Of a stretch of DNA of 64,000 nt, positions 1 through 64,000 are shown one piece after another. The position numbers and the translations under genes were made by a program. The DNA is from a bacterium (GTDB taxonomy: Bacteria > UBA8248). A model generated the notes under the pieces. The model was given only the letters and a program-made list of their open reading frames with translations, was not told the DNA's origin and searched no databases. Position 1 is the first letter of the stretch. Every line of letters starts with the position of its first letter. The DNA lies in NCBI GenBank assembly GCA_965219955.1, contig OZ244799.1:4160001-4224000 (forward strand), written 5' to 3'.

Positions 1-243
1 CAGGCCCATCGCGGCGATTCCGAACTGGATGAGCACCTCGGGGCAGGCATCGCGGATGGCGTTCGTGAGCGGCTCCCAGCTTTCGAGCTTCATCGGAATG
101 CCGTGGATGTGGGCGATGGCGGCCCCCGCCTCGTAGCTTTCCCTGACTTCTTTCGCGACGGCGCCGGGCGTCTGGAGCCGCTTGGGGACGCCCGCGTGCT
201 TCCGGCTGTCCGCCGCGCAGTTGGTGATGATGAGTTTCTCCAT
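1..243 (-). CDS. 3-keto-5-aminohexanoate cleavage enzyme (BKACE/DUF849) family protein, 5' part only (runs off window start)
   Basis: Manual translation MEKLIITNCAADSRKHAGVPKRLQTPGAVAKEVRESYEAGAAIAHIH... shows the family N-terminus (KLIIT, P-x-T-P-like segment, EAGAAIAHIH with HxH). Not in the ORF track because it is truncated. Confidence 0.8.
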   Translation of the reverse strand, partial: MEKLIITNCAADSRKHAGVPKRLQTPGAVAKEVRESYEAGAAIAHIHGIPMKLESWEPLTNAIRDACPEVLIQFGIAAMGL

Positions 244-280
244 ACGGTGCACTCCCAGGGCTATTCTTGCGGTGGTTTCT

Positions 281-1054
281 CTAATCCAGGGAACCTTCCA
301 CGTAGAGGAGGTTTCGGATTCTCTGCGTGAGTTCGACGAACATCTCGTCGCCCATGGTGTCGAGCGAGCGCGGGCGCGGGATGTCGACGGTGATGATCTC
401 CGATATCCGGCCCGGCCTCGGCGTCATGACGATCACCCGGTCGCCCAGGAACACGGCCTCGGGGATGGAGTGGGTGATGAAGAAGACGGTCTTCTTGCTC
501 TCCAGCCAGATTCGCTGGAGTTCGAGGTTCATCTGTTCGCGCGTCATGGCGTCGAGCGCGCCGAAGGGCTCGTCCATCAGCAGGACGTTCGGGTCGTGGA
601 TGAGGGCGCGGATGATGGCGTTTCGCTGGCGCATGCCGCCCGAGAGTTCGTGGGGGTACTTGTCCTCGAAGCCGTCCAGGCCCACGAGCTTGATGAGGTC
701 GTGCGCGCGCGGGAGCGTCTTCTTCGCGTCCAGCCCGAGAATTTCGGCGGGCAGCATGGTGTTCTGGAGCACGTTCCGCCACAGGAGCAGAACCGGGTCC
801 TGAAACACGATGCCGACGTCGTTGCGCGGGCCGTCGATGGGCGTGTTCTTGAGCGAGCACGTGCCGGACGTCTTGGCGAGCAGGCCGCCCAGGATCTTGA
901 GCAGCGTGCTCTTGCCGCAGCCGCTCGGCCCGACGACGGAGATGAACTCGCCCTCCGCGATCTCGAAGTTGATCTCCGTCAGGGCGTGCACGATCTCGCG
1001 GCTCGCGGTGACGTATTCCTTCTCCAGGTTCGATACCGAAATATATCCGTTCAT
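281..1054 (-). CDS. ABC transporter ATP-binding protein, NitT/TauT family
   Basis: Walker A GPSGCGKST, LSGGMRQR signature, LLMDEPFGALD, FITHS. Confidence 0.95.
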   Translation of the reverse strand: MNGYISVSNLEKEYVTASREIVHALTEINFEIAEGEFISVVGPSGCGKSTLLKILGGLLAKTSGTCSLKNTPIDGPRNDVGIVFQDPVLLLWRNVLQNTMLPAEILGLDAKKTLPRAHDLIKLVGLDGFEDKYPHELSGGMRQRNAIIRALIHDPNVLLMDEPFGALDAMTREQMNLELQRIWLESKKTVFFITHSIPEAVFLGDRVIVMTPRPGRISEIITVDIPRPRSLDTMGDEMFVELTQRIRNLLYVEGSLD

Positions 1055-1120
1055 CTTTCCCCGAAACCCCCGGAGGAGCGGGTTGCTCCGCCGGGGGCCG
1101 TTTCCTTGAGATATTCGCCT

Positions 1121-2041
1121 CTAGGCGCCCATCGTCTTGTCCGTCTCGGGCGCCCAGAAGAGCACTTTTTTCTTCACGAAGCGCACCACCTGGTGCATCC
1201 CCAGACCCATGCACGAGAGGATCACCAGGATGGCGAACGTGCCCGTCGTGTCGCTGCTGAAGCTCATCTGCATGAGCAGAATCCCCAGGCCGCACTGGCC
1301 GCGGCCGCCCCACATGCACTGGCCCGCGCCCACGAACTCGCCCAGAATCGCGCCGAGCAGACTGAACACCACCGCGATCTCAAAGCCCGCGAAGATGAAG
1401 GGCAGGGCGTTCGGGAACTGCATCTTCCAGAACATCTGCCAGCGCGAGGCGGAGAGCGAGCGCATGAGGTCTATCTGGTCCGTCGCGGCGGACTTGAGCC
1501 CCACCATGGTGTTCACCAGAAGCGGGAAGAACGCCACGAGGCCGGCCAGGAATATCTTCGACTTCACCTCGTAGCCGAACCAGATGATGAACAGGGGCGC
1601 GATGGCAAGCTTGGGCAGGGTCTGGAACGCCACCACGTAGGGCATGATGATCGCCTCGACCCATTTCGACTGCATGAAGGCCAAGCCTAAGCCCAGCCCG
1701 ATGAAGCTGCCCATGAAAAAGCCCATGACGGCCTCGAACAGCGTGTGGCTGATGTGGTTGTAAAAGCTCGTCTTCATGAGTCCCATGAAGTCCGCGGCCC
1801 CTCCCACGCCGCTGCCCACGTCATAGAAGAACAGCCCGCGCATGAGCGCCATCGCCACGCCCGAGGGCGCCGGGAAGATGAAGTCGTCCACCTCGAAGTA
1901 GTTCACCGTCCACTCCCAGACGATCAGCAGTATCACGAAGGATATGCCGAACAGGAGATACGGCCTCTGGAGCAGCGTCTCCGAAAGCGAGGGGCCGCCC
2001 GCGCTCCTCGGGGTTTCGTTGTTCTGGTCGGTGGTCGCCAT
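1121..2041 (-). CDS. ABC transporter permease, NitT/TauT family
   Basis: Multiple TM segments, LPKLAIAPLFIIWFG, FPNALPFIFAG; operon with ATPase and binding protein. Confidence 0.93.
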   Translation of the reverse strand: MATTDQNNETPRSAGGPSLSETLLQRPYLLFGISFVILLIVWEWTVNYFEVDDFIFPAPSGVAMALMRGLFFYDVGSGVGGAADFMGLMKTSFYNHISHTLFEAVMGFFMGSFIGLGLGLAFMQSKWVEAIIMPYVVAFQTLPKLAIAPLFIIWFGYEVKSKIFLAGLVAFFPLLVNTMVGLKSAATDQIDLMRSLSASRWQMFWKMQFPNALPFIFAGFEIAVVFSLLGAILGEFVGAGQCMWGGRGQCGLGILLMQMSFSSDTTGTFAILVILSCMGLGMHQVVRFVKKKVLFWAPETDKTMGA

Positions 2042-2053
2042 GTCGCCCGCCTC

Positions 2054-3196
2054 TTACTTCTGCATCTTCATCATCGCCTTGAATTTCTTCAATTCCTTGG
2101 CGAAGTCGAAGTTCTTGGCGCGGTTGATGACCTCGTTGCGGTCGAAGTTGTTGACCTCGTCGATCAACTCGTTCGTGTAGAGCGATTTCACCTGCGCGTC
2201 CGTGAGCTTCTTGTCCAGCCCCACGAACTTCACGTACTCGGCCCACTCGCCGTCGTGGTGCGCGCCGAACTTCTTGATCTTCTCGTCATCGAGCTTCAGC
2301 TTGGGCGCGCGCGCCTTGAGCACCTTGATCATCAAGGCGGTGGCCTTCTCGTCGCTCATGCCCTTGGGCTTCGATTCGGGGTAGAGCACCCAGTGGATCT
2401 TCAGAGCGGCTTCGGGGTTCGTATAGAAGAAGAGGCTCCCCTTGGCCAGGCCGCGCAGGAAGCCCACCACGGTGGCGCGGTTGTCCGCCAGGAACTTCTT
2501 GTTGATCCACACGACGTTGCCGAAGAGGTTCTGCGTCCAGTCCTTCTGGTAGGGGATCATGTCGAACTTGAACCCGCGCGCCTTCGCGAGCGTGTACTGG
2601 ATGTCCACGTTGGCCCAGGCGTCCACGCGGCCGAGCTTCATCGCCGTGGCGGCTTTGGAGACCGGCCCGACGGGAAGGTAGGTCACTTCCTGCTTGTCGG
2701 CGGGGATGCCGCAGGTCTCGAGCGCCTTCCTCACGAAGATGGGGCCGGAATCGCGCTGGCTCATGACGCCGACTTTCTTGCCCTGCAAATCGCAGACGGA
2801 CTTGATGCTGCTGCCCGGGGGCACGGCCACGCCGTCGGCGTAGATGGCGTCTCTGTTCAGGATGTAGACGCCCTTGACGGGGGGCATCTTCTTGCCGCGC
2901 GCGGCGCGGAAGAGGATGGGGATGGGCCTCGGCAGGCCGACGTGCGTGCGGCCCGAGAGCACCCAGCCCATCGCCTGCGCGCCGCCCTGGGCGGCGACGA
3001 ACTGCGCGTCCACGCCGCTTTCCTGGTAGTAGCCCAGGAAATTCCCTATCCAGAGAAACGATATGCCCGGGTTGAACAGCGGGTTCGCCATCGTCACCTT
3101 GATGTTCTTGAGTTTCATGGCGTCGGATGGCGCCGGCGCCGCAATGATGAGCGCGAACAGGGCCGCGACGGCGATGATGAGCCTGAATTTCTTCAT
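2054..3196 (-). CDS. ABC transporter substrate-binding protein, NMT1/THI5/SsuA-like
   Basis: Signal peptide, GYYQESGVD, SIKSVCDLQGKKVG; operon context. Confidence 0.88.
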   Translation of the reverse strand: MKKFRLIIAVAALFALIIAAPAPSDAMKLKNIKVTMANPLFNPGISFLWIGNFLGYYQESGVDAQFVAAQGGAQAMGWVLSGRTHVGLPRPIPILFRAARGKKMPPVKGVYILNRDAIYADGVAVPPGSSIKSVCDLQGKKVGVMSQRDSGPIFVRKALETCGIPADKQEVTYLPVGPVSKAATAMKLGRVDAWANVDIQYTLAKARGFKFDMIPYQKDWTQNLFGNVVWINKKFLADNRATVVGFLRGLAKGSLFFYTNPEAALKIHWVLYPESKPKGMSDEKATALMIKVLKARAPKLKLDDEKIKKFGAHHDGEWAEYVKFVGLDKKLTDAQVKSLYTNELIDEVNNFDRNEVINRAKNFDFAKELKKFKAMMKMQK

Positions 3197-3242
3197 GATG
3201 GTTCTCCTTCCTGGGAGTTATGAGTCAGCAAGAATCCTCTTC

Positions 3243-4016
3243 CTATTCCTCCACTATCGCGACCGGGCGCACCCACGCGCCGCTCGCGTCCTTCACGTTG
3301 ATCGGGAAACAGCATATCTTGAAGCCGTGCGGCTTGGGGATCGCCCCGATGTTGGTGATCTGCTCGATCTGGAAATACTCGCGCTGCCTGCCGAGAATGT
3401 GGTGGCAGGGCATGAGCGATTCGCGCTTGCCCGCCTTGAACTCGGGAACCTGGAAGCTGAAGGGCCTGTCGAAGCCGAAAGCGTCGATGCCGATGACGCG
3501 CACGCCGCGGTCGAGCAGGTACTCCGTCGCCGGGATGCTCATGCCCGGGTGGAGTTCTGGGTAATCGGGGCTGTCGCGGTGCTCGTCCGTGCCCGTCCAG
3601 AGGAGCACGATGTCGCCTTCTTTTACCTCGTAGTCGATCCTGGCGAGGCACGCCTTGATGTCCTCCTCGCTAATCCAGTCCCCCGTGTTCTTGTGCCGCA
3701 AATCCAGCACCACGCCGTCGCCGTAGCACCACTCGAGCGGGACCTTGTCGATCTTGCGCGAGGGCTCGCCCGCCACGGTGGGGCCGTAGTGCCAGGGGGC
3801 GTCCATGTGGGTGGCCGAGTGGGTGGAGACGGTGACGAACTCCGCCGCTCCGCCCACGCCGTCGTGTAGTTCTTCTATCGGGATGCCCCAGCCCTTGGCC
3901 GAGCGCGCGCCGAACTCTTCATGACCGAGGTAGGTGACCTCGGGCGGGCGCGGCTCGTTCGAGCCGTTCATGATGGGGGTGCTGAGATCGATGAATCGCG
4001 TGGCGCACATGGTCAA
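3243..4016 (-). CDS. Cyclase family (kynurenine formamidase-like) metal hydrolase
   Basis: HSATHMDAPWH (HxxTHxDxPxH) motif, IDLS N-terminus, GIDAFGFD. Confidence 0.9.
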   Translation of the reverse strand: MTMCATRFIDLSTPIMNGSNEPRPPEVTYLGHEEFGARSAKGWGIPIEELHDGVGGAAEFVTVSTHSATHMDAPWHYGPTVAGEPSRKIDKVPLEWCYGDGVVLDLRHKNTGDWISEEDIKACLARIDYEVKEGDIVLLWTGTDEHRDSPDYPELHPGMSIPATEYLLDRGVRVIGIDAFGFDRPFSFQVPEFKAGKRESLMPCHHILGRQREYFQIEQITNIGAIPKPHGFKICCFPINVKDASGAWVRPVAIVEE

Positions 4017-4052
4017 TCCTTTGCTGGTTGAAAATCTGATGATCCGGGCCGC

Positions 4053-5288
4053 CTAGACGACCCAGAGTTTTCTCTCCTGCGGGTAGACGGGTTCATACCC
4101 GGTTTCGGTGACGACGACGGTCTTCTCTATCTGGGTTCCGCCCATGCCGAATATCTGGCAGGGGTTTTCGACGCATATCGTGGTGCCCGCCTCGAGCGGG
4201 AAATCGCTCGAATCCGGCAGGAAGGGGCTGCCCTGCGGCGCGGGTTCGGCGAGAACGTAGGGCACTTCGCGCTGCTCGAGACCTATGGCGTGGCCGGCGA
4301 AGTTGCCGTTGTGCTCGGGCAGTCCCGCCGCGCGGGTGGCCGCGAGCAGGGTGCGGTGGATGGTGGAGCCGAGCACGCCCGCCCTGACCTTCGACATCGC
4401 GGCCTCGAAACCCTCCTCAGTCGCCTTCCACAAGTCGAGCTGCGCCCGGGTCGGCTCGCCGAGTACGCCGCCCCAGCCGGTGTCTCCCTGGTAGTTGTTC
4501 AAAACGACGCCGGCGTCGAACTTCCACATCTCGCCCTTGGCGATCTTCTTGTCCGTGGGCGGGAAGATGCCCGTCGCCCGGCGGCCCGAGCAGAAGTGGA
4601 ACCACTGCCACTTGCCGCCCATGCGCCCGACTTCCGCCGCGAAGACGGAAGCCACCTCGCGTTCGGTCGCCCCCTCGGCCACCGCGTTCGAGGCGGCGAT
4701 CCCCGCCTTCTCGTTCACCTCGGCGGCGGCGGCGAGCGCCGCGATCTCGTCGGGCGTCTTGACCATGCGGATGAGCCGGAAGAAATCCGCCGCGTCGACG
4801 ATCTCCGCATCGGGCAGGGCCGCCTCTATCTGCGCGCGCACGTTCGGCATCACGCGCTCCTGATCGAGCGCGAGCCGCGCCTTGGTGAGGCCGCGGTTTT
4901 TGAGCGCGAGCGCAAGAGCCTCTCCCGGGTTCTTGCCGCGTTTTCCGTCGTCGTTGTAGAGGCCGAGGTAGGTTTCTTCTTCGGGCGTCTGCGCCTGTTC
5001 TCCGGGCGGCTGGATGAGCGCGCTCTTGCCGCCGAAGGTGTAGAGGTCCTTGATCCAGGACTGCTGGGCCGAGACGTAGGTGACCTCCTGGCCCGGCACG
5101 ATGAGTGCGGGGGCCGCCCCCTCGTCGCGCGCGAAGACGGCGAGCATGTGGACGGAGTAGGCGTAGACCTTGTTCGACCAGCCCACGGTGCCCGCCAGAT
5201 AGGTGACGTTCTCGGGCGTGGAGGCGATGATGGCGTCGAAGTCGAAATCGGCCATCAGCCCCCGCGCGCGCTCTGCGTTCAGATACAT
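4053..5288 (-). CDS. Xaa-Pro peptidase / creatinase family (M24) protein
   Basis: PENVTYLAG, RMVKTPDEI, metal ligands D..D, GHAIGL, VENP, QIEKT. Confidence 0.88.
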   Translation of the reverse strand: MYLNAERARGLMADFDFDAIIASTPENVTYLAGTVGWSNKVYAYSVHMLAVFARDEGAAPALIVPGQEVTYVSAQQSWIKDLYTFGGKSALIQPPGEQAQTPEEETYLGLYNDDGKRGKNPGEALALALKNRGLTKARLALDQERVMPNVRAQIEAALPDAEIVDAADFFRLIRMVKTPDEIAALAAAAEVNEKAGIAASNAVAEGATEREVASVFAAEVGRMGGKWQWFHFCSGRRATGIFPPTDKKIAKGEMWKFDAGVVLNNYQGDTGWGGVLGEPTRAQLDLWKATEEGFEAAMSKVRAGVLGSTIHRTLLAATRAAGLPEHNGNFAGHAIGLEQREVPYVLAEPAPQGSPFLPDSSDFPLEAGTTICVENPCQIFGMGGTQIEKTVVVTETGYEPVYPQERKLWVV

Positions 5289-5512
5289 TTTGCGTTCCTC
5301 AAAGCTGGGGGATCCGGACAGGGCCGAAATGCCCCATCCGGCCTCGGCGCTCCTGAGCGATCCGCGTTATGTCGATTGCAAGAAGCGTATCAAATCGTCC
5401 CGAGCCTGAAAAGCGAAGCGGGGGTTCGAATGGCGATAATCCGTTCCACATGGTGGGACGGGGAGGGTGTTTGAGAAATTGGAGAGAGAGGTCGAGGCCC
5501 GTCCCCTGCGCC

Positions 5513-5997
5513 CCTCACCCTGGGTAGCGGCCGGAGGTAAAACGCGACTGAGAAGGGGCTGTTGAAAAAGCCTGTTTCGGGATCGGCGGCAAGGAGGTTC
5601 ATGCGGCGCAGACGTGATGGTTTTGTAGGGACAGGCCTCCGTGCCTGTCCTGCTCTTCGTGGTTGTCCTTCGTCAGGACAGGCACGGAGGCCTGTCCCTA
5701 CGGCGAACAATCTCGAAGGTCGGACAGGACTTTTTTAACAAGCCCGAGAAAGAAGTGTTTGTATCGAAGGGGCGCGTCCATCCCTCGATATGGCCCTTCG
5801 GGCTTACTCGGGATGAGGGGGAGGGCGCTCGGCGGCCCCGGTTCGTCATTCCGGCGAAAGCCGGAATCCATTTTCGCCTTCGTCTTTTCGCCTCCTCGTT
5901 CAGAAGTCTTCACGCCCGATCGAGGAGGATCGGAATCGAACACTAAAACGAAAGGCAAAAGATCATTCAATGGATTCCGGCTTTCGCCGGAATGACG
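5513..5997. repeat. Composite intergenic repeat cluster: CTCAYCCTGAGTAG-type hairpin element interrupted by a MITE, followed by a CGTC-type REP doublet (5844-5997)
   Basis: CGTCATTCCGGCGAAAGCCGGAATCCA ... TGGATTCCGGCTTTCGCCGGAATGACG arms; related copies at 24541, 48997, 52729, 53413. Confidence 0.85.
5555..5745. mobile_element. MITE with 16-bp TIRs, flanked by 5-bp direct repeat GAGAA; cargo is a GTAG-REP doublet
   Basis: GAGAA(5550-5554) GGGGCTGTTGAAAAAG ... CTTTTTTAACAAGCCC GAGAA(5746-5750); near-identical inverted copy at 50905-51115. Confidence 0.8.
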
Positions 5998-6108
5998 GTG
6001 AAAATTCCGGGAAGGGGGTACAGAAAACCGCTACGCGGCTCCCACAAGGGTAGGGACAGGTCGCGGCCTGTCCCTACTATTGAGCGTGCTTATTTTCTGT
6101 GCCGAACC

Positions 6109-7017
6109 CTACACCGGCTGCGCGCCCTGGATCTGGGTGCGGTGCATCAGGCGCGGATGCGTGCCCGCGTGGGGTTCGCGGTAGTGCATGGTGCAGCGGT
6201 TGTCCCACAGCAGCACGTCGCCGAGCCGCCAGACGTGCGCCCAGACGAGCTCATCCCTACAGGCGTGCTCCCAGAGGAAATCGAGAAGCTCCTCGCTCTC
6301 CTGCTCTTCCATGTCGTCGATGTATTGCGACGGATAGGCCCGCCTGCGGCCCAGGTAGAGCGCGCGCCTTCCGGATTCAGGATGCGTGCAGACGAGGGGA
6401 TGGTGCGGTCCGGGCACTTCCGAGGGCTTGGTGGGCAGCTTGACGCCGGGCCTGAGCGTGCCCGCGGAGTTCCGGCTCGCGTCGTGGACGGCGGTCTTGC
6501 CCTCGATTTTCTGTTTCACGTCCTCGGGCAGGGTCTCGTAGGCGGTGTACTGGTTGCTGAAACAGGTGTTCCCGCCCGAGGGGGGCAGCCTCCGTCCGTA
6601 GAGCATGCTGCCCGCTGGCGGTTTCTCGGCGTAGGAATTGTCGTTGTGCCAGACGACCTCGCCTGATCCCAGGCTCTCGTTCTGCTGCACGGGATTGCCG
6701 TCATCATCCAGGTTGTGGACGACGGTGATCTCGGCGTACTTGGCCGCCCAGGTCTGTTCTTTCCCGGCCTTGTCGTAATAGGCCTTGGCGGCGGGCACGA
6801 CGGCCTCGCCGAAGATGCGCGTGGCGTCCAGGTGCTGCTCCTCGGTCATCTCCTGATCCCGGAACAACAAGACGAGGTGCTCCGTCCAGGCGTCGCGCAG
6901 GGCGTCCTTCACCTCATCGGACATGGGCTGCGCCAGGTCGATTCCCCTGATCTCCGCACCCAGGGCGGCGCCCGTCGGCACTACTTCCAGACTGTCGAGT
7001 GTGTTTTTCGTGCTCAT
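6109..7017 (-). CDS. TauD/TfdA family 2-oxoglutarate-dependent dioxygenase
   Basis: LGAEIRGIDL, WHNDNSY (HxD), WDNRCTMHYR; start taken at MSTKNTLD. Confidence 0.92.
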   Translation of the reverse strand: MSTKNTLDSLEVVPTGAALGAEIRGIDLAQPMSDEVKDALRDAWTEHLVLLFRDQEMTEEQHLDATRIFGEAVVPAAKAYYDKAGKEQTWAAKYAEITVVHNLDDDGNPVQQNESLGSGEVVWHNDNSYAEKPPAGSMLYGRRLPPSGGNTCFSNQYTAYETLPEDVKQKIEGKTAVHDASRNSAGTLRPGVKLPTKPSEVPGPHHPLVCTHPESGRRALYLGRRRAYPSQYIDDMEEQESEELLDFLWEHACRDELVWAHVWRLGDVLLWDNRCTMHYREPHAGTHPRLMHRTQIQGAQPV

Positions 7018-7127
7018 TGCGTTGAACTCCTGTCGTTGTAGGTTTCTCTTCTCCGGTAGAGACTCCCCGGAAGATGTGATTGGCCGTTTGCTCCAGTCTA
7101 GTAAAACGGCGCTCCCCTGTAAAGATT

Positions 7128-8315
7128 TCAAGCGGCGGCGCTCACGCGCGCGCGTCTTTTCTGCTCCGCGTGAATCAGCCAGGCGAGGCTCGTGGCGACG
7201 AGGCAGAGCAGGGAGTAGAAGAGAAACGATTGCCTGAGTCCCACCGCCTGGGCGATGAGTCCTCCCAGGAAGGGCGACGCCACGGACGCCGCCTCGTTCG
7301 CCGTATACATGAGGCCGATGGCGCTCGTGCGGTTTTTCTCGCGAACCACGCCGGTGGTCAGCGTGAGCATGAGGCTTTGTGAGGGGTTCAAGCACGCGCC
7401 CAAAAGCGCCAGCAGGCCGAAGAAGACGACCGCGGATTCGGCTTGCGACAGGAAAGCCAGGGAGGCGGCGCTCGTCGCCATCATGAAGAGGATGATGCGC
7501 GTCTCGTTCTTCGGGTCGGAGTATTTCCCCCATATCACGGCGAAGACGGTGCCGACGAGGAAATAGCCCGTGATCGCCCAGCCCACCTCGATGGTGCCCA
7601 GCCCCAGCCCCTCGGCCAGCAGAAGCGGCAGAAAGGTCATGATGCCGCGCAGGCCCATCACCCGGCAGGAGGAGAGCAGCGTCATCAGGATCATGAACTT
7701 GTCGCCGAGCAATTCACTGAATGTGGAGCGGGCTTCTTTCGCCATCGATTTCCGCCTGCCGGGCGCGTCCTGAAACCGCATCCAGATGATGAGCGCGCAC
7801 GCGACCCCCGGCAGCACGAAATACTGCGCCGCCGCCCGCCAGCTCGCGAGATAAACCGTGAGCCAGCCCATGGCCACCGGCGTCAGGATGCTGCCGAAAT
7901 CACCGCCCGCCTTGAAAAGGCCCATGGCGAGGCCGCGGTTCCTGGGGCTTTCCGCGGCGATCATCGAGACGGCCGCGGGGTGATAGGCCGAACAGCCCAG
8001 GCCGCTTAAGAACACGAAGGTGAGCAGGGCCGCGTAGGTATCCGAATAGCCGTAGAACCAGGCGGGCAGGGCGTTGAACAGGAGAGACAGCCCCAGGATG
8101 AGGCGGGTTTTTCCGGTGAAATCGCCCAGAAAGGAGATGGGCAACTGAAACAGGCTGCTCGATAAGGCGTAGACCGAGGCGATGAGGCCCGTTTGCGCGT
8201 AGTTCAGGCCGAAATCCGCCATGATGAGCGGGAGGATGGGCGTCAGAATCCGGTTGTAGAGCGAGTTCACCGAATGGCTCGACGCGATGATCAGGATGTT
8301 GGCGCGTGTGCTCAT
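7128..8315 (-). CDS. MFS transporter (Fsr-like)
   Basis: About 12 TM segments, SHSVNSLY, GLGCSAYHP, RGLAMGLF; start taken at MSTRANIL. Confidence 0.88.
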   Translation of the reverse strand: MSTRANILIIASSHSVNSLYNRILTPILPLIMADFGLNYAQTGLIASVYALSSSLFQLPISFLGDFTGKTRLILGLSLLFNALPAWFYGYSDTYAALLTFVFLSGLGCSAYHPAAVSMIAAESPRNRGLAMGLFKAGGDFGSILTPVAMGWLTVYLASWRAAAQYFVLPGVACALIIWMRFQDAPGRRKSMAKEARSTFSELLGDKFMILMTLLSSCRVMGLRGIMTFLPLLLAEGLGLGTIEVGWAITGYFLVGTVFAVIWGKYSDPKNETRIILFMMATSAASLAFLSQAESAVVFFGLLALLGACLNPSQSLMLTLTTGVVREKNRTSAIGLMYTANEAASVASPFLGGLIAQAVGLRQSFLFYSLLCLVATSLAWLIHAEQKRRARVSAAA

Positions 8316-8417
8316 GCGGATTCCAGGGTGGGAAAATACTCGAACGAATGAAGCCGCGCCATACATACCACTAAACGGCGCGCGCGGGGAAGCGGGCGCG
8401 ATGGGGCTTCCCGCGCG

Positions 8418-9010
8418 GGGTCGTTGGAAAAGCCTTTGCCAAAGGAGCAACCCCCCCTGCCCCCCTTGTCGGAGTTGTTGAAAAACCCTGAGGAGAGAGG
8501 AATCACTCCCCCCTTGAGGGTCGGCCTTTCCTCCTCGGGAAGGCCGACGAAGAGCTAAGGGCATAAGCCCGCAAGCGAATCGGTGAGGGGGATAATTCGG
8601 AATGGCGATAAAACGCGATTCACCCCCCACCGCATCAGCCTTCGCAAAAATCGCTCGGCTTCACTGACTCCCCCTCCAGGGGCTGTTGAAAAAGTCCGAT
8701 AAAGGAGGAAGGGCGGTTGTAGGGACAACCCTCCGTGGTTGTCCTTTGCGGGATGGTTGCCGTCAGGACAGGCACGGAGGCCTGTCCCTACAAAACCCCC
8801 GTATGCGACACCCGCAAACCGCCAACGCCTTTTTCCTCACCCTGAGTAGCCGCCGAAGGTAAAACGCGACTGAGAAAGGAGCGTTTGTATCGAAGGGCGG
8901 AGGCTCGCGCCGTGGCGAGAGCAAACGCTCATTCATCAATCACGTTTGACCTTCGATGCGCGGCTCCGCCGCTACTCAGGATGAGGCGGATAGGCTTTTT
9001 CAACAATCCC
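8418..9010. repeat. Composite intergenic repeat cluster (CACTCCCCCCTTGAGGG-type element, MITE ends, GTAG-REP doublet, CCTGAGTAG hairpin element)
   Basis: Segments match 38798-38980 (inverted), 57916-58109 and 5513-5770. Confidence 0.85.
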
Positions 9011-9102
9011 GAGCGCGCTCACGATTCACCGGGGGTATGATATGTTGTGGGCGGAAGCCCGCACGCATTCTCGGCGATGAAATATGCGAGAGGACTCAGC
9101 GC

Positions 9103-10719
9103 TTGAAATACGATGTCGATACGCTTCGCGGGGACCTGTTCGGCGGCGTCACCGCCATGGTGGTGGCCCTGCCGCTTTCGCTGGCCTACGGCGTGGCGGC
9201 GGGCATGGGCGCGGCGGCGGGCCTGTACGGCGCGATAGCGGTGGGCTTTTTCACGGCGGTATTCGGCGGCACGCCGACCCAGATATCCGGCCCCACCGCG
9301 CCGATGACCGTCGTCATGGCGGTCATCATCACCACGTACGCGGAAAATCTCACCGAAGCCTTGACGATAGTCGTTCTGGGCGGCCTGATGCAGGTGCTTC
9401 TGGGCGTGTTGAAGTTCGGCCGCTTCGTGGCCTACACGCCCTACCTGGTCGTTTCGGGCTTCCTGTCGGGAATTGGTATCATCATCATAGCGATTCAGGT
9501 GTTGCCCTTTTTGGGATCCGACCCCGTGCCCGGCGGGGCCGTGGGCATGATTCTCGCGCTACCCGAGGCGCTGGCAGAAGCCAACTCGAGCGCTTTCGGG
9601 GTGGGCGCCGTCACGCTCGGCGCCGTGGTCTTCTGGCCGGCCCGGTTCAGGAAAATCCTCCCCACGCCACTCGTGGGGCTTTTCGCCGGAACGATCGTGG
9701 GCGTCTTGTGGCTGGGTGATGCGCCCGTCCTCGGGAAGATTCCGAGCGGGTTGCCGGGACTGCAACTGGGGCTGCCTTCTCTGGCCTTGCTGGCGCGCGC
9801 GGTGGAGCCCGCGCTCATTTTCGCCCTGGTCGGCTCGGTGGTCAGCCTCCTCACCAGCCTCGTGGCTGATTCGCTGACCCGCACGAGCCACGATCCGGAC
9901 CGCGAACTCATCGGCCAGGGCGTGGGCAACGCGGCCGCGGGCCTCATCGGCGGTCTGCCCGGTTGCGGGACGCCCGTATACACGGTGATCAACATACGCG
10001 CCGGCGGGCGGACCCGGGCGGCGGGTGTGATATTCGCGCTCCTCCTGCTGACGACCCTGCTGGGCCTCGGGCCGTTCGTCGAGTCGGTTCCGTTCGCCGC
10101 CCTCTCGGGCGTTCTGATGAAGGTGGGCTGGGACCTCATCGACTGGCGTCTGCTCTGCCATCTTCACCGCATCCGGCGCGAACATCTCTTCATTATGTTG
10201 ACGACGCTCGGCCTCACGGTGTTTGTCGACCTGATCAGCGCCGTGGCGATAGGCCTTATCGTGTCGGGCCTGGCCCACGCGGGGCAGTTCGAAAGATTCG
10301 AACTCGACAGCGTGGTCTCCGTGCCCCTGCTGGACCGGATGTTCCTCTACCGGGGAGAGAAAGTGGAGGGAGTCGACCCGTTCGAGGCGCGCGTCGGCAT
10401 GGTGGCGCTCCGGGGGAGCTTCACCGTCGCGTCGTCCAAGAAGCTGGTGCGGACGATTAGTCTCGACATCAAGGATCACGAGGTCGTCATCTTTAATTTC
10501 ACGGAAGCCACCTACATCGACGACAGCGCCGCCATGGTCATCAAGCAGCTCATCGACGTCGCCGCTGAAGAAGACACCGAGTCCATCATCCTCGGGCTTT
10601 CGGGCGACGTGAAGCACACTCTTGAAACGCTCAATATCCTGTGGAGCGTGCCGGAGGGGCGTATCGTCGAAACACTGGGCGAGGCGCGAGAGACGGCGAG
10701 AACTCTCCTGAGAGATTGA
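9103..10719 (+). CDS. SulP/SLC26 family anion transporter with STAS domain, copy 1
   Basis: DLFGGVTAMVVALP, GLYGAI, QISGPT, RELIGQGVGN, STAS DDSAA; TTG start inferred by alignment with copy 2. Confidence 0.93.
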   Translation: MKYDVDTLRGDLFGGVTAMVVALPLSLAYGVAAGMGAAAGLYGAIAVGFFTAVFGGTPTQISGPTAPMTVVMAVIITTYAENLTEALTIVVLGGLMQVLLGVLKFGRFVAYTPYLVVSGFLSGIGIIIIAIQVLPFLGSDPVPGGAVGMILALPEALAEANSSAFGVGAVTLGAVVFWPARFRKILPTPLVGLFAGTIVGVLWLGDAPVLGKIPSGLPGLQLGLPSLALLARAVEPALIFALVGSVVSLLTSLVADSLTRTSHDPDRELIGQGVGNAAAGLIGGLPGCGTPVYTVINIRAGGRTRAAGVIFALLLLTTLLGLGPFVESVPFAALSGVLMKVGWDLIDWRLLCHLHRIRREHLFIMLTTLGLTVFVDLISAVAIGLIVSGLAHAGQFERFELDSVVSVPLLDRMFLYRGEKVEGVDPFEARVGMVALRGSFTVASSKKLVRTISLDIKDHEVVIFNFTEATYIDDSAAMVIKQLIDVAAEEDTESIILGLSGDVKHTLETLNILWSVPEGRIVETLGEARETARTLLRD

Positions 10720-10898
10720 GGCGGGAGGCGTTGTCGTCCTCCGAGGGATTCATTCCGGCGGCGCGGGTGTTTTCACGTCCGCCGTCACTGCTCTTTCCGG
10801 CGCGCGCCCACGATTCATCGAGGGTGTGATATGCTGTCTAAGAACATGCGATCATCACGACCATCGCCCGGAGACGAAGCGCGAAGGGGCATAATCGC

Positions 10899-12521
10899 GT
10901 GAAATTGAAATACGATTTCGATACGCTTCGCGGAGACCTTTTCGGCGGCGTCACCGCCATGGTGGTGGCCCTGCCGCTTTCGCTGGCCTACGGCGTGGCG
11001 TCGGGCATGGGGGCCGCGGCGGGACTCTACGGCGCGATAGCGGTGGGATTTTTCGCGGCCGTCTTCGGCGGCACGGCGACCCAGATATCCGGCCCCACCG
11101 CGCCGATGGCCATCGTGATGGCGGTCATCATCACCACGTATGCGAAAGACCTCACCGAAGCCCTGACGGTGGTCGTGATGGGCGGTCTCCTGCAAGTCCT
11201 CCTTGGCGTCTTGAAGCTCGGCCGTTTCGTGGCCTACACGCCCTACGTGGTCGTATCGGGCTTCATGTCCGGCATCGGCGTCCTCGTGATGGCGATTCAG
11301 GTGCTGCCCTTTTTCGGCTCGGACCCCGTGCCGGGCGGCGCCGTGGGCATGATTCTCGCGCTGCCCGAGACGCTGGCCAAGATCAACTGGAGCGCTTTGG
11401 GCGTCGGGCTCGTCACGCTCGGCGTCGCGGTCTTCTGGCCGTCGAGGTTCCGGAAAATCCTGCCCACGCCCCTCGTGGGGCTGATCGCCGGCACGCTCAT
11501 CGGCGTCTTGTGGCTCCATGATGCGCCCGTCATCGGGGAGGTGCCGACCGGCCTGCCGGGGCTCAAGATAGGGCTCCCGTCGCTCGGCTTTCTGGCGCGC
11601 GCCGTGGAGCCCGCGCTCATTCTCGCCCTCATCGGTTCGGTGGTGAGCCTCCTCACCTGCCTCGTGGCCGACTCGCTCACCCGTACGAGCCACGACCCGG
11701 ACCGCGAGCTCATCGGCCAGGGCGTGGGCAACGCGGCCGCGGGCCTGATCGGCGGACTGCCCGGTGCGGGCACACCCGTGTATACCGTGCCCAACATCCG
11801 CTCCGGCGGGCGGACCCGGGCGGCGGGGGCGATATTCGCGGTGTTTCTGCTGGCGATCCTGCTGGGTCTGGGACCCTACGTCGAGTCGATTCCGCTCGCC
11901 GCACTGGCGGGCGTCCTGATCAAGGTCGGCTGGGACATCATCGACTGGCGGCTCCTCACCCGCCTGCACCGCATCAAGCGCGAGCACCTCTTCGTCCTGC
12001 TGACGACGCTCTGCCTCACGGTGTTCGTCGATCTCATCAGCGCCGTGGCGATAGGCCTCATCGTCGCAGGTCTGGCCCACGCGGGACAGCTCGAGAACCT
12101 GGAGCTCGACAGCGTGGTCTCCGTGCCCCTGCTGGACCAGATGTTCCTCTACGAGGGGGAAGAGGTGGAAGGGGTCGACCCGTTCGAGGCGCGCGTCGGC
12201 ATGGTGGCGCTCCGGGGGAGCTTCACCGTCGCGTCGTCCAAGAAACTGGTGCGGACGATAAGCCTCGACATCAAGGATCACGAGGTCGTCATCTTCAATT
12301 TCACCGAAGCCACCTACATCGACGACAGCGCCGCCATGGTCATCAAGCAACTCATCGAAGTCGCCACCGAGGAAGACACCGAGTCCATCGTCATCGGCCT
12401 TACGGGCGACGTCGCCGAGACGCTCGACGCGCTCGACGTCCTGCGCGAGGTGCCGCCCGAGCGGGTCGTCGAAGACCTGGACGAGGCGCGCGAGATCGCG
12501 AAGCCCCTCGTGGGGGCCTGA
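10899..12521 (+). CDS. SulP/SLC26 family anion transporter with STAS domain, copy 2
   Basis: Same motifs; highly similar to copy 1. Confidence 0.93.
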   Translation: MKLKYDFDTLRGDLFGGVTAMVVALPLSLAYGVASGMGAAAGLYGAIAVGFFAAVFGGTATQISGPTAPMAIVMAVIITTYAKDLTEALTVVVMGGLLQVLLGVLKLGRFVAYTPYVVVSGFMSGIGVLVMAIQVLPFFGSDPVPGGAVGMILALPETLAKINWSALGVGLVTLGVAVFWPSRFRKILPTPLVGLIAGTLIGVLWLHDAPVIGEVPTGLPGLKIGLPSLGFLARAVEPALILALIGSVVSLLTCLVADSLTRTSHDPDRELIGQGVGNAAAGLIGGLPGAGTPVYTVPNIRSGGRTRAAGAIFAVFLLAILLGLGPYVESIPLAALAGVLIKVGWDIIDWRLLTRLHRIKREHLFVLLTTLCLTVFVDLISAVAIGLIVAGLAHAGQLENLELDSVVSVPLLDQMFLYEGEEVEGVDPFEARVGMVALRGSFTVASSKKLVRTISLDIKDHEVVIFNFTEATYIDDSAAMVIKQLIEVATEEDTESIVIGLTGDVAETLDALDVLREVPPERVVEDLDEAREIAKPLVGA

Positions 12522-12561
12522 GGCGGGGGATGTATTTCGAGACGGCGGAGGGCTTCCACCC

Positions 12562-14178
12562 GTGAACTACGATCTCCGGACGCTTCGCGGCGACGTCTCC
12601 GGCGGCCTCACCGCTACGGTGGTCGCGCTTCCATTCGCGCTTTCTTTCGGCGTGGCCTCCGGCCTGGGGGCTGCGGCGGGGCTTTACGGCGCGATAGCGG
12701 TGGGTTTTTTCGCGGCGCTATTCGGCGGTACGCGGACGGTTATTTCAGGCCCTGCGCCTTCCATGACGGTCGCCATGGCGGTCATCGTCACCACCCACGC
12801 GGCGAATCTCGCAGAAGCCCTGAGCATCGTCGTGCTGGGCGGCCTGCTGCAAGTGCTTCTGGGCGCGCTGGGGGCCGGGCGCTTCGTGGTCTACACGCCC
12901 TATGTGGTCGTCTCGGGCTTCATGTCCGGCATCGGCGTCATCATCATGATGATCGAGGTGCTGCCCTTTCTCGGCGCGCCGCCTGCGCCCGGCGGATTCA
13001 TGGGCGCGATTCGCGCGCTGCCCGAGGCGATGAGCGGGCTCAACGCAGACGCCCTGGGCGTCGGCGCCGCCACGCTCGCCGCCTTCGCCTTCTGGCCGCG
13101 CCGCTACGCGAGGATTCTGCCTCCTCCCCTGATGGCGCTTCTCGTCGGGTCGCTTCTGGGCGTCTTGTGGCTTCATGAGGCGCCCGCCATCGGGCGGATT
13201 CCGGCGGGCCTGCCGGGGCTGCAACTGGGACTGCCCTCCGCCGGCTTCCTGCTGGGCGCCCTCCAGCCGGCGATCGTTCTCGCCCTGCTGGGCTCCATCG
13301 ACAGCCTCCTCGCCGCCCTGGTGGCCGACTCGCTGACCGGCTCGCGCCACAACCCGAACCGCGAGCTGGTGGGGCAGGGGATCGGCAACGTAGCCGCGGG
13401 CCTCATCGGCGGACTGCCCGGCGCGGGGGCCACCGTGAGCACGGTGACGAACATCCGCGCGGGGGGGCAGACCCCGGTCTCGGGCGTACTGCGCGCCGTG
13501 TTGCTGCTGGCGCTCCTGCTGGGTTTCGGGCCATACGTCGAGTCGGTTCCGCTCGCCGCCCTCGCGGGCGTGCTGATGAAGGTGGGCTGGGACATCGTCG
13601 ACTGGCGGCTCCTCGCGCGGTTCCGCCACATCCGGCGCGAGCACCTCTTCGTCATGCTGATGACGCTCGGCCTCACGGTGTTCGTCGACCTGCTGACCGC
13701 CGTGGCGATAGGCCTCATCGCCGCCGGGATGGCCCACGCGCGGCACCTCGAGCGCCTCGAGATCGACAACGTGGTCTCCGTGCCGATGCTGGACCACATA
13801 TTCCTTGGTGAACTTCAGGACGCGGCCTCGGTGAACCCCTACACGGCGCGCGTCGGCCTGGTGTCGCTCCGGGGGAGCTTCACCGTCGCCTCATCGCACG
13901 AGCTGGTCGCGGCCATCAGCGCGGACATCAAGGACCACGAGGTCGTCATCTTCGATTTCTCGAGTGCGACCCATCTCGACGACAGCGCCGCCATGCTCAT
14001 CAGGCGGCTCATGGACGTCGCCGCGCAGGAGCGCACCGCGTTCATCGTGATGGGCCTGGCGGGCGACGCCGCGCGCACCCTCCGCGCGTTCGACGTTCTG
14101 CGCGACGCGCCCGGGGAGCGGGTCGTCGAGACCCTGGAGGAGGCGCGGGAGTGCGCGAAGAAGATCCTGGGCGTGTAG
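12562..14178 (+). CDS. SulP/SLC26 family anion transporter with STAS domain, copy 3
   Basis: Same motifs; more divergent, retains GSIDSLL and GAGAT. Confidence 0.93.
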   Translation: MNYDLRTLRGDVSGGLTATVVALPFALSFGVASGLGAAAGLYGAIAVGFFAALFGGTRTVISGPAPSMTVAMAVIVTTHAANLAEALSIVVLGGLLQVLLGALGAGRFVVYTPYVVVSGFMSGIGVIIMMIEVLPFLGAPPAPGGFMGAIRALPEAMSGLNADALGVGAATLAAFAFWPRRYARILPPPLMALLVGSLLGVLWLHEAPAIGRIPAGLPGLQLGLPSAGFLLGALQPAIVLALLGSIDSLLAALVADSLTGSRHNPNRELVGQGIGNVAAGLIGGLPGAGATVSTVTNIRAGGQTPVSGVLRAVLLLALLLGFGPYVESVPLAALAGVLMKVGWDIVDWRLLARFRHIRREHLFVMLMTLGLTVFVDLLTAVAIGLIAAGMAHARHLERLEIDNVVSVPMLDHIFLGELQDAASVNPYTARVGLVSLRGSFTVASSHELVAAISADIKDHEVVIFDFSSATHLDDSAAMLIRRLMDVAAQERTAFIVMGLAGDAARTLRAFDVLRDAPGERVVETLEEARECAKKILGV

Positions 14179-14210
14179 GGGGGTGTGTGTTGATTCAGCC
14201 CCTGGAATTT

Positions 14211-14564
14211 TCAGGCGGAGACGGCGCCTTTGGGCGGACTCGCCGGCTCGATCCCGGGAAGAACCTCGGCGAGTTCGACTTTGGCCGCCTCAATGTCATA
14301 GGTCATCTGCATACGCAGCCATAGTTTTGCCGACTCGTCGCCCTTGCCGCACAGCCGGGTGAAACGAAGCGCCAGGTTGGGCGTAACGCGCTCCGGCTTG
14401 TTTTCACGTATGACCGCGTGTAGCCGCTGGCGGGATATCCCCATCCGCTTTGCGGCATCGGTGACGCTCAGATGGAGACCCTCATTCAGGATGATGCCCC
14501 AGGCCTCACCCGGATGGGAGGCGCGCATGCTACGCTCGCCCGCGGGGAGTTCTTTCTTTCGCAT
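14211..14564 (-). CDS. higA: HigA family addiction-module antitoxin (XRE HTH)
   Basis: SHPGE...LSVTDAAKRMGISRQRLH...VTPNLALR...WLRMQMTYD; ATG overlaps the upstream TGA. Confidence 0.88.
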   Translation of the reverse strand: MRKKELPAGERSMRASHPGEAWGIILNEGLHLSVTDAAKRMGISRQRLHAVIRENKPERVTPNLALRFTRLCGKGDESAKLWLRMQMTYDIEAAKVELAEVLPGIEPASPPKGAVSA

Positions 14565-14623
14565 CAGTGATAGTCCTCCAAATCGACGCGGATGGCCGCG
14601 TTGTTGTCTTTGCTCCATTGCAA
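14564..14623 (-). pseudogene. 3' remnant of a HigB (plasmid-maintenance killer) toxin gene
   Basis: Frame reads LQWSKDNNAAIRVDLEDYH* (VDLEDYH is the typical HigB C-terminus) and ends in a TGATG overlap with higA; an in-frame stop lies about 29 codons upstream. Confidence 0.65.
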
Positions 14624-14839
14624 TTTGTCGCTTTCCGACGAGCCAAGAGTTTATCAGAAAATTGGGGTATAGAGCGTGGCCTCTTCGTGATTGATCAAAC
14701 GAGAACGCCTCTAACGTGTTGATAACCGATTCGAGGAAGGCAAGGATACCAGATACATGTTTTCACTCGAATGAATCATGAGTATATCTGGATTAGTCAC
14801 TTGAAGCCATTCTTCGACAGAGCAAGCACTGCTGAGAGA

Positions 14840-15451
14840 TTAGGGGTGGGGGTTTCTTACAAGTTCATTAAATTGAAGTCTTGTTTTCCCATGCGTTTTG
14901 ATTCTCAACTTATTTTCGGGGGTGTTGTGTAAAACAGATTTAGGTGGTATTCGCGTCGGCGTTTTGCCCATACTTGTTTTGATATCTGTAATGCAGACAA
15001 AGCATTGTTGATAGTTCTTCTCTTCCAGAAATTTTGGCTCTTGCCAGAATTCCCGACCTATAGCGCGGCAATAGGCGACGAGACACTGCGCTCCTTTTAA
15101 TTGTTGTACAATTTCTTTATTATTTAAATTACCGCCTGCGCTACTTTTCATCTCAATATGAAGAATCCAGTTTTTGTTGCCAGCCTGAGCGACAACAATA
15201 TAATCGGCCCGTTTTCGTTCTCCTTTGTTACCCATGAAGAAATTATTTGGAGATGGGAACTTATCGGCTTTGATTATTACGATTTCATCTGGAATTTTTG
15301 TTATCTTAAGCGAATAATTATTCTTCGTAGTGTTTCTAGGTTCTTCGAGTGTAACTTCTGCCTTGCCATAAGGATTCTTCCCAGGGAGCACGGTAGCTTC
15401 TTTTTTTATCAATGCTCGCAGGATATCCAAGTCGTACTTATTACTCATCAT
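14840..15451 (-). CDS. Hypothetical protein with PD-(D/E)xK-like motif; partner of the upstream ATPase
   Basis: RADYIVV...ILHIEMKS; AT-rich; overlaps ATPase stop. Confidence 0.65.
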   Translation of the reverse strand: MMSNKYDLDILRALIKKEATVLPGKNPYGKAEVTLEEPRNTTKNNYSLKITKIPDEIVIIKADKFPSPNNFFMGNKGERKRADYIVVAQAGNKNWILHIEMKSSAGGNLNNKEIVQQLKGAQCLVAYCRAIGREFWQEPKFLEEKNYQQCFVCITDIKTSMGKTPTRIPPKSVLHNTPENKLRIKTHGKTRLQFNELVRNPHP

Positions 15452-16862
15452 CTCCCCAAATTATGGCATCCTGAATTTCATTCATTTCGTTAATCGTTGT
15501 GTCGAAACTCCGCGCCTCGATACCCAACTCCGGGTCTATTTTGGCTTCCACCAGGGTTTGGCATCTGGTCCTGCGCTGGTTCCCGTCGAGTTTTATGAGG
15601 TCCTCTTCAGCGATATACATTTTGATTCTTTGTGAGTTCAAAAGTTCGGCTCTGTCGTACCCTTCTCGCTTGGCGATTTTTTTCAGGTGGGTTTTATCCT
15701 GGTTCAGCATGATCAGGGTGTTGAGTTCCTTGACGATGTAATCGCTGTGCGTGGTGATGAATACCTTGACGCCCAGGTTCACAAGCCGCGCAAAAAGCCG
15801 CGCGATGCGGCGCTGGTTCTCGGGGTGCAGGCTCAACTCCGGCTCATCGACCATCAACAAGTCGCCTGGCTTTGCTTCGTGCCGCAAATAAAAACCGATG
15901 TCGAGCATGGAGCGCACCCCGCTGGCGCTTTCATCCATGCCCAGTTTGATGCGCTTGCCCCTGGGGATGAAATACAACTCGTCGTTGCGCGTCACCCTGT
16001 ATTCACCACCGATGATGTCGGTGAACCGCTTCAGTACTTCGGGATGTTTGTCGACGAGAAAACTTTTTTGCTTGGCAACGTCCTCTAGCTGACGTGTGAA
16101 ATCCACGTTTTTCTCTACAGGCGATGGATAGTCCTGGTAAGATTTGTGCAACATTTCCCGCGGATCGGTTTTCTCATCCGCCTGACTCATTTCTTTCAGC
16201 AAGCGGTTACGGGCGAAGTTAAGTTCCTTTCGAAAAATCGCTGCGCCGGTGCGTTCTGCACTGGCGATAAAAGGATTGGGGAAAAGAGGACCGAAAATGA
16301 TCTCGAAAATAATTTCACTTACTGCTACGTTTATCCTTCGTTCGAGGAAGCCAGGGGGAATTCCCACTTTATCCATATCCATAAGCAGGGAAACTTCCAA
16401 CTCTTCACTTTCTTCTTCCATGGAAAGAGAAAAAATTTGGCGATTCAAAGCACCCATTCTGTGCTTAAATTGTGGCGGTTTGTTGTGGTCGGACAATGAG
16501 CCATTTTCTAAGGATACTTGAAACTGGGTGTGTTGAAATTTCTCCTTTGGTGCGGCAAACACACGGGATAAACTCGAAGAGTAGTGAATACATATAGCAT
16601 CCAGAGTTTTGTGTGCTTCTTGCATGTATTCTAGGGGCTTAATCCGCACGACGCCATTTTTGTGCAAATCGTTCATTATTTCGTCGGGTATGAAGCTGGC
16701 TTCCATATAGTCGAGTTGCTCATGCCATGTATTCAAAAAACCATACAGGGCGTAGGTCGCATAGGTTTTTCCGGTATTGTTTTCACCACAGATGATGGTG
16801 AAATCGCCCAGGCTGAACTCCGCCTGTTTCAGAACACCGAGATTTTTGACTTTTATTTTCAT
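15441..16862 (-). CDS. ABC-type ATPase (AAA_15/AAA_21-like)
   Basis: MKIKVKNLG, Walker A GENNTGKT, ASG signature, Walker B VDEPELSLHP, ITTHS. Confidence 0.88.
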   Translation of the reverse strand: MKIKVKNLGVLKQAEFSLGDFTIICGENNTGKTYATYALYGFLNTWHEQLDYMEASFIPDEIMNDLHKNGVVRIKPLEYMQEAHKTLDAICIHYSSSLSRVFAAPKEKFQHTQFQVSLENGSLSDHNKPPQFKHRMGALNRQIFSLSMEEESEELEVSLLMDMDKVGIPPGFLERRINVAVSEIIFEIIFGPLFPNPFIASAERTGAAIFRKELNFARNRLLKEMSQADEKTDPREMLHKSYQDYPSPVEKNVDFTRQLEDVAKQKSFLVDKHPEVLKRFTDIIGGEYRVTRNDELYFIPRGKRIKLGMDESASGVRSMLDIGFYLRHEAKPGDLLMVDEPELSLHPENQRRIARLFARLVNLGVKVFITTHSDYIVKELNTLIMLNQDKTHLKKIAKREGYDRAELLNSQRIKMYIAEEDLIKLDGNQRRTRCQTLVEAKIDPELGIEARSFDTTINEMNEIQDAIIWGDDE

Positions 16863-17110
16863 ATCGTCACCTCCACGACCTCACAGTATCGTTGTCGAAG
16901 GTGTTTTGAAGCAACTTGCACGAATTACATCAATCCCACATTTGTTTTTTCTGCGTATGGATTCCTGCGCCGCACTATAAGTGCGCATACGTCCGAAAGG
17001 CAAGATTGCCTTGTAATGTCTTAACCATGTGCGGCGTAGAAAGATGAGAGAGCAGTCGGCTCATCATCAGAGCGATTGAATCATAGCCGCTTAATCCCCT
17101 CGCGCACGAT

Positions 17111-17653
17111 TCAGGCAGGCGGGGTTTCGTCGCCCGCGCCCAGGGCGCGCTGCATGAGCACGCAGTCGAGCCACCTGCCGTGCTTGAAGCCGATCGACGG
17201 CAATACGCCGACGAGCCTGAAGCCGGCGCGCTCGTGCAGCCTGATGGAGGCCGCATTCGCGCTGTCGCCGATGACCGCGACCATCCGGCGCAAGCCCTTT
17301 TGCGTGCAGGAGTCGATCAGCCTGTCGAGCAGCGCAGCACCCAGCCCCCGGCGCATGACGCGATGATCGACGTAGACGGAATTTTCGACGGCGAAGCGGT
17401 AGGCCGGCCTGTGGTGGTAGGGCGCCGCATAGGCGTAGCCGCAGACGGCGCCTTCGACCTCGGCCACGAACCAGGGGAGGCCTTTCTCTTTTACGGCGCG
17501 GAAGCGTCGGCGCATCTCTTCTGAATCGGGCGGCTCCTCCTCGAACGAGGCCAGCCCGCGCAGCACGTGGTGGGCGTATATCTCCCGGATCGCGGGCAGG
17601 TCGGCTTCTGCGGCGTCGCGGACGAGCGGCTCCGTTCTGGTATCGGCCTTCAT
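17111..17653 (-). CDS. GNAT N-acetyltransferase, phosphinothricin/methionine-sulfoximine acetyltransferase family
   Basis: IYAHHVLRGLASFEEEPP, AYRFAVENSVYV, NAASIRLHERAGF, GFKHGRWLD. Confidence 0.9.
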   Translation of the reverse strand: MKADTRTEPLVRDAAEADLPAIREIYAHHVLRGLASFEEEPPDSEEMRRRFRAVKEKGLPWFVAEVEGAVCGYAYAAPYHHRPAYRFAVENSVYVDHRVMRRGLGAALLDRLIDSCTQKGLRRMVAVIGDSANAASIRLHERAGFRLVGVLPSIGFKHGRWLDCVLMQRALGAGDETPPA

Positions 17654-17803
17654 GGATGTTCCCCGCTCTCGTCAATGCATGGATTCAGCGCACCGGGCGC
17701 TCCCGGCGCGCGGTGATGCGTGATGTCGAACTATATAACGGGTCGTTGCCATTGGCGATGAAAGCCGCGCCGGATGTGCTCGAGGGAGCGGTCGTCGAGA
17801 AGT

Positions 17804-17832
17804 TTGTGCCTGATTTCGAAGTCATGTATAAT
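17804..17832 (+). promoter_or_regulatory. Candidate sigma70 promoter for the deaminase operon
   Basis: TTGTGC-17 nt-TATAAT about 110 nt upstream of the ATG. Confidence 0.4.
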
Positions 17833-17939
17833 TCTCCTATCCTGTGCTGTTCATACGATGTTGTGGGTCTTGCGGTTCATGCCGGGGGCCGGCAACTCAC
17901 GCCAGCGGGAATGCCCAATCTACAGAGGAGATTGGAGCC

Positions 17940-19709
17940 ATGTCCTCACGCCGAGCCCTGATCGATGTTGCCCTTGGCAATGAACCGGCCGACCTCGCGA
18001 TAACGAACGGCCGTCTCGTCAATGTACATACCCGTGAAATCTACAGCGCCGGGGTCGCTGTCAAGGGCGACCGGATAGCGGCGGTCGGCGACATCGATTA
18101 CGCGATCGGTGAGAACACGGAAGTCATCGACGCGGAGAACCGCTACGTGACACCCGGCCTGATCGACGGCCACCTCCACATGTATCACTCCTACCTGGGC
18201 GTGAACGAGTTCGTCGAGGGAATGCTGCGCCATGGCGTCACCGCCTACGCAGACGGCTTCTACGGCCAGGGGATCGTCGGCGGCCGGGAGGCGATCCGGT
18301 TTTTCAAGGATGCGCTCGAGGCCACCCCGCTCAGGCTCATATTCCTGGTCCCCACGCTCGCGCACCTGCAGAACCGTGAACTCGGCCTCGAGCCCACCCC
18401 GGGCGTCAGCGTCGAAGAGATGAACGAGATGCTCGACTGGGAAAACTGCGTGGGCCTGGAGGAGCCGCCGTTCCTGCCGGTCTGCGAGAAGTGGGACGAT
18501 TATCTGGACCTCTTCGACCGCTGCCTGGAGCAGCGAAAAACGATTACGGGGCATGCCGCCGGCGCGAGCTGGCGCCAGATGCAGGCATACGCCGCGGTCG
18601 GAACCAGCACCGACCACGAGTCCATCGCGACCGACGAGGCGGTCGACAAGACCCGGGCCGGCTTTCGCCTGCTCATGCGGCTCGGGTCGGGCGCGATTGA
18701 CGTGCCCGAACTCGTCAAGGCGTATCTTGAGCACAAGATCGACCCGAGAGCGCTCGCCATGTGCGCCGATCTCGCGTCGCCGGAGAAACTGCTGCGCGAG
18801 GGCGGGGTCGACGATAATATCCGCGTGGCCGTTCGAAACGGGGTGCCGCCCGTCATCGCGGTCCAGATGGCGACCATCAATGTCGCCGAGGCCTTCTACC
18901 TGCAGAGGGATATGGGGGCGGTTGCTCCGGGCCGCTACGCCGACATCCTGCTCGTCGACGACCTGGTCGCATTCGATATCGCCCGCGTATTCGTCGGTGG
19001 GGAGACCATCGTCCGGGACGGCGAGTTCCTGGCGGACCTGGCCCCCATCGAGTATCCAAGAAACTTCCGTGGAACCGTGAAGATCGAGCGTGAGATCACC
19101 GCCGGTTATCTCGAACCACGGACCGATGCCGAGGGCCCGGTGACCGTTCGGGTGATCGGCGTGACGGACGGCAGCCTCGTCACCGACGACGGAAGGGCTG
19201 TCCTCGCGGTCAATGACGGCGTGATACAGCCGGATCTTGCTAACGACGTCCTGCCGCTGACGATGGCCGATCGGTTCGGCAAGGGAGGGGGGCGCATCGG
19301 CAACGGTTTCGTGCGCGGCTTCGGTCTCAAGCGCGGGGCGATTGCGTCGACCGTCAACGCCGTCTGCGAGAATCTGGTTGCGGTCGGCGCGGACACGTCC
19401 GATATGGCGTTCGCCATGAACAAGCTCGCCGAGATCGGCGGCGGGAAGATCGTCGTTGCCGATGGCGAGATCCTCGCATTGGTGGAGTTGCCCCTTCTCG
19501 GGCTCTTGTCCGAAGAACCGACGGAGGCGGTCACGGCGAAGTTCGATAAGGCGTTCGAAGCCATACGCGAACTCGGGTGCGATCTCGCGAGCCCGTTCTC
19601 GCAGCTCGAGTTCAGCTTCGCCTGCGGCGAAATCGGCGACCTGAGGCTTTCCGACGAAGGGTTGTTGCGGGTTGACCCGCCGGAGATGGTGTCGCTGGTC
19701 GTGGAATGA
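17940..19709 (+). CDS. Adenine deaminase family amidohydrolase (divergent active site)
   Basis: PGLIDGHLH, GHA, TDHE, ATINVAE, APGRYADI and Ade C-terminal domain (GFGLKRGAIAST); GGAG RBS. Confidence 0.85.
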   Translation: MSSRRALIDVALGNEPADLAITNGRLVNVHTREIYSAGVAVKGDRIAAVGDIDYAIGENTEVIDAENRYVTPGLIDGHLHMYHSYLGVNEFVEGMLRHGVTAYADGFYGQGIVGGREAIRFFKDALEATPLRLIFLVPTLAHLQNRELGLEPTPGVSVEEMNEMLDWENCVGLEEPPFLPVCEKWDDYLDLFDRCLEQRKTITGHAAGASWRQMQAYAAVGTSTDHESIATDEAVDKTRAGFRLLMRLGSGAIDVPELVKAYLEHKIDPRALAMCADLASPEKLLREGGVDDNIRVAVRNGVPPVIAVQMATINVAEAFYLQRDMGAVAPGRYADILLVDDLVAFDIARVFVGGETIVRDGEFLADLAPIEYPRNFRGTVKIEREITAGYLEPRTDAEGPVTVRVIGVTDGSLVTDDGRAVLAVNDGVIQPDLANDVLPLTMADRFGKGGGRIGNGFVRGFGLKRGAIASTVNAVCENLVAVGADTSDMAFAMNKLAEIGGGKIVVADGEILALVELPLLGLLSEEPTEAVTAKFDKAFEAIRELGCDLASPFSQLEFSFACGEIGDLRLSDEGLLRVDPPEMVSLVVE

Positions 19710-19737
19710 CGCAAACCGGAAACAAGAGGGAGAGATC

Positions 19738-20499
19738 ATGAGCAACGGAAAGCTGGCGGGCCGCGTCGCAATCGTGACCGGCGGATCAAGGGGGCTTGGA
19801 CAGGCGATTGCATGGGAATTCGCGAACGAGGGCGCCGACGTGGCCGTGGTCGGGCGAGACGAAAGCGCCCTCACCGAAACGGTTGACGGCATCGAGCAGC
19901 GCGGCGGAAAGGCCGTCGCGATCGCGGCGGAACTCCGTGAAGTCTCCTCGATTCCAGGAGTTTTCGACAAAGCCGAGGAGGCGCTCGGCGAGTCGACGAT
20001 CCTCGTCAACAGTGCGGGCGTACAGGGGGATCGTCCTGCGCTCGACGTCACCGAGGAGCAGTATGACGAGGTGGCCGACACCAACATGAAGGCGCTGTTC
20101 TTCTGCTGCCAGGAGGCCGGCAAGCGGTGGATCGATCGGGAGAGCGGCGGGCGCATCATCAACCTCGGTTCTATTTTCGCCGTCGTCGGGATGCCCAATT
20201 TCTCGGTCTATTGTTCGACAAAAGGCGGCGTGCTGCTGCTTTCCAAGGCTCTCGCGATCGAGTGGGGGCCACACGGAATCAACGTCAACCTGATCGGCCC
20301 CTGCGCCACGATGACGGACATGGTAAGGCCGCTGTTCGACGACCCCGATTTCAAAGCGGCTTACATGCCGAGGGTGCCCGCCGGCGCCCTGCCCGATCCC
20401 CTGGACATCGGCAGAGCAGCCGTCTTCCTGGCCTCGGACGACGCTCGGATGATTCATGGACACCATCTACTGGTAGACTCCGGCTATACGACCAACTAA
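19738..20499 (+). CDS. SDR family oxidoreductase
   Basis: TGGSRGLG, VNSAG, YCSTK, VDSGYT. Confidence 0.92.
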   Translation: MSNGKLAGRVAIVTGGSRGLGQAIAWEFANEGADVAVVGRDESALTETVDGIEQRGGKAVAIAAELREVSSIPGVFDKAEEALGESTILVNSAGVQGDRPALDVTEEQYDEVADTNMKALFFCCQEAGKRWIDRESGGRIINLGSIFAVVGMPNFSVYCSTKGGVLLLSKALAIEWGPHGINVNLIGPCATMTDMVRPLFDDPDFKAAYMPRVPAGALPDPLDIGRAAVFLASDDARMIHGHHLLVDSGYTTN

Positions 20500-20525
20500 T
20501 CGAGGTTCGGGGGGCTGAGACCCTG

Positions 20526-21620
20526 GTGACTGACCAGAGCGAAACATCAAGCGGTCCTGTCGCAGGCGACCACTCCGGGAACGGTTCCCCACAGGAAACG
20601 ACCAGGACCGGCGGCGCTTTGGAGCGAACGCGCGGTCTGCTGCGCCTCGAGGTGCAGTTGCTGTTCGTCCTCGTCTTCCTCTACCTCGGGTTTTCGGCCA
20701 TAGAACCCGACATCTTCATTTCCGTCAGGACCATCGAGAATCTCGCCAGACAGGCGGGGGTGCTGCTGGTCGCCAGCGTCGGGCAGATGCTGGTGCTCGT
20801 CGTAGGCGGTTTCGACATCTCGGTCGGCGCGACCGCGGGATTCGCCTCCACGGCGCTCGCGCTGCTCGTTGACGATTTCGGGTTGTACGGGGCCGTCACG
20901 GCGGCTTTGGCGCTTGGGGCCCTCGTCGGATCCGTCAACGGTTTCGTTATCGCGTACCTGGGGGTCAACCCCTTCGTGGCCACCCTGGCGATGCTGACGT
21001 TCCTGACCGGGTTGTCGAACGAACTGAGCAGCGGCGCTTCGGTTCCGATCACCGACCGGGGTGTGAGCGCGTTCGGCGCGGACGAGTGGGGGCCGCTGCC
21101 GGGGACAATGGGCATTGGACTGGTTGTCGTGTTCATTGCGTACCTGCTCCTCAACCGCGTCAGGGCGGGTCTCTACATCTATGCGATCGGGGGCGGACGC
21201 GAGACGGCGCGGCTGTCGGGAATTTCGGTCGCCCGCTACGAGGTTCTCGCCTATGCGATGTGCGGTCTTTTCGCGGCCGTCGCCGGGGTCATGCTCGCCT
21301 CCAGGGTCACGCTCGGACAGGCAAGCCTCGGGGCCGGGCTGGAGCTTGAATCCATCGCCGCGGCGGTCATCGGGGGCGCCGCGATCGGCGGCGGGGTCGG
21401 CCGGCTGCTCGGCGCTGCAATGGGGGTGGGGATCCTGACTGTACTCACCAGCGGTCTCGAGATCGTCGGTGTTTCGGAGTTCGCGCGCCAGATGGTTACC
21501 GGCGTCGTGCTGGTCGTAGCGGTCGCCTTCAACCAACGGGGACGGATAGGTGAATGGGCGATCTTCCAGTGGGCCAAATCACTGCTTCGCGGCAACGGTG
21601 CGCGGTTAAGCGGTTCTTGA
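20526..21620 (+). CDS. Sugar/nucleoside ABC transporter permease (RbsC-like)
   Basis: GGFDISVG, PFVATLAM, IYAIGG, ELESIAAAVIGG; GTG start inferred. Confidence 0.9.
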   Translation: MTDQSETSSGPVAGDHSGNGSPQETTRTGGALERTRGLLRLEVQLLFVLVFLYLGFSAIEPDIFISVRTIENLARQAGVLLVASVGQMLVLVVGGFDISVGATAGFASTALALLVDDFGLYGAVTAALALGALVGSVNGFVIAYLGVNPFVATLAMLTFLTGLSNELSSGASVPITDRGVSAFGADEWGPLPGTMGIGLVVVFIAYLLLNRVRAGLYIYAIGGGRETARLSGISVARYEVLAYAMCGLFAAVAGVMLASRVTLGQASLGAGLELESIAAAVIGGAAIGGGVGRLLGAAMGVGILTVLTSGLEIVGVSEFARQMVTGVVLVVAVAFNQRGRIGEWAIFQWAKSLLRGNGARLSGS

Positions 21621-21656
21621 CGCAACATTTCGTTTTCACTGCCAAAGGAGAACACC

Positions 21657-22781
21657 ATGCGTATCAAATCCATGATTGCCATGCTGAGTCTCGTCACGTT
21701 TGCGCTTATGTTCTGGGGAGGGAGCGAGGTCAGCGCCCAGAAAATCAAAATCAGTCCCAAAGATGCGGCCTATGCGAAGTATCAGGCGCTTTCGACGGCG
21801 AAGAAGTTGCATTCGAATCTTCCCTGCACGGTTTCTCCCACCCCGGATGAAGCCGCGGCGTACCGCGCGCCGAAGGCGAAGCGCAGATACACAATCGGCT
21901 TCATGGAGCCCACGCTGGCGGGACACTATTACCAGGCTGGTTCGAGCGGCGCGTTCAAGGCTGCCAAAGAGGCGGGCGTGAAACTCGAGTTCGTTTCCGC
22001 CGGTACCGGATACGCGTCGCCCGAGCAGCAGCTCAAACAGGCCGAGCGTCTCCTGCTGAAAGGCGTGGACGCGGTTGCGGTCATCCCGACCGACATCCAG
22101 GGCGGCGTCGCAATCACCAACCTTTTCCTCCGCGAGAAAATTCCGGTCGTGATCGTGGCCACCGAGTCCAGCTCGCCGGACGCCTACATGGTAATGCAGG
22201 ACGACTACCAGATGGGGCGTGATTCGGCTGACCTCCTGGTGAAAGAGACCGGCCCGAATGCCGGGAAGGGCATCGTGATCGCCGGGCCGGCCAACGCCAC
22301 CTGGTCGGCCAAACGGGCAGCCGGCTTCGCGGATCGGGTGAAAGAAAAGTACCCGGGCGTCAAGATCGCCGTCTCGGCGACGCAGAACGTCGATCCCGCC
22401 CAGGGGCTGAAATCGTTCGAGAACGCGGTTCAGGCCCATCCCGATATCAAATGGGTGTATTCGGTCTTCAACCTGCTGCTCGATCCCGACTCGCTGCCGG
22501 CGCGGTACAAGAACGTGGCTTTCGTCACGAACGGTCTGGACCCCGCTTCCATCCAGGATTTGAAAGAGGGCCAATACTCGACGATCATAGGCATCACGCC
22601 GACCCCGATGGGGTATCAGGGGGTCGGTCACGCCGTGGCGATCCTCAATGGCGATCAAAACGTGCCCGCCCTGGTTTGCATCCCGCTGACGCGGTACACC
22701 GCCAAAGACATGCCGCCCAACAAGACCGCGGTGACGCTGGAGCTTATCCAGAAAGGGTTCGAGGTCTCGGCTCAGAAATGA
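21657..22781 (+). CDS. Sugar ABC transporter substrate-binding protein (periplasmic binding protein type 1)
   Basis: Signal peptide, KGVDAVAVIP, QDDYQMGR, RAAGF. Confidence 0.88.
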   Translation: MRIKSMIAMLSLVTFALMFWGGSEVSAQKIKISPKDAAYAKYQALSTAKKLHSNLPCTVSPTPDEAAAYRAPKAKRRYTIGFMEPTLAGHYYQAGSSGAFKAAKEAGVKLEFVSAGTGYASPEQQLKQAERLLLKGVDAVAVIPTDIQGGVAITNLFLREKIPVVIVATESSSPDAYMVMQDDYQMGRDSADLLVKETGPNAGKGIVIAGPANATWSAKRAAGFADRVKEKYPGVKIAVSATQNVDPAQGLKSFENAVQAHPDIKWVYSVFNLLLDPDSLPARYKNVAFVTNGLDPASIQDLKEGQYSTIIGITPTPMGYQGVGHAVAILNGDQNVPALVCIPLTRYTAKDMPPNKTAVTLELIQKGFEVSAQK

Positions 22782-22830
22782 CCGGCAGGCAGCGCTTCGC
22801 TCACGAGCCTGGTGGTCAGAGAGGACGGAA

Positions 22831-24363
22831 TTGCTGAATTCCCCGGTCGAAGAACGCCGCGTTCCCGCCGTCAGGATGGAGAACGTCACCAAAACGTTCC
22901 CCGGCGTAAAGGCCCTGGATCGCGTCAGCTTTGATGTCGACCACGGCGAGATACACGCGCTGGTCGGGGAGAACGGGTCGGGGAAGTCCACACTTTTGAA
23001 GCTGATGGTGGGCGCTTTCCCGATGGACTCCGGGCTGATCCGCATTAACGGGGACGAGGTGCGGCTGCGCTCGCCGCGTGAGGCCAGGAAGCGGTACGGC
23101 ATCAAGATAATGCCGCAGGACGTCGAGTTGTGCGGACAACTGATTACCGGCCGCAACATCATGCTGGGCCTCGAGGGGGCGCTGGTCGACCGGAACAGGC
23201 TGTCGCGCCGCGAGCGGGCGATGACGACGGAAGTGCTCCGCCTGATCGGCGCCCACGTGGATCCCCAGGTCCTGGGGGAGGATTTAAGCACACCGGAGGC
23301 TCGATTCATCCAGATCGCTCACGCGCTCCTGCCTCCGGTGAACGTGGTCCTTTGCGACGAGCCGACGGCGGTGCTCTCCACAGTGGATGCCGAGGCGCTT
23401 CTGGCCACCCTGACCAGGATTCGGAGCGAGGCGGGTACGGCCATCGTATACGTCAGCCACCGGATCGGCGAGGTTCTCCAGATAGCCGACCGCATCACGA
23501 TCCTCCGTGACGGCCTCAGCGTCGGCACGTTTCGACGCGACGAGATCGACCGGCAACAAATGATCGAGCTGATGACCAAGTCCGCGAGCGACGGCAGGCA
23601 AGGGACGCCGTCTCAGGACGCCCCCCGGGACGCGGCGAAAGGAGGCAGGCTTGCGGTAAAGGAACTTGGCTTCGGTCGAAGCTTTTCGGACGTCTCGCTC
23701 GAAGTAGCGGCGGGGCAAATCGTGGGAATCGCCGGCGCGCAAGGCGCGGGGTTTGGCCCGCTGCTCGCCGCAATTGCGGGCCGCATGAAGTACGACGCCG
23801 GCTCCGTCGAGCTGGACGGGGTCTCCATTCCGCCCGGCTCGACCACGAAAGCGTACAGGTTCGGGATCGCGCTGGTCCCGGCCGACCGGCGGCAGGCGGG
23901 TATCGTCCCGTCGCTCACGGTTCGGGAGAACATCGCCTTGCCCATTACAGGATCGCTTGGACGGAACGGCTTCCGGCTTCGGCGGGCCGAGCGCGAGAAG
24001 AGCCGGAAATTCGCTGAGGTATTCGATATCAGGGGAGCCGGGCTCAACACCATGGCCGGAAACCTGAGCGGCGGCAACCAGCAGAAACTGGCGATTGCCC
24101 GATCCCTTCAGGGAGAGCCGAAGTTTCTTCTGCTCGAAGAACCCACGCAGGGGATCGACATCGGCGCGAAGTCCGAGATCCGCCATCACATCGGCCAACT
24201 CGTTCGCAACGAAGGAATGGGCGCGCTGGTCGCGAGTTCCGAGTTTGAAGATCTCATCGGCTTCTCGGATGTCCTCCACGTGATGCGCCTGGGCCGGATC
24301 GTCGCGACATTCGACGGGAAGACGGCGACCTACTCGGACATCCTCCACGCGGCGCTCCCGTAG
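22831..24363 (+). CDS. Sugar ABC transporter ATP-binding protein (RbsA-like, two ABC domains)
   Basis: FPGVKALD, GENGSGKST, DEPT, LSGGNQQK, EPTQGIDIGAKSEI. Confidence 0.93.
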   Translation: MLNSPVEERRVPAVRMENVTKTFPGVKALDRVSFDVDHGEIHALVGENGSGKSTLLKLMVGAFPMDSGLIRINGDEVRLRSPREARKRYGIKIMPQDVELCGQLITGRNIMLGLEGALVDRNRLSRRERAMTTEVLRLIGAHVDPQVLGEDLSTPEARFIQIAHALLPPVNVVLCDEPTAVLSTVDAEALLATLTRIRSEAGTAIVYVSHRIGEVLQIADRITILRDGLSVGTFRRDEIDRQQMIELMTKSASDGRQGTPSQDAPRDAAKGGRLAVKELGFGRSFSDVSLEVAAGQIVGIAGAQGAGFGPLLAAIAGRMKYDAGSVELDGVSIPPGSTTKAYRFGIALVPADRRQAGIVPSLTVRENIALPITGSLGRNGFRLRRAEREKSRKFAEVFDIRGAGLNTMAGNLSGGNQQKLAIARSLQGEPKFLLLEEPTQGIDIGAKSEIRHHIGQLVRNEGMGALVASSEFEDLIGFSDVLHVMRLGRIVATFDGKTATYSDILHAALP

Positions 24364-24434
24364 GGGCCGGGGCCTCCGCCCGCCCGATCCGGCCTCCTCG
24401 CTCGAAGCCGGAAGTCGCACTACCCCCCCTCTTC

Positions 24435-25137
24435 GGGGTTGTTGAAAAGCCCCTGTCCGACCTCCGAAATCGTTCGCCGTAGCAGAGACAGGCCCCTGCG
24501 CCTGTCTCAGGCCTCCGTGCCTGTCCGATGAAACTACCACCGTCATTCCGGCGAAAGCCGGAATCCATTTTGACTTTTCACCGGGCGGGGTGGCCACGAC
24601 CTTGTTGTCGCGCGGCGTCCGGATGCGGAATCCAGAGAATTCGCCTTTCGTTTTCGTGTTCGATTCCGATCCTCCCCGCCCGGGCGTAAAGACGTCCGAA
24701 CGAAGAGGCGAAAAGGCAAAGGCGAAAATGGATTCCGGGCAATCCCTCCCTCTCCGGTCGGCATTGATTGCCGGAATGACGGCCAAAACCCGAAACAGGG
24801 CGGAGGCGCAGGCATCTCTTCCTCCCCGATGAGGTTTATCAACAGCCCCCTCAAGGGGCTGTTGATAAAGTCCGTGCGCATCCCCTCGAATGGAGGCCGT
24901 AGGGGCGGCCCTCCGTGGCCGCCCGTCGGTCGTATTCACCCCGATACAAGAAGGGCGCGAGGGTCTCGGACAGGCACGGAGGCCTGTCCCTACCCCTGCC
25001 TCCCCGGTCGGCTCCATACGCCGAATCACGAAATGAGACCTTTTTCAACAACCCCCTCAAGGGGGGAGTGAAGTCTTCTCCCTTCCCGGTCGGTTTCGTT
25101 CGCCGAATCATGAAATCAGGGCTTTTTCAACAGCCCC
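24435..25137. mobile_element. Nested composite MITE: outer unit flanked by TCTTC, inner unit 24855-25055 flanked by CTCAA
   Basis: TCTTC(24430-24434) GGGGTTGTTGAAAAG ... CTTTTTCAACAGCCCC TCTTC(25138-25142); CTCAA(24850-24854) GGGGCTGTTGATAAAG ... CTTTTTCAACAACCCC CTCAA(25056-25060). Confidence 0.8.
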
Positions 25138-25230
25138 TCTTCAGTCGCATTTCCCCGCAATTGCAATGATGGGATGAAGAGAGAGAGCGCGTATGATAAC
25201 GGAGCCGGCCGGTTTGTCTGGAGAAAAATG

Positions 25231-25410
25231 AATTTCCGTAAATTTCGATAAAATCAGATAAATTCACGGGGTTTTTCGATAAATTGACGGGGTATTTCCG
25301 GGAATTATTTTCTTGAGGAATGACGCCGCGGAATCGGGGCGCAGGGGAATTCTGCCATGGTCTGCGAGTTCCGCGATGACGGCAAATGCGGGCAAATGCG
25401 GGGGTGAAAT
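25231..25410. repeat. 10-bp-periodic AT-rich element, copy 1
   Basis: AATTTCCGTA/AATTTCGATA/AAATCAGATA/AATTCACGGG and GGCAAATGCG x2; inverted copy at 38011-38124. Confidence 0.7.
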
Positions 25411-25506
25411 TCTCCCGGCGCGCTTTTCATGGGCGCACAGGTATTGTAAGAATGCAGGCGGGCGGAAGGGCCTGATTTCACTGGGGTTTTCCTGGGAGAG
25501 GCGGAC

Positions 25507-26202
25507 ATGGCGCGGCGCATGATTTTCGTATTGACCCTGGGCGTTCTCGTCGGCCTGGCGGGCGCGCCCGCGTGGCGCTGGCTTGAGAGAAGCCTTTTCG
25601 AGAGCCTGCCCGTCTATTCGCAACTGCCTGATTTTGCACTGGTTGACGCTTCGGGCCGGGCGTTTGCGAGAGATCGCCTGCGCGGCAAAGTCTGGGTGGC
25701 GGACTTCATCTACACGCGGTGTGAGGATACCTGCCCCCTCCAGACTTCCGAGATGCGCCGCCTTCAGCGAGCGTTTTCGGGCTCAGAGGACTTCCGGCAG
25801 ATCTCCATCACCACCGACCCCGCGCACGACAAGAAAGAACGCCTCGCGGCCTATGCGCAAAAGTTCGGCGCGGACAGGGCGCGGTGGTTTTTTCTCACGG
25901 GCAAGGAAAAAGAAATCAAGGACTTGGCGCTCAAGGGCTTTCGCCTGAGCTATGCGACGAAACAAGCCGCGCTCCCCCCCGGTTCGGTCGCCGGGCGGGC
26001 CTTCCGGCTTCTCCTGCCCGCCGCGCACGCGCATCACCCGGGGCATCAGGAGGGGGAAAAGACGCCGGGAATCCTGATTTCCCACAGCTCGCGTTTCGTG
26101 CTCATCGACAGGAATTTCACCATCCGGGGCTATTACCACAGCAACGACGCGGAATCTCTCGAGAAGTTGAGGAAGGATTTGAGAGCCCTGCTAAACAGTT
26201 GA
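25507..26202 (+). CDS. SCO family copper chaperone
   Basis: N-terminal TM, FIYTRCEDTCP (CxxxC), DPAHD, ISHSSRFVLID. Confidence 0.92.
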   Translation: MARRMIFVLTLGVLVGLAGAPAWRWLERSLFESLPVYSQLPDFALVDASGRAFARDRLRGKVWVADFIYTRCEDTCPLQTSEMRRLQRAFSGSEDFRQISITTDPAHDKKERLAAYAQKFGADRARWFFLTGKEKEIKDLALKGFRLSYATKQAALPPGSVAGRAFRLLLPAAHAHHPGHQEGEKTPGILISHSSRFVLIDRNFTIRGYYHSNDAESLEKLRKDLRALLNS

Positions 26203-26214
26203 TTTGTTTGCTGA

Positions 26215-27075
26215 TTACGTGGTTTCCATATCTGCGATCATCTCGGCGTAACCCTCCCGATAGGACGGATAGAGAAAGCGATAGCCTGTCACCTTGAGCC
26301 TGGCGTTCGAGCATCGCTTGTTCGCCGCCACGCGCGCGGAGGGGGCTTCGCCGCCCGCGGCTACACGCGGTTGCGGGACGCCCAGCCGCTCCGCCAGCCA
26401 ATTCAATACCTTGCGGCGATCCGCGGGCTCATCGTCGACGCCGACGTATATCGCATCGGGCGCGTCCATCTTCATGAGGTGGGCGAGTACGCCCGCGCAG
26501 TCATCGCGGTGGATGCGGTTCGTAAAGCGGGGCGGCCCCTCAGGGACTTCGGCCTTGCCCGCGCGGACGGCGTCTATCAGGCGCGTGCGGCCGGGGCCGT
26601 AAATGCCTGAAAGTCTCAGGATTGTGGCGGGATGGCCGCTCTCCAGCAATGCGCGCTCGCCTTCGAGCAGGATGCGGCCCGCGTAATGGGTCGGCAGCGT
26701 GGGGGATTCCTCGTCCACCCGGCCGCCGTCTGTCTGCGCGTAGACGGCCGTGCTCGATGTGAAGAAGATGCGCCCGGGTTTTTCTCCTTTCTTATCAATG
26801 GCTTTAAGGAGGTTTTTCGGGCCGTCGGCATACGCCGCCCGGTAGCCGGCCTCGCCGCCACCGCCCGAGGAGAGGGTGTAGAAGATGAAATCGAGGCCCT
26901 CGGGGAGGAGATCGCCCAGGTCCTTGTCGTGAACGTCCGCGCTCAGCGGTTTGATGGATCCGGGCAGGTTATCGGGATTCCGGCGCATCCCCCGGACGAG
27001 ATGGCCCTCGGCGGCGAGCTTCGTCCCGAGCGCTGCACCGACATAGCCGCAACCTATGATGAGCACGTTCGCCAT
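26215..27075 (-). CDS. NAD-dependent epimerase/dehydratase (YeeZ-like atypical SDR)
   Basis: IIGCGYVG, SSTAVY, LRLSGIYGPGR, NRIHRDD, YPSYREG. Confidence 0.88.
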   Translation of the reverse strand: MANVLIIGCGYVGAALGTKLAAEGHLVRGMRRNPDNLPGSIKPLSADVHDKDLGDLLPEGLDFIFYTLSSGGGGEAGYRAAYADGPKNLLKAIDKKGEKPGRIFFTSSTAVYAQTDGGRVDEESPTLPTHYAGRILLEGERALLESGHPATILRLSGIYGPGRTRLIDAVRAGKAEVPEGPPRFTNRIHRDDCAGVLAHLMKMDAPDAIYVGVDDEPADRRKVLNWLAERLGVPQPRVAAGGEAPSARVAANKRCSNARLKVTGYRFLYPSYREGYAEMIADMETT

Positions 27076-27105
27076 GACGGGCCTTAATCCTTGAAATCGC
27101 TCGAC

Positions 27106-27954
27106 TTAGGGCGCTTCGAGGGAAGGGATTTGCCCGCGGAATATGCTCTTCAAATGGTGCGGCATGACGCGCAGACCGGCGTAGAAGGGGCCGAACTCGC
27201 CGTACCAGACGCTGGCCTCATCGAAGCGCATCTCGTAGACGAGGCGCTTGAAGACGAGCGGATCTTCCGAGAATAGATACACCCCCCATTCCCAGTCGTC
27301 GAAGCCGATGCTGCCCGTGATGATCTGCTGGACGCGGCCGGCGTAGCGCCTGCCGACGAAGCCGTGCTCGCGCATCATTTGCTGGCGTTCTTCGATGGGG
27401 AGGCCGTACCAGTTCTTCTCCTCACCCCGGCGCTTGTTCATCGGGTAGAAACACAGATATCTCGTCTTTGGGATATCCATGTAGAGGCGCTCTTTCATGC
27501 GCTCTCGCTGGTTGTCCATCTCTGCGGACCATTTGGACTTCCAGTCGTCGCTTCCGGGTTCCAGACCCTCATCCACGAACTGGCCGTGGAGCTTCACGGT
27601 CATTTCGTAGAGGCCGAGTTCCAGGAATGAGAGGTAGGAGGTGGTCTCGTCCATGTATTCCGCCAGCGCCAGCCGCCGCAGCCCCAGTTCGACCTCATTC
27701 AGCGCATCGAGCGTGGGCCTGAAATGAAGAAACAGCAAATCTCCCTTGTGGCCCAGCAGGCTGAAAAGGGCGCTCTCGCCGGATTCGGGCTGGGCGACAG
27801 AAGCGAAGTATTCCGTCGCTTCATCCAGGATGCGGTGCTGCCGGGCGTTCTCCAGGCGGTTCCAGGCGGGCCAGTTCACCCGGAAAACATGGTGCAGAAT
27901 GGCCCAGCCATCGAGCGTTTCGGGCATTTTGGCGTCTTTCAGGTTCGGATTCAC
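27106..27954 (-). CDS. hemQ: Coproheme decarboxylase ChdC/HemQ (chlorite dismutase superfamily)
   Basis: PETLDGWAILH, LGHKGDL, FYPMNKRR, NWYGLP, EHGFVGRRYAG, GSIGFDDWEWGV, YEMRFDEAS. Confidence 0.85.
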   Translation of the reverse strand: MNPNLKDAKMPETLDGWAILHHVFRVNWPAWNRLENARQHRILDEATEYFASVAQPESGESALFSLLGHKGDLLFLHFRPTLDALNEVELGLRRLALAEYMDETTSYLSFLELGLYEMTVKLHGQFVDEGLEPGSDDWKSKWSAEMDNQRERMKERLYMDIPKTRYLCFYPMNKRRGEEKNWYGLPIEERQQMMREHGFVGRRYAGRVQQIITGSIGFDDWEWGVYLFSEDPLVFKRLVYEMRFDEASVWYGEFGPFYAGLRVMPHHLKSIFRGQIPSLEAP

Positions 27955-28060
27955 AGTTTGCTCCCGCAGGATGACGTGTATCGGCCAAGCGCCGCTTTTG
28001 CAAAGAGATACCCCAGAGTCCGCCGTGTTGCAAACATCGCGGCTTTTGGCGTCGTTCCGG

Positions 28061-28951
28061 CTATCGGGCCGGTGATGGAGCGGGCAGCCTGACGGGTTTG
28101 CCGGTGGAATCCGCTTCCTGGAAGATCCGGTGGCATTCCGAGCACAGCGTTCTTGCGGCGGCGAGATTTCCGGCGAGGCGGTCGTAATCGGGTTTTCGGG
28201 CGTTTATCTCGATAGTTTCAGCCAAGTCGAGCAGTTTCCGGGTCAGGTCATCATACAGCTCTTGCGCCTCGCCCTCTCTGAGGTTCGATATCCAGGGAAC
28301 GAAAAATTTGAACTTTTCCGATAATTGCTTGATTTGGCGTTCCTTTTGCCGGGGGATGAACTTGCCATTTAGACCTAAAGTGAGCGTTTCCCGGCCCAGG
28401 TTCGCCAGGATTTTTTCGAGATCTTTCATCACGTCCTTGACCGATTCGGGGTCGAAATCGAAAGAAAAACGCGTCCGTACGGGATGAGGCGCAAGACCGG
28501 ATATGACGGCCGTGATGGCATACGGGCCCTTTTCGCCCAGTTGGACGTTTGCGCCATAAATTTTTTGTTTATCTTTCCGGAACCTTTTGAGCGTGAAGGT
28601 TTTTTCCCATTCGTTCTGGGTGAATTTCAGTTGCACCTCCAGTTTTTTCGACAGGGGATTCCTGTCTTTCGTATCCTTTATTCTCATCTCGAAACGATGC
28701 GTGAAACGAGATAGCAGCCGATGTGCGTGTTCCATAGATTTGGGCGTGTTTTCTTGTTTGATCAACCTTGGAGGCATGGCGTTCAGCTCTATCTCCATGT
28801 TCTCAATTTTCTTCTTGCCGACCTCCTGGAAGATATACGATATGGAACTGGTGTGGTGCGCAGGAGTGTTACGAGGTGCGAAAGGTGTAAAGATGAGAAA
28901 GAAGAACAGGAGGCTGATTGCCGGGTAGCGGAATTTTCTCATCGCCTGCAT
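28061..28951 (-). CDS. Exported protein: P19/Tp34-like beta domain fused to a helical C-terminal cytochrome c domain (CxxCH)
   Basis: Signal peptide; YGANVQLGEKGPYAIT resembles the P19 iron-transport family; CSECH near the C-terminus after helical sequence. Confidence 0.55.
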   Translation of the reverse strand: MQAMRKFRYPAISLLFFFLIFTPFAPRNTPAHHTSSISYIFQEVGKKKIENMEIELNAMPPRLIKQENTPKSMEHAHRLLSRFTHRFEMRIKDTKDRNPLSKKLEVQLKFTQNEWEKTFTLKRFRKDKQKIYGANVQLGEKGPYAITAVISGLAPHPVRTRFSFDFDPESVKDVMKDLEKILANLGRETLTLGLNGKFIPRQKERQIKQLSEKFKFFVPWISNLREGEAQELYDDLTRKLLDLAETIEINARKPDYDRLAGNLAAARTLCSECHRIFQEADSTGKPVRLPAPSPAR

Positions 28952-29271
28952 CTCACTGAAAATGTTTGGAAATCTGCCTCGGTCGGCTTTCTTTGACGGC
29001 AGGACTTATGCTCTCTTTCATAACAGGATTCGGCCCGGTGGCGCAATGAATCCAGGGGAATTGACAGGCCGACCACCCAGAGGGTTGACTTAAAGTGAAA
29101 GGTGCATTACTTGAATGGAGCAGGTTTGAATTTCTGGCTGTTCCGTTTTGATTAGAAGTCAATTTTAGAGGTTCTGCATCTGAAGTCACCGATATCGTGA
29201 GCGAATGATTGCGCGCACGCTTTTTGAAACCAATAGCTGCCAATCTGAAAAATTCTTTGAGAGGAGTAGGC

Positions 29272-30012
29272 ATGATTCCCAAACGCTTTCAATTTTGCTG
29301 GATGTTTGCGGTGCTGTTGAGCATCGCATTGGCCGGCTCCGCGGACGCTTACAAGGAAGGAAAAGTGAGCGGCGGCGGTTCGATTACCGGAGCTATCAAG
29401 TTCGACGGCGCGGCCCCGAAACTGAAAACATTATCCGTGAATAAAGACAAAAAAGTTTGCGCAAAAAAACCGATCAAGGATGAGAGTCTGGTCGTGAAAG
29501 ACGGCGGCGTGGTACGGGCCGTCGTGTCCCTGAAGGGTGTGAAATCCGGCAAGAAGTGGTCGAAGAGCCAGAAAAAAGCGACTATGGACCAAAAAGGGTG
29601 TGTCTACCTGCCTCGAGTCGTGGTGATGAAGCAAAAGACGAAGCTGTTGATGAAGAACAGCGACAAAATTCTCCACAACGTCCACACCCATCCTGGAAAA
29701 ACGGGCAACCCGGTAGCCAACATCGCGCAGCCCAAGTTCAAGAAAAAACTGAGAATGTCGACCCGCTACTTCAAGAAGCCCGGCATCCTGAAAGTGACCT
29801 GTGACGTTCATGACTGGATGAAGGGCTATATCGTCGTTGCGGATAATCCCTATGTCGGCGTCACGGGCGACGGGGGGAAATTCGAGATAAAAGATGTTCC
29901 CGCAGGTTCCTATACCCTCGAGATTTGGCACGAGGTTCTGGGCAAGAAATCCATGAAAGTGTCGGTGAAGGGCGGCGCTGCCACGGCGGTGAACGTAACG
30001 CTGAAAAAATAA
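29272..30012 (+). CDS. Exported cupredoxin-like / carboxypeptidase-regulatory-like domain protein
   Basis: Signal peptide, DQKGCVY, NSDKILHNVH, CDVHDWM (H..C-x2-H-x2-M), PAGSYTLEIWHE. Confidence 0.75.
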   Translation: MIPKRFQFCWMFAVLLSIALAGSADAYKEGKVSGGGSITGAIKFDGAAPKLKTLSVNKDKKVCAKKPIKDESLVVKDGGVVRAVVSLKGVKSGKKWSKSQKKATMDQKGCVYLPRVVVMKQKTKLLMKNSDKILHNVHTHPGKTGNPVANIAQPKFKKKLRMSTRYFKKPGILKVTCDVHDWMKGYIVVADNPYVGVTGDGGKFEIKDVPAGSYTLEIWHEVLGKKSMKVSVKGGAATAVNVTLKK

Positions 30013-30028
30013 TCACGCACCAAACGCG

Positions 30029-30062
30029 AAAAAAGCGGCGGTCATATGGCCGCCGCTTTTTT
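30029..30062. terminator. Bidirectional intrinsic terminator
   Basis: AAAAAAGCGGCGGTCATATGGCCGCCGCTTTTTT between convergent genes. Confidence 0.8.
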
Positions 30063-30081
30063 GTGTTTGGTTATTGAACGG

Positions 30082-31269
30082 TTATCCTTTTTTCCTGCCT
30101 GCCGCGATTGCGTCTATCGCATTTGCAATCGAGTCCATTTCGTCTTCCGTGTTCAAATAATGAATGGAAACCCTCACGGCGGGAGGCTCCGTGACCACTG
30201 TCCGGAGGATGATCTGGTGTTTCCTGTAGAGCCTGTCCACCACGTTTTGAGATTCGACGTTCCTGATCCGGAAAGAAACCAGACCAGATTGAGCCTCACC
30301 TTCAGGCGTAATGACTTCAACATTCTTGAGCCCGCGGATTTGCGACATCAGGCGATTCGCGAGTGCCAGAATTCTTTTTTCGATGGATACGGGTCCTGTT
30401 CTCTTGAAGTGTTCGACCGCAGCCCGGAATCCCAGAAAACCAGTTGTATTGAGAGTGCCGACTTCATAGCGCATCGCACTCGGCTCAGGGGTAAACGACA
30501 GGGTTTTTAATCTCTTTTTTTGAGCTGAACGAAAGCTTGCGGATGAGAGCTGAATCTTTTTGCCTGCGCCACGCCTGATATACACGGCGCCCGTGCCATC
30601 CGGACCCATCAGCCATTTCTGGCCTGATATGGTGTAGACATCTACACCGGTGTCTTTGATTTTGACTGGTATATGTCCTATGGACTGGGCGCCATCTACG
30701 ATGAGGAGGGCGCCTGCGGAGACGCATATTTGGCCGATTGCTTCAAGAGGAAGTCTCCTGCCATTCAGCCACGAAATATGGCTCACGCAAACCACTCTTG
30801 TTTTTGGCGTGATAGCCTTTTCCAGGTTTCGGAGGAGCTGCTCATCATTTTGACCGGTTTTGAATAGTTTCACCTTGATGGGATATCTCTTCCGCCAGAC
30901 CAACCAGGGCAGGTAGCCGCCAGGATGCTCCAAATCCGAGACGATTACCTCGTCTCCTGCATTCCATACCAACCCGGCAGCCGCGATGTTGATTCCGACC
31001 GTTGTATTGTTGGTCAACGCTATTTCCGAGGTTTCTGCGCCGATGAGTCTCGCGCAACTCTCTCGGGTACGTGTTAAGGCCTTGGTGGTTTCATTCCTGA
31101 TTTTCGGGTGAAACGAGCCGAGTTCCAAATCGCGTTTCGTGAATTTGTCCATTTCACGAAGAATTGATTTTGACGATGGTCCCCCGCCACCCCAATTCAC
31201 GTAAATCTGATTCTTCAGGGCCGGGACATCCGCCCGCAACTGTTGGATTTTGTTCTTATCGAGAGGCAT
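30082..31269 (-). CDS. Class V PLP-dependent enzyme, cysteine/cystine lyase (C-DES)-like
   Basis: YVNWGGGGP, NTTVGIN, DLEHP, DGAQSIG, SGQKWLMGP, RYEVGT; no C-terminal catalytic Cys motif. Confidence 0.8.
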   Translation of the reverse strand: MPLDKNKIQQLRADVPALKNQIYVNWGGGGPSSKSILREMDKFTKRDLELGSFHPKIRNETTKALTRTRESCARLIGAETSEIALTNNTTVGINIAAAGLVWNAGDEVIVSDLEHPGGYLPWLVWRKRYPIKVKLFKTGQNDEQLLRNLEKAITPKTRVVCVSHISWLNGRRLPLEAIGQICVSAGALLIVDGAQSIGHIPVKIKDTGVDVYTISGQKWLMGPDGTGAVYIRRGAGKKIQLSSASFRSAQKKRLKTLSFTPEPSAMRYEVGTLNTTGFLGFRAAVEHFKRTGPVSIEKRILALANRLMSQIRGLKNVEVITPEGEAQSGLVSFRIRNVESQNVVDRLYRKHQIILRTVVTEPPAVRVSIHYLNTEDEMDSIANAIDAIAAGRKKG

Positions 31270-31292
31270 TTTTCATTCCTTATAAAGGGATC

Positions 31293-33203
<1,911 letters not shown>

Positions 33204-33251
33204 AAAGTGGTTTCGCCTTCGTGGTTGATAGGCGAGTTATGAAAATATCGA

Positions 33252-34055
33252 TCAGTCATGGCGGTGGATAAATTCCAGGATGGACTCATTGAATTCGACC
33301 GGTTTCTCGATATATACGAAATGCCCCCCTTCATCAAAAATTTTCAGTTCAGCTCCAGGAATGGCTTCACTCAACTGATGAGAATAATACGGCGGAGTGA
33401 CGACGTCGTCTCTTGCAACGGCCACCAGCACCGGACCTGTGATTTGACCCAGGCGGTCCAACTGGTCATGTGCAATAATGCAGTCGATTCTCTCGGCCAT
33501 AATCTCGGCGGGAGGCGCGTTTGCGATCGATTGGTTTTCCTGCAATTGGATTTCCTGAAAATTGTCGGTGAAAAACTTCGGGCTATGCAAGGTGAATGTC
33601 GAGAATCTCGTGTAAGGTTCCCATCCCATCTCGAGCAGGACTTCTTTGCGCACGCTGAACTGGCGGGTGAAATATGCGTCGCTCTTGGGCCAGGAACTTA
33701 CGATAGAGCCGCTTTTGACACGCTCGGGATAGTCGATACACATGACTTGAATAATGGCTCCCCCCGTTGAACTACCGACGAGATGCGCTTGTTCTATTTC
33801 AAGGTCATTCATGATGGCGATAATATCTTTTGCCATGTTGGGGACGCTATAAACCCCACTCGGTTTCGCGCTTTTTCCCGTTCCCCTATGGTCATGAAGG
33901 ATAAGCGGTCTCGTAGCAGAAAAGGCGTCGATTTGCTTGGCCCATATACCGCGAATGCCGCCCAGCCCGGTGATTAAGAATACGGGCGTATCGGTATGCT
34001 GGGGGTTAATGACCTCATAATCTATTGCAACACCATCGGAATTAACGGTTGGCAT
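33252..34055 (-). CDS. Alpha/beta hydrolase (RutD/enol-lactonase-like)
   Basis: DHRGTGKS, VGSSTGG nucleophile elbow, DVVTPP, GGHF. Confidence 0.88.
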   Translation of the reverse strand: MPTVNSDGVAIDYEVINPQHTDTPVFLITGLGGIRGIWAKQIDAFSATRPLILHDHRGTGKSAKPSGVYSVPNMAKDIIAIMNDLEIEQAHLVGSSTGGAIIQVMCIDYPERVKSGSIVSSWPKSDAYFTRQFSVRKEVLLEMGWEPYTRFSTFTLHSPKFFTDNFQEIQLQENQSIANAPPAEIMAERIDCIIAHDQLDRLGQITGPVLVAVARDDVVTPPYYSHQLSEAIPGAELKIFDEGGHFVYIEKPVEFNESILEFIHRHD

Positions 34056-34114
34056 CGGAAAATTGTCCCCTTTTTCGTAATTGGTTGAAAATTATGCACA
34101 CAGAAGGCTGAAGA

Positions 34115-35557
34115 TTACTTTGCGAATTCGTTGAGAATAGCGCCGAGCTGATTTATTTCCTCTTCTCTAATGCATCGCAGGTCTAGTATCACTTTATCCT
34201 CGTGAATGCGTGCCACGACAGGTGGAGTCGCATTACGCAACTTGGTTTCCAATGATTTGGCGGAAAAGATTTTGGGAGATAATGTCACGGCATAACTATC
34301 GAGTTTCGCCAGGGGCATGGCCCCGCCGCCTACCATCCCCGTAGTTTCTTCCACCTTGGCGCCGAACACGGAACAAGCATGTTCCCCCATCAGATTCATC
34401 AGGGATTCCGCCTGTTTATTTAGTTTTTCCCGGTTGGTGGACAACATTTGAAGGGTCGGGATCTGGTTGTGGGCGGCATCAGGATCAAGATATGCCCTGA
34501 GTGTCGCCTCCAAGGCGGCGAGCGTCAGCTTATCGAGCCTGAGGATGCGCATGAGCGGGTGTTTTTTCATTTTCTCTACCCATAATGCCTTGCCTACAAC
34601 AATGCCTGCCTGTGGGCCACCGAGAAGCTTGTCCCCGGAAAAGGTTACCACATCGATTCCTGCTTGAATTGATTCTATGGCGGTGGGTTCATGCGGCAGA
34701 CCATCAATTTGTAGAAGCGAACCGCTCCCGAGATCTTCCAGCGTGGGCACATTTGTATCCCTGCTGAGGTCTGAGAGTTCATCGCGAGATACTTCTTCCG
34801 TGAAGCCGACAATCCTGTAATTACTGGTATGCGCTTTCAGCAGCAAAGCCGTATCTTGGGTGATGGCGTTGCGGTAATCGAATATCCTCGTTTTGTTCGT
34901 CGTCCCTACTTCTACTAATTTTGCGCCGCTTTGGCGCATGATATCCGGTATCCGGAAAGAACCGCCTATTTCGACCAACTCGCCTCGTGAAACGATCACT
35001 TCAGCGGAATGGGCCATCGTATGAATCGCAAACATCACGGCTGCGGCATTGTTGTTGACGACCAGTGCCGCCTCCGCCCCTGTCAGTTGGCAAAGAAGAG
35101 ATTCCACGTCAGACCCTCTTTTCCCTCTCTGCCCGAGGTTCAAATCGAATTCCAGATTTGAATATCCTTGCGCTACCTCATCTAGTGCCGCCCTCGCTGC
35201 CTCACTTAACGGGGCTCGACCCAGATTTGTGTGCAGCACGATTCCTGTGGCGTTGATGACTTTTTTTAACCCAAGTTGTTTATTCGAGGTAAGGATTTGT
35301 TTTGCTTCATTTAGAACGATATCTCGAAGCGTTTGCTCGGACAGCGATGCGTTTTCCTCGGCATTCGGGGATTCCTGGTTCATTTGATCGAGCAGAAGCT
35401 GCCTATTCACGCCGATCGCTTTTCTGACGGCATCGGCCAGAGCAGCGTCTGATGAGCCATTGGCACCGTCATTTTTGAGACGGGTGACGATTTCATCCAC
35501 CGAGGGCAATAGTCGAAACAGCCTGGATTGAATATTTCGAGCGTTAGGAGAAGTCAT
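34115..35557 (-). CDS. selA: L-seryl-tRNA(Sec) selenium transferase
   Basis: VINATGIVLHTNLGRAP, VNNNAAA, ELVEIGGSFRIP, EVGTTNKT, FSGDKLLGGPQAG. Confidence 0.97.
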   Translation of the reverse strand: MTSPNARNIQSRLFRLLPSVDEIVTRLKNDGANGSSDAALADAVRKAIGVNRQLLLDQMNQESPNAEENASLSEQTLRDIVLNEAKQILTSNKQLGLKKVINATGIVLHTNLGRAPLSEAARAALDEVAQGYSNLEFDLNLGQRGKRGSDVESLLCQLTGAEAALVVNNNAAAVMFAIHTMAHSAEVIVSRGELVEIGGSFRIPDIMRQSGAKLVEVGTTNKTRIFDYRNAITQDTALLLKAHTSNYRIVGFTEEVSRDELSDLSRDTNVPTLEDLGSGSLLQIDGLPHEPTAIESIQAGIDVVTFSGDKLLGGPQAGIVVGKALWVEKMKKHPLMRILRLDKLTLAALEATLRAYLDPDAAHNQIPTLQMLSTNREKLNKQAESLMNLMGEHACSVFGAKVEETTGMVGGGAMPLAKLDSYAVTLSPKIFSAKSLETKLRNATPPVVARIHEDKVILDLRCIREEEINQLGAILNEFAK

Positions 35558-35714
35558 GCCGCATCCCTTATATGAATACGATGGATGACTATAAGATTGC
35601 AGGTTTTGAATGGTCAAGTCGCCAATATCAAGGTTGGCTCAGGAGTCATTATGTTATGAATATGGGTCAATTCTCGTGTGCCGGATGGAGGGATTTTATC
35701 GATTTGAACTCATC

Positions 35715-35743
35715 TTGACACCCGCCCGACCCCTTGCTAGTGT
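35715..35743 (+). promoter_or_regulatory. Candidate sigma70 promoter
   Basis: TTGACA-17 nt-TAGTGT with extended TG, about 100 nt upstream of 35842. Confidence 0.55.
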
Positions 35744-35841
35744 TCGCGCACAAATCCCGGCAAGCCTATGAGATTTAACTAGCTGTTTACATTTCGTTCA
35801 ATTTGATTTGGCTTCTCCGAACTTCAAAAACAGGGTAGTAC

Positions 35842-36741
35842 ATGAACTCGCCCCAGAATCAGCCTTCCATTTTTGTTCCGGATAAAAATAAGGTTGTTAT
35901 TCCCTTTATGCGCGATGTTTTTACGATTCCCACGAATTCTCGCCATAAGCCCAAGCTCATCGGCTCTGTCTGCAAGGAATGCGAAGAATATTTTTTCCCG
36001 AAAACCGGTTCGAAAACGACTTGCGACAACCCGGTTTGTCCGCGCAGCACGAGCGAAGTGCTTTTAAGCGGGAAGGGCAAGCTTCTTTCGGCCACGATTA
36101 CGCGTTCCTCCGCAGATGGACACCTGGAACATGTTTCTGCCGTGATACTCCTGGATGAGGGAATAAAGATAAATTCCCACTTGATAGACTGGGAAGGCTA
36201 TCGGGACATGCTGGTTCCAGGTTCTCCGGTGGAACTCGTGTTGCAGGACCTCGGAGAGAATGAATGGCGTGAAACGCAGGTGGGGTATGCCTTTCGCCTG
36301 GTGACGGGACGCAAAAAACCCGTTTTCCCGCCCACCGAAGAAGAAAAACGAGCAGCCGAGGCGGCGCGGGCGGAAAGCGGGAAAAGGTCGAAGAGACAAC
36401 AGGCGCGGCGGAAAAAAGAAGCCCCCCAAAAAGCGGCGCCGGAGAAAAAGCGAACGCCAGCCAGGAAAACGGCGGCGGCGAAGAGTAAAGCGGCCGGCGC
36501 TAGAGCGAAAGCGCCTGCCGTTAAGAAGAAAGCGGCGACGACGCGGAAAACAGCGGCCAAAAAGAAAACGGGCGCCGCCAAGGCCGCGAATACGACGAAC
36601 AGGAGCGCCACAGCCAGCAAAGCCGCCGCAGGCAAGGCGGCCGGGGCGAAGGCACCGAAGAAAACTGCTGCGAAGACAACAACGGCGAAAAACACCACCC
36701 GGAAGAAAACGGCCTCCAAAACCACCAGAAAACGCCGCTAG
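35842..36741 (+). CDS. DUF35/ChsH2-like Zn-ribbon OB-fold protein with Lys/Ala-rich histone-H1-like tail
   Basis: CKEC...FFP...CDNPVC, LSGKGKLLS, GYAFR, then about 130 aa of K/A/T/R-rich repeats. Confidence 0.7.
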   Translation: MNSPQNQPSIFVPDKNKVVIPFMRDVFTIPTNSRHKPKLIGSVCKECEEYFFPKTGSKTTCDNPVCPRSTSEVLLSGKGKLLSATITRSSADGHLEHVSAVILLDEGIKINSHLIDWEGYRDMLVPGSPVELVLQDLGENEWRETQVGYAFRLVTGRKKPVFPPTEEEKRAAEAARAESGKRSKRQQARRKKEAPQKAAPEKKRTPARKTAAAKSKAAGARAKAPAVKKKAATTRKTAAKKKTGAAKAANTTNRSATASKAAAGKAAGAKAPKKTAAKTTTAKNTTRKKTASKTTRKRR

Positions 36742-36759
36742 AGAGCATTTTCCCATCCG

Positions 36760-37926
36760 ATGCCACTCCTCCAGGGTCTGAAGGTCATCGACGCCAGCCA
36801 GTTCAATGCCGGGCCCATCGTATCGCTCTATCTGGCGGGCTATGGCGCTGAGGTCATCAAGGTGGAGCGCCCCGGCGGGGAGGACAGCCGCGCCATCGGT
36901 CCTTTCAAGAACGGCGAGAGCAGCTACTTCATGAGCTTGAACCGCGGCAAACGCTCCATCACGCTGAATCTCAAAACCCCCGAAGGCGTCGAAGTTTTCA
37001 AGAAGCTCTGCCGGGAGGCGGACGTCGTGGTGGAAAACCTCCTCCCGGGCGTGATGGACCGTCTGGGCGTCGGCTGGGAGGTTCTCAAGGCCGAAAACCC
37101 CGGGCTCGTATACGGCGCGGTGTCCGGCTTCGGCCAGACCGGAAAAAACGCGAGACGCCCCGCTTTCGACAGCCTCTTGCAAGCCGCGGGCGGCCTCATC
37201 AGCGTGACAGGGCCCGTGGGCGGGGAGCCCGTGCGCGTCGGGGTATCGATCGTCGACGTGACGAGCGGCCTTTATCTTCTTTCCGGGATTCTCACCGCCC
37301 TTTGGAGAAGGGAGCGCACCGGAGAGGGCACCCGCGTCGACGCCTCGATGATGGGCGCGACCGTCAACATCATGGAGAATCCGGTGTCGCGCCACGCCTT
37401 CACCGGCCAGGTGCCTGAACCGGAAGGACTTTCCCATCCGGTGGTCTCTCCTTTCTCGGGCTACCGCACCAGGGACGGCCTCCTGTACGTTGCGATATCG
37501 AACACGAACCGCTACCGCGTATTCGTCGAAGCCCTTGAAAAGCCTGCGCTTGCGGACGATCCCCGCTTCCGGGAGAACAAGGACCGCGTGGCGAACGACG
37601 CCGCCCTGCGCGCGATCCTGGAGGAAATCCTCACCCGGAATACGACCGCCGAGTGGGAGGAACTCCTTGTTCCTCAAGGGGTTACGGTGAGCGCCATCAA
37701 CGACGTGGCGCAGGTGAAGGAGCGCTTCCCCGAGGCCTTCGTGGAGGTCGACCACCCCGCTGCGGGGCCGGGCCTCATGCCCGCCTCCCCGGTCGCCTTC
37801 GGCGGCGTAACGCCTGATTTATCAAGGCCTTCACCGATGCTGGGCGAGCACACCGAAGAGATCCTCGCCGAGGTCGGCTATGGCGCGGAGGAAATCGCCC
37901 GCCTGCGCGCCACAGGCGTCGTGTAA
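36760..37926 (+). CDS. Class III CoA-transferase (CaiB/BaiF)
   Basis: LQGLKVID, GAEVIKVE, NRGKRSITLNLK, ADVVVEN, SPMLGEHT. Confidence 0.93.
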   Translation: MPLLQGLKVIDASQFNAGPIVSLYLAGYGAEVIKVERPGGEDSRAIGPFKNGESSYFMSLNRGKRSITLNLKTPEGVEVFKKLCREADVVVENLLPGVMDRLGVGWEVLKAENPGLVYGAVSGFGQTGKNARRPAFDSLLQAAGGLISVTGPVGGEPVRVGVSIVDVTSGLYLLSGILTALWRRERTGEGTRVDASMMGATVNIMENPVSRHAFTGQVPEPEGLSHPVVSPFSGYRTRDGLLYVAISNTNRYRVFVEALEKPALADDPRFRENKDRVANDAALRAILEEILTRNTTAEWEELLVPQGVTVSAINDVAQVKERFPEAFVEVDHPAAGPGLMPASPVAFGGVTPDLSRPSPMLGEHTEEILAEVGYGAEEIARLRATGVV

Positions 37927-38010
37927 CCGGGATAACCTGCTGTTATTCAACCATTTGTCGAAGAATAGCCTTGCTCCTGACGGGAGGGGGGGATCGGACT
38001 TGTCCGTGCA

Positions 38011-38124
38011 CTTCACCCCCGCAATTGCGCGCATTTCCCCTCGTAAATTTGCGTGAATGTATCGAAAAACCCCGTGAATTTATCCAATTTTATCTGAATT
38101 TATCGAATTTTTCAGGAATTCCCG
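38011..38124. repeat. 10-bp-periodic AT-rich element, copy 2 (inverted)
   Basis: 38060-38084 is the exact reverse complement of 25257-25281. Confidence 0.7.
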
Positions 38125-38449
38125 AGGGCCGCTGAGAGGCGTGCTCGTGCGCTGCGGCCGGAGCTCCGGGAATCGCCGGCCGGCGAAGCGCGCCGGATGA
38201 GAGACTCCGCGCGGGCGATGCGGCAGGTCTCTGGGCGACGCTGGGGATTCGAAACGTCTCATAGCCTTCTCCGTATTCTGAAACGATGCGCCGGGCGTGG
38301 CGTCTCGCGCCGGATATCCCTTCTCTTCCCGGCGTGAAAAACCCGGCCCTTTCACGCGGCGCGGGCCGTGGTGTATTCTGGGCGTTGGGCGGATTTCACC
38401 GGACGAGCAACTGCGGGCAAATGCGCGCGGGGTGGAACCGACCGGGGGG

Positions 38450-38982
38450 GGGGCTGTTCAGAAAGCCCTGAGCGGCGACCGTAGGGACAGGCCTCTGTGC
38501 CTGTCCGAGACCCTGACAAAGGACAACCACGGAGGGTTGTCCCTACGGGGCCATTGAAAAAGCCTCGTCGGGAGCGGGCGGCATTGGGGTTACGCGGCGG
38601 CACTCCTTCCTGCCGCGCAGGCGGCCATAAACCTCATCCTGAGTAGGCGCGCAAGCGCCGTATCGAAGGATGGGAGGCGTTTCCCGTCGTGCAGAGCAAT
38701 CGCCTTCCGCATTGGGCGCGATTGACTTTCGACATGCTCAGGACCGCCCTTCGATACGCGGCTTCGCCGCTACTCAGGGTGAGGGTGCCGGAAACTTCAC
38801 TCCCCCCTTGAGGGGGTCGGGCTTCCCGAGGGGAAAGCCCGACAGAAGCCGAGCGTTTTTTGCGAAGGCTGATGCGGTGGGGGGTAAAATGCACTTTATC
38901 GCCATTGCGAATTATACCCCCCACCGAATCGCTTGCGGGCTTACGCCCTTAGCTCTTTGACTCCCCCTCAAGGGGGGAGTTG
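38450..38982. repeat. Composite intergenic repeat cluster (GTAG-REP doublet, CCTGAGTAG hairpin element, intact CACTCCCCCCTTGAGGG element 38798-38980)
   Basis: Matches to 8503-8678, 57901-58303, 47203-47285. Confidence 0.85.
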
Positions 38983-39050
38983 ATTCGAAATTCTGGTCGG
39001 TGGAGGGCGATCCTCAGAGCGGTAAAACCCAACCCCCCGGGAGTATTCAC

Positions 39051-39464
39051 ATGCTCATCGTGAACGAGAGGCTCAAAATCCCGCTGCGCGAAATCCACTT
39101 CCAGTTCGCGCGCGCGGGCGGCCCCGGCGGGCAGAACGTCAACAAGGTCTCGACCAAGGCGGTGCTGCGCTGGAACATGGCGGCTTCGAAGAGCGCGCCC
39201 GAGGGGGTGAAGGCGAGGCTCCGGGCGCGCCACCCGCGCCGCGTGACGCGGGAGGGAGAAGTCGTCATCGCGAGCAGCCGCTTCCGCGACCAGGGCCGGA
39301 ACGTCGCCGACTGCCTCGAAAAGCTGCGCGCCGCCCTGGCCGCCGCCGCCGACCCGCCCAAACCGCGCCGCCCCACGCGCCCCACCCGTCTTTCCAAAGA
39401 GAAACGCCTCAAGGACAAGCGCCAGCGCGCCGAGAAGAAGAGGATGAGGGGGAAGGTGGGGTAG
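39051..39464 (+). CDS. arfB: Alternative ribosome rescue peptidyl-tRNA hydrolase
   Basis: RAGGPGGQNVNKVST, RDQGRN, basic C-terminal tail. Confidence 0.95.
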   Translation: MLIVNERLKIPLREIHFQFARAGGPGGQNVNKVSTKAVLRWNMAASKSAPEGVKARLRARHPRRVTREGEVVIASSRFRDQGRNVADCLEKLRAALAAAADPPKPRRPTRPTRLSKEKRLKDKRQRAEKKRMRGKVG

Positions 39465-39485
39465 GGGGGCTACAAGTAGCGCAAG

Positions 39486-39920
39486 TTATTTGTCCGCTTC
39501 GGGCGACAAAAAGCCGGTGAGTCGGGATTCGAGTTTGGACTCGTCTTCCGTTTCGCACTCCCACACGACCAGCGCATTCCAGCCGAGTTGACGTAGGTCT
39601 TCTATCTTCCGACGATCACGAGCCATGTTCTGCCGGAATTTCTCTTCCCAGAAGTCGGTTCGTGTTTTCGGGGTGGTGGTGCGGCGGCATCCTTCGTGCC
39701 TGTGCCAGAAACAGCCGTGAACGAAAATCGCCTTTTGGCGTGAGATAAAACAGATGTCGGGTGTTCCAGGGAGGTCTTTTCTGTGCAGACGATAGCGGTA
39801 GCCGAGGCCGTGCAACAACTTTCGAACGATCAACTCCGGCTTGGTGTTCTTCTGGCCGACGCGCGCCATGAGCGCGCTGCGCTCCGGTGATGGTTCGGCC
39901 TCAATCGGCGGCTTCTTCAT
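39486..39920 (-). CDS. vsr: Very short patch repair endonuclease
   Basis: RSALMARV..KNTKPE, LPGTPD, FVHGCFWHRH, VWEC. Confidence 0.95.
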   Translation of the reverse strand: MKKPPIEAEPSPERSALMARVGQKNTKPELIVRKLLHGLGYRYRLHRKDLPGTPDICFISRQKAIFVHGCFWHRHEGCRRTTTPKTRTDFWEEKFRQNMARDRRKIEDLRQLGWNALVVWECETEDESKLESRLTGFLSPEADK

Positions 39921-41886
39921 CAGATGCAATTTTTTCCAGTAACTGTACCAGAGTGTTCCTCTTTTCCTCGGCTTTCAGGAAGTCTTTGTACGAATTTCTA
40001 GCTCGATCTAGCATTTCATCATAAGTCATCAGTCGGCCATTATTTGGGGCAAGAGACTCGTCAGCTCTTTTCCGACTTTCTGCGGATTGCAGAAAATCCT
40101 GTTCTGGTCCCACCAAACATACAATCTCGTGTGCATCGTATGGCTCATTGACTTTAGTGAGTCCACTTCGTAGAGCGTTCGAGTATTTTACGATCTGGTC
40201 GACCAGTTCTCCCACCGTGACCTTACGGTTATATCGTTTCAATTCGACTACGATATGCCGCGTTGCGCCCTTTCGATAGACGATGTCGAAACGGGCATCC
40301 CTTTCTTTTTGGGGAAGTTTCTCGGCAGCTTCAACCAGATATTTCTTGACGGTTTTTTCAGTCTCCACGGGCTCGGTCGCCATATCCCAGGATGGATCGA
40401 GCAACCAGAGATGTTTGGCTAGGTAATCGCGGATCAGCGCTTCAATTTCATTTTTGTGGAGATATCTTTCTTCGAGGGCTCTGATTACTTCGACCCGTCC
40501 TCTGGCTACGTCGTAGTACAACGCTGCTTCGTATTGATCGAATTCCTGGAAGGCCCGAAGCACGGTTTCAACATTGTCGGTTGCCAAACCCTCGAGTTCA
40601 CGCAGTCGGCCTCGCGCGTCGAAAATCTGGTGGGCAACTATAGCTTGCTTGAAATGTTCCCGTTTCTTGTCTTCCTCGTCTTCGTAGATATTGTTGATGG
40701 AGCCGAACAACTTTCTTGCGGCCTCCCGCCTGTCATGGTTCAACCCTTCCAGCCAATCTTCGAGTGCAGGAATGAGCCTGATGGCTTCTTCCTCGGCTTT
40801 CTCCCGTTTGAAGCGCGCACGATCATTGATGACTTTCCGAATGAGTCGCCCCAATACCTTGACGAGATATTCGTACCGTTCGTCTTCTTCGAGAAATCCT
40901 TGACGGCCACTCGTCGCAATGTCGTCTAAGGTGTCTTCGTCCATGAAATCGGCATGAATTTCACCGACAATGTATTTGGAAGCCAATTCCCGAACGCCGA
41001 GACTCGCTAACAGATCCGGACAAGCCATCTTTTCTCGCACCATCAGGACGATGTTATTCGCGTTGTTATCGTTCCGAGTGAGGTCTTGGCTTCGGTGGGC
41101 TGTTCCGATCCAGCCCTTGATTGCTGGTTCGTCGGACTCCAGTTCGAGTTCCTTGGTTTGCTTTGCTCTTTTCGAGATTTCGACTGCTTCCGTCCACTCG
41201 CCATCCGTTCCAATGGTCCAGAGGTATTCGACGAGTTCCAAATAACCTCGGTCTTGAATAGTTAATGGCTGGTTGGAAATTTTAACTTCGAACCCCATAT
41301 CTTGCCCAATCGTGAAAAAACGACGCGCCAGTCGTTTCCGTAATTCACTCCCGAACCGGACGCGATCTCTGTTGAGATCCATCAAGGTGATCCGGGTTCC
41401 TTTCGGGAAGTTCCAGTTCCCGTCGATATCATCCGGCCGATACCGAGCTCGGCCATCCGGCGCGTTTTCGATTTCCTCTTTTATCTTTTCCACATCCAAC
41501 AGAATGGCTGTTTTTTCACCGTCTTTGATGGTTTCGACCGTAACTTTATTTGCGATGGAAAAGAGGGATAACTTGCCGATTCCCTTTCGCCCCATCGGCT
41601 TGCGACCCCCTGGACTGCTCGTTCTACCCGCACGACGGCGTTTATGTCCGACCGTTAAGTAGAAACTCTGCATTTCTTTTCGGGTCATGCCGATTCCGTC
41701 ATCCGTAATGGTGAACTGTCGAGTTTCATCGTCATAATCGATGTTGACGAGATTGGCGTCCGCGTCCCAAGCGTTTGCGACGACTTCGGCAAGGACGGCG
41801 GGGACATTGCCGTATAGATTGATGCCGAGGTCCTCAAGGACGCTCATGCTGATCAGGAGTTCGAGTGGTTGTTTGTTATTCGACAC
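39901..41886 (-). CDS. GHKL ATPase fused to PD-(D/E)xK nuclease (HgiDII/BbrUII-like restriction enzyme)
   Basis: EVVANAWDA, DDGIGM, GRKGIGKL, C-terminal FDI...VELK; translationally coupled to the methyltransferase. Confidence 0.8.
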   Translation of the reverse strand: MSNNKQPLELLISMSVLEDLGINLYGNVPAVLAEVVANAWDADANLVNIDYDDETRQFTITDDGIGMTRKEMQSFYLTVGHKRRRAGRTSSPGGRKPMGRKGIGKLSLFSIANKVTVETIKDGEKTAILLDVEKIKEEIENAPDGRARYRPDDIDGNWNFPKGTRITLMDLNRDRVRFGSELRKRLARRFFTIGQDMGFEVKISNQPLTIQDRGYLELVEYLWTIGTDGEWTEAVEISKRAKQTKELELESDEPAIKGWIGTAHRSQDLTRNDNNANNIVLMVREKMACPDLLASLGVRELASKYIVGEIHADFMDEDTLDDIATSGRQGFLEEDERYEYLVKVLGRLIRKVINDRARFKREKAEEEAIRLIPALEDWLEGLNHDRREAARKLFGSINNIYEDEEDKKREHFKQAIVAHQIFDARGRLRELEGLATDNVETVLRAFQEFDQYEAALYYDVARGRVEVIRALEERYLHKNEIEALIRDYLAKHLWLLDPSWDMATEPVETEKTVKKYLVEAAEKLPQKERDARFDIVYRKGATRHIVVELKRYNRKVTVGELVDQIVKYSNALRSGLTKVNEPYDAHEIVCLVGPEQDFLQSAESRKRADESLAPNNGRLMTYDEMLDRARNSYKDFLKAEEKRNTLVQLLEKIASDEEAAD

Positions 41887-42950
41887 TAAGCGAATTCCTT
41901 CAAGTGCCGCTTGATTGACCGCGCGATAGCCCTCGCCAGCAGGACAGGCACGGCGTTCCCGATCATCCGGCCCAACTTCTTGAACTGCACGGGGTCTTCG
42001 GGTTTTACGAAAGCGTAATCGGATGGAAACGACTGGAGAATCGCGCCTTCACGTAACGATATCGCCCGGTCCTGTTCCGGGTGCCCGAATCTCCCGTTGC
42101 CGAACCCGAAGAACTGGGTCGTGATGGTCGGGGAAGGAGCTTCCCACTCCATTCGCCCGTAGACGGATGCGTACCCGCGCCCGGTCGTCGCCTTGTGGCA
42201 ATCCGCGACAAGTTCGTCTTCCCAATCACGCCAACTTCCCCCTGCTGTTGCCGCTTGAATGCGTTTCAGGTTGAGTGGCGATAGCCTGCTGCTGCGGTGA
42301 AGCGGGTCTTCGGGGTCCACGCCGCCCGCATTGAGTTTCGGGAGATTTTTGATGGCTTGGGAGACGGTTTCGTGTCGTGATGAATCGTGCGTGGGTTGTT
42401 CCAGTTCTATCTCGCCCAACAAGGATGCCAGAAGCACGAGGCGTGAGCGTTGCTGGGGTACGCCGTAATCGGGTGCGAACGCGATTCGCCAATCGACGTG
42501 ATAGCCTGCTCCTTCGAGAGTTTCGACGAAGCTCTCGAAAACTTCACCTTCTCTGAACCGTATCAAGCGCGGCACGTTCTCCATCGAGACCACCAATGGT
42601 TTCGTCTCGACGATGATCCGGGCGAATTCTCCCAATAGTTCCCATTGCGGATCCGAGTTCTTCTGGTTGTAGATGGAAAACGGCTGGCATGGCGCGCAAC
42701 CTACGAGTACCGAGGGCAGGTCGGGTGTGAAAAGCTCATCAAGCGTCTCGCCGTCGAGCGAGGCGATGTCCTTGCGTATGAAAGTCGCTTCGTTGTTGTG
42801 TTCGAAGGGATAGCGGCAATCTTCGTCCGTATCGACCCCTGCGGCGATCTCGAACCCTTCCTGCAAAAAGCCGTGTGAGAGTCCTCCCGCACCGCAGAAG
42901 AGGTCGACGACACTCCCGGCATACACATGAGTCACGCTTTGCTCGGCCAC
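41886..42950 (-). CDS. dcm: DNA (cytosine-5) methyltransferase, M.HgiDII-like
   Basis: DLFCGAGG, GCAPCQPFS, ENV, QQRSR, YGRMEW, GNGRFGHPEQDR, GNAVP. Confidence 0.93.
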   Translation of the reverse strand: MAEQSVTHVYAGSVVDLFCGAGGLSHGFLQEGFEIAAGVDTDEDCRYPFEHNNEATFIRKDIASLDGETLDELFTPDLPSVLVGCAPCQPFSIYNQKNSDPQWELLGEFARIIVETKPLVVSMENVPRLIRFREGEVFESFVETLEGAGYHVDWRIAFAPDYGVPQQRSRLVLLASLLGEIELEQPTHDSSRHETVSQAIKNLPKLNAGGVDPEDPLHRSSRLSPLNLKRIQAATAGGSWRDWEDELVADCHKATTGRGYASVYGRMEWEAPSPTITTQFFGFGNGRFGHPEQDRAISLREGAILQSFPSDYAFVKPEDPVQFKKLGRMIGNAVPVLLARAIARSIKRHLKEFA

Positions 42951-43123
42951 TTACTGTTCCTCTTGCGAGAACAACTCGATGCACGAGTCCCCGCCATGCA
43001 CCACCCCCCTTGAGTGTCTCGTGAGTCGCTTTTCCTGATTGAGATTACCACGCATGAATTGACCTCGCTAGTTCAAGGTTCCTTGATGCGATCTTTCTTG
43101 ACATATCTTCCCCAAACATGCGC

Positions 43124-43152
43124 TTGACAACATATGTATCTCAAAACATATT
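43124..43152 (+). promoter_or_regulatory. Promoter/operator of the XRE antitoxin gene
   Basis: TTGACA-17 nt-CATATT overlapped by inverted repeat ATATGT-N8-ACATAT. Confidence 0.55.
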
Positions 43153-43186
43153 ATGCGCTCGCCCTGTCTTTTCGTGAGTGAAAACC

Positions 43187-43513
43187 ATGCCCGCAAACGT
43201 AGACGACAAAATCAAAAAGCTGAGCGCCTCGCAACGCAAAAAAGTCAAAGCGCGGGCGGCGGCGTTGCTCGCCGAGGAGATGACGCTGCGCGATCTCAGA
43301 AAGGCGCGGGAGTTGACTCAGGCGCGCATGGCGGAGCAGTTGGGGATCACGCAGGACGGCGTATCGAGGCTCGAGAAGCGAAGCGACCTGTTGCTCTCCA
43401 CGCTCAGAAAAAGCGTCGAGGCGATGGGCGGGCGCCTCTCGCTCGTCGCCGAATTTCCCGACCGCGCCCCGGTCGTGCTCACGGGTATCGCGGGGGATGA
43501 GCCGCCTGGTTGA
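43187..43513 (+). CDS. XRE-family HTH protein (HigA-2-like antitoxin), orphan
   Basis: TLRDLRKARELTQARMAEQLGITQDGVSRLEKRSDLLLSTLR..VEAMGGRL. Confidence 0.88.
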   Translation: MPANVDDKIKKLSASQRKKVKARAAALLAEEMTLRDLRKARELTQARMAEQLGITQDGVSRLEKRSDLLLSTLRKSVEAMGGRLSLVAEFPDRAPVVLTGIAGDEPPG

Positions 43514-43563
43514 TGGCTTAGGGCCGCTCGCGAGCAGCCCCTACGAAAGGCGTACTTTCCTGA

Positions 43564-43956
43564 TCACCCCAACCAATTCTCTACAGCCAGACCCTCCACC
43601 CTATTGAACTCGCGGGTGTTGCGCGTGATCAGGGTGAGGGAACGAGCGAGCACCTGCCCTGCGATGAGTACGTCATAGGGGCCGATGGGGGTTCTTTTGA
43701 CTGCCAGCGCGGCGCGGATTTCTCCCGCCCGTTCGGCGTCGGTCTGTGAGAGCGGCAACACTTCGAATTCCAGGGCGTGGACCATGCGCAGGTTTTCTTC
43801 TACCCGTTTGCTCTTGTATGCGCCGAAGCAGAGTTCGTGATGCGAAACGGCGGAGACGCCGAAATCGGCGGTCCGATGGTCACCAAGGCGGTCGATGAAC
43901 TTTTGGTTACCCCTGAGTAATTCAATCAGGGCGTTCGTGTCGAGCAGGAATCTCAC
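43564..43956 (-). CDS. vapC: PIN-domain toxin
   Basis: LLDTN, PIGPYDVLIAG, ITRNTREF. Confidence 0.93.
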   Translation of the reverse strand: MRFLLDTNALIELLRGNQKFIDRLGDHRTADFGVSAVSHHELCFGAYKSKRVEENLRMVHALEFEVLPLSQTDAERAGEIRAALAVKRTPIGPYDVLIAGQVLARSLTLITRNTREFNRVEGLAVENWLG

Positions 43957-44198
43957 TCAAAAAAATCCAGTTCCGGGCGGGCCTGTTCCCCCGGCCTCTC
44001 TGCGGCGGCTTTCAGGAAATCCTCATCGACCGGGCGCTTGATGGCGTCGAGCCACGACCAGTCATTTGAAAGCGGTTCCAGGATGACGGCTTCTCCTTCT
44101 TTTCGGATTCGCACCTCATCGCACTTGAACCGGAATTCCTTCGGAAGGCGAACGGCCTGCGAACGACCTGTCATGAATACCTTGGCTGTATTTGGCAT
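43953..44198 (-). CDS. vapB: AbrB/VagC-type antitoxin
   Basis: AKVFMTGRSQAVRLPKEFRF; 4-nt overlap with vapC. Confidence 0.93.
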   Translation of the reverse strand: MPNTAKVFMTGRSQAVRLPKEFRFKCDEVRIRKEGEAVILEPLSNDWSWLDAIKRPVDEDFLKAAAERPGEQARPELDFFE

Positions 44199-44210
44199 GT
44201 TGGGTCTCCT

Positions 44211-44254
44211 GATATATTGCAAAGATATATATCATGAGCGGCTGTATGAGTCAA
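44211..44254 (-). promoter_or_regulatory. vapBC promoter/operator
   Basis: TTGACT-17 nt-TATATA on the minus strand, with ATATAT-N7-ATATAT palindrome. Confidence 0.6.
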
Positions 44255-44514
44255 CCACAAAACGGATAAATCTCTCTACCACTCCCAACCCTTAATAACT
44301 CATCCCTTTATCCAACTTATCCCCGATAAAGCTGAATAACCTGCTCTGTAAGCCCATTTCCGAGCCACGCATCCCACTTCCCCCATCCCTGTTATTCATT
44401 TTTACGAATAAACGCTTAATAGCGTTTCCTTTTATTAAATTTTATGCTATATCTCTTAATAGTGGTTCGGCTTATTCAGCTTTCGCTTCATAACGCTTCA
44501 TCGGGAGGTTCGCC

Positions 44515-45675
44515 GTGAGACGCGCAGAGACGGGCGCATACGAGACGACGACGTTCGGCGGCGAGGCCGTGCGCGCGTTCGTGCCCGCCAGCCTGCCGCC
44601 CAGGCCGCCGCTCGACCTGGCCGCCCTGAACGCGCCGCTCGAGCGGGCGTCGCTCTCGCTGGGCCGCCTCGACGCCCTGGCCGCGCTGCTGCCCGACCCC
44701 CACGTCTTCCTCTACACCTACGTGCGCAAGGAGGCCGTGCTCTCCTCCCAGATCGAGGGAACGCAGTCCTCGCTCTCCGACCTCCTGCTCTACGAGGTGG
44801 AGGGGGCGCCGGGCGCGCCGGTTGACGACGTGGTCGAGGTCTCGAACTACGTGGCGGCGCTCGAACACGGCCTGGCGCGGATGCGGGGGGATGGTTTCCC
44901 GCTCTCGACGCGCCTCATCTGCGAGATCCACGGCCGGCTGCTCGCGCGGGGCCGCGGCGCGGGCAAGAGCCCGGGCGAGTTCCGGCGCTCCCAGAACTGG
45001 ATCGGCGGGAGCAGGCCGGCCGCGGCGCACTTCGTGCCGCCTCCGCCCCACCGGGTCGGCGAGTGCATGTCGGACCTCGAGCGCTTCTGGCACCGGGAGG
45101 ACTTGAGGCTATCGGCCTTGCTCCGCGCGGGTCTCGCGCACGTTCAGTTCGAGACCATCCACCCGTTCCTGGACGGGAACGGGCGCGTCGGGCGGCTGCT
45201 CATCACGCTCCTGCTCTGGCGCGAGGGCGCGCTCCGCGAGCCGATGCTTTACCTGAGCCTTTTCTTCAAGCAGCGCCGGGCGGATTACTACGCGCTCCTG
45301 GACGAGGTGCGCGAGAGCGGCGACTGGGAGGCGTGGCTCCTCTTCTTCCTGGAGGGCGTGGCCGAGACTTCCGATGCGGCCGTGGCGACCGCGCACCGGG
45401 TGCTGGCGCTGTTCGATGCGGATCAGCTCCGCGCCGCGCAGACGGGCCGCGTGGCCGGCTCCGCGCTCCGCGTCTACCGTGCGCTCAAGGAGCGGCCCAT
45501 CGCCTCGCTCGCGCACGCCGCCGGGCACTCGGGCCTCTCGTTCCCCGCGGCGTCCAGCGGGATGCGCGCGCTCGAGCGCCTCGGAATCGTCCGCGAGCTC
45601 ACGGGCAAGAAGCGCAACCGCCTGTTCGGCTACGAGGCGTACCTCTCGATCCTGAACGAGGGCACGGAGGTGTAG
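44515..45675 (+). CDS. Fic family protein (N-terminal inhibitory motif, C-terminal HTH)
   Basis: SSQIEG, HPFLDGNGRVGR, ELTGKKRNRLF. Confidence 0.95.
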   Translation: MRRAETGAYETTTFGGEAVRAFVPASLPPRPPLDLAALNAPLERASLSLGRLDALAALLPDPHVFLYTYVRKEAVLSSQIEGTQSSLSDLLLYEVEGAPGAPVDDVVEVSNYVAALEHGLARMRGDGFPLSTRLICEIHGRLLARGRGAGKSPGEFRRSQNWIGGSRPAAAHFVPPPPHRVGECMSDLERFWHREDLRLSALLRAGLAHVQFETIHPFLDGNGRVGRLLITLLLWREGALREPMLYLSLFFKQRRADYYALLDEVRESGDWEAWLLFFLEGVAETSDAAVATAHRVLALFDADQLRAAQTGRVAGSALRVYRALKERPIASLAHAAGHSGLSFPAASSGMRALERLGIVRELTGKKRNRLFGYEAYLSILNEGTEV

Positions 45676-45683
45676 GTGGTAGG

Positions 45684-45711
45684 GGGGGGGGCGAAAGCCC
45701 CCCCTTTTTTT
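45684..45711 (+). terminator. Intrinsic terminator after fic
   Basis: GGGGGGGC-GAAA-GCCCCCCC-TTTTTTT. Confidence 0.8.
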
Positions 45712-45802
45712 ATGTGTAGGGGCCGCATACATGCGGCCCTTGTAGTGGGTGAAAAAACCAGGGTCGCATGTATGTCGGACATATATGTCCTATATGGACG
45801 CC

Positions 45803-46062
45803 CACGAGAATGCAAGCGGTTTTTGGGGAGGGTTCGGCGCAAAGCGGTTCGGCTCAGTCGTATATCCGGCCTCTTCGTTGCGGCGCTTTACTCTGGCCGC
45901 GGGCCCGTATGGAGATAGGTGGACCGGGTCCAAATCGACCTGGTGAGCTCGGTGGCTCTGGACATATATCTGGTTTTCCCGGTCCCGTCTCGATGACCGT
46001 TTGCCCTTACCCTTCCTCCGGCCTGCTCACATTCCTCCCGGCTCTATCCGTGCGCCCGCCGC
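45803..46062 (-). ncRNA. Putative bridge/seek RNA of the IS1111-type element (boundaries approximate)
   Basis: RNA-sense ATATATGTCC-hairpin-AGGTCGA matches the two insertion flanks; GGCCGGATATACG motif; located in the right-end non-coding region. Confidence 0.7.
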
Positions 46063-47088
46063 TCAGGCGAGGGGCGCTGGCTCCCTGTAGACATCCTTGT
46101 TCCGCATCAGCGCCCACGCGATGCGCGCCATCCGGTTCGCCAGCGCCACCGCCACCACCTTCCTCGGCTTGCGCGCCAGCATCCGCGCCAGCCACGGACA
46201 CGGCGGCTTCCGGCGACGCCCCGCCCAGCGTATCTCCGACATCGCGCCCGATATCAACAGACGCCTCACGTCGCGCTGGCCCATCTTCGATATTCCCCCC
46301 AGGCGGGGCTTGCCCCCCGTGGAGTGCTGCCGGGGAACCAGACCCAGCCAGGCCGAGAAGTCGCGGCCCCGACGGAAGCGCTCCACCGGCGGCGCGAACG
46401 CCCGGATCGCCGACGCCGTAATCGGGCCGACACCCGGGATGCTCATCAGCCGCCGCGCCTCCTCGTCCGCGTATGCGCTCGCCCGGAGCCGTCCGGTCAA
46501 CTCCCGGACCTTCGCATCGAGGCCGTCAATCTGGGCGAGCAGAATCCCGCCCAACTCGCGGACCTCCTCGGGCAGGCCCGATTCCGCTCCCCGAACCGCC
46601 GCCGCCAGCCGTGTGAGGCCCACGGGCCCTTGCCGCTCGACGACCCCGAACTCCGCCAGGTGGCTGCGCAGCGCGTTGCGCGCCTGCGTGCGCTGACCCA
46701 CCAGCAAATCCCGCGTGCGGTACTCCATCCCACACCCCTGCTGCGCTTCGCTCTTCACCGCCACGAAGCGCATCGTCGCCCGCGTGGCCGCCTCGCATAT
46801 CGCCTCCGCATCCGCCGCGTCGTTCTTGTGGCGCTTCACGTAGGGCTTCACGTAGACCGGCGGCATGAGCCGAACCTCATGGCCGAGCTTGCCGACCTCG
46901 CGCCCCCAGTAGTGCGCGCTCGCGCACGCCTCCATCGCCACCACGCATCGAGGCTGCGACGACAGAAACTCCAGCACCTTCGCGCGCGTCAGCTTCTTGC
47001 GGAACGCCACCCGCCCGTCCGCACCCGCGCCGTGGAGTTGAAAACTGTGTTTCGCCAAGTCGATGCCGATCATGTAGACTCCTTCCAT
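46063..47088 (-). CDS. IS110 family transposase/recombinase (DEDD)
   Basis: IGIDLAK, MEAC, KNDAADAEAI, SIPGVGPITA, WLGLVPRQHSTGG, VALANRMARIAW; AAGGAG RBS. Confidence 0.96.
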   Translation of the reverse strand: MEGVYMIGIDLAKHSFQLHGAGADGRVAFRKKLTRAKVLEFLSSQPRCVVAMEACASAHYWGREVGKLGHEVRLMPPVYVKPYVKRHKNDAADAEAICEAATRATMRFVAVKSEAQQGCGMEYRTRDLLVGQRTQARNALRSHLAEFGVVERQGPVGLTRLAAAVRGAESGLPEEVRELGGILLAQIDGLDAKVRELTGRLRASAYADEEARRLMSIPGVGPITASAIRAFAPPVERFRRGRDFSAWLGLVPRQHSTGGKPRLGGISKMGQRDVRRLLISGAMSEIRWAGRRRKPPCPWLARMLARKPRKVVAVALANRMARIAWALMRNKDVYREPAPLA

Positions 47089-47202
47089 GGTCGTCTCCTT
47101 CCGGGCGGTGTGTGACGTCGTCTCGCCACATTCTAATCCGCCGGAAGGAGGCGTCCACCCCATCGACCTACACTCCCTTCGGCAAGACGGATTCCCATTG
47201 CC

Positions 47203-47756
47203 CTCATCCCGAGTAGGCGCGCTCGCGCGCCGTATCGAGGGAGCGCCCTTCGATACGCCGCCTCCGGCGGCTACTCAGGGTGAGGTCGATACGGCGGCCG
47301 ATGAGGGAGCAAGATAAACTCCTCCCTTGAGGGGGAAATCCCATAAGGGCAACCCCCCCTACCCCCCCTTGTCAGGGGTCAAACGCGAGTGATGAACGAG
47401 CGTTTGCATGAGCCATTGACGAGAAACACATCGTCTTGCAAAACCTCCCTCTTCGGTCGGTTTTGACCCCTGTCAAGGGGGGGTAGGGGGGGTTGTTTTT
47501 CCTGGCGAGAGCCTGCGCCGCCGCCTTTTGGGATTATCTATCCCGTCATTCCGTTATATGGCGGAGACAGAAAAACCGGGAGGATACACGGTCAGACATA
47601 TATGTCTGACCCCTACGTAAAACGTGATGGGTTTTGTAGGGACAGGCCTCCGTGCCTGTCCTGACGAAGGACAACCACGAAGAGCAGGACAGGCACGGAG
47701 GCCTGTCCCTACGATGAACAGTTCGGTGATCGGGATCCCCTCCCTCCTCAAGGGGG
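47203..47756. repeat. Intergenic REP-like cluster including GTCAGACATATATGTCTGAC palindrome (47591-47610) and GTAG-REP doublet (47636-47712)
   Basis: Inverted arms visible directly; shared with the other clusters. Confidence 0.8.
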
Positions 47757-47927
47757 CCTTTTCAAGAATCTCTTTATTAAGACTTAAATATTAACCCTTA
47801 ATAATGAAAATCCTTATTAAGTGTTCGCGCAATATAGCTGAAAAAAGGGCTTCTTTATTAAGTTTTTAGCATTAAATATTAATAGTGGTTTTTCTTATTC
47901 AGCTTTGGTGAATAACTCTTATTTCCC

Positions 47928-48818
47928 CTAATACCGCTCGGGTACGAAAGTCTGCTCGCTCAGGGGAGGGCGCACGTAGGCCTTGGAGTCGCGGCGCGGG
48001 GGGAGTTCGACGGGCGAGGGCGTGAGGTCCTCGTAGGGGATGAGGGAGAGCAGGTGGCTGATGCAGTTGAGCCGCGCGCGGCGCTTGGAATCCGCGTCCA
48101 CCACGTACCAGGGGGCCTGCTTGATGTCGGTGTGGGCGAACATCTCGTCCTTCGCCCTGGAATACTCCACCCAGCGGGTGCGCGATTCGAGGTCCATCGG
48201 CGAGAGCTTCCAGCGCCTCGTCCTGTCCTCGATGCGCGCGTGAAAGCGGCGCTCCTGCTCCTCGTCGCTCACCGAGAACCAGTACTTGATGAGTATTATC
48301 CCTGAGCGCACGAGCATCCGCTCGAACGTGGGGCAGGAGTGCAGGAACTCGCGGTATTCCTCATCCGTGCAGAAGCCCATCACCCGCTCGACGCCCGCGC
48401 GGTTGTACCAGGAGCGGTCGAAGAGCGCCATCTCGCCCGCGGCGGGCAGGTGCGGCACGTAGCGCTGGAAATACCACTGCGTCTGCTCGCGCTCGGTGGG
48501 CGCCGCGAGCGCCACGACGCGGCACACCCTCGGGTTGAGCCTGAGCGTGATGCGCTTGATGACGCCTCCCTTGCCGGCCGCGTCGCGCCCCTCGAAGATG
48601 ACGACGACTTTCAAGCCCTGGTGCTTTATCCACTCCTGGAGCTTCACGAGTTCTTCCTGGAGCCGCACGAGTTCCGCCTCGTACACCCTTTTGGTCAGCT
48701 TCCGGCGCGGGGCTTTCCGGGCGTCTCCCGCCCTGGTGAAAGCGGGGGCGGTATCGCCCCCGGGCGCGACGCCCTCGCTGTCAGGTGTGGTCGTATCGGA
48801 TGCGCCTTCCGGGTCCAT
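47928..48818 (-). CDS. ppk2: Polyphosphate kinase 2
   Basis: FEGRDAAGKGG, WYFQRY, FDRSWYNRAGVERVMGFC, WKLSPMD. Confidence 0.96.
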   Translation of the reverse strand: MDPEGASDTTTPDSEGVAPGGDTAPAFTRAGDARKAPRRKLTKRVYEAELVRLQEELVKLQEWIKHQGLKVVVIFEGRDAAGKGGVIKRITLRLNPRVCRVVALAAPTEREQTQWYFQRYVPHLPAAGEMALFDRSWYNRAGVERVMGFCTDEEYREFLHSCPTFERMLVRSGIILIKYWFSVSDEEQERRFHARIEDRTRRWKLSPMDLESRTRWVEYSRAKDEMFAHTDIKQAPWYVVDADSKRRARLNCISHLLSLIPYEDLTPSPVELPPRRDSKAYVRPPLSEQTFVPERY

Positions 48819-48887
48819 GACGCGCCTCCTCGTTTGTGTCGATTGTCACGATTATGAACGCAGGAGGGGGGCCGCGCAAGGGAAAAA

Positions 48888-49240
48888 GGGTTGTTGGAAA
48901 GGCCTTCCTTGTCAGAGGGGCCTTCTTTTTTTACCCCCCTGTCCCCCCTCTTCGGGGCTGTTGAGAAAGGCATCCTTGGTCGGAATTGACCACCGACGTC
49001 ATTCCGGCGAAAGCCGGAATCCATTTTGACTTTTCACCGGGAGGGGCGGCCACGACCTTGCCGTCGCGCGGCGTCCAGATGCGGGATTCAGAGAATTCGA
49101 CTTTCGTTTTTGTGTTCGATTCCGATCCTCCTCGTCCGGGAGTAAAGACGGCTGAACGAAGGGGCGAAAAGGCAAAGGCGAAAATGGATTCCGGCTTTCG
49201 CCGGAATGACGGCCAAACCCCGAAACCGGGTGGAGGCGCA
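48888..49240. repeat. MITE left end plus CGTC-type REP doublet element (48997-49211)
   Basis: Near-identical to 24541-24781. Confidence 0.85.
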
Positions 49241-49420
49241 GGGCGCCGTTCTTGTCGTGTTTCCGGTGCGGTTTCCCCCGCCCGAAAACGAGACGTTGCC
49301 CGCCCGGATTCCGTCTGTTATTTTTAAGGACAGAGGTATAGGTTACCGTCCGCCGCCCGTCTCACCGGGATGCTGCAGTATTCCGCCGACTTCATAGCAA
49401 GGGAAAGGGGGGTAGATGCG

Positions 49421-50782
49421 ATGGATTGGCTGAATTCGATGATCAGTTCCGTGAACGCCTTCGCCTGGGGGCCGCCGATGCTCGGCATGCTTGGGGTGAC
49501 GGGCGTGCTCCTCACGCTGGGGATGGTCTTCATGCCCTGGCGCAAGGTGGGCTACGGCTTCCAGCTGCTCTACGACAAGGACGGGGCCGTAGGCGAGGGC
49601 GAGGTCAAGCCCTTCAACGCGCTGATGACGGCGCTCTCCGCCACCGTCGGCACCGGGAACATCGCCGGCGTCGCCACCGCCATCGCCCTGGGGGGTCCGG
49701 GGGCCATCTTCTACATGTGGCTCATCGCGCTCTTCGGCATGGCGACCAAATACGCCGAAGCCGTCTGCGCGGTGACCTACCGCGAGGTGGACGCGGCGGG
49801 CAAGTACGTGGGCGGGCCCATGTATTATCTCAGAAACGGCGTGGGCGAATTCGCGCCCGAACTCGCCAAGTGGCTGGGGCTCGCGTTCGCCGTGTTCGGC
49901 GCGGTGGCGGCCTTCGGCATCGGCAACGCCGTGCAGGTGAACTCGATGGCGACCGCGCTTCAGGACAGCTTCCTGGTTCCCACCTGGATCACGGGAGTCG
50001 TCGTGGCCGCGCTGGTGGGCTTCGTCATCCTGGGCGGCATCCAGCGGATCGGCGAGGTGGCGGGCAAGCTCGTGCCCGCGATGATCGCCCTCTACGTGGG
50101 CGCCGCGCTCATCATCATCCTCATCAACATCGCCTCGGTGCCCGCGGCCATCGGCCTCATCTTCACCCACGCCTTCACCCCGGCGGCGGCGGCGGGCGGT
50201 TTCGCGGGCGCGGCGGTGGTGGCGGCGGTCCGCTTCGGCGTCGCGCGCGGCGTGTTCTCGAACGAATCGGGGCTGGGCTCCGCGGCCATCGCGCACGCGG
50301 CGGCGCAGACGAACAGCCCGGTGCGCCAGGGCATCATCGCCATGCTGGGCACCTTCATCGACACCATCGTGGTCTGCACGATGACGGCGCTGGTCATCCT
50401 CACTTCCGGCGCGTGGGTGATGAAGGGCGGCGACGGCGCGGGCCTGACGGGCGTCGTGCTCACCTCGGCGGGCTTCCAGAGCACCATCGCGGGCGGGAAG
50501 TACATCGTCACCATCGCGCTGGCCGTCTTCGCCTTCACCACCATCCTGGGCTGGTCGTACTACGGCGAGCGGTGCTGGCAGTATCTCTTCTCAGAGAACA
50601 GCCTCATGGTCTACCGGGGTCTCTGGGTGCTGGCGGCGCTCGGCTTCGCGAACGTGAAGGTGGACTTCGTCTGGAACTTGTCTGACACGCTGAACGGGCT
50701 GATGGCGGTGCCCAACCTCATCGGCCTGCTCCTGCTCGCGCCGATGGTCTTCAAGGTCACGCGCGAGTATTTCGACGCGTAA
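49421..50782 (+). CDS. Alanine/glycine:cation symporter (AGCS family)
   Basis: ATVGTGNIAGVATAI, GGPMYYL, RGVFSNESGLGS, FAFTTILGWSYYGE, PNLI. Confidence 0.96.
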   Translation: MDWLNSMISSVNAFAWGPPMLGMLGVTGVLLTLGMVFMPWRKVGYGFQLLYDKDGAVGEGEVKPFNALMTALSATVGTGNIAGVATAIALGGPGAIFYMWLIALFGMATKYAEAVCAVTYREVDAAGKYVGGPMYYLRNGVGEFAPELAKWLGLAFAVFGAVAAFGIGNAVQVNSMATALQDSFLVPTWITGVVVAALVGFVILGGIQRIGEVAGKLVPAMIALYVGAALIIILINIASVPAAIGLIFTHAFTPAAAAGGFAGAAVVAAVRFGVARGVFSNESGLGSAAIAHAAAQTNSPVRQGIIAMLGTFIDTIVVCTMTALVILTSGAWVMKGGDGAGLTGVVLTSAGFQSTIAGGKYIVTIALAVFAFTTILGWSYYGERCWQYLFSENSLMVYRGLWVLAALGFANVKVDFVWNLSDTLNGLMAVPNLIGLLLLAPMVFKVTREYFDA

Positions 50783-50792
50783 CAGCTTCACC

Positions 50793-50849
50793 AACCAGGG
50801 GCCGTCCTTGCGGGTGCGAAACCGCTTGCAAGGGCGGCCCTTGGTTTTA
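50793..50849 (+). terminator. Long hairpin / intrinsic terminator
   Basis: AACCAGGGGCCGTCCTTGCGGGTG ... CGCTTGCAAGGGCGGCCCTTGGTTTT. Confidence 0.65.
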
Positions 50850-50904
50850 TGAGGCAAATGCCTCTGACTTGGTGGTGAGAACGAAGAATTCACTCCCCCT
50901 TGAG

Positions 50905-51115
50905 GGGGCTGTTGAAAAAGTCCTGTCCGACCTTCGAGATTGTTCGCCGTAGCGGACGGGCCCCTGCGCCTGTCCGTGGCCTCCGTGCCTGTCCTGCTGT
51001 TCGTGGTTGTCCTTCGTCAGGACAGGCACGGAGGCCTGTCCCTACAAAACCATCACGTCTGCGCCGCATGAACCTCCTTGCCGCCGATCCCGAAACAGGT
51101 TTTTTCAACAGCCCC
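50905..51115. mobile_element. MITE, inverted copy of 5555-5745
   Basis: GGGGCTGTTGAAAAAG ... TTTTTCAACAGCCCC with the same sub-terminal sequence; no target duplication visible here. Confidence 0.75.
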
Positions 51116-51309
51116 TCATCAGTCGCGATTGACCCTCCACCGATTCAGCCTTCACAGAAAACGCCCGGCTTCACCGTCTGGCTTTCCCCTCGGGAAGCCA
51201 GTCCCTCAGGGGGGAGTGAATCGGGTTACGACCTGCTCCTCCGTTCCTCCCGCCCCATGCTATACTGCTCCTGTACCGACATTCCCCCTCCCGTTCATGA
51301 AGGCCGCCA

Positions 51310-52536
51310 TTGGAATATCTCTCCTTCGCGTGGAACAACCGCCGGTTTCTGGCATTCGGCCTCCTGCTCACGTTTTTCTCGTGCTTCGGGCAGTCCTATT
51401 ACATCGCCGTGTTCAACACCGACATCCGGGCCGCCTTCTCCCTCTCCCACGGGGAGTTCGGCCTGGCCTACGCCGTCGCCACCGTATCGAGCGCGTTGTG
51501 CCTGATATGGATAGGCCGGATGATCGACAAGACGAGGCTGAAGCGCTTCGCCCTGTGCGTCTGCCTGGGGCTCGTCGCCTCGTGCGTCCTGATGGCGGCG
51601 GCGCCCGTTTTCCCGGCGCTGCTCTTCGCGTTGTTCGCCCTCAGGCTCACGGGGCAGGGATTGATGGTCCACACCTCGGTGACGAGCATCGGCCGGCATT
51701 TCGCAGCGGAGCGCGGGCGCGCCGTCAGCATCATCTCGATGGGCGGACCCTCGGGCCAGGCGGTGATGGCGCTCGCGGCGGTGGGCTTGAGCGCGTGGCT
51801 CTCCTGGCGGCACATCTGGCTGGTGATGGCGGCCGTTTCGGCCCTCGTGCTGATTCCCGCCGTCGCCTGGCTGCTTGCGGAGCATCAAGACGAGCATCTG
51901 GCCCGAAAGACGCGCGCGGAGGAATCGGCTTCTGTTTCCGGCCCCCAGGGGGTGTGGGGGAGAAGGGAGGTGCTGAAGGACCTGCGCTTCTACTTCATCA
52001 TGCCCGTTTCCCTTGCCCCCTCGTTCATCGCCACGGGCTTTTTCTTCCACATGGGGCACCTGGTGGAGGCCAAGGGGTGGACCCTCGCCTTCTTCACGGG
52101 CGCGTACACGCTCTACACCCTTTTCTCCGTCTCGTTGACGCTGCTCACCGGCCCCGTCGTGGACCGCATCGGCGCGGTCCGGATTCTCCCCTGGCATCTC
52201 GCGCCTCTGTGCGCCGGGCTTCTGGCGCTGGCGAGTTCCGACCACTGGTCCGCGGCGGTTCTCTACATGGGCCTGACGGGGATCACCGTCGGCGTGCGCA
52301 TCACCATCGGCGGGGCCATCTGGGCGGAGATCTACGGGGTGGAGAACCTCGGCGCCATCCGCTCCCTCGCCACCTCGTTCATGGTGGTGTCGACGGCGCT
52401 CTCGCCCGTCGTCTTCGGCTGGATGATCGACTACGGCGTGAGCGTGGAGGCCCTCGCCCTCATGTGCCTGGCCTACGGCGTCGGGTCGTCCGTCCTGAGC
52501 GGCGCGTCGCTCGGGGTGCGGCGCAATCGCGGGTGA
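51310..52536 (+). CDS. MFS transporter
   Basis: FFSCFGQSYY, GRMIDK, LRLTGQGLM, WAEIYG; TTG start. Confidence 0.9.
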   Translation: MEYLSFAWNNRRFLAFGLLLTFFSCFGQSYYIAVFNTDIRAAFSLSHGEFGLAYAVATVSSALCLIWIGRMIDKTRLKRFALCVCLGLVASCVLMAAAPVFPALLFALFALRLTGQGLMVHTSVTSIGRHFAAERGRAVSIISMGGPSGQAVMALAAVGLSAWLSWRHIWLVMAAVSALVLIPAVAWLLAEHQDEHLARKTRAEESASVSGPQGVWGRREVLKDLRFYFIMPVSLAPSFIATGFFFHMGHLVEAKGWTLAFFTGAYTLYTLFSVSLTLLTGPVVDRIGAVRILPWHLAPLCAGLLALASSDHWSAAVLYMGLTGITVGVRITIGGAIWAEIYGVENLGAIRSLATSFMVVSTALSPVVFGWMIDYGVSVEALALMCLAYGVGSSVLSGASLGVRRNRG

Positions 52537-52603
52537 AGCGGGAGGTTTTTTATTTCTCCCCCATTGAGGTGGTGTGGTTTTTGTATTTGAGAGGGTGTTT
52601 TTC

Positions 52604-52866
52604 TGTAGGGACAGGCCCCCGTGCCTGTCCTGCCCTCCGTGGTTGTCCTTTGTCAGGACGGGCGCGGGGGTAGGGCGACCACAGGGGGTCGCCCCGACGG
52701 GAACATTCCTTTGAGAGATCACAATGCCCGTCATTCCGGCGAAAGCCGGAATCCATTTTTACGCCTTTTGCCTTTCGTCAGGGTTCCTGCGCATCGGCGG
52801 GGAAGGAAACGCCACTGTTCATTCATCCGCATCCGCAAATGGATTCCGGCTTTCGCCGGAATGACG
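52604..52866. repeat. GTAG-REP array plus CGTC-type REP doublet (52729-52866)
   Basis: GTAGGGACAGGCCCCCGTGCCTGTCC and CGTCATTCCGGCGAAAGCCGGAATCC arms. Confidence 0.85.
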
Positions 52867-52907
52867 ACAAGACCGAACCGCCCCTACGCGATCCCGGGGC
52901 TCACGCC

Positions 52908-53237
52908 TCAGCGGTCTTTGCGCTTCGTAGGCGCGAAGCGGCGCCGCCAGCTCGCCGTCTGGGAGCGCGTGATGCGGTAGAGCATGAAGCCGCCGGCCGT
53001 CACCGAGACGAGGATGAGCGCGAAGCCTATCGTCATCGTCTTCTGGAACGGCGTGGCGCGCCTGGTTTTCTTGTCCACAGCCTCCCCGGAAGTTTTCTGC
53101 GCGGCGGGAGGCTTCTTCGGCGGGGCGACGTCGGGCAGCCAGACGAAGGGAATCGCCACCATCCCCGCCACGAAGAGGATGGGCAGTATCAGGCGCGTGA
53201 AGTAGAGTCGGAACACGATCCGGCAAACCTCCATCAT
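52908..53237 (-). CDS. Small hypothetical membrane protein (2 TM)
   Basis: Two hydrophobic segments, host-like codon usage; start uncertain. Confidence 0.55.
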   Translation of the reverse strand: MMEVCRIVFRLYFTRLILPILFVAGMVAIPFVWLPDVAPPKKPPAAQKTSGEAVDKKTRRATPFQKTMTIGFALILVSVTAGGFMLYRITRSQTASWRRRFAPTKRKDR

Positions 53238-53370
53238 CGCCACGAAGCGCGTGGCCGGCGCCGGGAGCGTGAGATACGGAAGAAGCGAAACCCCGTCAAA
53301 CTCCCGATTCGGACTATAAAGGGCGAAGGCGCGTGAATCCACCCCTGCGCCGCCCGGCGGCGGCGTACCT

Positions 53371-53820
53371 GGGATTCTTGGAAAACCCTCCTCGCTCGGG
53401 ATTGAGCACCGCCGTCATTCCGGCAATCAATGCCGACCGAGGAGGGAGGGATTGCCCGGAATCCATTTTCAAGCAGAATGACGGTACTCCGGTTTTTCAT
53501 CTCCTCGTCATTGGCGAGAATCAATCAGAAAAAAACAAAAGCAAAACAAATGGATTCCGTCGAACCCTCCCGCATTGGTCGGTTCCGACACCGGAATGAC
53601 GAACAAAGCGGCCTCGGACAGATCGCGACCTGTCCCTACAGACCCTTCTACCTAGCCAATCGGGCGACCACAGGGGGCAGGACAACCACAGAGGGTGTCC
53701 CTACGCATCTCCTGCGTTTTGAATCGAAATCGTAGGGACAGGCCTCCGTGCCTGTCCTGAACGGCCTCCCCGGTCGGCTCCATCCACCGAATCACGAAAT
53801 CAGGACTTTTTCAACAACCC
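53371..53820. repeat. Composite MITE-like cluster carrying CGTC-type and GTAG-type REPs
   Basis: Right end CCGAATCACGAAATCAGGACTTTTTCAACAACCC shared with 25021-25055 and 25103-25137. Confidence 0.75.
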
Positions 53821-53965
53821 GTCTTTTTCGCCTCATGGGCGCGCGCGGTTTTCGTTTCGCCCTAAATGTGGTGATATGGATTATTCACCTGAAGTAAGCG
53901 AGCGGGAAGTTTTTTAAGCGTTTTCATTTGGTTTTTTACGTTTTAGGCAAGGGAGGCAGGGACGG

Positions 53966-54721
53966 ATGAAACGGCCGAGAATCGGAATCACCTGCGACGT
54001 GGGCAAGCGGAATTTCCCCGAAGAACCCAAGGTGCGCCCGCGCCACGTACTCATGGACGCCTATGTGGAGTCCGTCATCAAGGCGGGCGGCGCGCCCCTG
54101 CTGCTCCCCGCGGTGGAAGACGAGCAGGCGAGCGTCTCCTTGCTGCTCGGCATCGACGGGCTGATCATCTCGGGCGGCGGGCACGACATCGACCCCATGC
54201 TCTACGGCGAGGAGCGCTTGCCCGAGTGCAGCCCCACGAACCCCAAGCGCGAGACGGCGGAGATGGCGGCCTGCCGGGGCGCCATGTCGCGCGACATGCC
54301 CGTGCTCGGCATCTGCGGCGGCATGCAGGTCATCAACATCGCGGCGGGCGGCACGCTCTATCAGGACATCCCCTCCCAGGTGCCGGGCGCGCTCACGCAC
54401 CGGCCAGAGAACACGGACGAGAACACCTACACGTTCCACGAGATAGAGATCGGCGATTCCATCCTGGGCGAGGTGCTGGGCGCTTCGTCGGTGGTGAACA
54501 GCCACCACCACCAGAGCGCGCGCGAGGTGGGGCCGGGCGTACGCGTTTCGGCCAAGACCGAAGACGGGGTCATCGAGGCCATCGAGTCCCCCTCGCACCA
54601 GTTCGTCGTGGGCGTGCAGTGGCATCCCGAATCCATGTCGGCCTACGGCTACGCCGACATGGACGGGGCGGCGCAGCTCTTCTCCCGCTTCGTGGACGAG
54701 GCCCGCATCTATTCGGACTAG
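53966..54721 (+). CDS. Peptidase C26 / gamma-glutamyl-gamma-aminobutyrate hydrolase family
   Basis: SGGGHDIDP, LGICGGMQ, VNSHHHQ, GVQWHPE. Confidence 0.92.
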   Translation: MKRPRIGITCDVGKRNFPEEPKVRPRHVLMDAYVESVIKAGGAPLLLPAVEDEQASVSLLLGIDGLIISGGGHDIDPMLYGEERLPECSPTNPKRETAEMAACRGAMSRDMPVLGICGGMQVINIAAGGTLYQDIPSQVPGALTHRPENTDENTYTFHEIEIGDSILGEVLGASSVVNSHHHQSAREVGPGVRVSAKTEDGVIEAIESPSHQFVVGVQWHPESMSAYGYADMDGAAQLFSRFVDEARIYSD

Positions 54722-54769
54722 GGCCGCGTGAGGCCTTCTTTTTTCGCATAAGCCAAAGGAACCCTCCTG

Positions 54770-56995
54770 ATGGACAAGCGACTGGACCCCTACCGCTTCG
54801 ATGTGGGAAGCGCCCGCGTGGAGCCCGAAACCCCCATCGTGGCGGGGGCGTTCTTCACCCGGCGTGTCATCTTCACGGCGGGCAAATACGGGGTGGACGA
54901 GGGCGCGCAGATACTGGTCTGCAAGCGCCTGTCGAGCGACATGGAGATCCCCCAGTTCACCGACCCCGCGGCGTCGGGCTACGTGAGCGTAACGTGTTCG
55001 AACCCCGAGGTGGGCCTCGCGCTCTCCTATCAGGAACAGGGCTATCTCGACGACTGGCGCTCGGGCGTCGCCATACGGGTCGCGAAGGGGTTTTTATGCC
55101 AGGGCGATGAGGTCACGCTCGTCTTGGGCGACCCCGCGGGCGGAGGGCCGGGCATCCGCGCGCAGACGTTTCCCGAGACGCGCCACACCTTCAAGATCGT
55201 GGTGGACACCTTCAACCGCAAGCATTTCTATGAGCTGGAAAACGACCCCGAAATCCGCGTCCTGGGCGGCGCGCCCGAGACCTGGCATCTCGCGTGTCCC
55301 CAGACGCCACCGCGCGGGGAGGCGTTCTCCGCCATCGTGCGCGGCGTGGACAGCTGGGGGAACCCGGCGGAAGAGTTTATCGGCGAGGTCTCGGTCAGCA
55401 AGAGTCTCAGGAGTTGGCGCGAGGAGGATGAGGCGCCGGGCCGGGTGGAATTTTCAGCTGATGACGGCGGCGTGAAGCGCACAGGCGGCGCGCGGCTCAC
55501 GGGCGAGGGGCCTTACCGCCTGCGGCTCGAGGACCCGGCGGGGCTGGTGTCTTTGAGTCCGCCGATTCTGCCGAAAGCCCCCGATGATCCCTATTCCCTC
55601 TTCTGGGGGGACATCCACGGCCAGACGCGCTCCACGGTCGGCACGGGCACGGTGGAGGAATACTTCCGCTTCGCGCGCGACAAGGCGGGTGTCGATATCG
55701 CCGCGTGGCAGGGCAACGATTTCCGCGTCCGCAGGGAAGACTGGGCGGAGGTCGTGCGCGAGTGCAAGGCGTTCAACGAGCCGGGCCGCTTCGTCACGCT
55801 CCTGGGCTACGAGTGGTCGGGTACGCGTTCAGGCGGCGGCGATTACAACATCTACTACGCGGGCGATGCGGGAACCATCCACAGGAGTTCGCACGCCGGA
55901 GTAGACGATCTCTCGGACGTCGATGACGACAGGTTCCCCATCTCGGCGCTCTGGGAGACCTTCCGGGGCCGGACGGACGTGATGAGCGTCGCCCACGTGG
56001 GCGGACGCGCGTGCAACCTCGATTTCTTCGACCCCGAATTCGTCCATCTGGCGGAAATCCATTCCCACCACGGCACCTTCGAGTGGTTCGCCGAGGAAGT
56101 GCTCGCGCGCGGCTTCCGCGTCGGCTTCATCGGCGGGAGCGACGACCACACGGGCCGCCAGGGACTCGTCTACCCCAACCGTCGCTCGAACAACGTCGTC
56201 ACCTTCGACGTGAAGGGCGGCTTGATGGGCCTGTATGCCAGGGAACTCACGCGCGAGGCCGTCTGGGAGGCGATGCGCGCGCGCAGGACCTACGCCACGA
56301 ACGGCGAGCGCATTTACTTGAAGACCGCCTGCGGGGAGGCCCTGATGGGCGAGGAGGTGGAGGCGCAAGGCTCGCCGACCATCAAGGTCGAGGTCCACGG
56401 CACGGCGCCTCTTCTGGACGTGGAACTCAAGCGCGGCGCGGAGACCATCCACCGCCATCCGGTGAGCGCACCGGAAAACAGCGGCCGCGTTCGGCGCATC
56501 CGCGTGCAGTGGAGCGGGGTGACGCAGAAAAGCGGGCGCGACAAGAAGGTCGAGTGGCGCGGCGGCATCGCGCTGGATAGGGGTGCGATGCTCGCGCACA
56601 CGCCCTACGCGCTCGATCAGTACGACGACGCGATCACCCGCGTTTCGAACAAGCTGCTCCGCTTCGCCACCGCCACCTCGGGCGACCCGGACGGCGTGCT
56701 CATCGACGTGGACGCCCCCGGCGACGCGCGGCTTTCCTTCTTCAGCAACGTCAGGAGTTTCGAGATTCCCCTCTCAGACATTTCGGCAGAACCCACCATC
56801 ATCGAGGCCGGCGGCGTGAACATCCGCGTTCTCGTCGCCGAAGCCGCGCCGACCCTCAAGGACTGGAGCGCGCGCTTCCAGTTCACCGACGAGGACGCTT
56901 CCCCCGACGCCGTCAACCCCTACTGGGTGCGCGTCCTGCAAGTCGACGGCGGCCAGGCCTGGTCGAGTCCTGTGTATGTGAACAGGGTGGGGTGA
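54770..56995 (+). CDS. DUF3604-type PHP-like metal-dependent hydrolase
   Basis: FWGDIHGQ, GYEWSG, EIHSHHG, GGSDDHTGR, RRTYATNG, AWSSPVY. Confidence 0.75.
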   Translation: MDKRLDPYRFDVGSARVEPETPIVAGAFFTRRVIFTAGKYGVDEGAQILVCKRLSSDMEIPQFTDPAASGYVSVTCSNPEVGLALSYQEQGYLDDWRSGVAIRVAKGFLCQGDEVTLVLGDPAGGGPGIRAQTFPETRHTFKIVVDTFNRKHFYELENDPEIRVLGGAPETWHLACPQTPPRGEAFSAIVRGVDSWGNPAEEFIGEVSVSKSLRSWREEDEAPGRVEFSADDGGVKRTGGARLTGEGPYRLRLEDPAGLVSLSPPILPKAPDDPYSLFWGDIHGQTRSTVGTGTVEEYFRFARDKAGVDIAAWQGNDFRVRREDWAEVVRECKAFNEPGRFVTLLGYEWSGTRSGGGDYNIYYAGDAGTIHRSSHAGVDDLSDVDDDRFPISALWETFRGRTDVMSVAHVGGRACNLDFFDPEFVHLAEIHSHHGTFEWFAEEVLARGFRVGFIGGSDDHTGRQGLVYPNRRSNNVVTFDVKGGLMGLYARELTREAVWEAMRARRTYATNGERIYLKTACGEALMGEEVEAQGSPTIKVEVHGTAPLLDVELKRGAETIHRHPVSAPENSGRVRRIRVQWSGVTQKSGRDKKVEWRGGIALDRGAMLAHTPYALDQYDDAITRVSNKLLRFATATSGDPDGVLIDVDAPGDARLSFFSNVRSFEIPLSDISAEPTIIEAGGVNIRVLVAEAAPTLKDWSARFQFTDEDASPDAVNPYWVRVLQVDGGQAWSSPVYVNRVG

Positions 56996-57066
56996 GGGGG
57001 TGTTTTCAGATTGACGCGCATGTGAAGTCCATTCCAGAAAGTCGATTGACGGAGGTAACGAGTTAG

Positions 57067-57792
57067 ATGGTTGATGATGAATTCAAGATTGTCGAAATCT
57101 TGCGTTGTTTTGAGGAGAGTGCCCAGTCAAGGGTAAAAGCTTTAAACGAAAGACATAACAAAATATGGACGTGGATATGGAAGATGTGGACTGCGCGGGA
57201 AACGATGCTTTTCAGTGCAATTATTTCCTTTTCTATAGTTGTGGGGTTGGCAACGAATGTTTGGTTGCAAGATATTGATTCTCCGGTAGGCATGCTTGTC
57301 TTGTTGCTGGTTGTCGTAGGAATATTTTTTCTAACTGCATCTGTTGGCATGATTGTTCTTGCCAGTTGGACAGCCCCAGGGTTTGAGATTGAAAGAGTGA
57401 GATCGATTGGCCTCACGTATCTTATGACGGGACATCCTCAAGCTGCCATTACAGCTTACGACGAAGTTCTCCGTCTTGACCGGAACCTAGGCGAGGCCAA
57501 CAGAAATCGTGGTCTCGCTGAGGCCATGATGGGTGAATTCGAAGCTGCTGTTGAGGATTTCGATAGAGCGATTTCTAGCTATAGAAACAAGAAACGCTCA
57601 TATAAAGACCTTTGGATGATTCATTGTGTCGAAACCTGCTACATCAGCCGGGGTATATCGAAAGCCGAGTTGGGTTTTGTAGATGAAGCGCGGGAAGATT
57701 TAACGACCGCGCTTGACTTGGCTGGCGATGCCGGTGATGAAAGCCTAATTTCCTTGGCGGAGCAGGAGCTTCAAAAACTCAGCCAAAAATAA
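57067..57792 (+). CDS. Membrane-anchored tetratricopeptide repeat protein
   Basis: Two TM segments then TPR-like repeats (AAITAYDEVLRLD, NRGLA, DFDRAI, SRGISK); AT-richer than flanks. Confidence 0.75.
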   Translation: MVDDEFKIVEILRCFEESAQSRVKALNERHNKIWTWIWKMWTARETMLFSAIISFSIVVGLATNVWLQDIDSPVGMLVLLLVVVGIFFLTASVGMIVLASWTAPGFEIERVRSIGLTYLMTGHPQAAITAYDEVLRLDRNLGEANRNRGLAEAMMGEFEAAVEDFDRAISSYRNKKRSYKDLWMIHCVETCYISRGISKAELGFVDEAREDLTTALDLAGDAGDESLISLAEQELQKLSQK

Positions 57793-57915
57793 TCCAACCA
57801 AAGCCGCATAACAAAATCCGCCCCATCAATACCCCTTTCTCGGCTAGAGCAATCTCTCCCTCTTCGAGAAACCTGACGGCAAGGCGAGTCAACCAAGAAC
57901 CACTCCCCCCTTGAG

Positions 57916-58109
57916 GGGATTGTTGAAAAAGTTTGGTCTGCCCCTCTGCAAACCGCCAACGCCTCTTTCCTCACCCTGAGTAGCCGCCGAAGGCGGCGTA
58001 TCGAAGGGCGCGGGGAGTCGAACGCCTCGCGCCGGGCGAGAGGGCATCCTTCGATACGCGGCTCCGCCGCTACTCAGGATGAGGCGGATAGGGGTTTTTC
58101 AACAGCCCC
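57916..58109. mobile_element. MITE flanked by 5-bp direct repeat TTGAG, inserted in a CACTCCCCCCTTGAGGG-type element (57901-58303)
   Basis: TTGAG(57911-57915) GGGATTGTTGAAAAAG ... TTTTTCAACAGCCCC TTGAG(58110-58114); uninterrupted host element at 38798-38980. Confidence 0.8.

Positions 58110-64000: not shown

Follow-up and report, generated by a model that had tools for sequence, protein, structure and literature searches.

A known kind of RNA-guided insertion sequence, of the IS1111 group, whose eight copies in one genome differ almost only in guide letters

We analyzed a window of 64,000 nucleotides (contig OZ244799.1, positions 4,160,001 to 4,224,000) from a bacterium of the GTDB lineage UBA8248 and identified on its minus strand, at window positions 45791–47165, a 1,375-bp insertion sequence of the IS1111 group (IS110 family). 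The genome holds eight copies of this element at 97–100% identity, as well as one relative copy at 78%; the window copy is designated c0 and the other seven c1–c7. The transposase gene (46063–47088, minus strand) encodes a protein of 341 aa, within the 330–350 aa typical of the IS1111 group, that starts with MEGVY and is preceded by GGAGA. Since a downstream Met at MIGIDL is absent from the other seven copies, the ATG of MEGVY was taken as the shared start. Family domains were detected with Pfam (PF01548, E 5.3e-14; PF02371, E 2e-23), and the NCBIfam model NF033542, 'IS110 family RNA-guided transposase', was matched with 310.6 bits (cut-off 140). The protein was 40% identical over 98% of the query (residues 1–334) to transposases annotated as IS5075 and IS4321, which we take to be IS1111 members; the structures of IS621 and ISCro4 matched its C-terminal third only. 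It is a DEDD transposase; D10, E53, D90 and D93 are nearly invariant in an alignment of 57 distinct homologues and, judged by their position, are the putative catalytic residues. The segment GLVPRQHSTGG, of which GLVPRQHSTG is conserved, corresponds to the TG form of the GL-P----S(t)G motif which, together with the acidic residues, is described for IS1111 transposases in PMC11187229.

The gene is followed by 272 nt of non-coding sequence (45791–46062) and preceded by 75 nt (47089–47163), a layout characteristic of the IS1111 group. All eight copies were organized as core + ATGGGG + TGGACGCC ... GGCGTCCA + TATA + core, with subterminal inverted repeats set back from the ends as in other IS1111 elements, where they span 7–17 bp: TGGACGCC is separated from the left end by 6 nt and GGCGTCCA from the right end by 4 nt. 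In the window, the right end (45791–45802, minus strand) consists of the extension TATA (45791–45794) and TGGACGCC on the plus strand (45795–45802), and the left end (47150–47163, minus strand) of GGCGTCCA on the plus strand (47150–47157) and the 6-nt extension CCCCAT, i.e., ATGGGG (47158–47163). We compared ends and cores in the eight copies and 69 homologous elements. Of 89 elements collected (9 from this genome and 80 fetched), 8 were dropped for lack of a recognizable end pair, 12 were excluded because their right end was non-standard or uncertain, and 2 more were unparsable for guides. Homologues kept the end layout, their left and right cores agreed as CG or TG, and the inverted repeats of the two ends covaried (TGGATGC with GCATCCA).

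These comparisons gave CG as the core, in place of the TC or single C considered in an initial annotation of this DNA. At the left-end junction (47164–47165), CG was present in 8/8 copies. At the right end it was found in six (c1, c2, c4, c5, c6 and c7), and c0 and c3 shared a one-base loss, leaving in c0 a core remnant of C alone on the plus strand (45790) and the junction TATA-G-GACAT instead of TATA-CG-GACAT. A DNA contig of run X1 reproduced this one-base allele of c0 exactly across 45720–45820. An origin of the loss from a variant target missing one base was considered and rejected, as neither GTGGACATATAT nor a longer form was found in the genome.

The element interrupts a palindrome. 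Its right end is flanked by GTCGGACATATATGTC (45774–45789), the left 16 bp of a 20-bp REP-like palindrome and a flank that also adjoins c1–c3, and its left end by AC, the end of the palindrome, followed by CTAC, the REP head GTAG on the other strand (47166–47171). The flanks first reported, GTCGGACATATATGTCC (45774–45790) and GACCTAC (47165–47171), are both present, as is a sibling repeat, GTCAGACATATATGTCTGAC-CC-CTAC, beginning at 47591; when the flanks are rejoined with the true core, the near-perfect palindrome proposed initially becomes a perfect one of 20 bp, GTCGGACATATATGTCCGAC, followed by CTAC. In element orientation, c0 was inserted at the CG within one palindrome arm, GTAGGT-CG-GACATATATGTCCGAC. 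The uninterrupted 20-bp palindrome occurs once elsewhere in the genome, at 450383, and a contig of run X20 runs from ...ATATATGTCC straight into GACCTACAC. Four of the eight copies lie in a GTCGGAC...GTCCGAC palindrome, three in GGCGGAC...GTCCGCC and one at a matching site in a gene. All eight insertions cut at CG and were site- and orientation-specific, without duplication beyond the shared core. The initial annotation had named insertion of other copies at unrelated sites as an observation that would speak against RNA guidance; what we found were copies at the same REP, or at a sister REP with the guide letters changed accordingly. Palindromes of the form GTCAGAC...GTCTGAC, in which CA/TG replaces CG at the core position, were occupied in 0 of 12 cases; of the CG form, four were occupied and one was free.

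Genome-wide, 66 palindromes fit G[GT]C[AG]GAC-N6-GTC[CT]G[AC]C, 54 of them with GTAG or CTAC on exactly one side, and several occurred in inverted pairs 60–140 bp apart, as is characteristic of REPs. A search for the REP-associated Y1 transposase (RAYT) gave no PF01797 match in the whole genome (one contig, 94.25% complete), compared with matches in 6 of 14 control genomes. The assignment of the target to a REP family thus holds with respect to form but finds no RAYT in the genome to go with it, and we therefore refer to these repeats as REP-like by form only. The only Rfam matches with low E-values were microRNA models on a long hairpin repeat at 47635–47713, outside the element, all below their gathering scores.

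The non-coding region downstream of the transposase gene contains strings that read the target. Target guide T, AUAUAUGUCC (45960–45969, minus strand), is the complement of G-GACATATAT, which in element orientation is the top-strand sequence on the right of the insertion point, and target guide B, AGGUCGA (45935–45941, minus strand), equals the top strand AGGT-CG-A, which comprises the left target, the core and the first element base. The corresponding minus-strand strings were noticed in the initial annotation and were found where reported: ATATATGTCC at 45969–45960, the GAGC/GCTC hairpin at 45958–45945 and AGGTCGA at 45941–45935. Guide T lies 5' of guide B and the two overlap at the core G, which is the IS1111-type order. 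The window contains the 10-mer ATATATGTCC three times, two of them in the flank palindrome and the third in the non-coding region, with 0.00 occurrences expected from window shuffles. Covariation of guides and targets in homologues, proposed earlier as a check, was evident far beyond chance: 43 distinct guide pairs tracked their own flanks, with a mean longest exact flank match of 6.35 for T and 7.40 for B compared with 3.19 and 3.35 in 1,770 non-cognate pairings. Either observed mean was reached by 0 of 5,000 permutations, a test which left out c7 and two loci with short flanks. A flank match of ≤4, no better than in non-cognate pairings, was seen for 8 of the 43 T guides and for 4 of the 43 B guides.

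A second set of strings reads the ends of the element. One donor guide of the left-donor type, AUAUACGA (45858–45865, minus strand), equals the right-end extension, the core and the first left-end base (ATATA-CG-A). Among 18 distinct combinations, with 8 different 4-mers and the cores CG and TG, 17 had a guide whose 4-nt extension was identical to the element's own right-end extension; the right-end core differed from the core in the donor guide in 4 of the 18 (6 loci, c0 included). The putative second donor guide, CUCCAU (45909–45914, minus strand), is the complement of the left-end extension ATGGGG apart from one G-U pair and is weaker than the other three guides. CTCCAT faced ATGGAG perfectly in 14 loci and ATGGGG in 27, and CACCAT faced ATGGAG with a mismatch in 9; the string was nearly invariant, with one compensatory case (CGCCAT with ATGGCG), and it does not cover the core. 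Of the donor strings initially described, ATATACGA lies at 45865–45858 as given, and CTCCAT is present but one base away from its reported coordinates, at 45914–45909; as had been suggested, AUAUACGA and CUCCAU both fit the circle junction predicted for the element. In all, three of the guides covaried with flanks or ends and the fourth is CUCCAU. The same guide layout, with AA as the core, is used by a 41%-identical relative in this genome.

We folded 47 of 53 distinct non-coding regions, the 6 omitted being near-duplicates of kept rows, and obtained a consensus fold for the structured core of a bridge/seek-type RNA (45846–45998, minus strand), closed by helix P0 (GGU at 45998–45996 with ACC at 45848–45846). 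It includes a target-binding stem-loop (45921–45985, minus strand) composed of P1 (GGACCGGG at 45985–45978 with CCCGGUCC at 45928–45921), P1b (CC/GG), an internal loop and the apical P2 (GAGC at 45958–45955 with GCUC at 45948–45945), followed by a hairpin of P3 and P4 (GGCC/GGCC and GCGGC/GCCGC; 45868–45905, minus strand) between the two donor-guide strands. Of the 26 pairs in the consensus of 47 sequences, 12 had changes on both sides, including 6 of 8 pairs in P1, 2 of 4 in P2 and 2 of 5 in P4; P3 was nearly invariant. Overall, 98.6% of cells were paired, compared with 22–47% when the partners were slid, and 0 of 500 shuffles reached the observed covariation score. The initial annotation had asked whether the guides would be exposed or buried on folding; the target guides occupy the internal loop between P1b and P2, not stems, in a fold supported by covariation. 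Single-sequence folds of this region were no better than shuffles (z −1.5 and −1.1) and the fold therefore rests on the alignment. No Rfam family matched the non-coding region. A covariance model, R1, built for this RNA detected 12 copies in this genome and finds both linked and orphan RNA copies. Contigs from three RNA-library runs of two studies cover 45760–46148; such contigs may derive from DNA and cannot prove transcription, strand or ends, so that they are at most a weak hint of transcription of the non-coding region, and as these are assembled contigs only, the missing cover over most of the transposase gene carries no weight.

Guide-flank covariation by itself does not tell RNA from DNA pairing, and the matches might act as DNA, for example as internal protein-binding sites or target mimics, with no guide RNA at all. 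The donor-guide DNA did behave as an end-like site in c7 (see below). However, compensatory changes occur in the helices that lie between the guides, and on the minus strand these helices contain many G-U pairs, i.e., they fit an RNA in the sense of the gene; on the other strand the G-U pairs would be A-C mismatches, and in duplex DNA they are meaningless. In addition, relatives co-purify with RNA from the same region (PMC11187229). We consider an explanation at the DNA level very improbable indeed.

Excision as a circle would join the two ends as ...CCATATA-CG-ATGGGG.... This junction could assemble a promoter, as proposed in the initial annotation: TTGCAT (45810–45815, minus strand), the candidate −35 element, is followed by a 17-nt spacer and TA + CG + AT across the junction, so that the promoter would be complete in the circle alone. 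With the true core the −10 hexamer is TACGAT rather than the TAGGAT originally given. At the same spacing, the candidate −35 began with TTG in 39 of 47 distinct end combinations, and the candidate −10 carried an invariant A at position 2 (47 of 47) and, with one exception, a T at position 6 (46 of 47). The geometry is thus conserved, and the junction may function as a promoter. Among the joints listed for the assembled contigs there was no circle-junction joint; a single joint of run X1, from 45822 to 45896 with side 22, was too weak to interpret. A native promoter at the left end (TGGACG, 16 nt, TAGAAT) was also considered, but it was one site against 0.3 expected, its −10 was missing by eye in the 78% relative, and it was not relied on.

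Taken as a whole, the locus very probably encodes a 341-aa transposase and, downstream of it, a bridge/seek-type RNA of ~150 nt that guides the element into the CG of a REP-like palindrome. In the internal loop between P1 and P2, AUAUAUGUCC would pair with top-strand sequence on the right of the core and AGGUCGA with bottom-strand sequence that extends from the left side through the core, and in the strands flanking the second hairpin, AUAUACGA would read the right end and core and CUCCAU the left end. The element would leave as a circle; its junction would provide the promoter driving both the transposase gene and the RNA; the complex of transposase and RNA would then pair with the circle junction and the REP target at once, and strand exchange at CG would leave one CG on each side. 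By analogy with published work on relatives, the RNA is likely to be made and bound by the transposase, and circle formation, promoter activity and the chemistry would follow the same course. The central proposal of the initial annotation was an IS1111-type recombinase directed to a REP-like family by a 3' non-coding RNA with separate guides for target and donor; it is supported by the family signatures, fold, copies and covariation described here.

Copies c1, c2 and c4 were mutually identical across 1,377 columns, and c1–c6 were identical outside the guides. Copy c5 differed from c1, c2 and c4 at only three T-guide bases and sits in the REP2 palindrome matching those bases. Its T allele, AUGCGUGUCC, was shared by c3, c5, c6 and c7 and matches the REP2 sequence GGACACGCA. 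Copy c6 differed from c5 at two B-guide bases and one stem base; its B guide is AGGGCGA, and its left flank, ...TTGGG-CG, matches the new guide. Donor ends and donor guides were identical across all copies. In c7, we observed a 73-nt tail duplication bounded by the donor-guide site and the true right end. A search of 40 relatives for further copies yielded only relatives of 76–86% identity and two contig-end fragments (96–98%) in one genome, G011, and the sample of guide-allele and site pairs was therefore not enlarged. As a source of the three neighboring base changes we also considered conversion of the guide with the target repeat as template; since homology is confined to one side (5 bases), we judged it unlikely.

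Two of the eight copies, c3 and c4, carried a T-guide allele that does not fit their own site, suggesting either that RNA acted in trans or that gene conversion took place later. Conversion or recombination between copies after insertion has close to an even chance of being the cause, if a little below it. The copies share 1.4 kb of identity, ample for homologous recombination; simple recombination between copies can spread an existing guide allele; c5 can be read as a mosaic of a 5' part resembling c1 and a 3' part resembling c7; and because c1–c6 are identical outside the guides, a short tract would leave no other trace. On the other hand, transposase and RNA supplied in trans move a marked element in experiments (PMC11187229), and the identical donor ends and guides mean that nothing bars trans action here. 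The c4 site, located inside a cobW-family gene, matches the T guide of the other allele over 8 bases in near register, which argues that an RNA of that allele chose the site. Trans action leads to a broader, tentative reading that falls somewhat short of even: the eight copies may form a guide-sharing community in which the RNA of any copy directs the DNA of any other, with a repertoire of two T and two B alleles. Common ends and donor guides would allow such exchange, a site chosen by the loaded RNA would explain why c3 and c4 lie at sites of the other allele, and a three-base change in one copy would open new sites to all.

Copy c0 was the most diverged, with 23 private positions relative to c1, c2 and c4, and the reduced right-end core suggests that it may excise poorly. 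When first annotated, it was called intact, which agrees with its open transposase ORF and its RNA but not with a right-end core down from CG to one base; the copy may be a poor excision substrate though gene and RNA look intact. That c0 is stranded, supplying protein and RNA without being itself excised while the family still works, is a possibility that we regard as rather doubtful. Besides the private differences, it is favored by the one-base junction, reproduced in the X1 contig, and by the finding that recombination in relatives centers on matching cores (PMC11208160). Yet all near-invariant residues are present in the c0 transposase, its four guides are unchanged from c1, and at three of the seven residues that set it apart from the other copies c0 has the commonest residue of the homologues. 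Moreover, c3 belongs to the young, near-identical group and has the same one-base loss, which may therefore arise during recombination and need not mark decay, and a 2026 preprint (10.64898/2026.08.31.748434) describes IS621 excision relying on donor-arm recognition only.

The element probably works like IS621 yet belongs to the sister group. IS4321 and IS5075 of the IS1111 family share full-length protein similarity and subterminal inverted repeats with it. Partridge and Hall reportedly found in 2003 that IS4321 and IS5075 insert site-specifically into a repeated, palindrome-like target; however, their targets are the terminal repeats of Tn21-type transposons on enterobacterial plasmids and not chromosomal REP-like repeats. 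With IS621 (IS110 group, E. coli), it shares a DEDD recombinase, REP targets, a dinucleotide core common to donor and target and, as predicted here, an RNA with target and donor loops each reading both strands, a circular intermediate and a junction promoter (PMC11208160). In contrast to IS621 as described there, in which the RNA lies upstream in the left end, the RNA sits downstream in the right end, the order of target guides is reversed, the subterminal repeats are long (8 bp) and CG takes the place of CT as the core; the two proteins resemble each other only in the C-terminal part (E 2.3e-09). The position of the RNA and the order of its matches are those of IS1111 elements as described in PMC11187229 (an RNA encoded after the gene, whose top-strand match precedes its bottom-strand match in the 5' to 3' direction), and PMC11208160 reports bridge RNAs predicted in the right end of 93% of IS1111 elements.

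ISPa11, an IS1111-family element of Pseudomonas aeruginosa, also inserts at a fixed position in a REP, has a downstream RNA that co-purifies with the transposase and shows the same match order (PMC11187229); its predicted bridge RNA has both a target loop and a donor loop (PMC11208160). Going by these descriptions, it differs in host, target sequence and guides, and in that the guide allele varies here between otherwise identical copies in one genome. A replacement of guides was described for ISEc11 and ISXne4, in which RNA stems were kept and target-matching bases replaced, with correspondingly different targets (PMC11187229). Those are separate elements with 72% identical transposases, whereas the redirected copies here are identical over the rest of 1,377 columns and lie on one chromosome. 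The c7 scar recalls ISPpu9, in which internal end-like boxes lead to alternative recombination products (PMC12288879), and IS621 half-match recombination needing only the donor half of the RNA (10.64898/2026.08.31.748434). Unlike in ISPpu9, c7 provides a genomic scar only, and replication slippage between two 7-bp repeats would give the same product.

RNA-guided recombinases of the IS110/IS1111 kind are being developed into tools for genome writing, and the evolution of their specificity can be followed in natural examples. The element described here is of a known kind, and its copies form a clean natural experiment: identical over 1.4 kb and only three or five guide bases apart, they occupy correspondingly different repeat subfamilies, and a neighboring repeat variant whose core is different remains untouched in all 12 of its copies. 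For an enzyme of the IS1111 type, a group that has received less study than IS621, they offer cognate as well as non-cognate combinations of guide and target ready for use and, with two discordant members, a testable case of trans action among copies. The c7 scar hints that guide-coding DNA can serve as an end. In addition, the covariance model, which finds linked as well as orphan copies of the RNA, would be useful for genome annotation.

The element under study (copy c0, 45791-47165, minus strand) contains an open frame of 366 codons (46063-47163, minus strand) whose protein possesses both Pfam domains of IS110-family transposases and matches NCBIfam NF033542, 'IS110 family RNA-guided transposase', with 310.6 bits (cut-off 140). 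Seven near-identical copies (c1-c7) occur elsewhere in the genome; since they lack the Met of MIGIDL and share an ATG at 47088 behind GGAGA, we assigned the transposase a length of 341 aa. It is 40% identical, over 98% of its length, to genes annotated as IS5075 or IS4321 family transposases, and its match to the solved IS621 and ISCro4 proteins is confined to the C-terminal third. Near-invariant columns among 57 distinct homologues include D10, E53, D90, D93 and the stretch GLVPRQHSTGG. Relatives at 61-80% identity were found in genomes labelled Alphaproteobacteria, Vicinamibacterales, Longimicrobiales, Nitrospinota, Binatia and Chloroflexota (fetched loci L031-L110), a taxonomic range that suggests wide spread by horizontal transfer. 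Within the genus, a 76-98% relative was present in 11 of 22 other genomes searched (L124-L152).

Across the whole genome (one contig, 4,283,615 bp), we found eight copies at 97-100% identity and a ninth element at 78%, as well as short fragments and many matches to unrelated flanking repeats. With the junctions aligned, the layout in element orientation was flank - CG - ATGGGG - TGGACGCC ... GGCGTCCA - TATA - CG - flank, giving an element of 1,375 bp (one core, the dinucleotide at the insertion point, counted) with 8-bp subterminal inverted repeats and non-coding parts of 75 nt upstream and 272 nt downstream of the gene. The core was CG at the left junction of all eight copies and at the right junction of six, being cut to one base in c0 and c3. 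We also fetched 80 homologous loci from other genomes of several phyla (61-80% protein identity); a recognisable end pair was present in 72, of which 12 were excluded because their right end was non-standard or uncertain. In the remaining loci the left and right cores agreed, as CG or TG, and the inverted repeats covaried between the ends (TGGATGC with GCATCCA). The initial annotation had read the core as TC or C, which the junctions of both the own copies and the homologues correct to CG; the error arose from the one-base loss in c0. The same right-end core base is missing from c0 (window 45790) and c3 (694059-695433), which are not each other's closest relatives; no target variant without this base was found in the genome. 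Judged by its sequence, c0 is a copy with apparently intact gene and RNA and a defective right-end core.

When the flanks of c0, c1 and c2 were rejoined with CG restored, they read GTAGGT-CG-GACATATATGTCCGAC, a perfect palindrome, GTCGGACATATATGTCCGAC, with a GTAG head. One uninterrupted copy of this palindrome is left in the genome, and a contig of public sequencing run X20 crosses an empty site of this kind. The other arm of the same palindrome is occupied by c3, and the equivalent CG of a sister palindrome, GGCGGAC-CTGCGT-GTCCGCC, by c5, c6 and c7. The sole copy not within a palindrome resembling a repetitive extragenic palindrome (REP) is c4 (genome 1959372-1960746), whose insertion separates the nucleotide-binding domain (PF02492, E 1.1e-61) of a cobW-family GTPase gene (L005:1079-1498 and 2888-3800, minus strand) from CobW_C (PF07683, E 8.4e-27). 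Palindromes of this general form number 66 in the genome, 54 of them with GTAG/CTAC on exactly one side and several arranged as inverted pairs. A search of the genome for a Y1 (RAYT) transposase found none, and the label REP therefore refers to form only. A variant, GTCAGACATATATGTCTGAC, has CA/TG at the position of the target's CG and occurs in 12 genome copies, including the sibling at 47591 listed in the initial annotation. None of these 12 palindromes was occupied, compared to four of the five CG-form palindromes.

The non-coding region downstream of the gene had no matching family in Rfam, and single-sequence folding of the c0 region was no better than shuffles. An alignment of 47 distinct non-coding regions out of 53 (6 near-duplicates omitted) yielded a consensus fold with six helices and 26 pairs in total. 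Standard pairs filled 98.6% of cells, versus 22-47% with partners slid by 1-3 columns; 12 of the 26 pairs had changes on both sides, and the observed covariation score was reached by none of 500 shuffles. On the minus strand, P0 (45998-45996 with 45848-45846) is the closing helix of the structure as a whole, P1 (45985-45978 with 45928-45921) together with P1b bears an internal loop capped by the P2 hairpin (45958-45955 with 45948-45945), and P3/P4 (45905-45868) forms a second hairpin. The 5' and 3' sides of the internal loop are AGAUAUAUGUCCA and ACCAGGUCGAUUU, and both proposed target guides are consequently unpaired in the consensus, rather than buried in stems. A covariance model built from the alignment had 12 matches in this genome: nine adjoin transposase genes of this family, one a 41%-identical relative, and two are full-length orphans with no adjoining transposase gene (genome 1860698-1860874, L120, and 3812418-3812596, L121). 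One orphan retains the 3'-terminal ~100 nt of the gene and guides that still match its flank; the other begins 18 nt past a tRNA-gene-like sequence with a long variable arm, as judged by eye. Both look like decayed elements.

The alignment was conserved except for two blocks, which coincide exactly with the proposed guides. Of the two target guides, the 5' one (T, 45960-45969) complements the top strand on the right of the core, the 3' one (B, 45935-45941) is the same as the top strand left of and across the core, and they overlap at the core; this order is that reported for IS1111-type seekRNAs (PMC11187229). Each loop was compared with its own flanks in 67 parsed loci, reduced to 43 distinct guide pairs. 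The mean longest exact match was 6.35 for T and 7.40 for B, versus 3.19 and 3.35 in 1,770 non-cognate pairings, and 0 of 5,000 permutations reached the observed value for either guide. Matches were no better than background in 8 of 43 cases for T and 4 of 43 for B, some of which are explained by tail duplication or site divergence. The guides of congeneric elements with 83-86% identity include UAUAUGCG and UACAUGCG; these elements are inserted in a third palindrome type, GGGTCGCATATATGCGACCC.

The eight copies differ in 36 of 1,377 aligned columns; 23 differences are private to c0 and ~10 to c7. Copies c1, c2 and c4 are identical over all 1,377 columns, and c5 departs from them only in three adjacent T-guide bases (AUAUAUGUCC to AUGCGUGUCC), which match the sister palindrome that c5 occupies. 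Apart from the core base, c3 equals c5. Copy c6 (left flank ...TTGGG-CG) departs from c5 at one P1 base and in the B guide, where two bases are changed (AGGUCGA to AGGGCGA). In the cases of natural redirection described in PMC11187229, the elements have ~72% identical transposases; here, in contrast, the redirected copies are otherwise identical and lie together in one chromosome. Two copies are discordant. Copy c3 occupies the first palindrome but has the second T-guide allele (that of c3, c5, c6 and c7). Copy c4 has the first allele (that of c0-c2 and c4) at a site, ...TGCGTGT-CG-ACCT, where 8 bases fit the T guide of the second allele and 7 fit the common B guide. Guidance of the insertion by the RNA of another copy fits this discordance, as does a swap of the guide patch between copies after insertion.

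The donor guide AUAUACGA (45865-45858) corresponds to the right-end extension followed by the core and the first base of the left end. In 17 of 18 distinct combinations among homologues (eight 4-mers, both cores), its 4-nt extension equals that at the right end of the same element. A putative second donor guide, CUCCAU (45914-45909), could pair with the left-end extension ATGGGG through one G-U pair and does not cover the core. Because the left-end extension hardly varies among homologues, this assignment is tentative: strands of this type pair perfectly with ATGGAG at 14 loci, are compensatory in one case and mismatch at 9 loci. The same four-guide layout occurs in the 41% relative (genome 2634540-2635995, L122), whose core is AA and whose subterminal inverted repeat measures 15 bp. 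This IS1111-type element has a TAG within the gene match, and the guides of its RNA fit the flanks of the same element (ATGGCATC and AGAGGAAATG). Circularisation of c0 would place TTGCAT (45815-45810) 17 nt ahead of TA-CG-AT, together a predicted junction promoter. Among 47 distinct end combinations, the upstream hexamer at this spacing begins with TTG in 39, and in the junction hexamer position 2 is A in 47 and position 6 is T in 46. The prediction fits junction promoters described for the family in PMC12288879 and PMC11187229.

Copy c7 carries a tandem duplication of the element's last 73 nt (genome 4139966-4140041, L008/L011), delimited by the internal ATATA-CG encoding the donor guide and by the ATATA-CG of the true right end; the palindrome half that fits c7's target guide follows only after the duplicated tail. 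Recombination of the true end with the guide-coding site would give this scar, recalling the alternative circles of ISPpu9 and the 'half-match' recombination reported in a 2026 preprint (10.64898/2026.08.31.748434). An identical product would result from replication slippage between the two 7-bp repeats. Similar repeated right-end pieces lie beyond the end in homologues L082, L105, L039 and L076.

The expression data were contigs assembled from public runs. In two studies, three RNA libraries yielded contigs that covered 45760-46148 with at least 92% likeness, and two of these extended from ~30 nt past the right end to just within the gene. They are compatible with a transcript over the non-coding region, though as contigs they are no proof and give neither strand nor ends.

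The upstream neighbour gene (44515-45675, plus strand) encodes a Fic/DOC family protein (Fic_N, E 2.4e-26; Fic, E 4.4e-19) and ends at a strong terminator-like hairpin with a T run (45681-45709), beyond which the repeat cluster and the insertion sequence are placed. Both flanks of the element are parts of further dispersed repeats: 47201-47250 has at least 20 other genome matches and a very high summed contig depth in run X1, and 45715-45774, containing GGGCCGCATACATGCGGCCC, has ~15. A long near-perfect hairpin at 47635-47713 (GTAGGGACAGGCCTCCGTGCCTGTCC...), with microRNA-model matches below threshold, also adjoins c7 and therefore represents another repeat family with a GTAG head.

The initial observation of an IS1111-type element with RNA guides against a REP palindrome is confirmed and, with the core amended to CG, its interpretation is supported: this is a new member of an already known kind, the IS1111-group, RNA-guided, REP-targeting insertion sequences. 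What it adds is a series of guide alleles, core-variant repeats that are unoccupied, two discordant copies and the tail duplication of c7.
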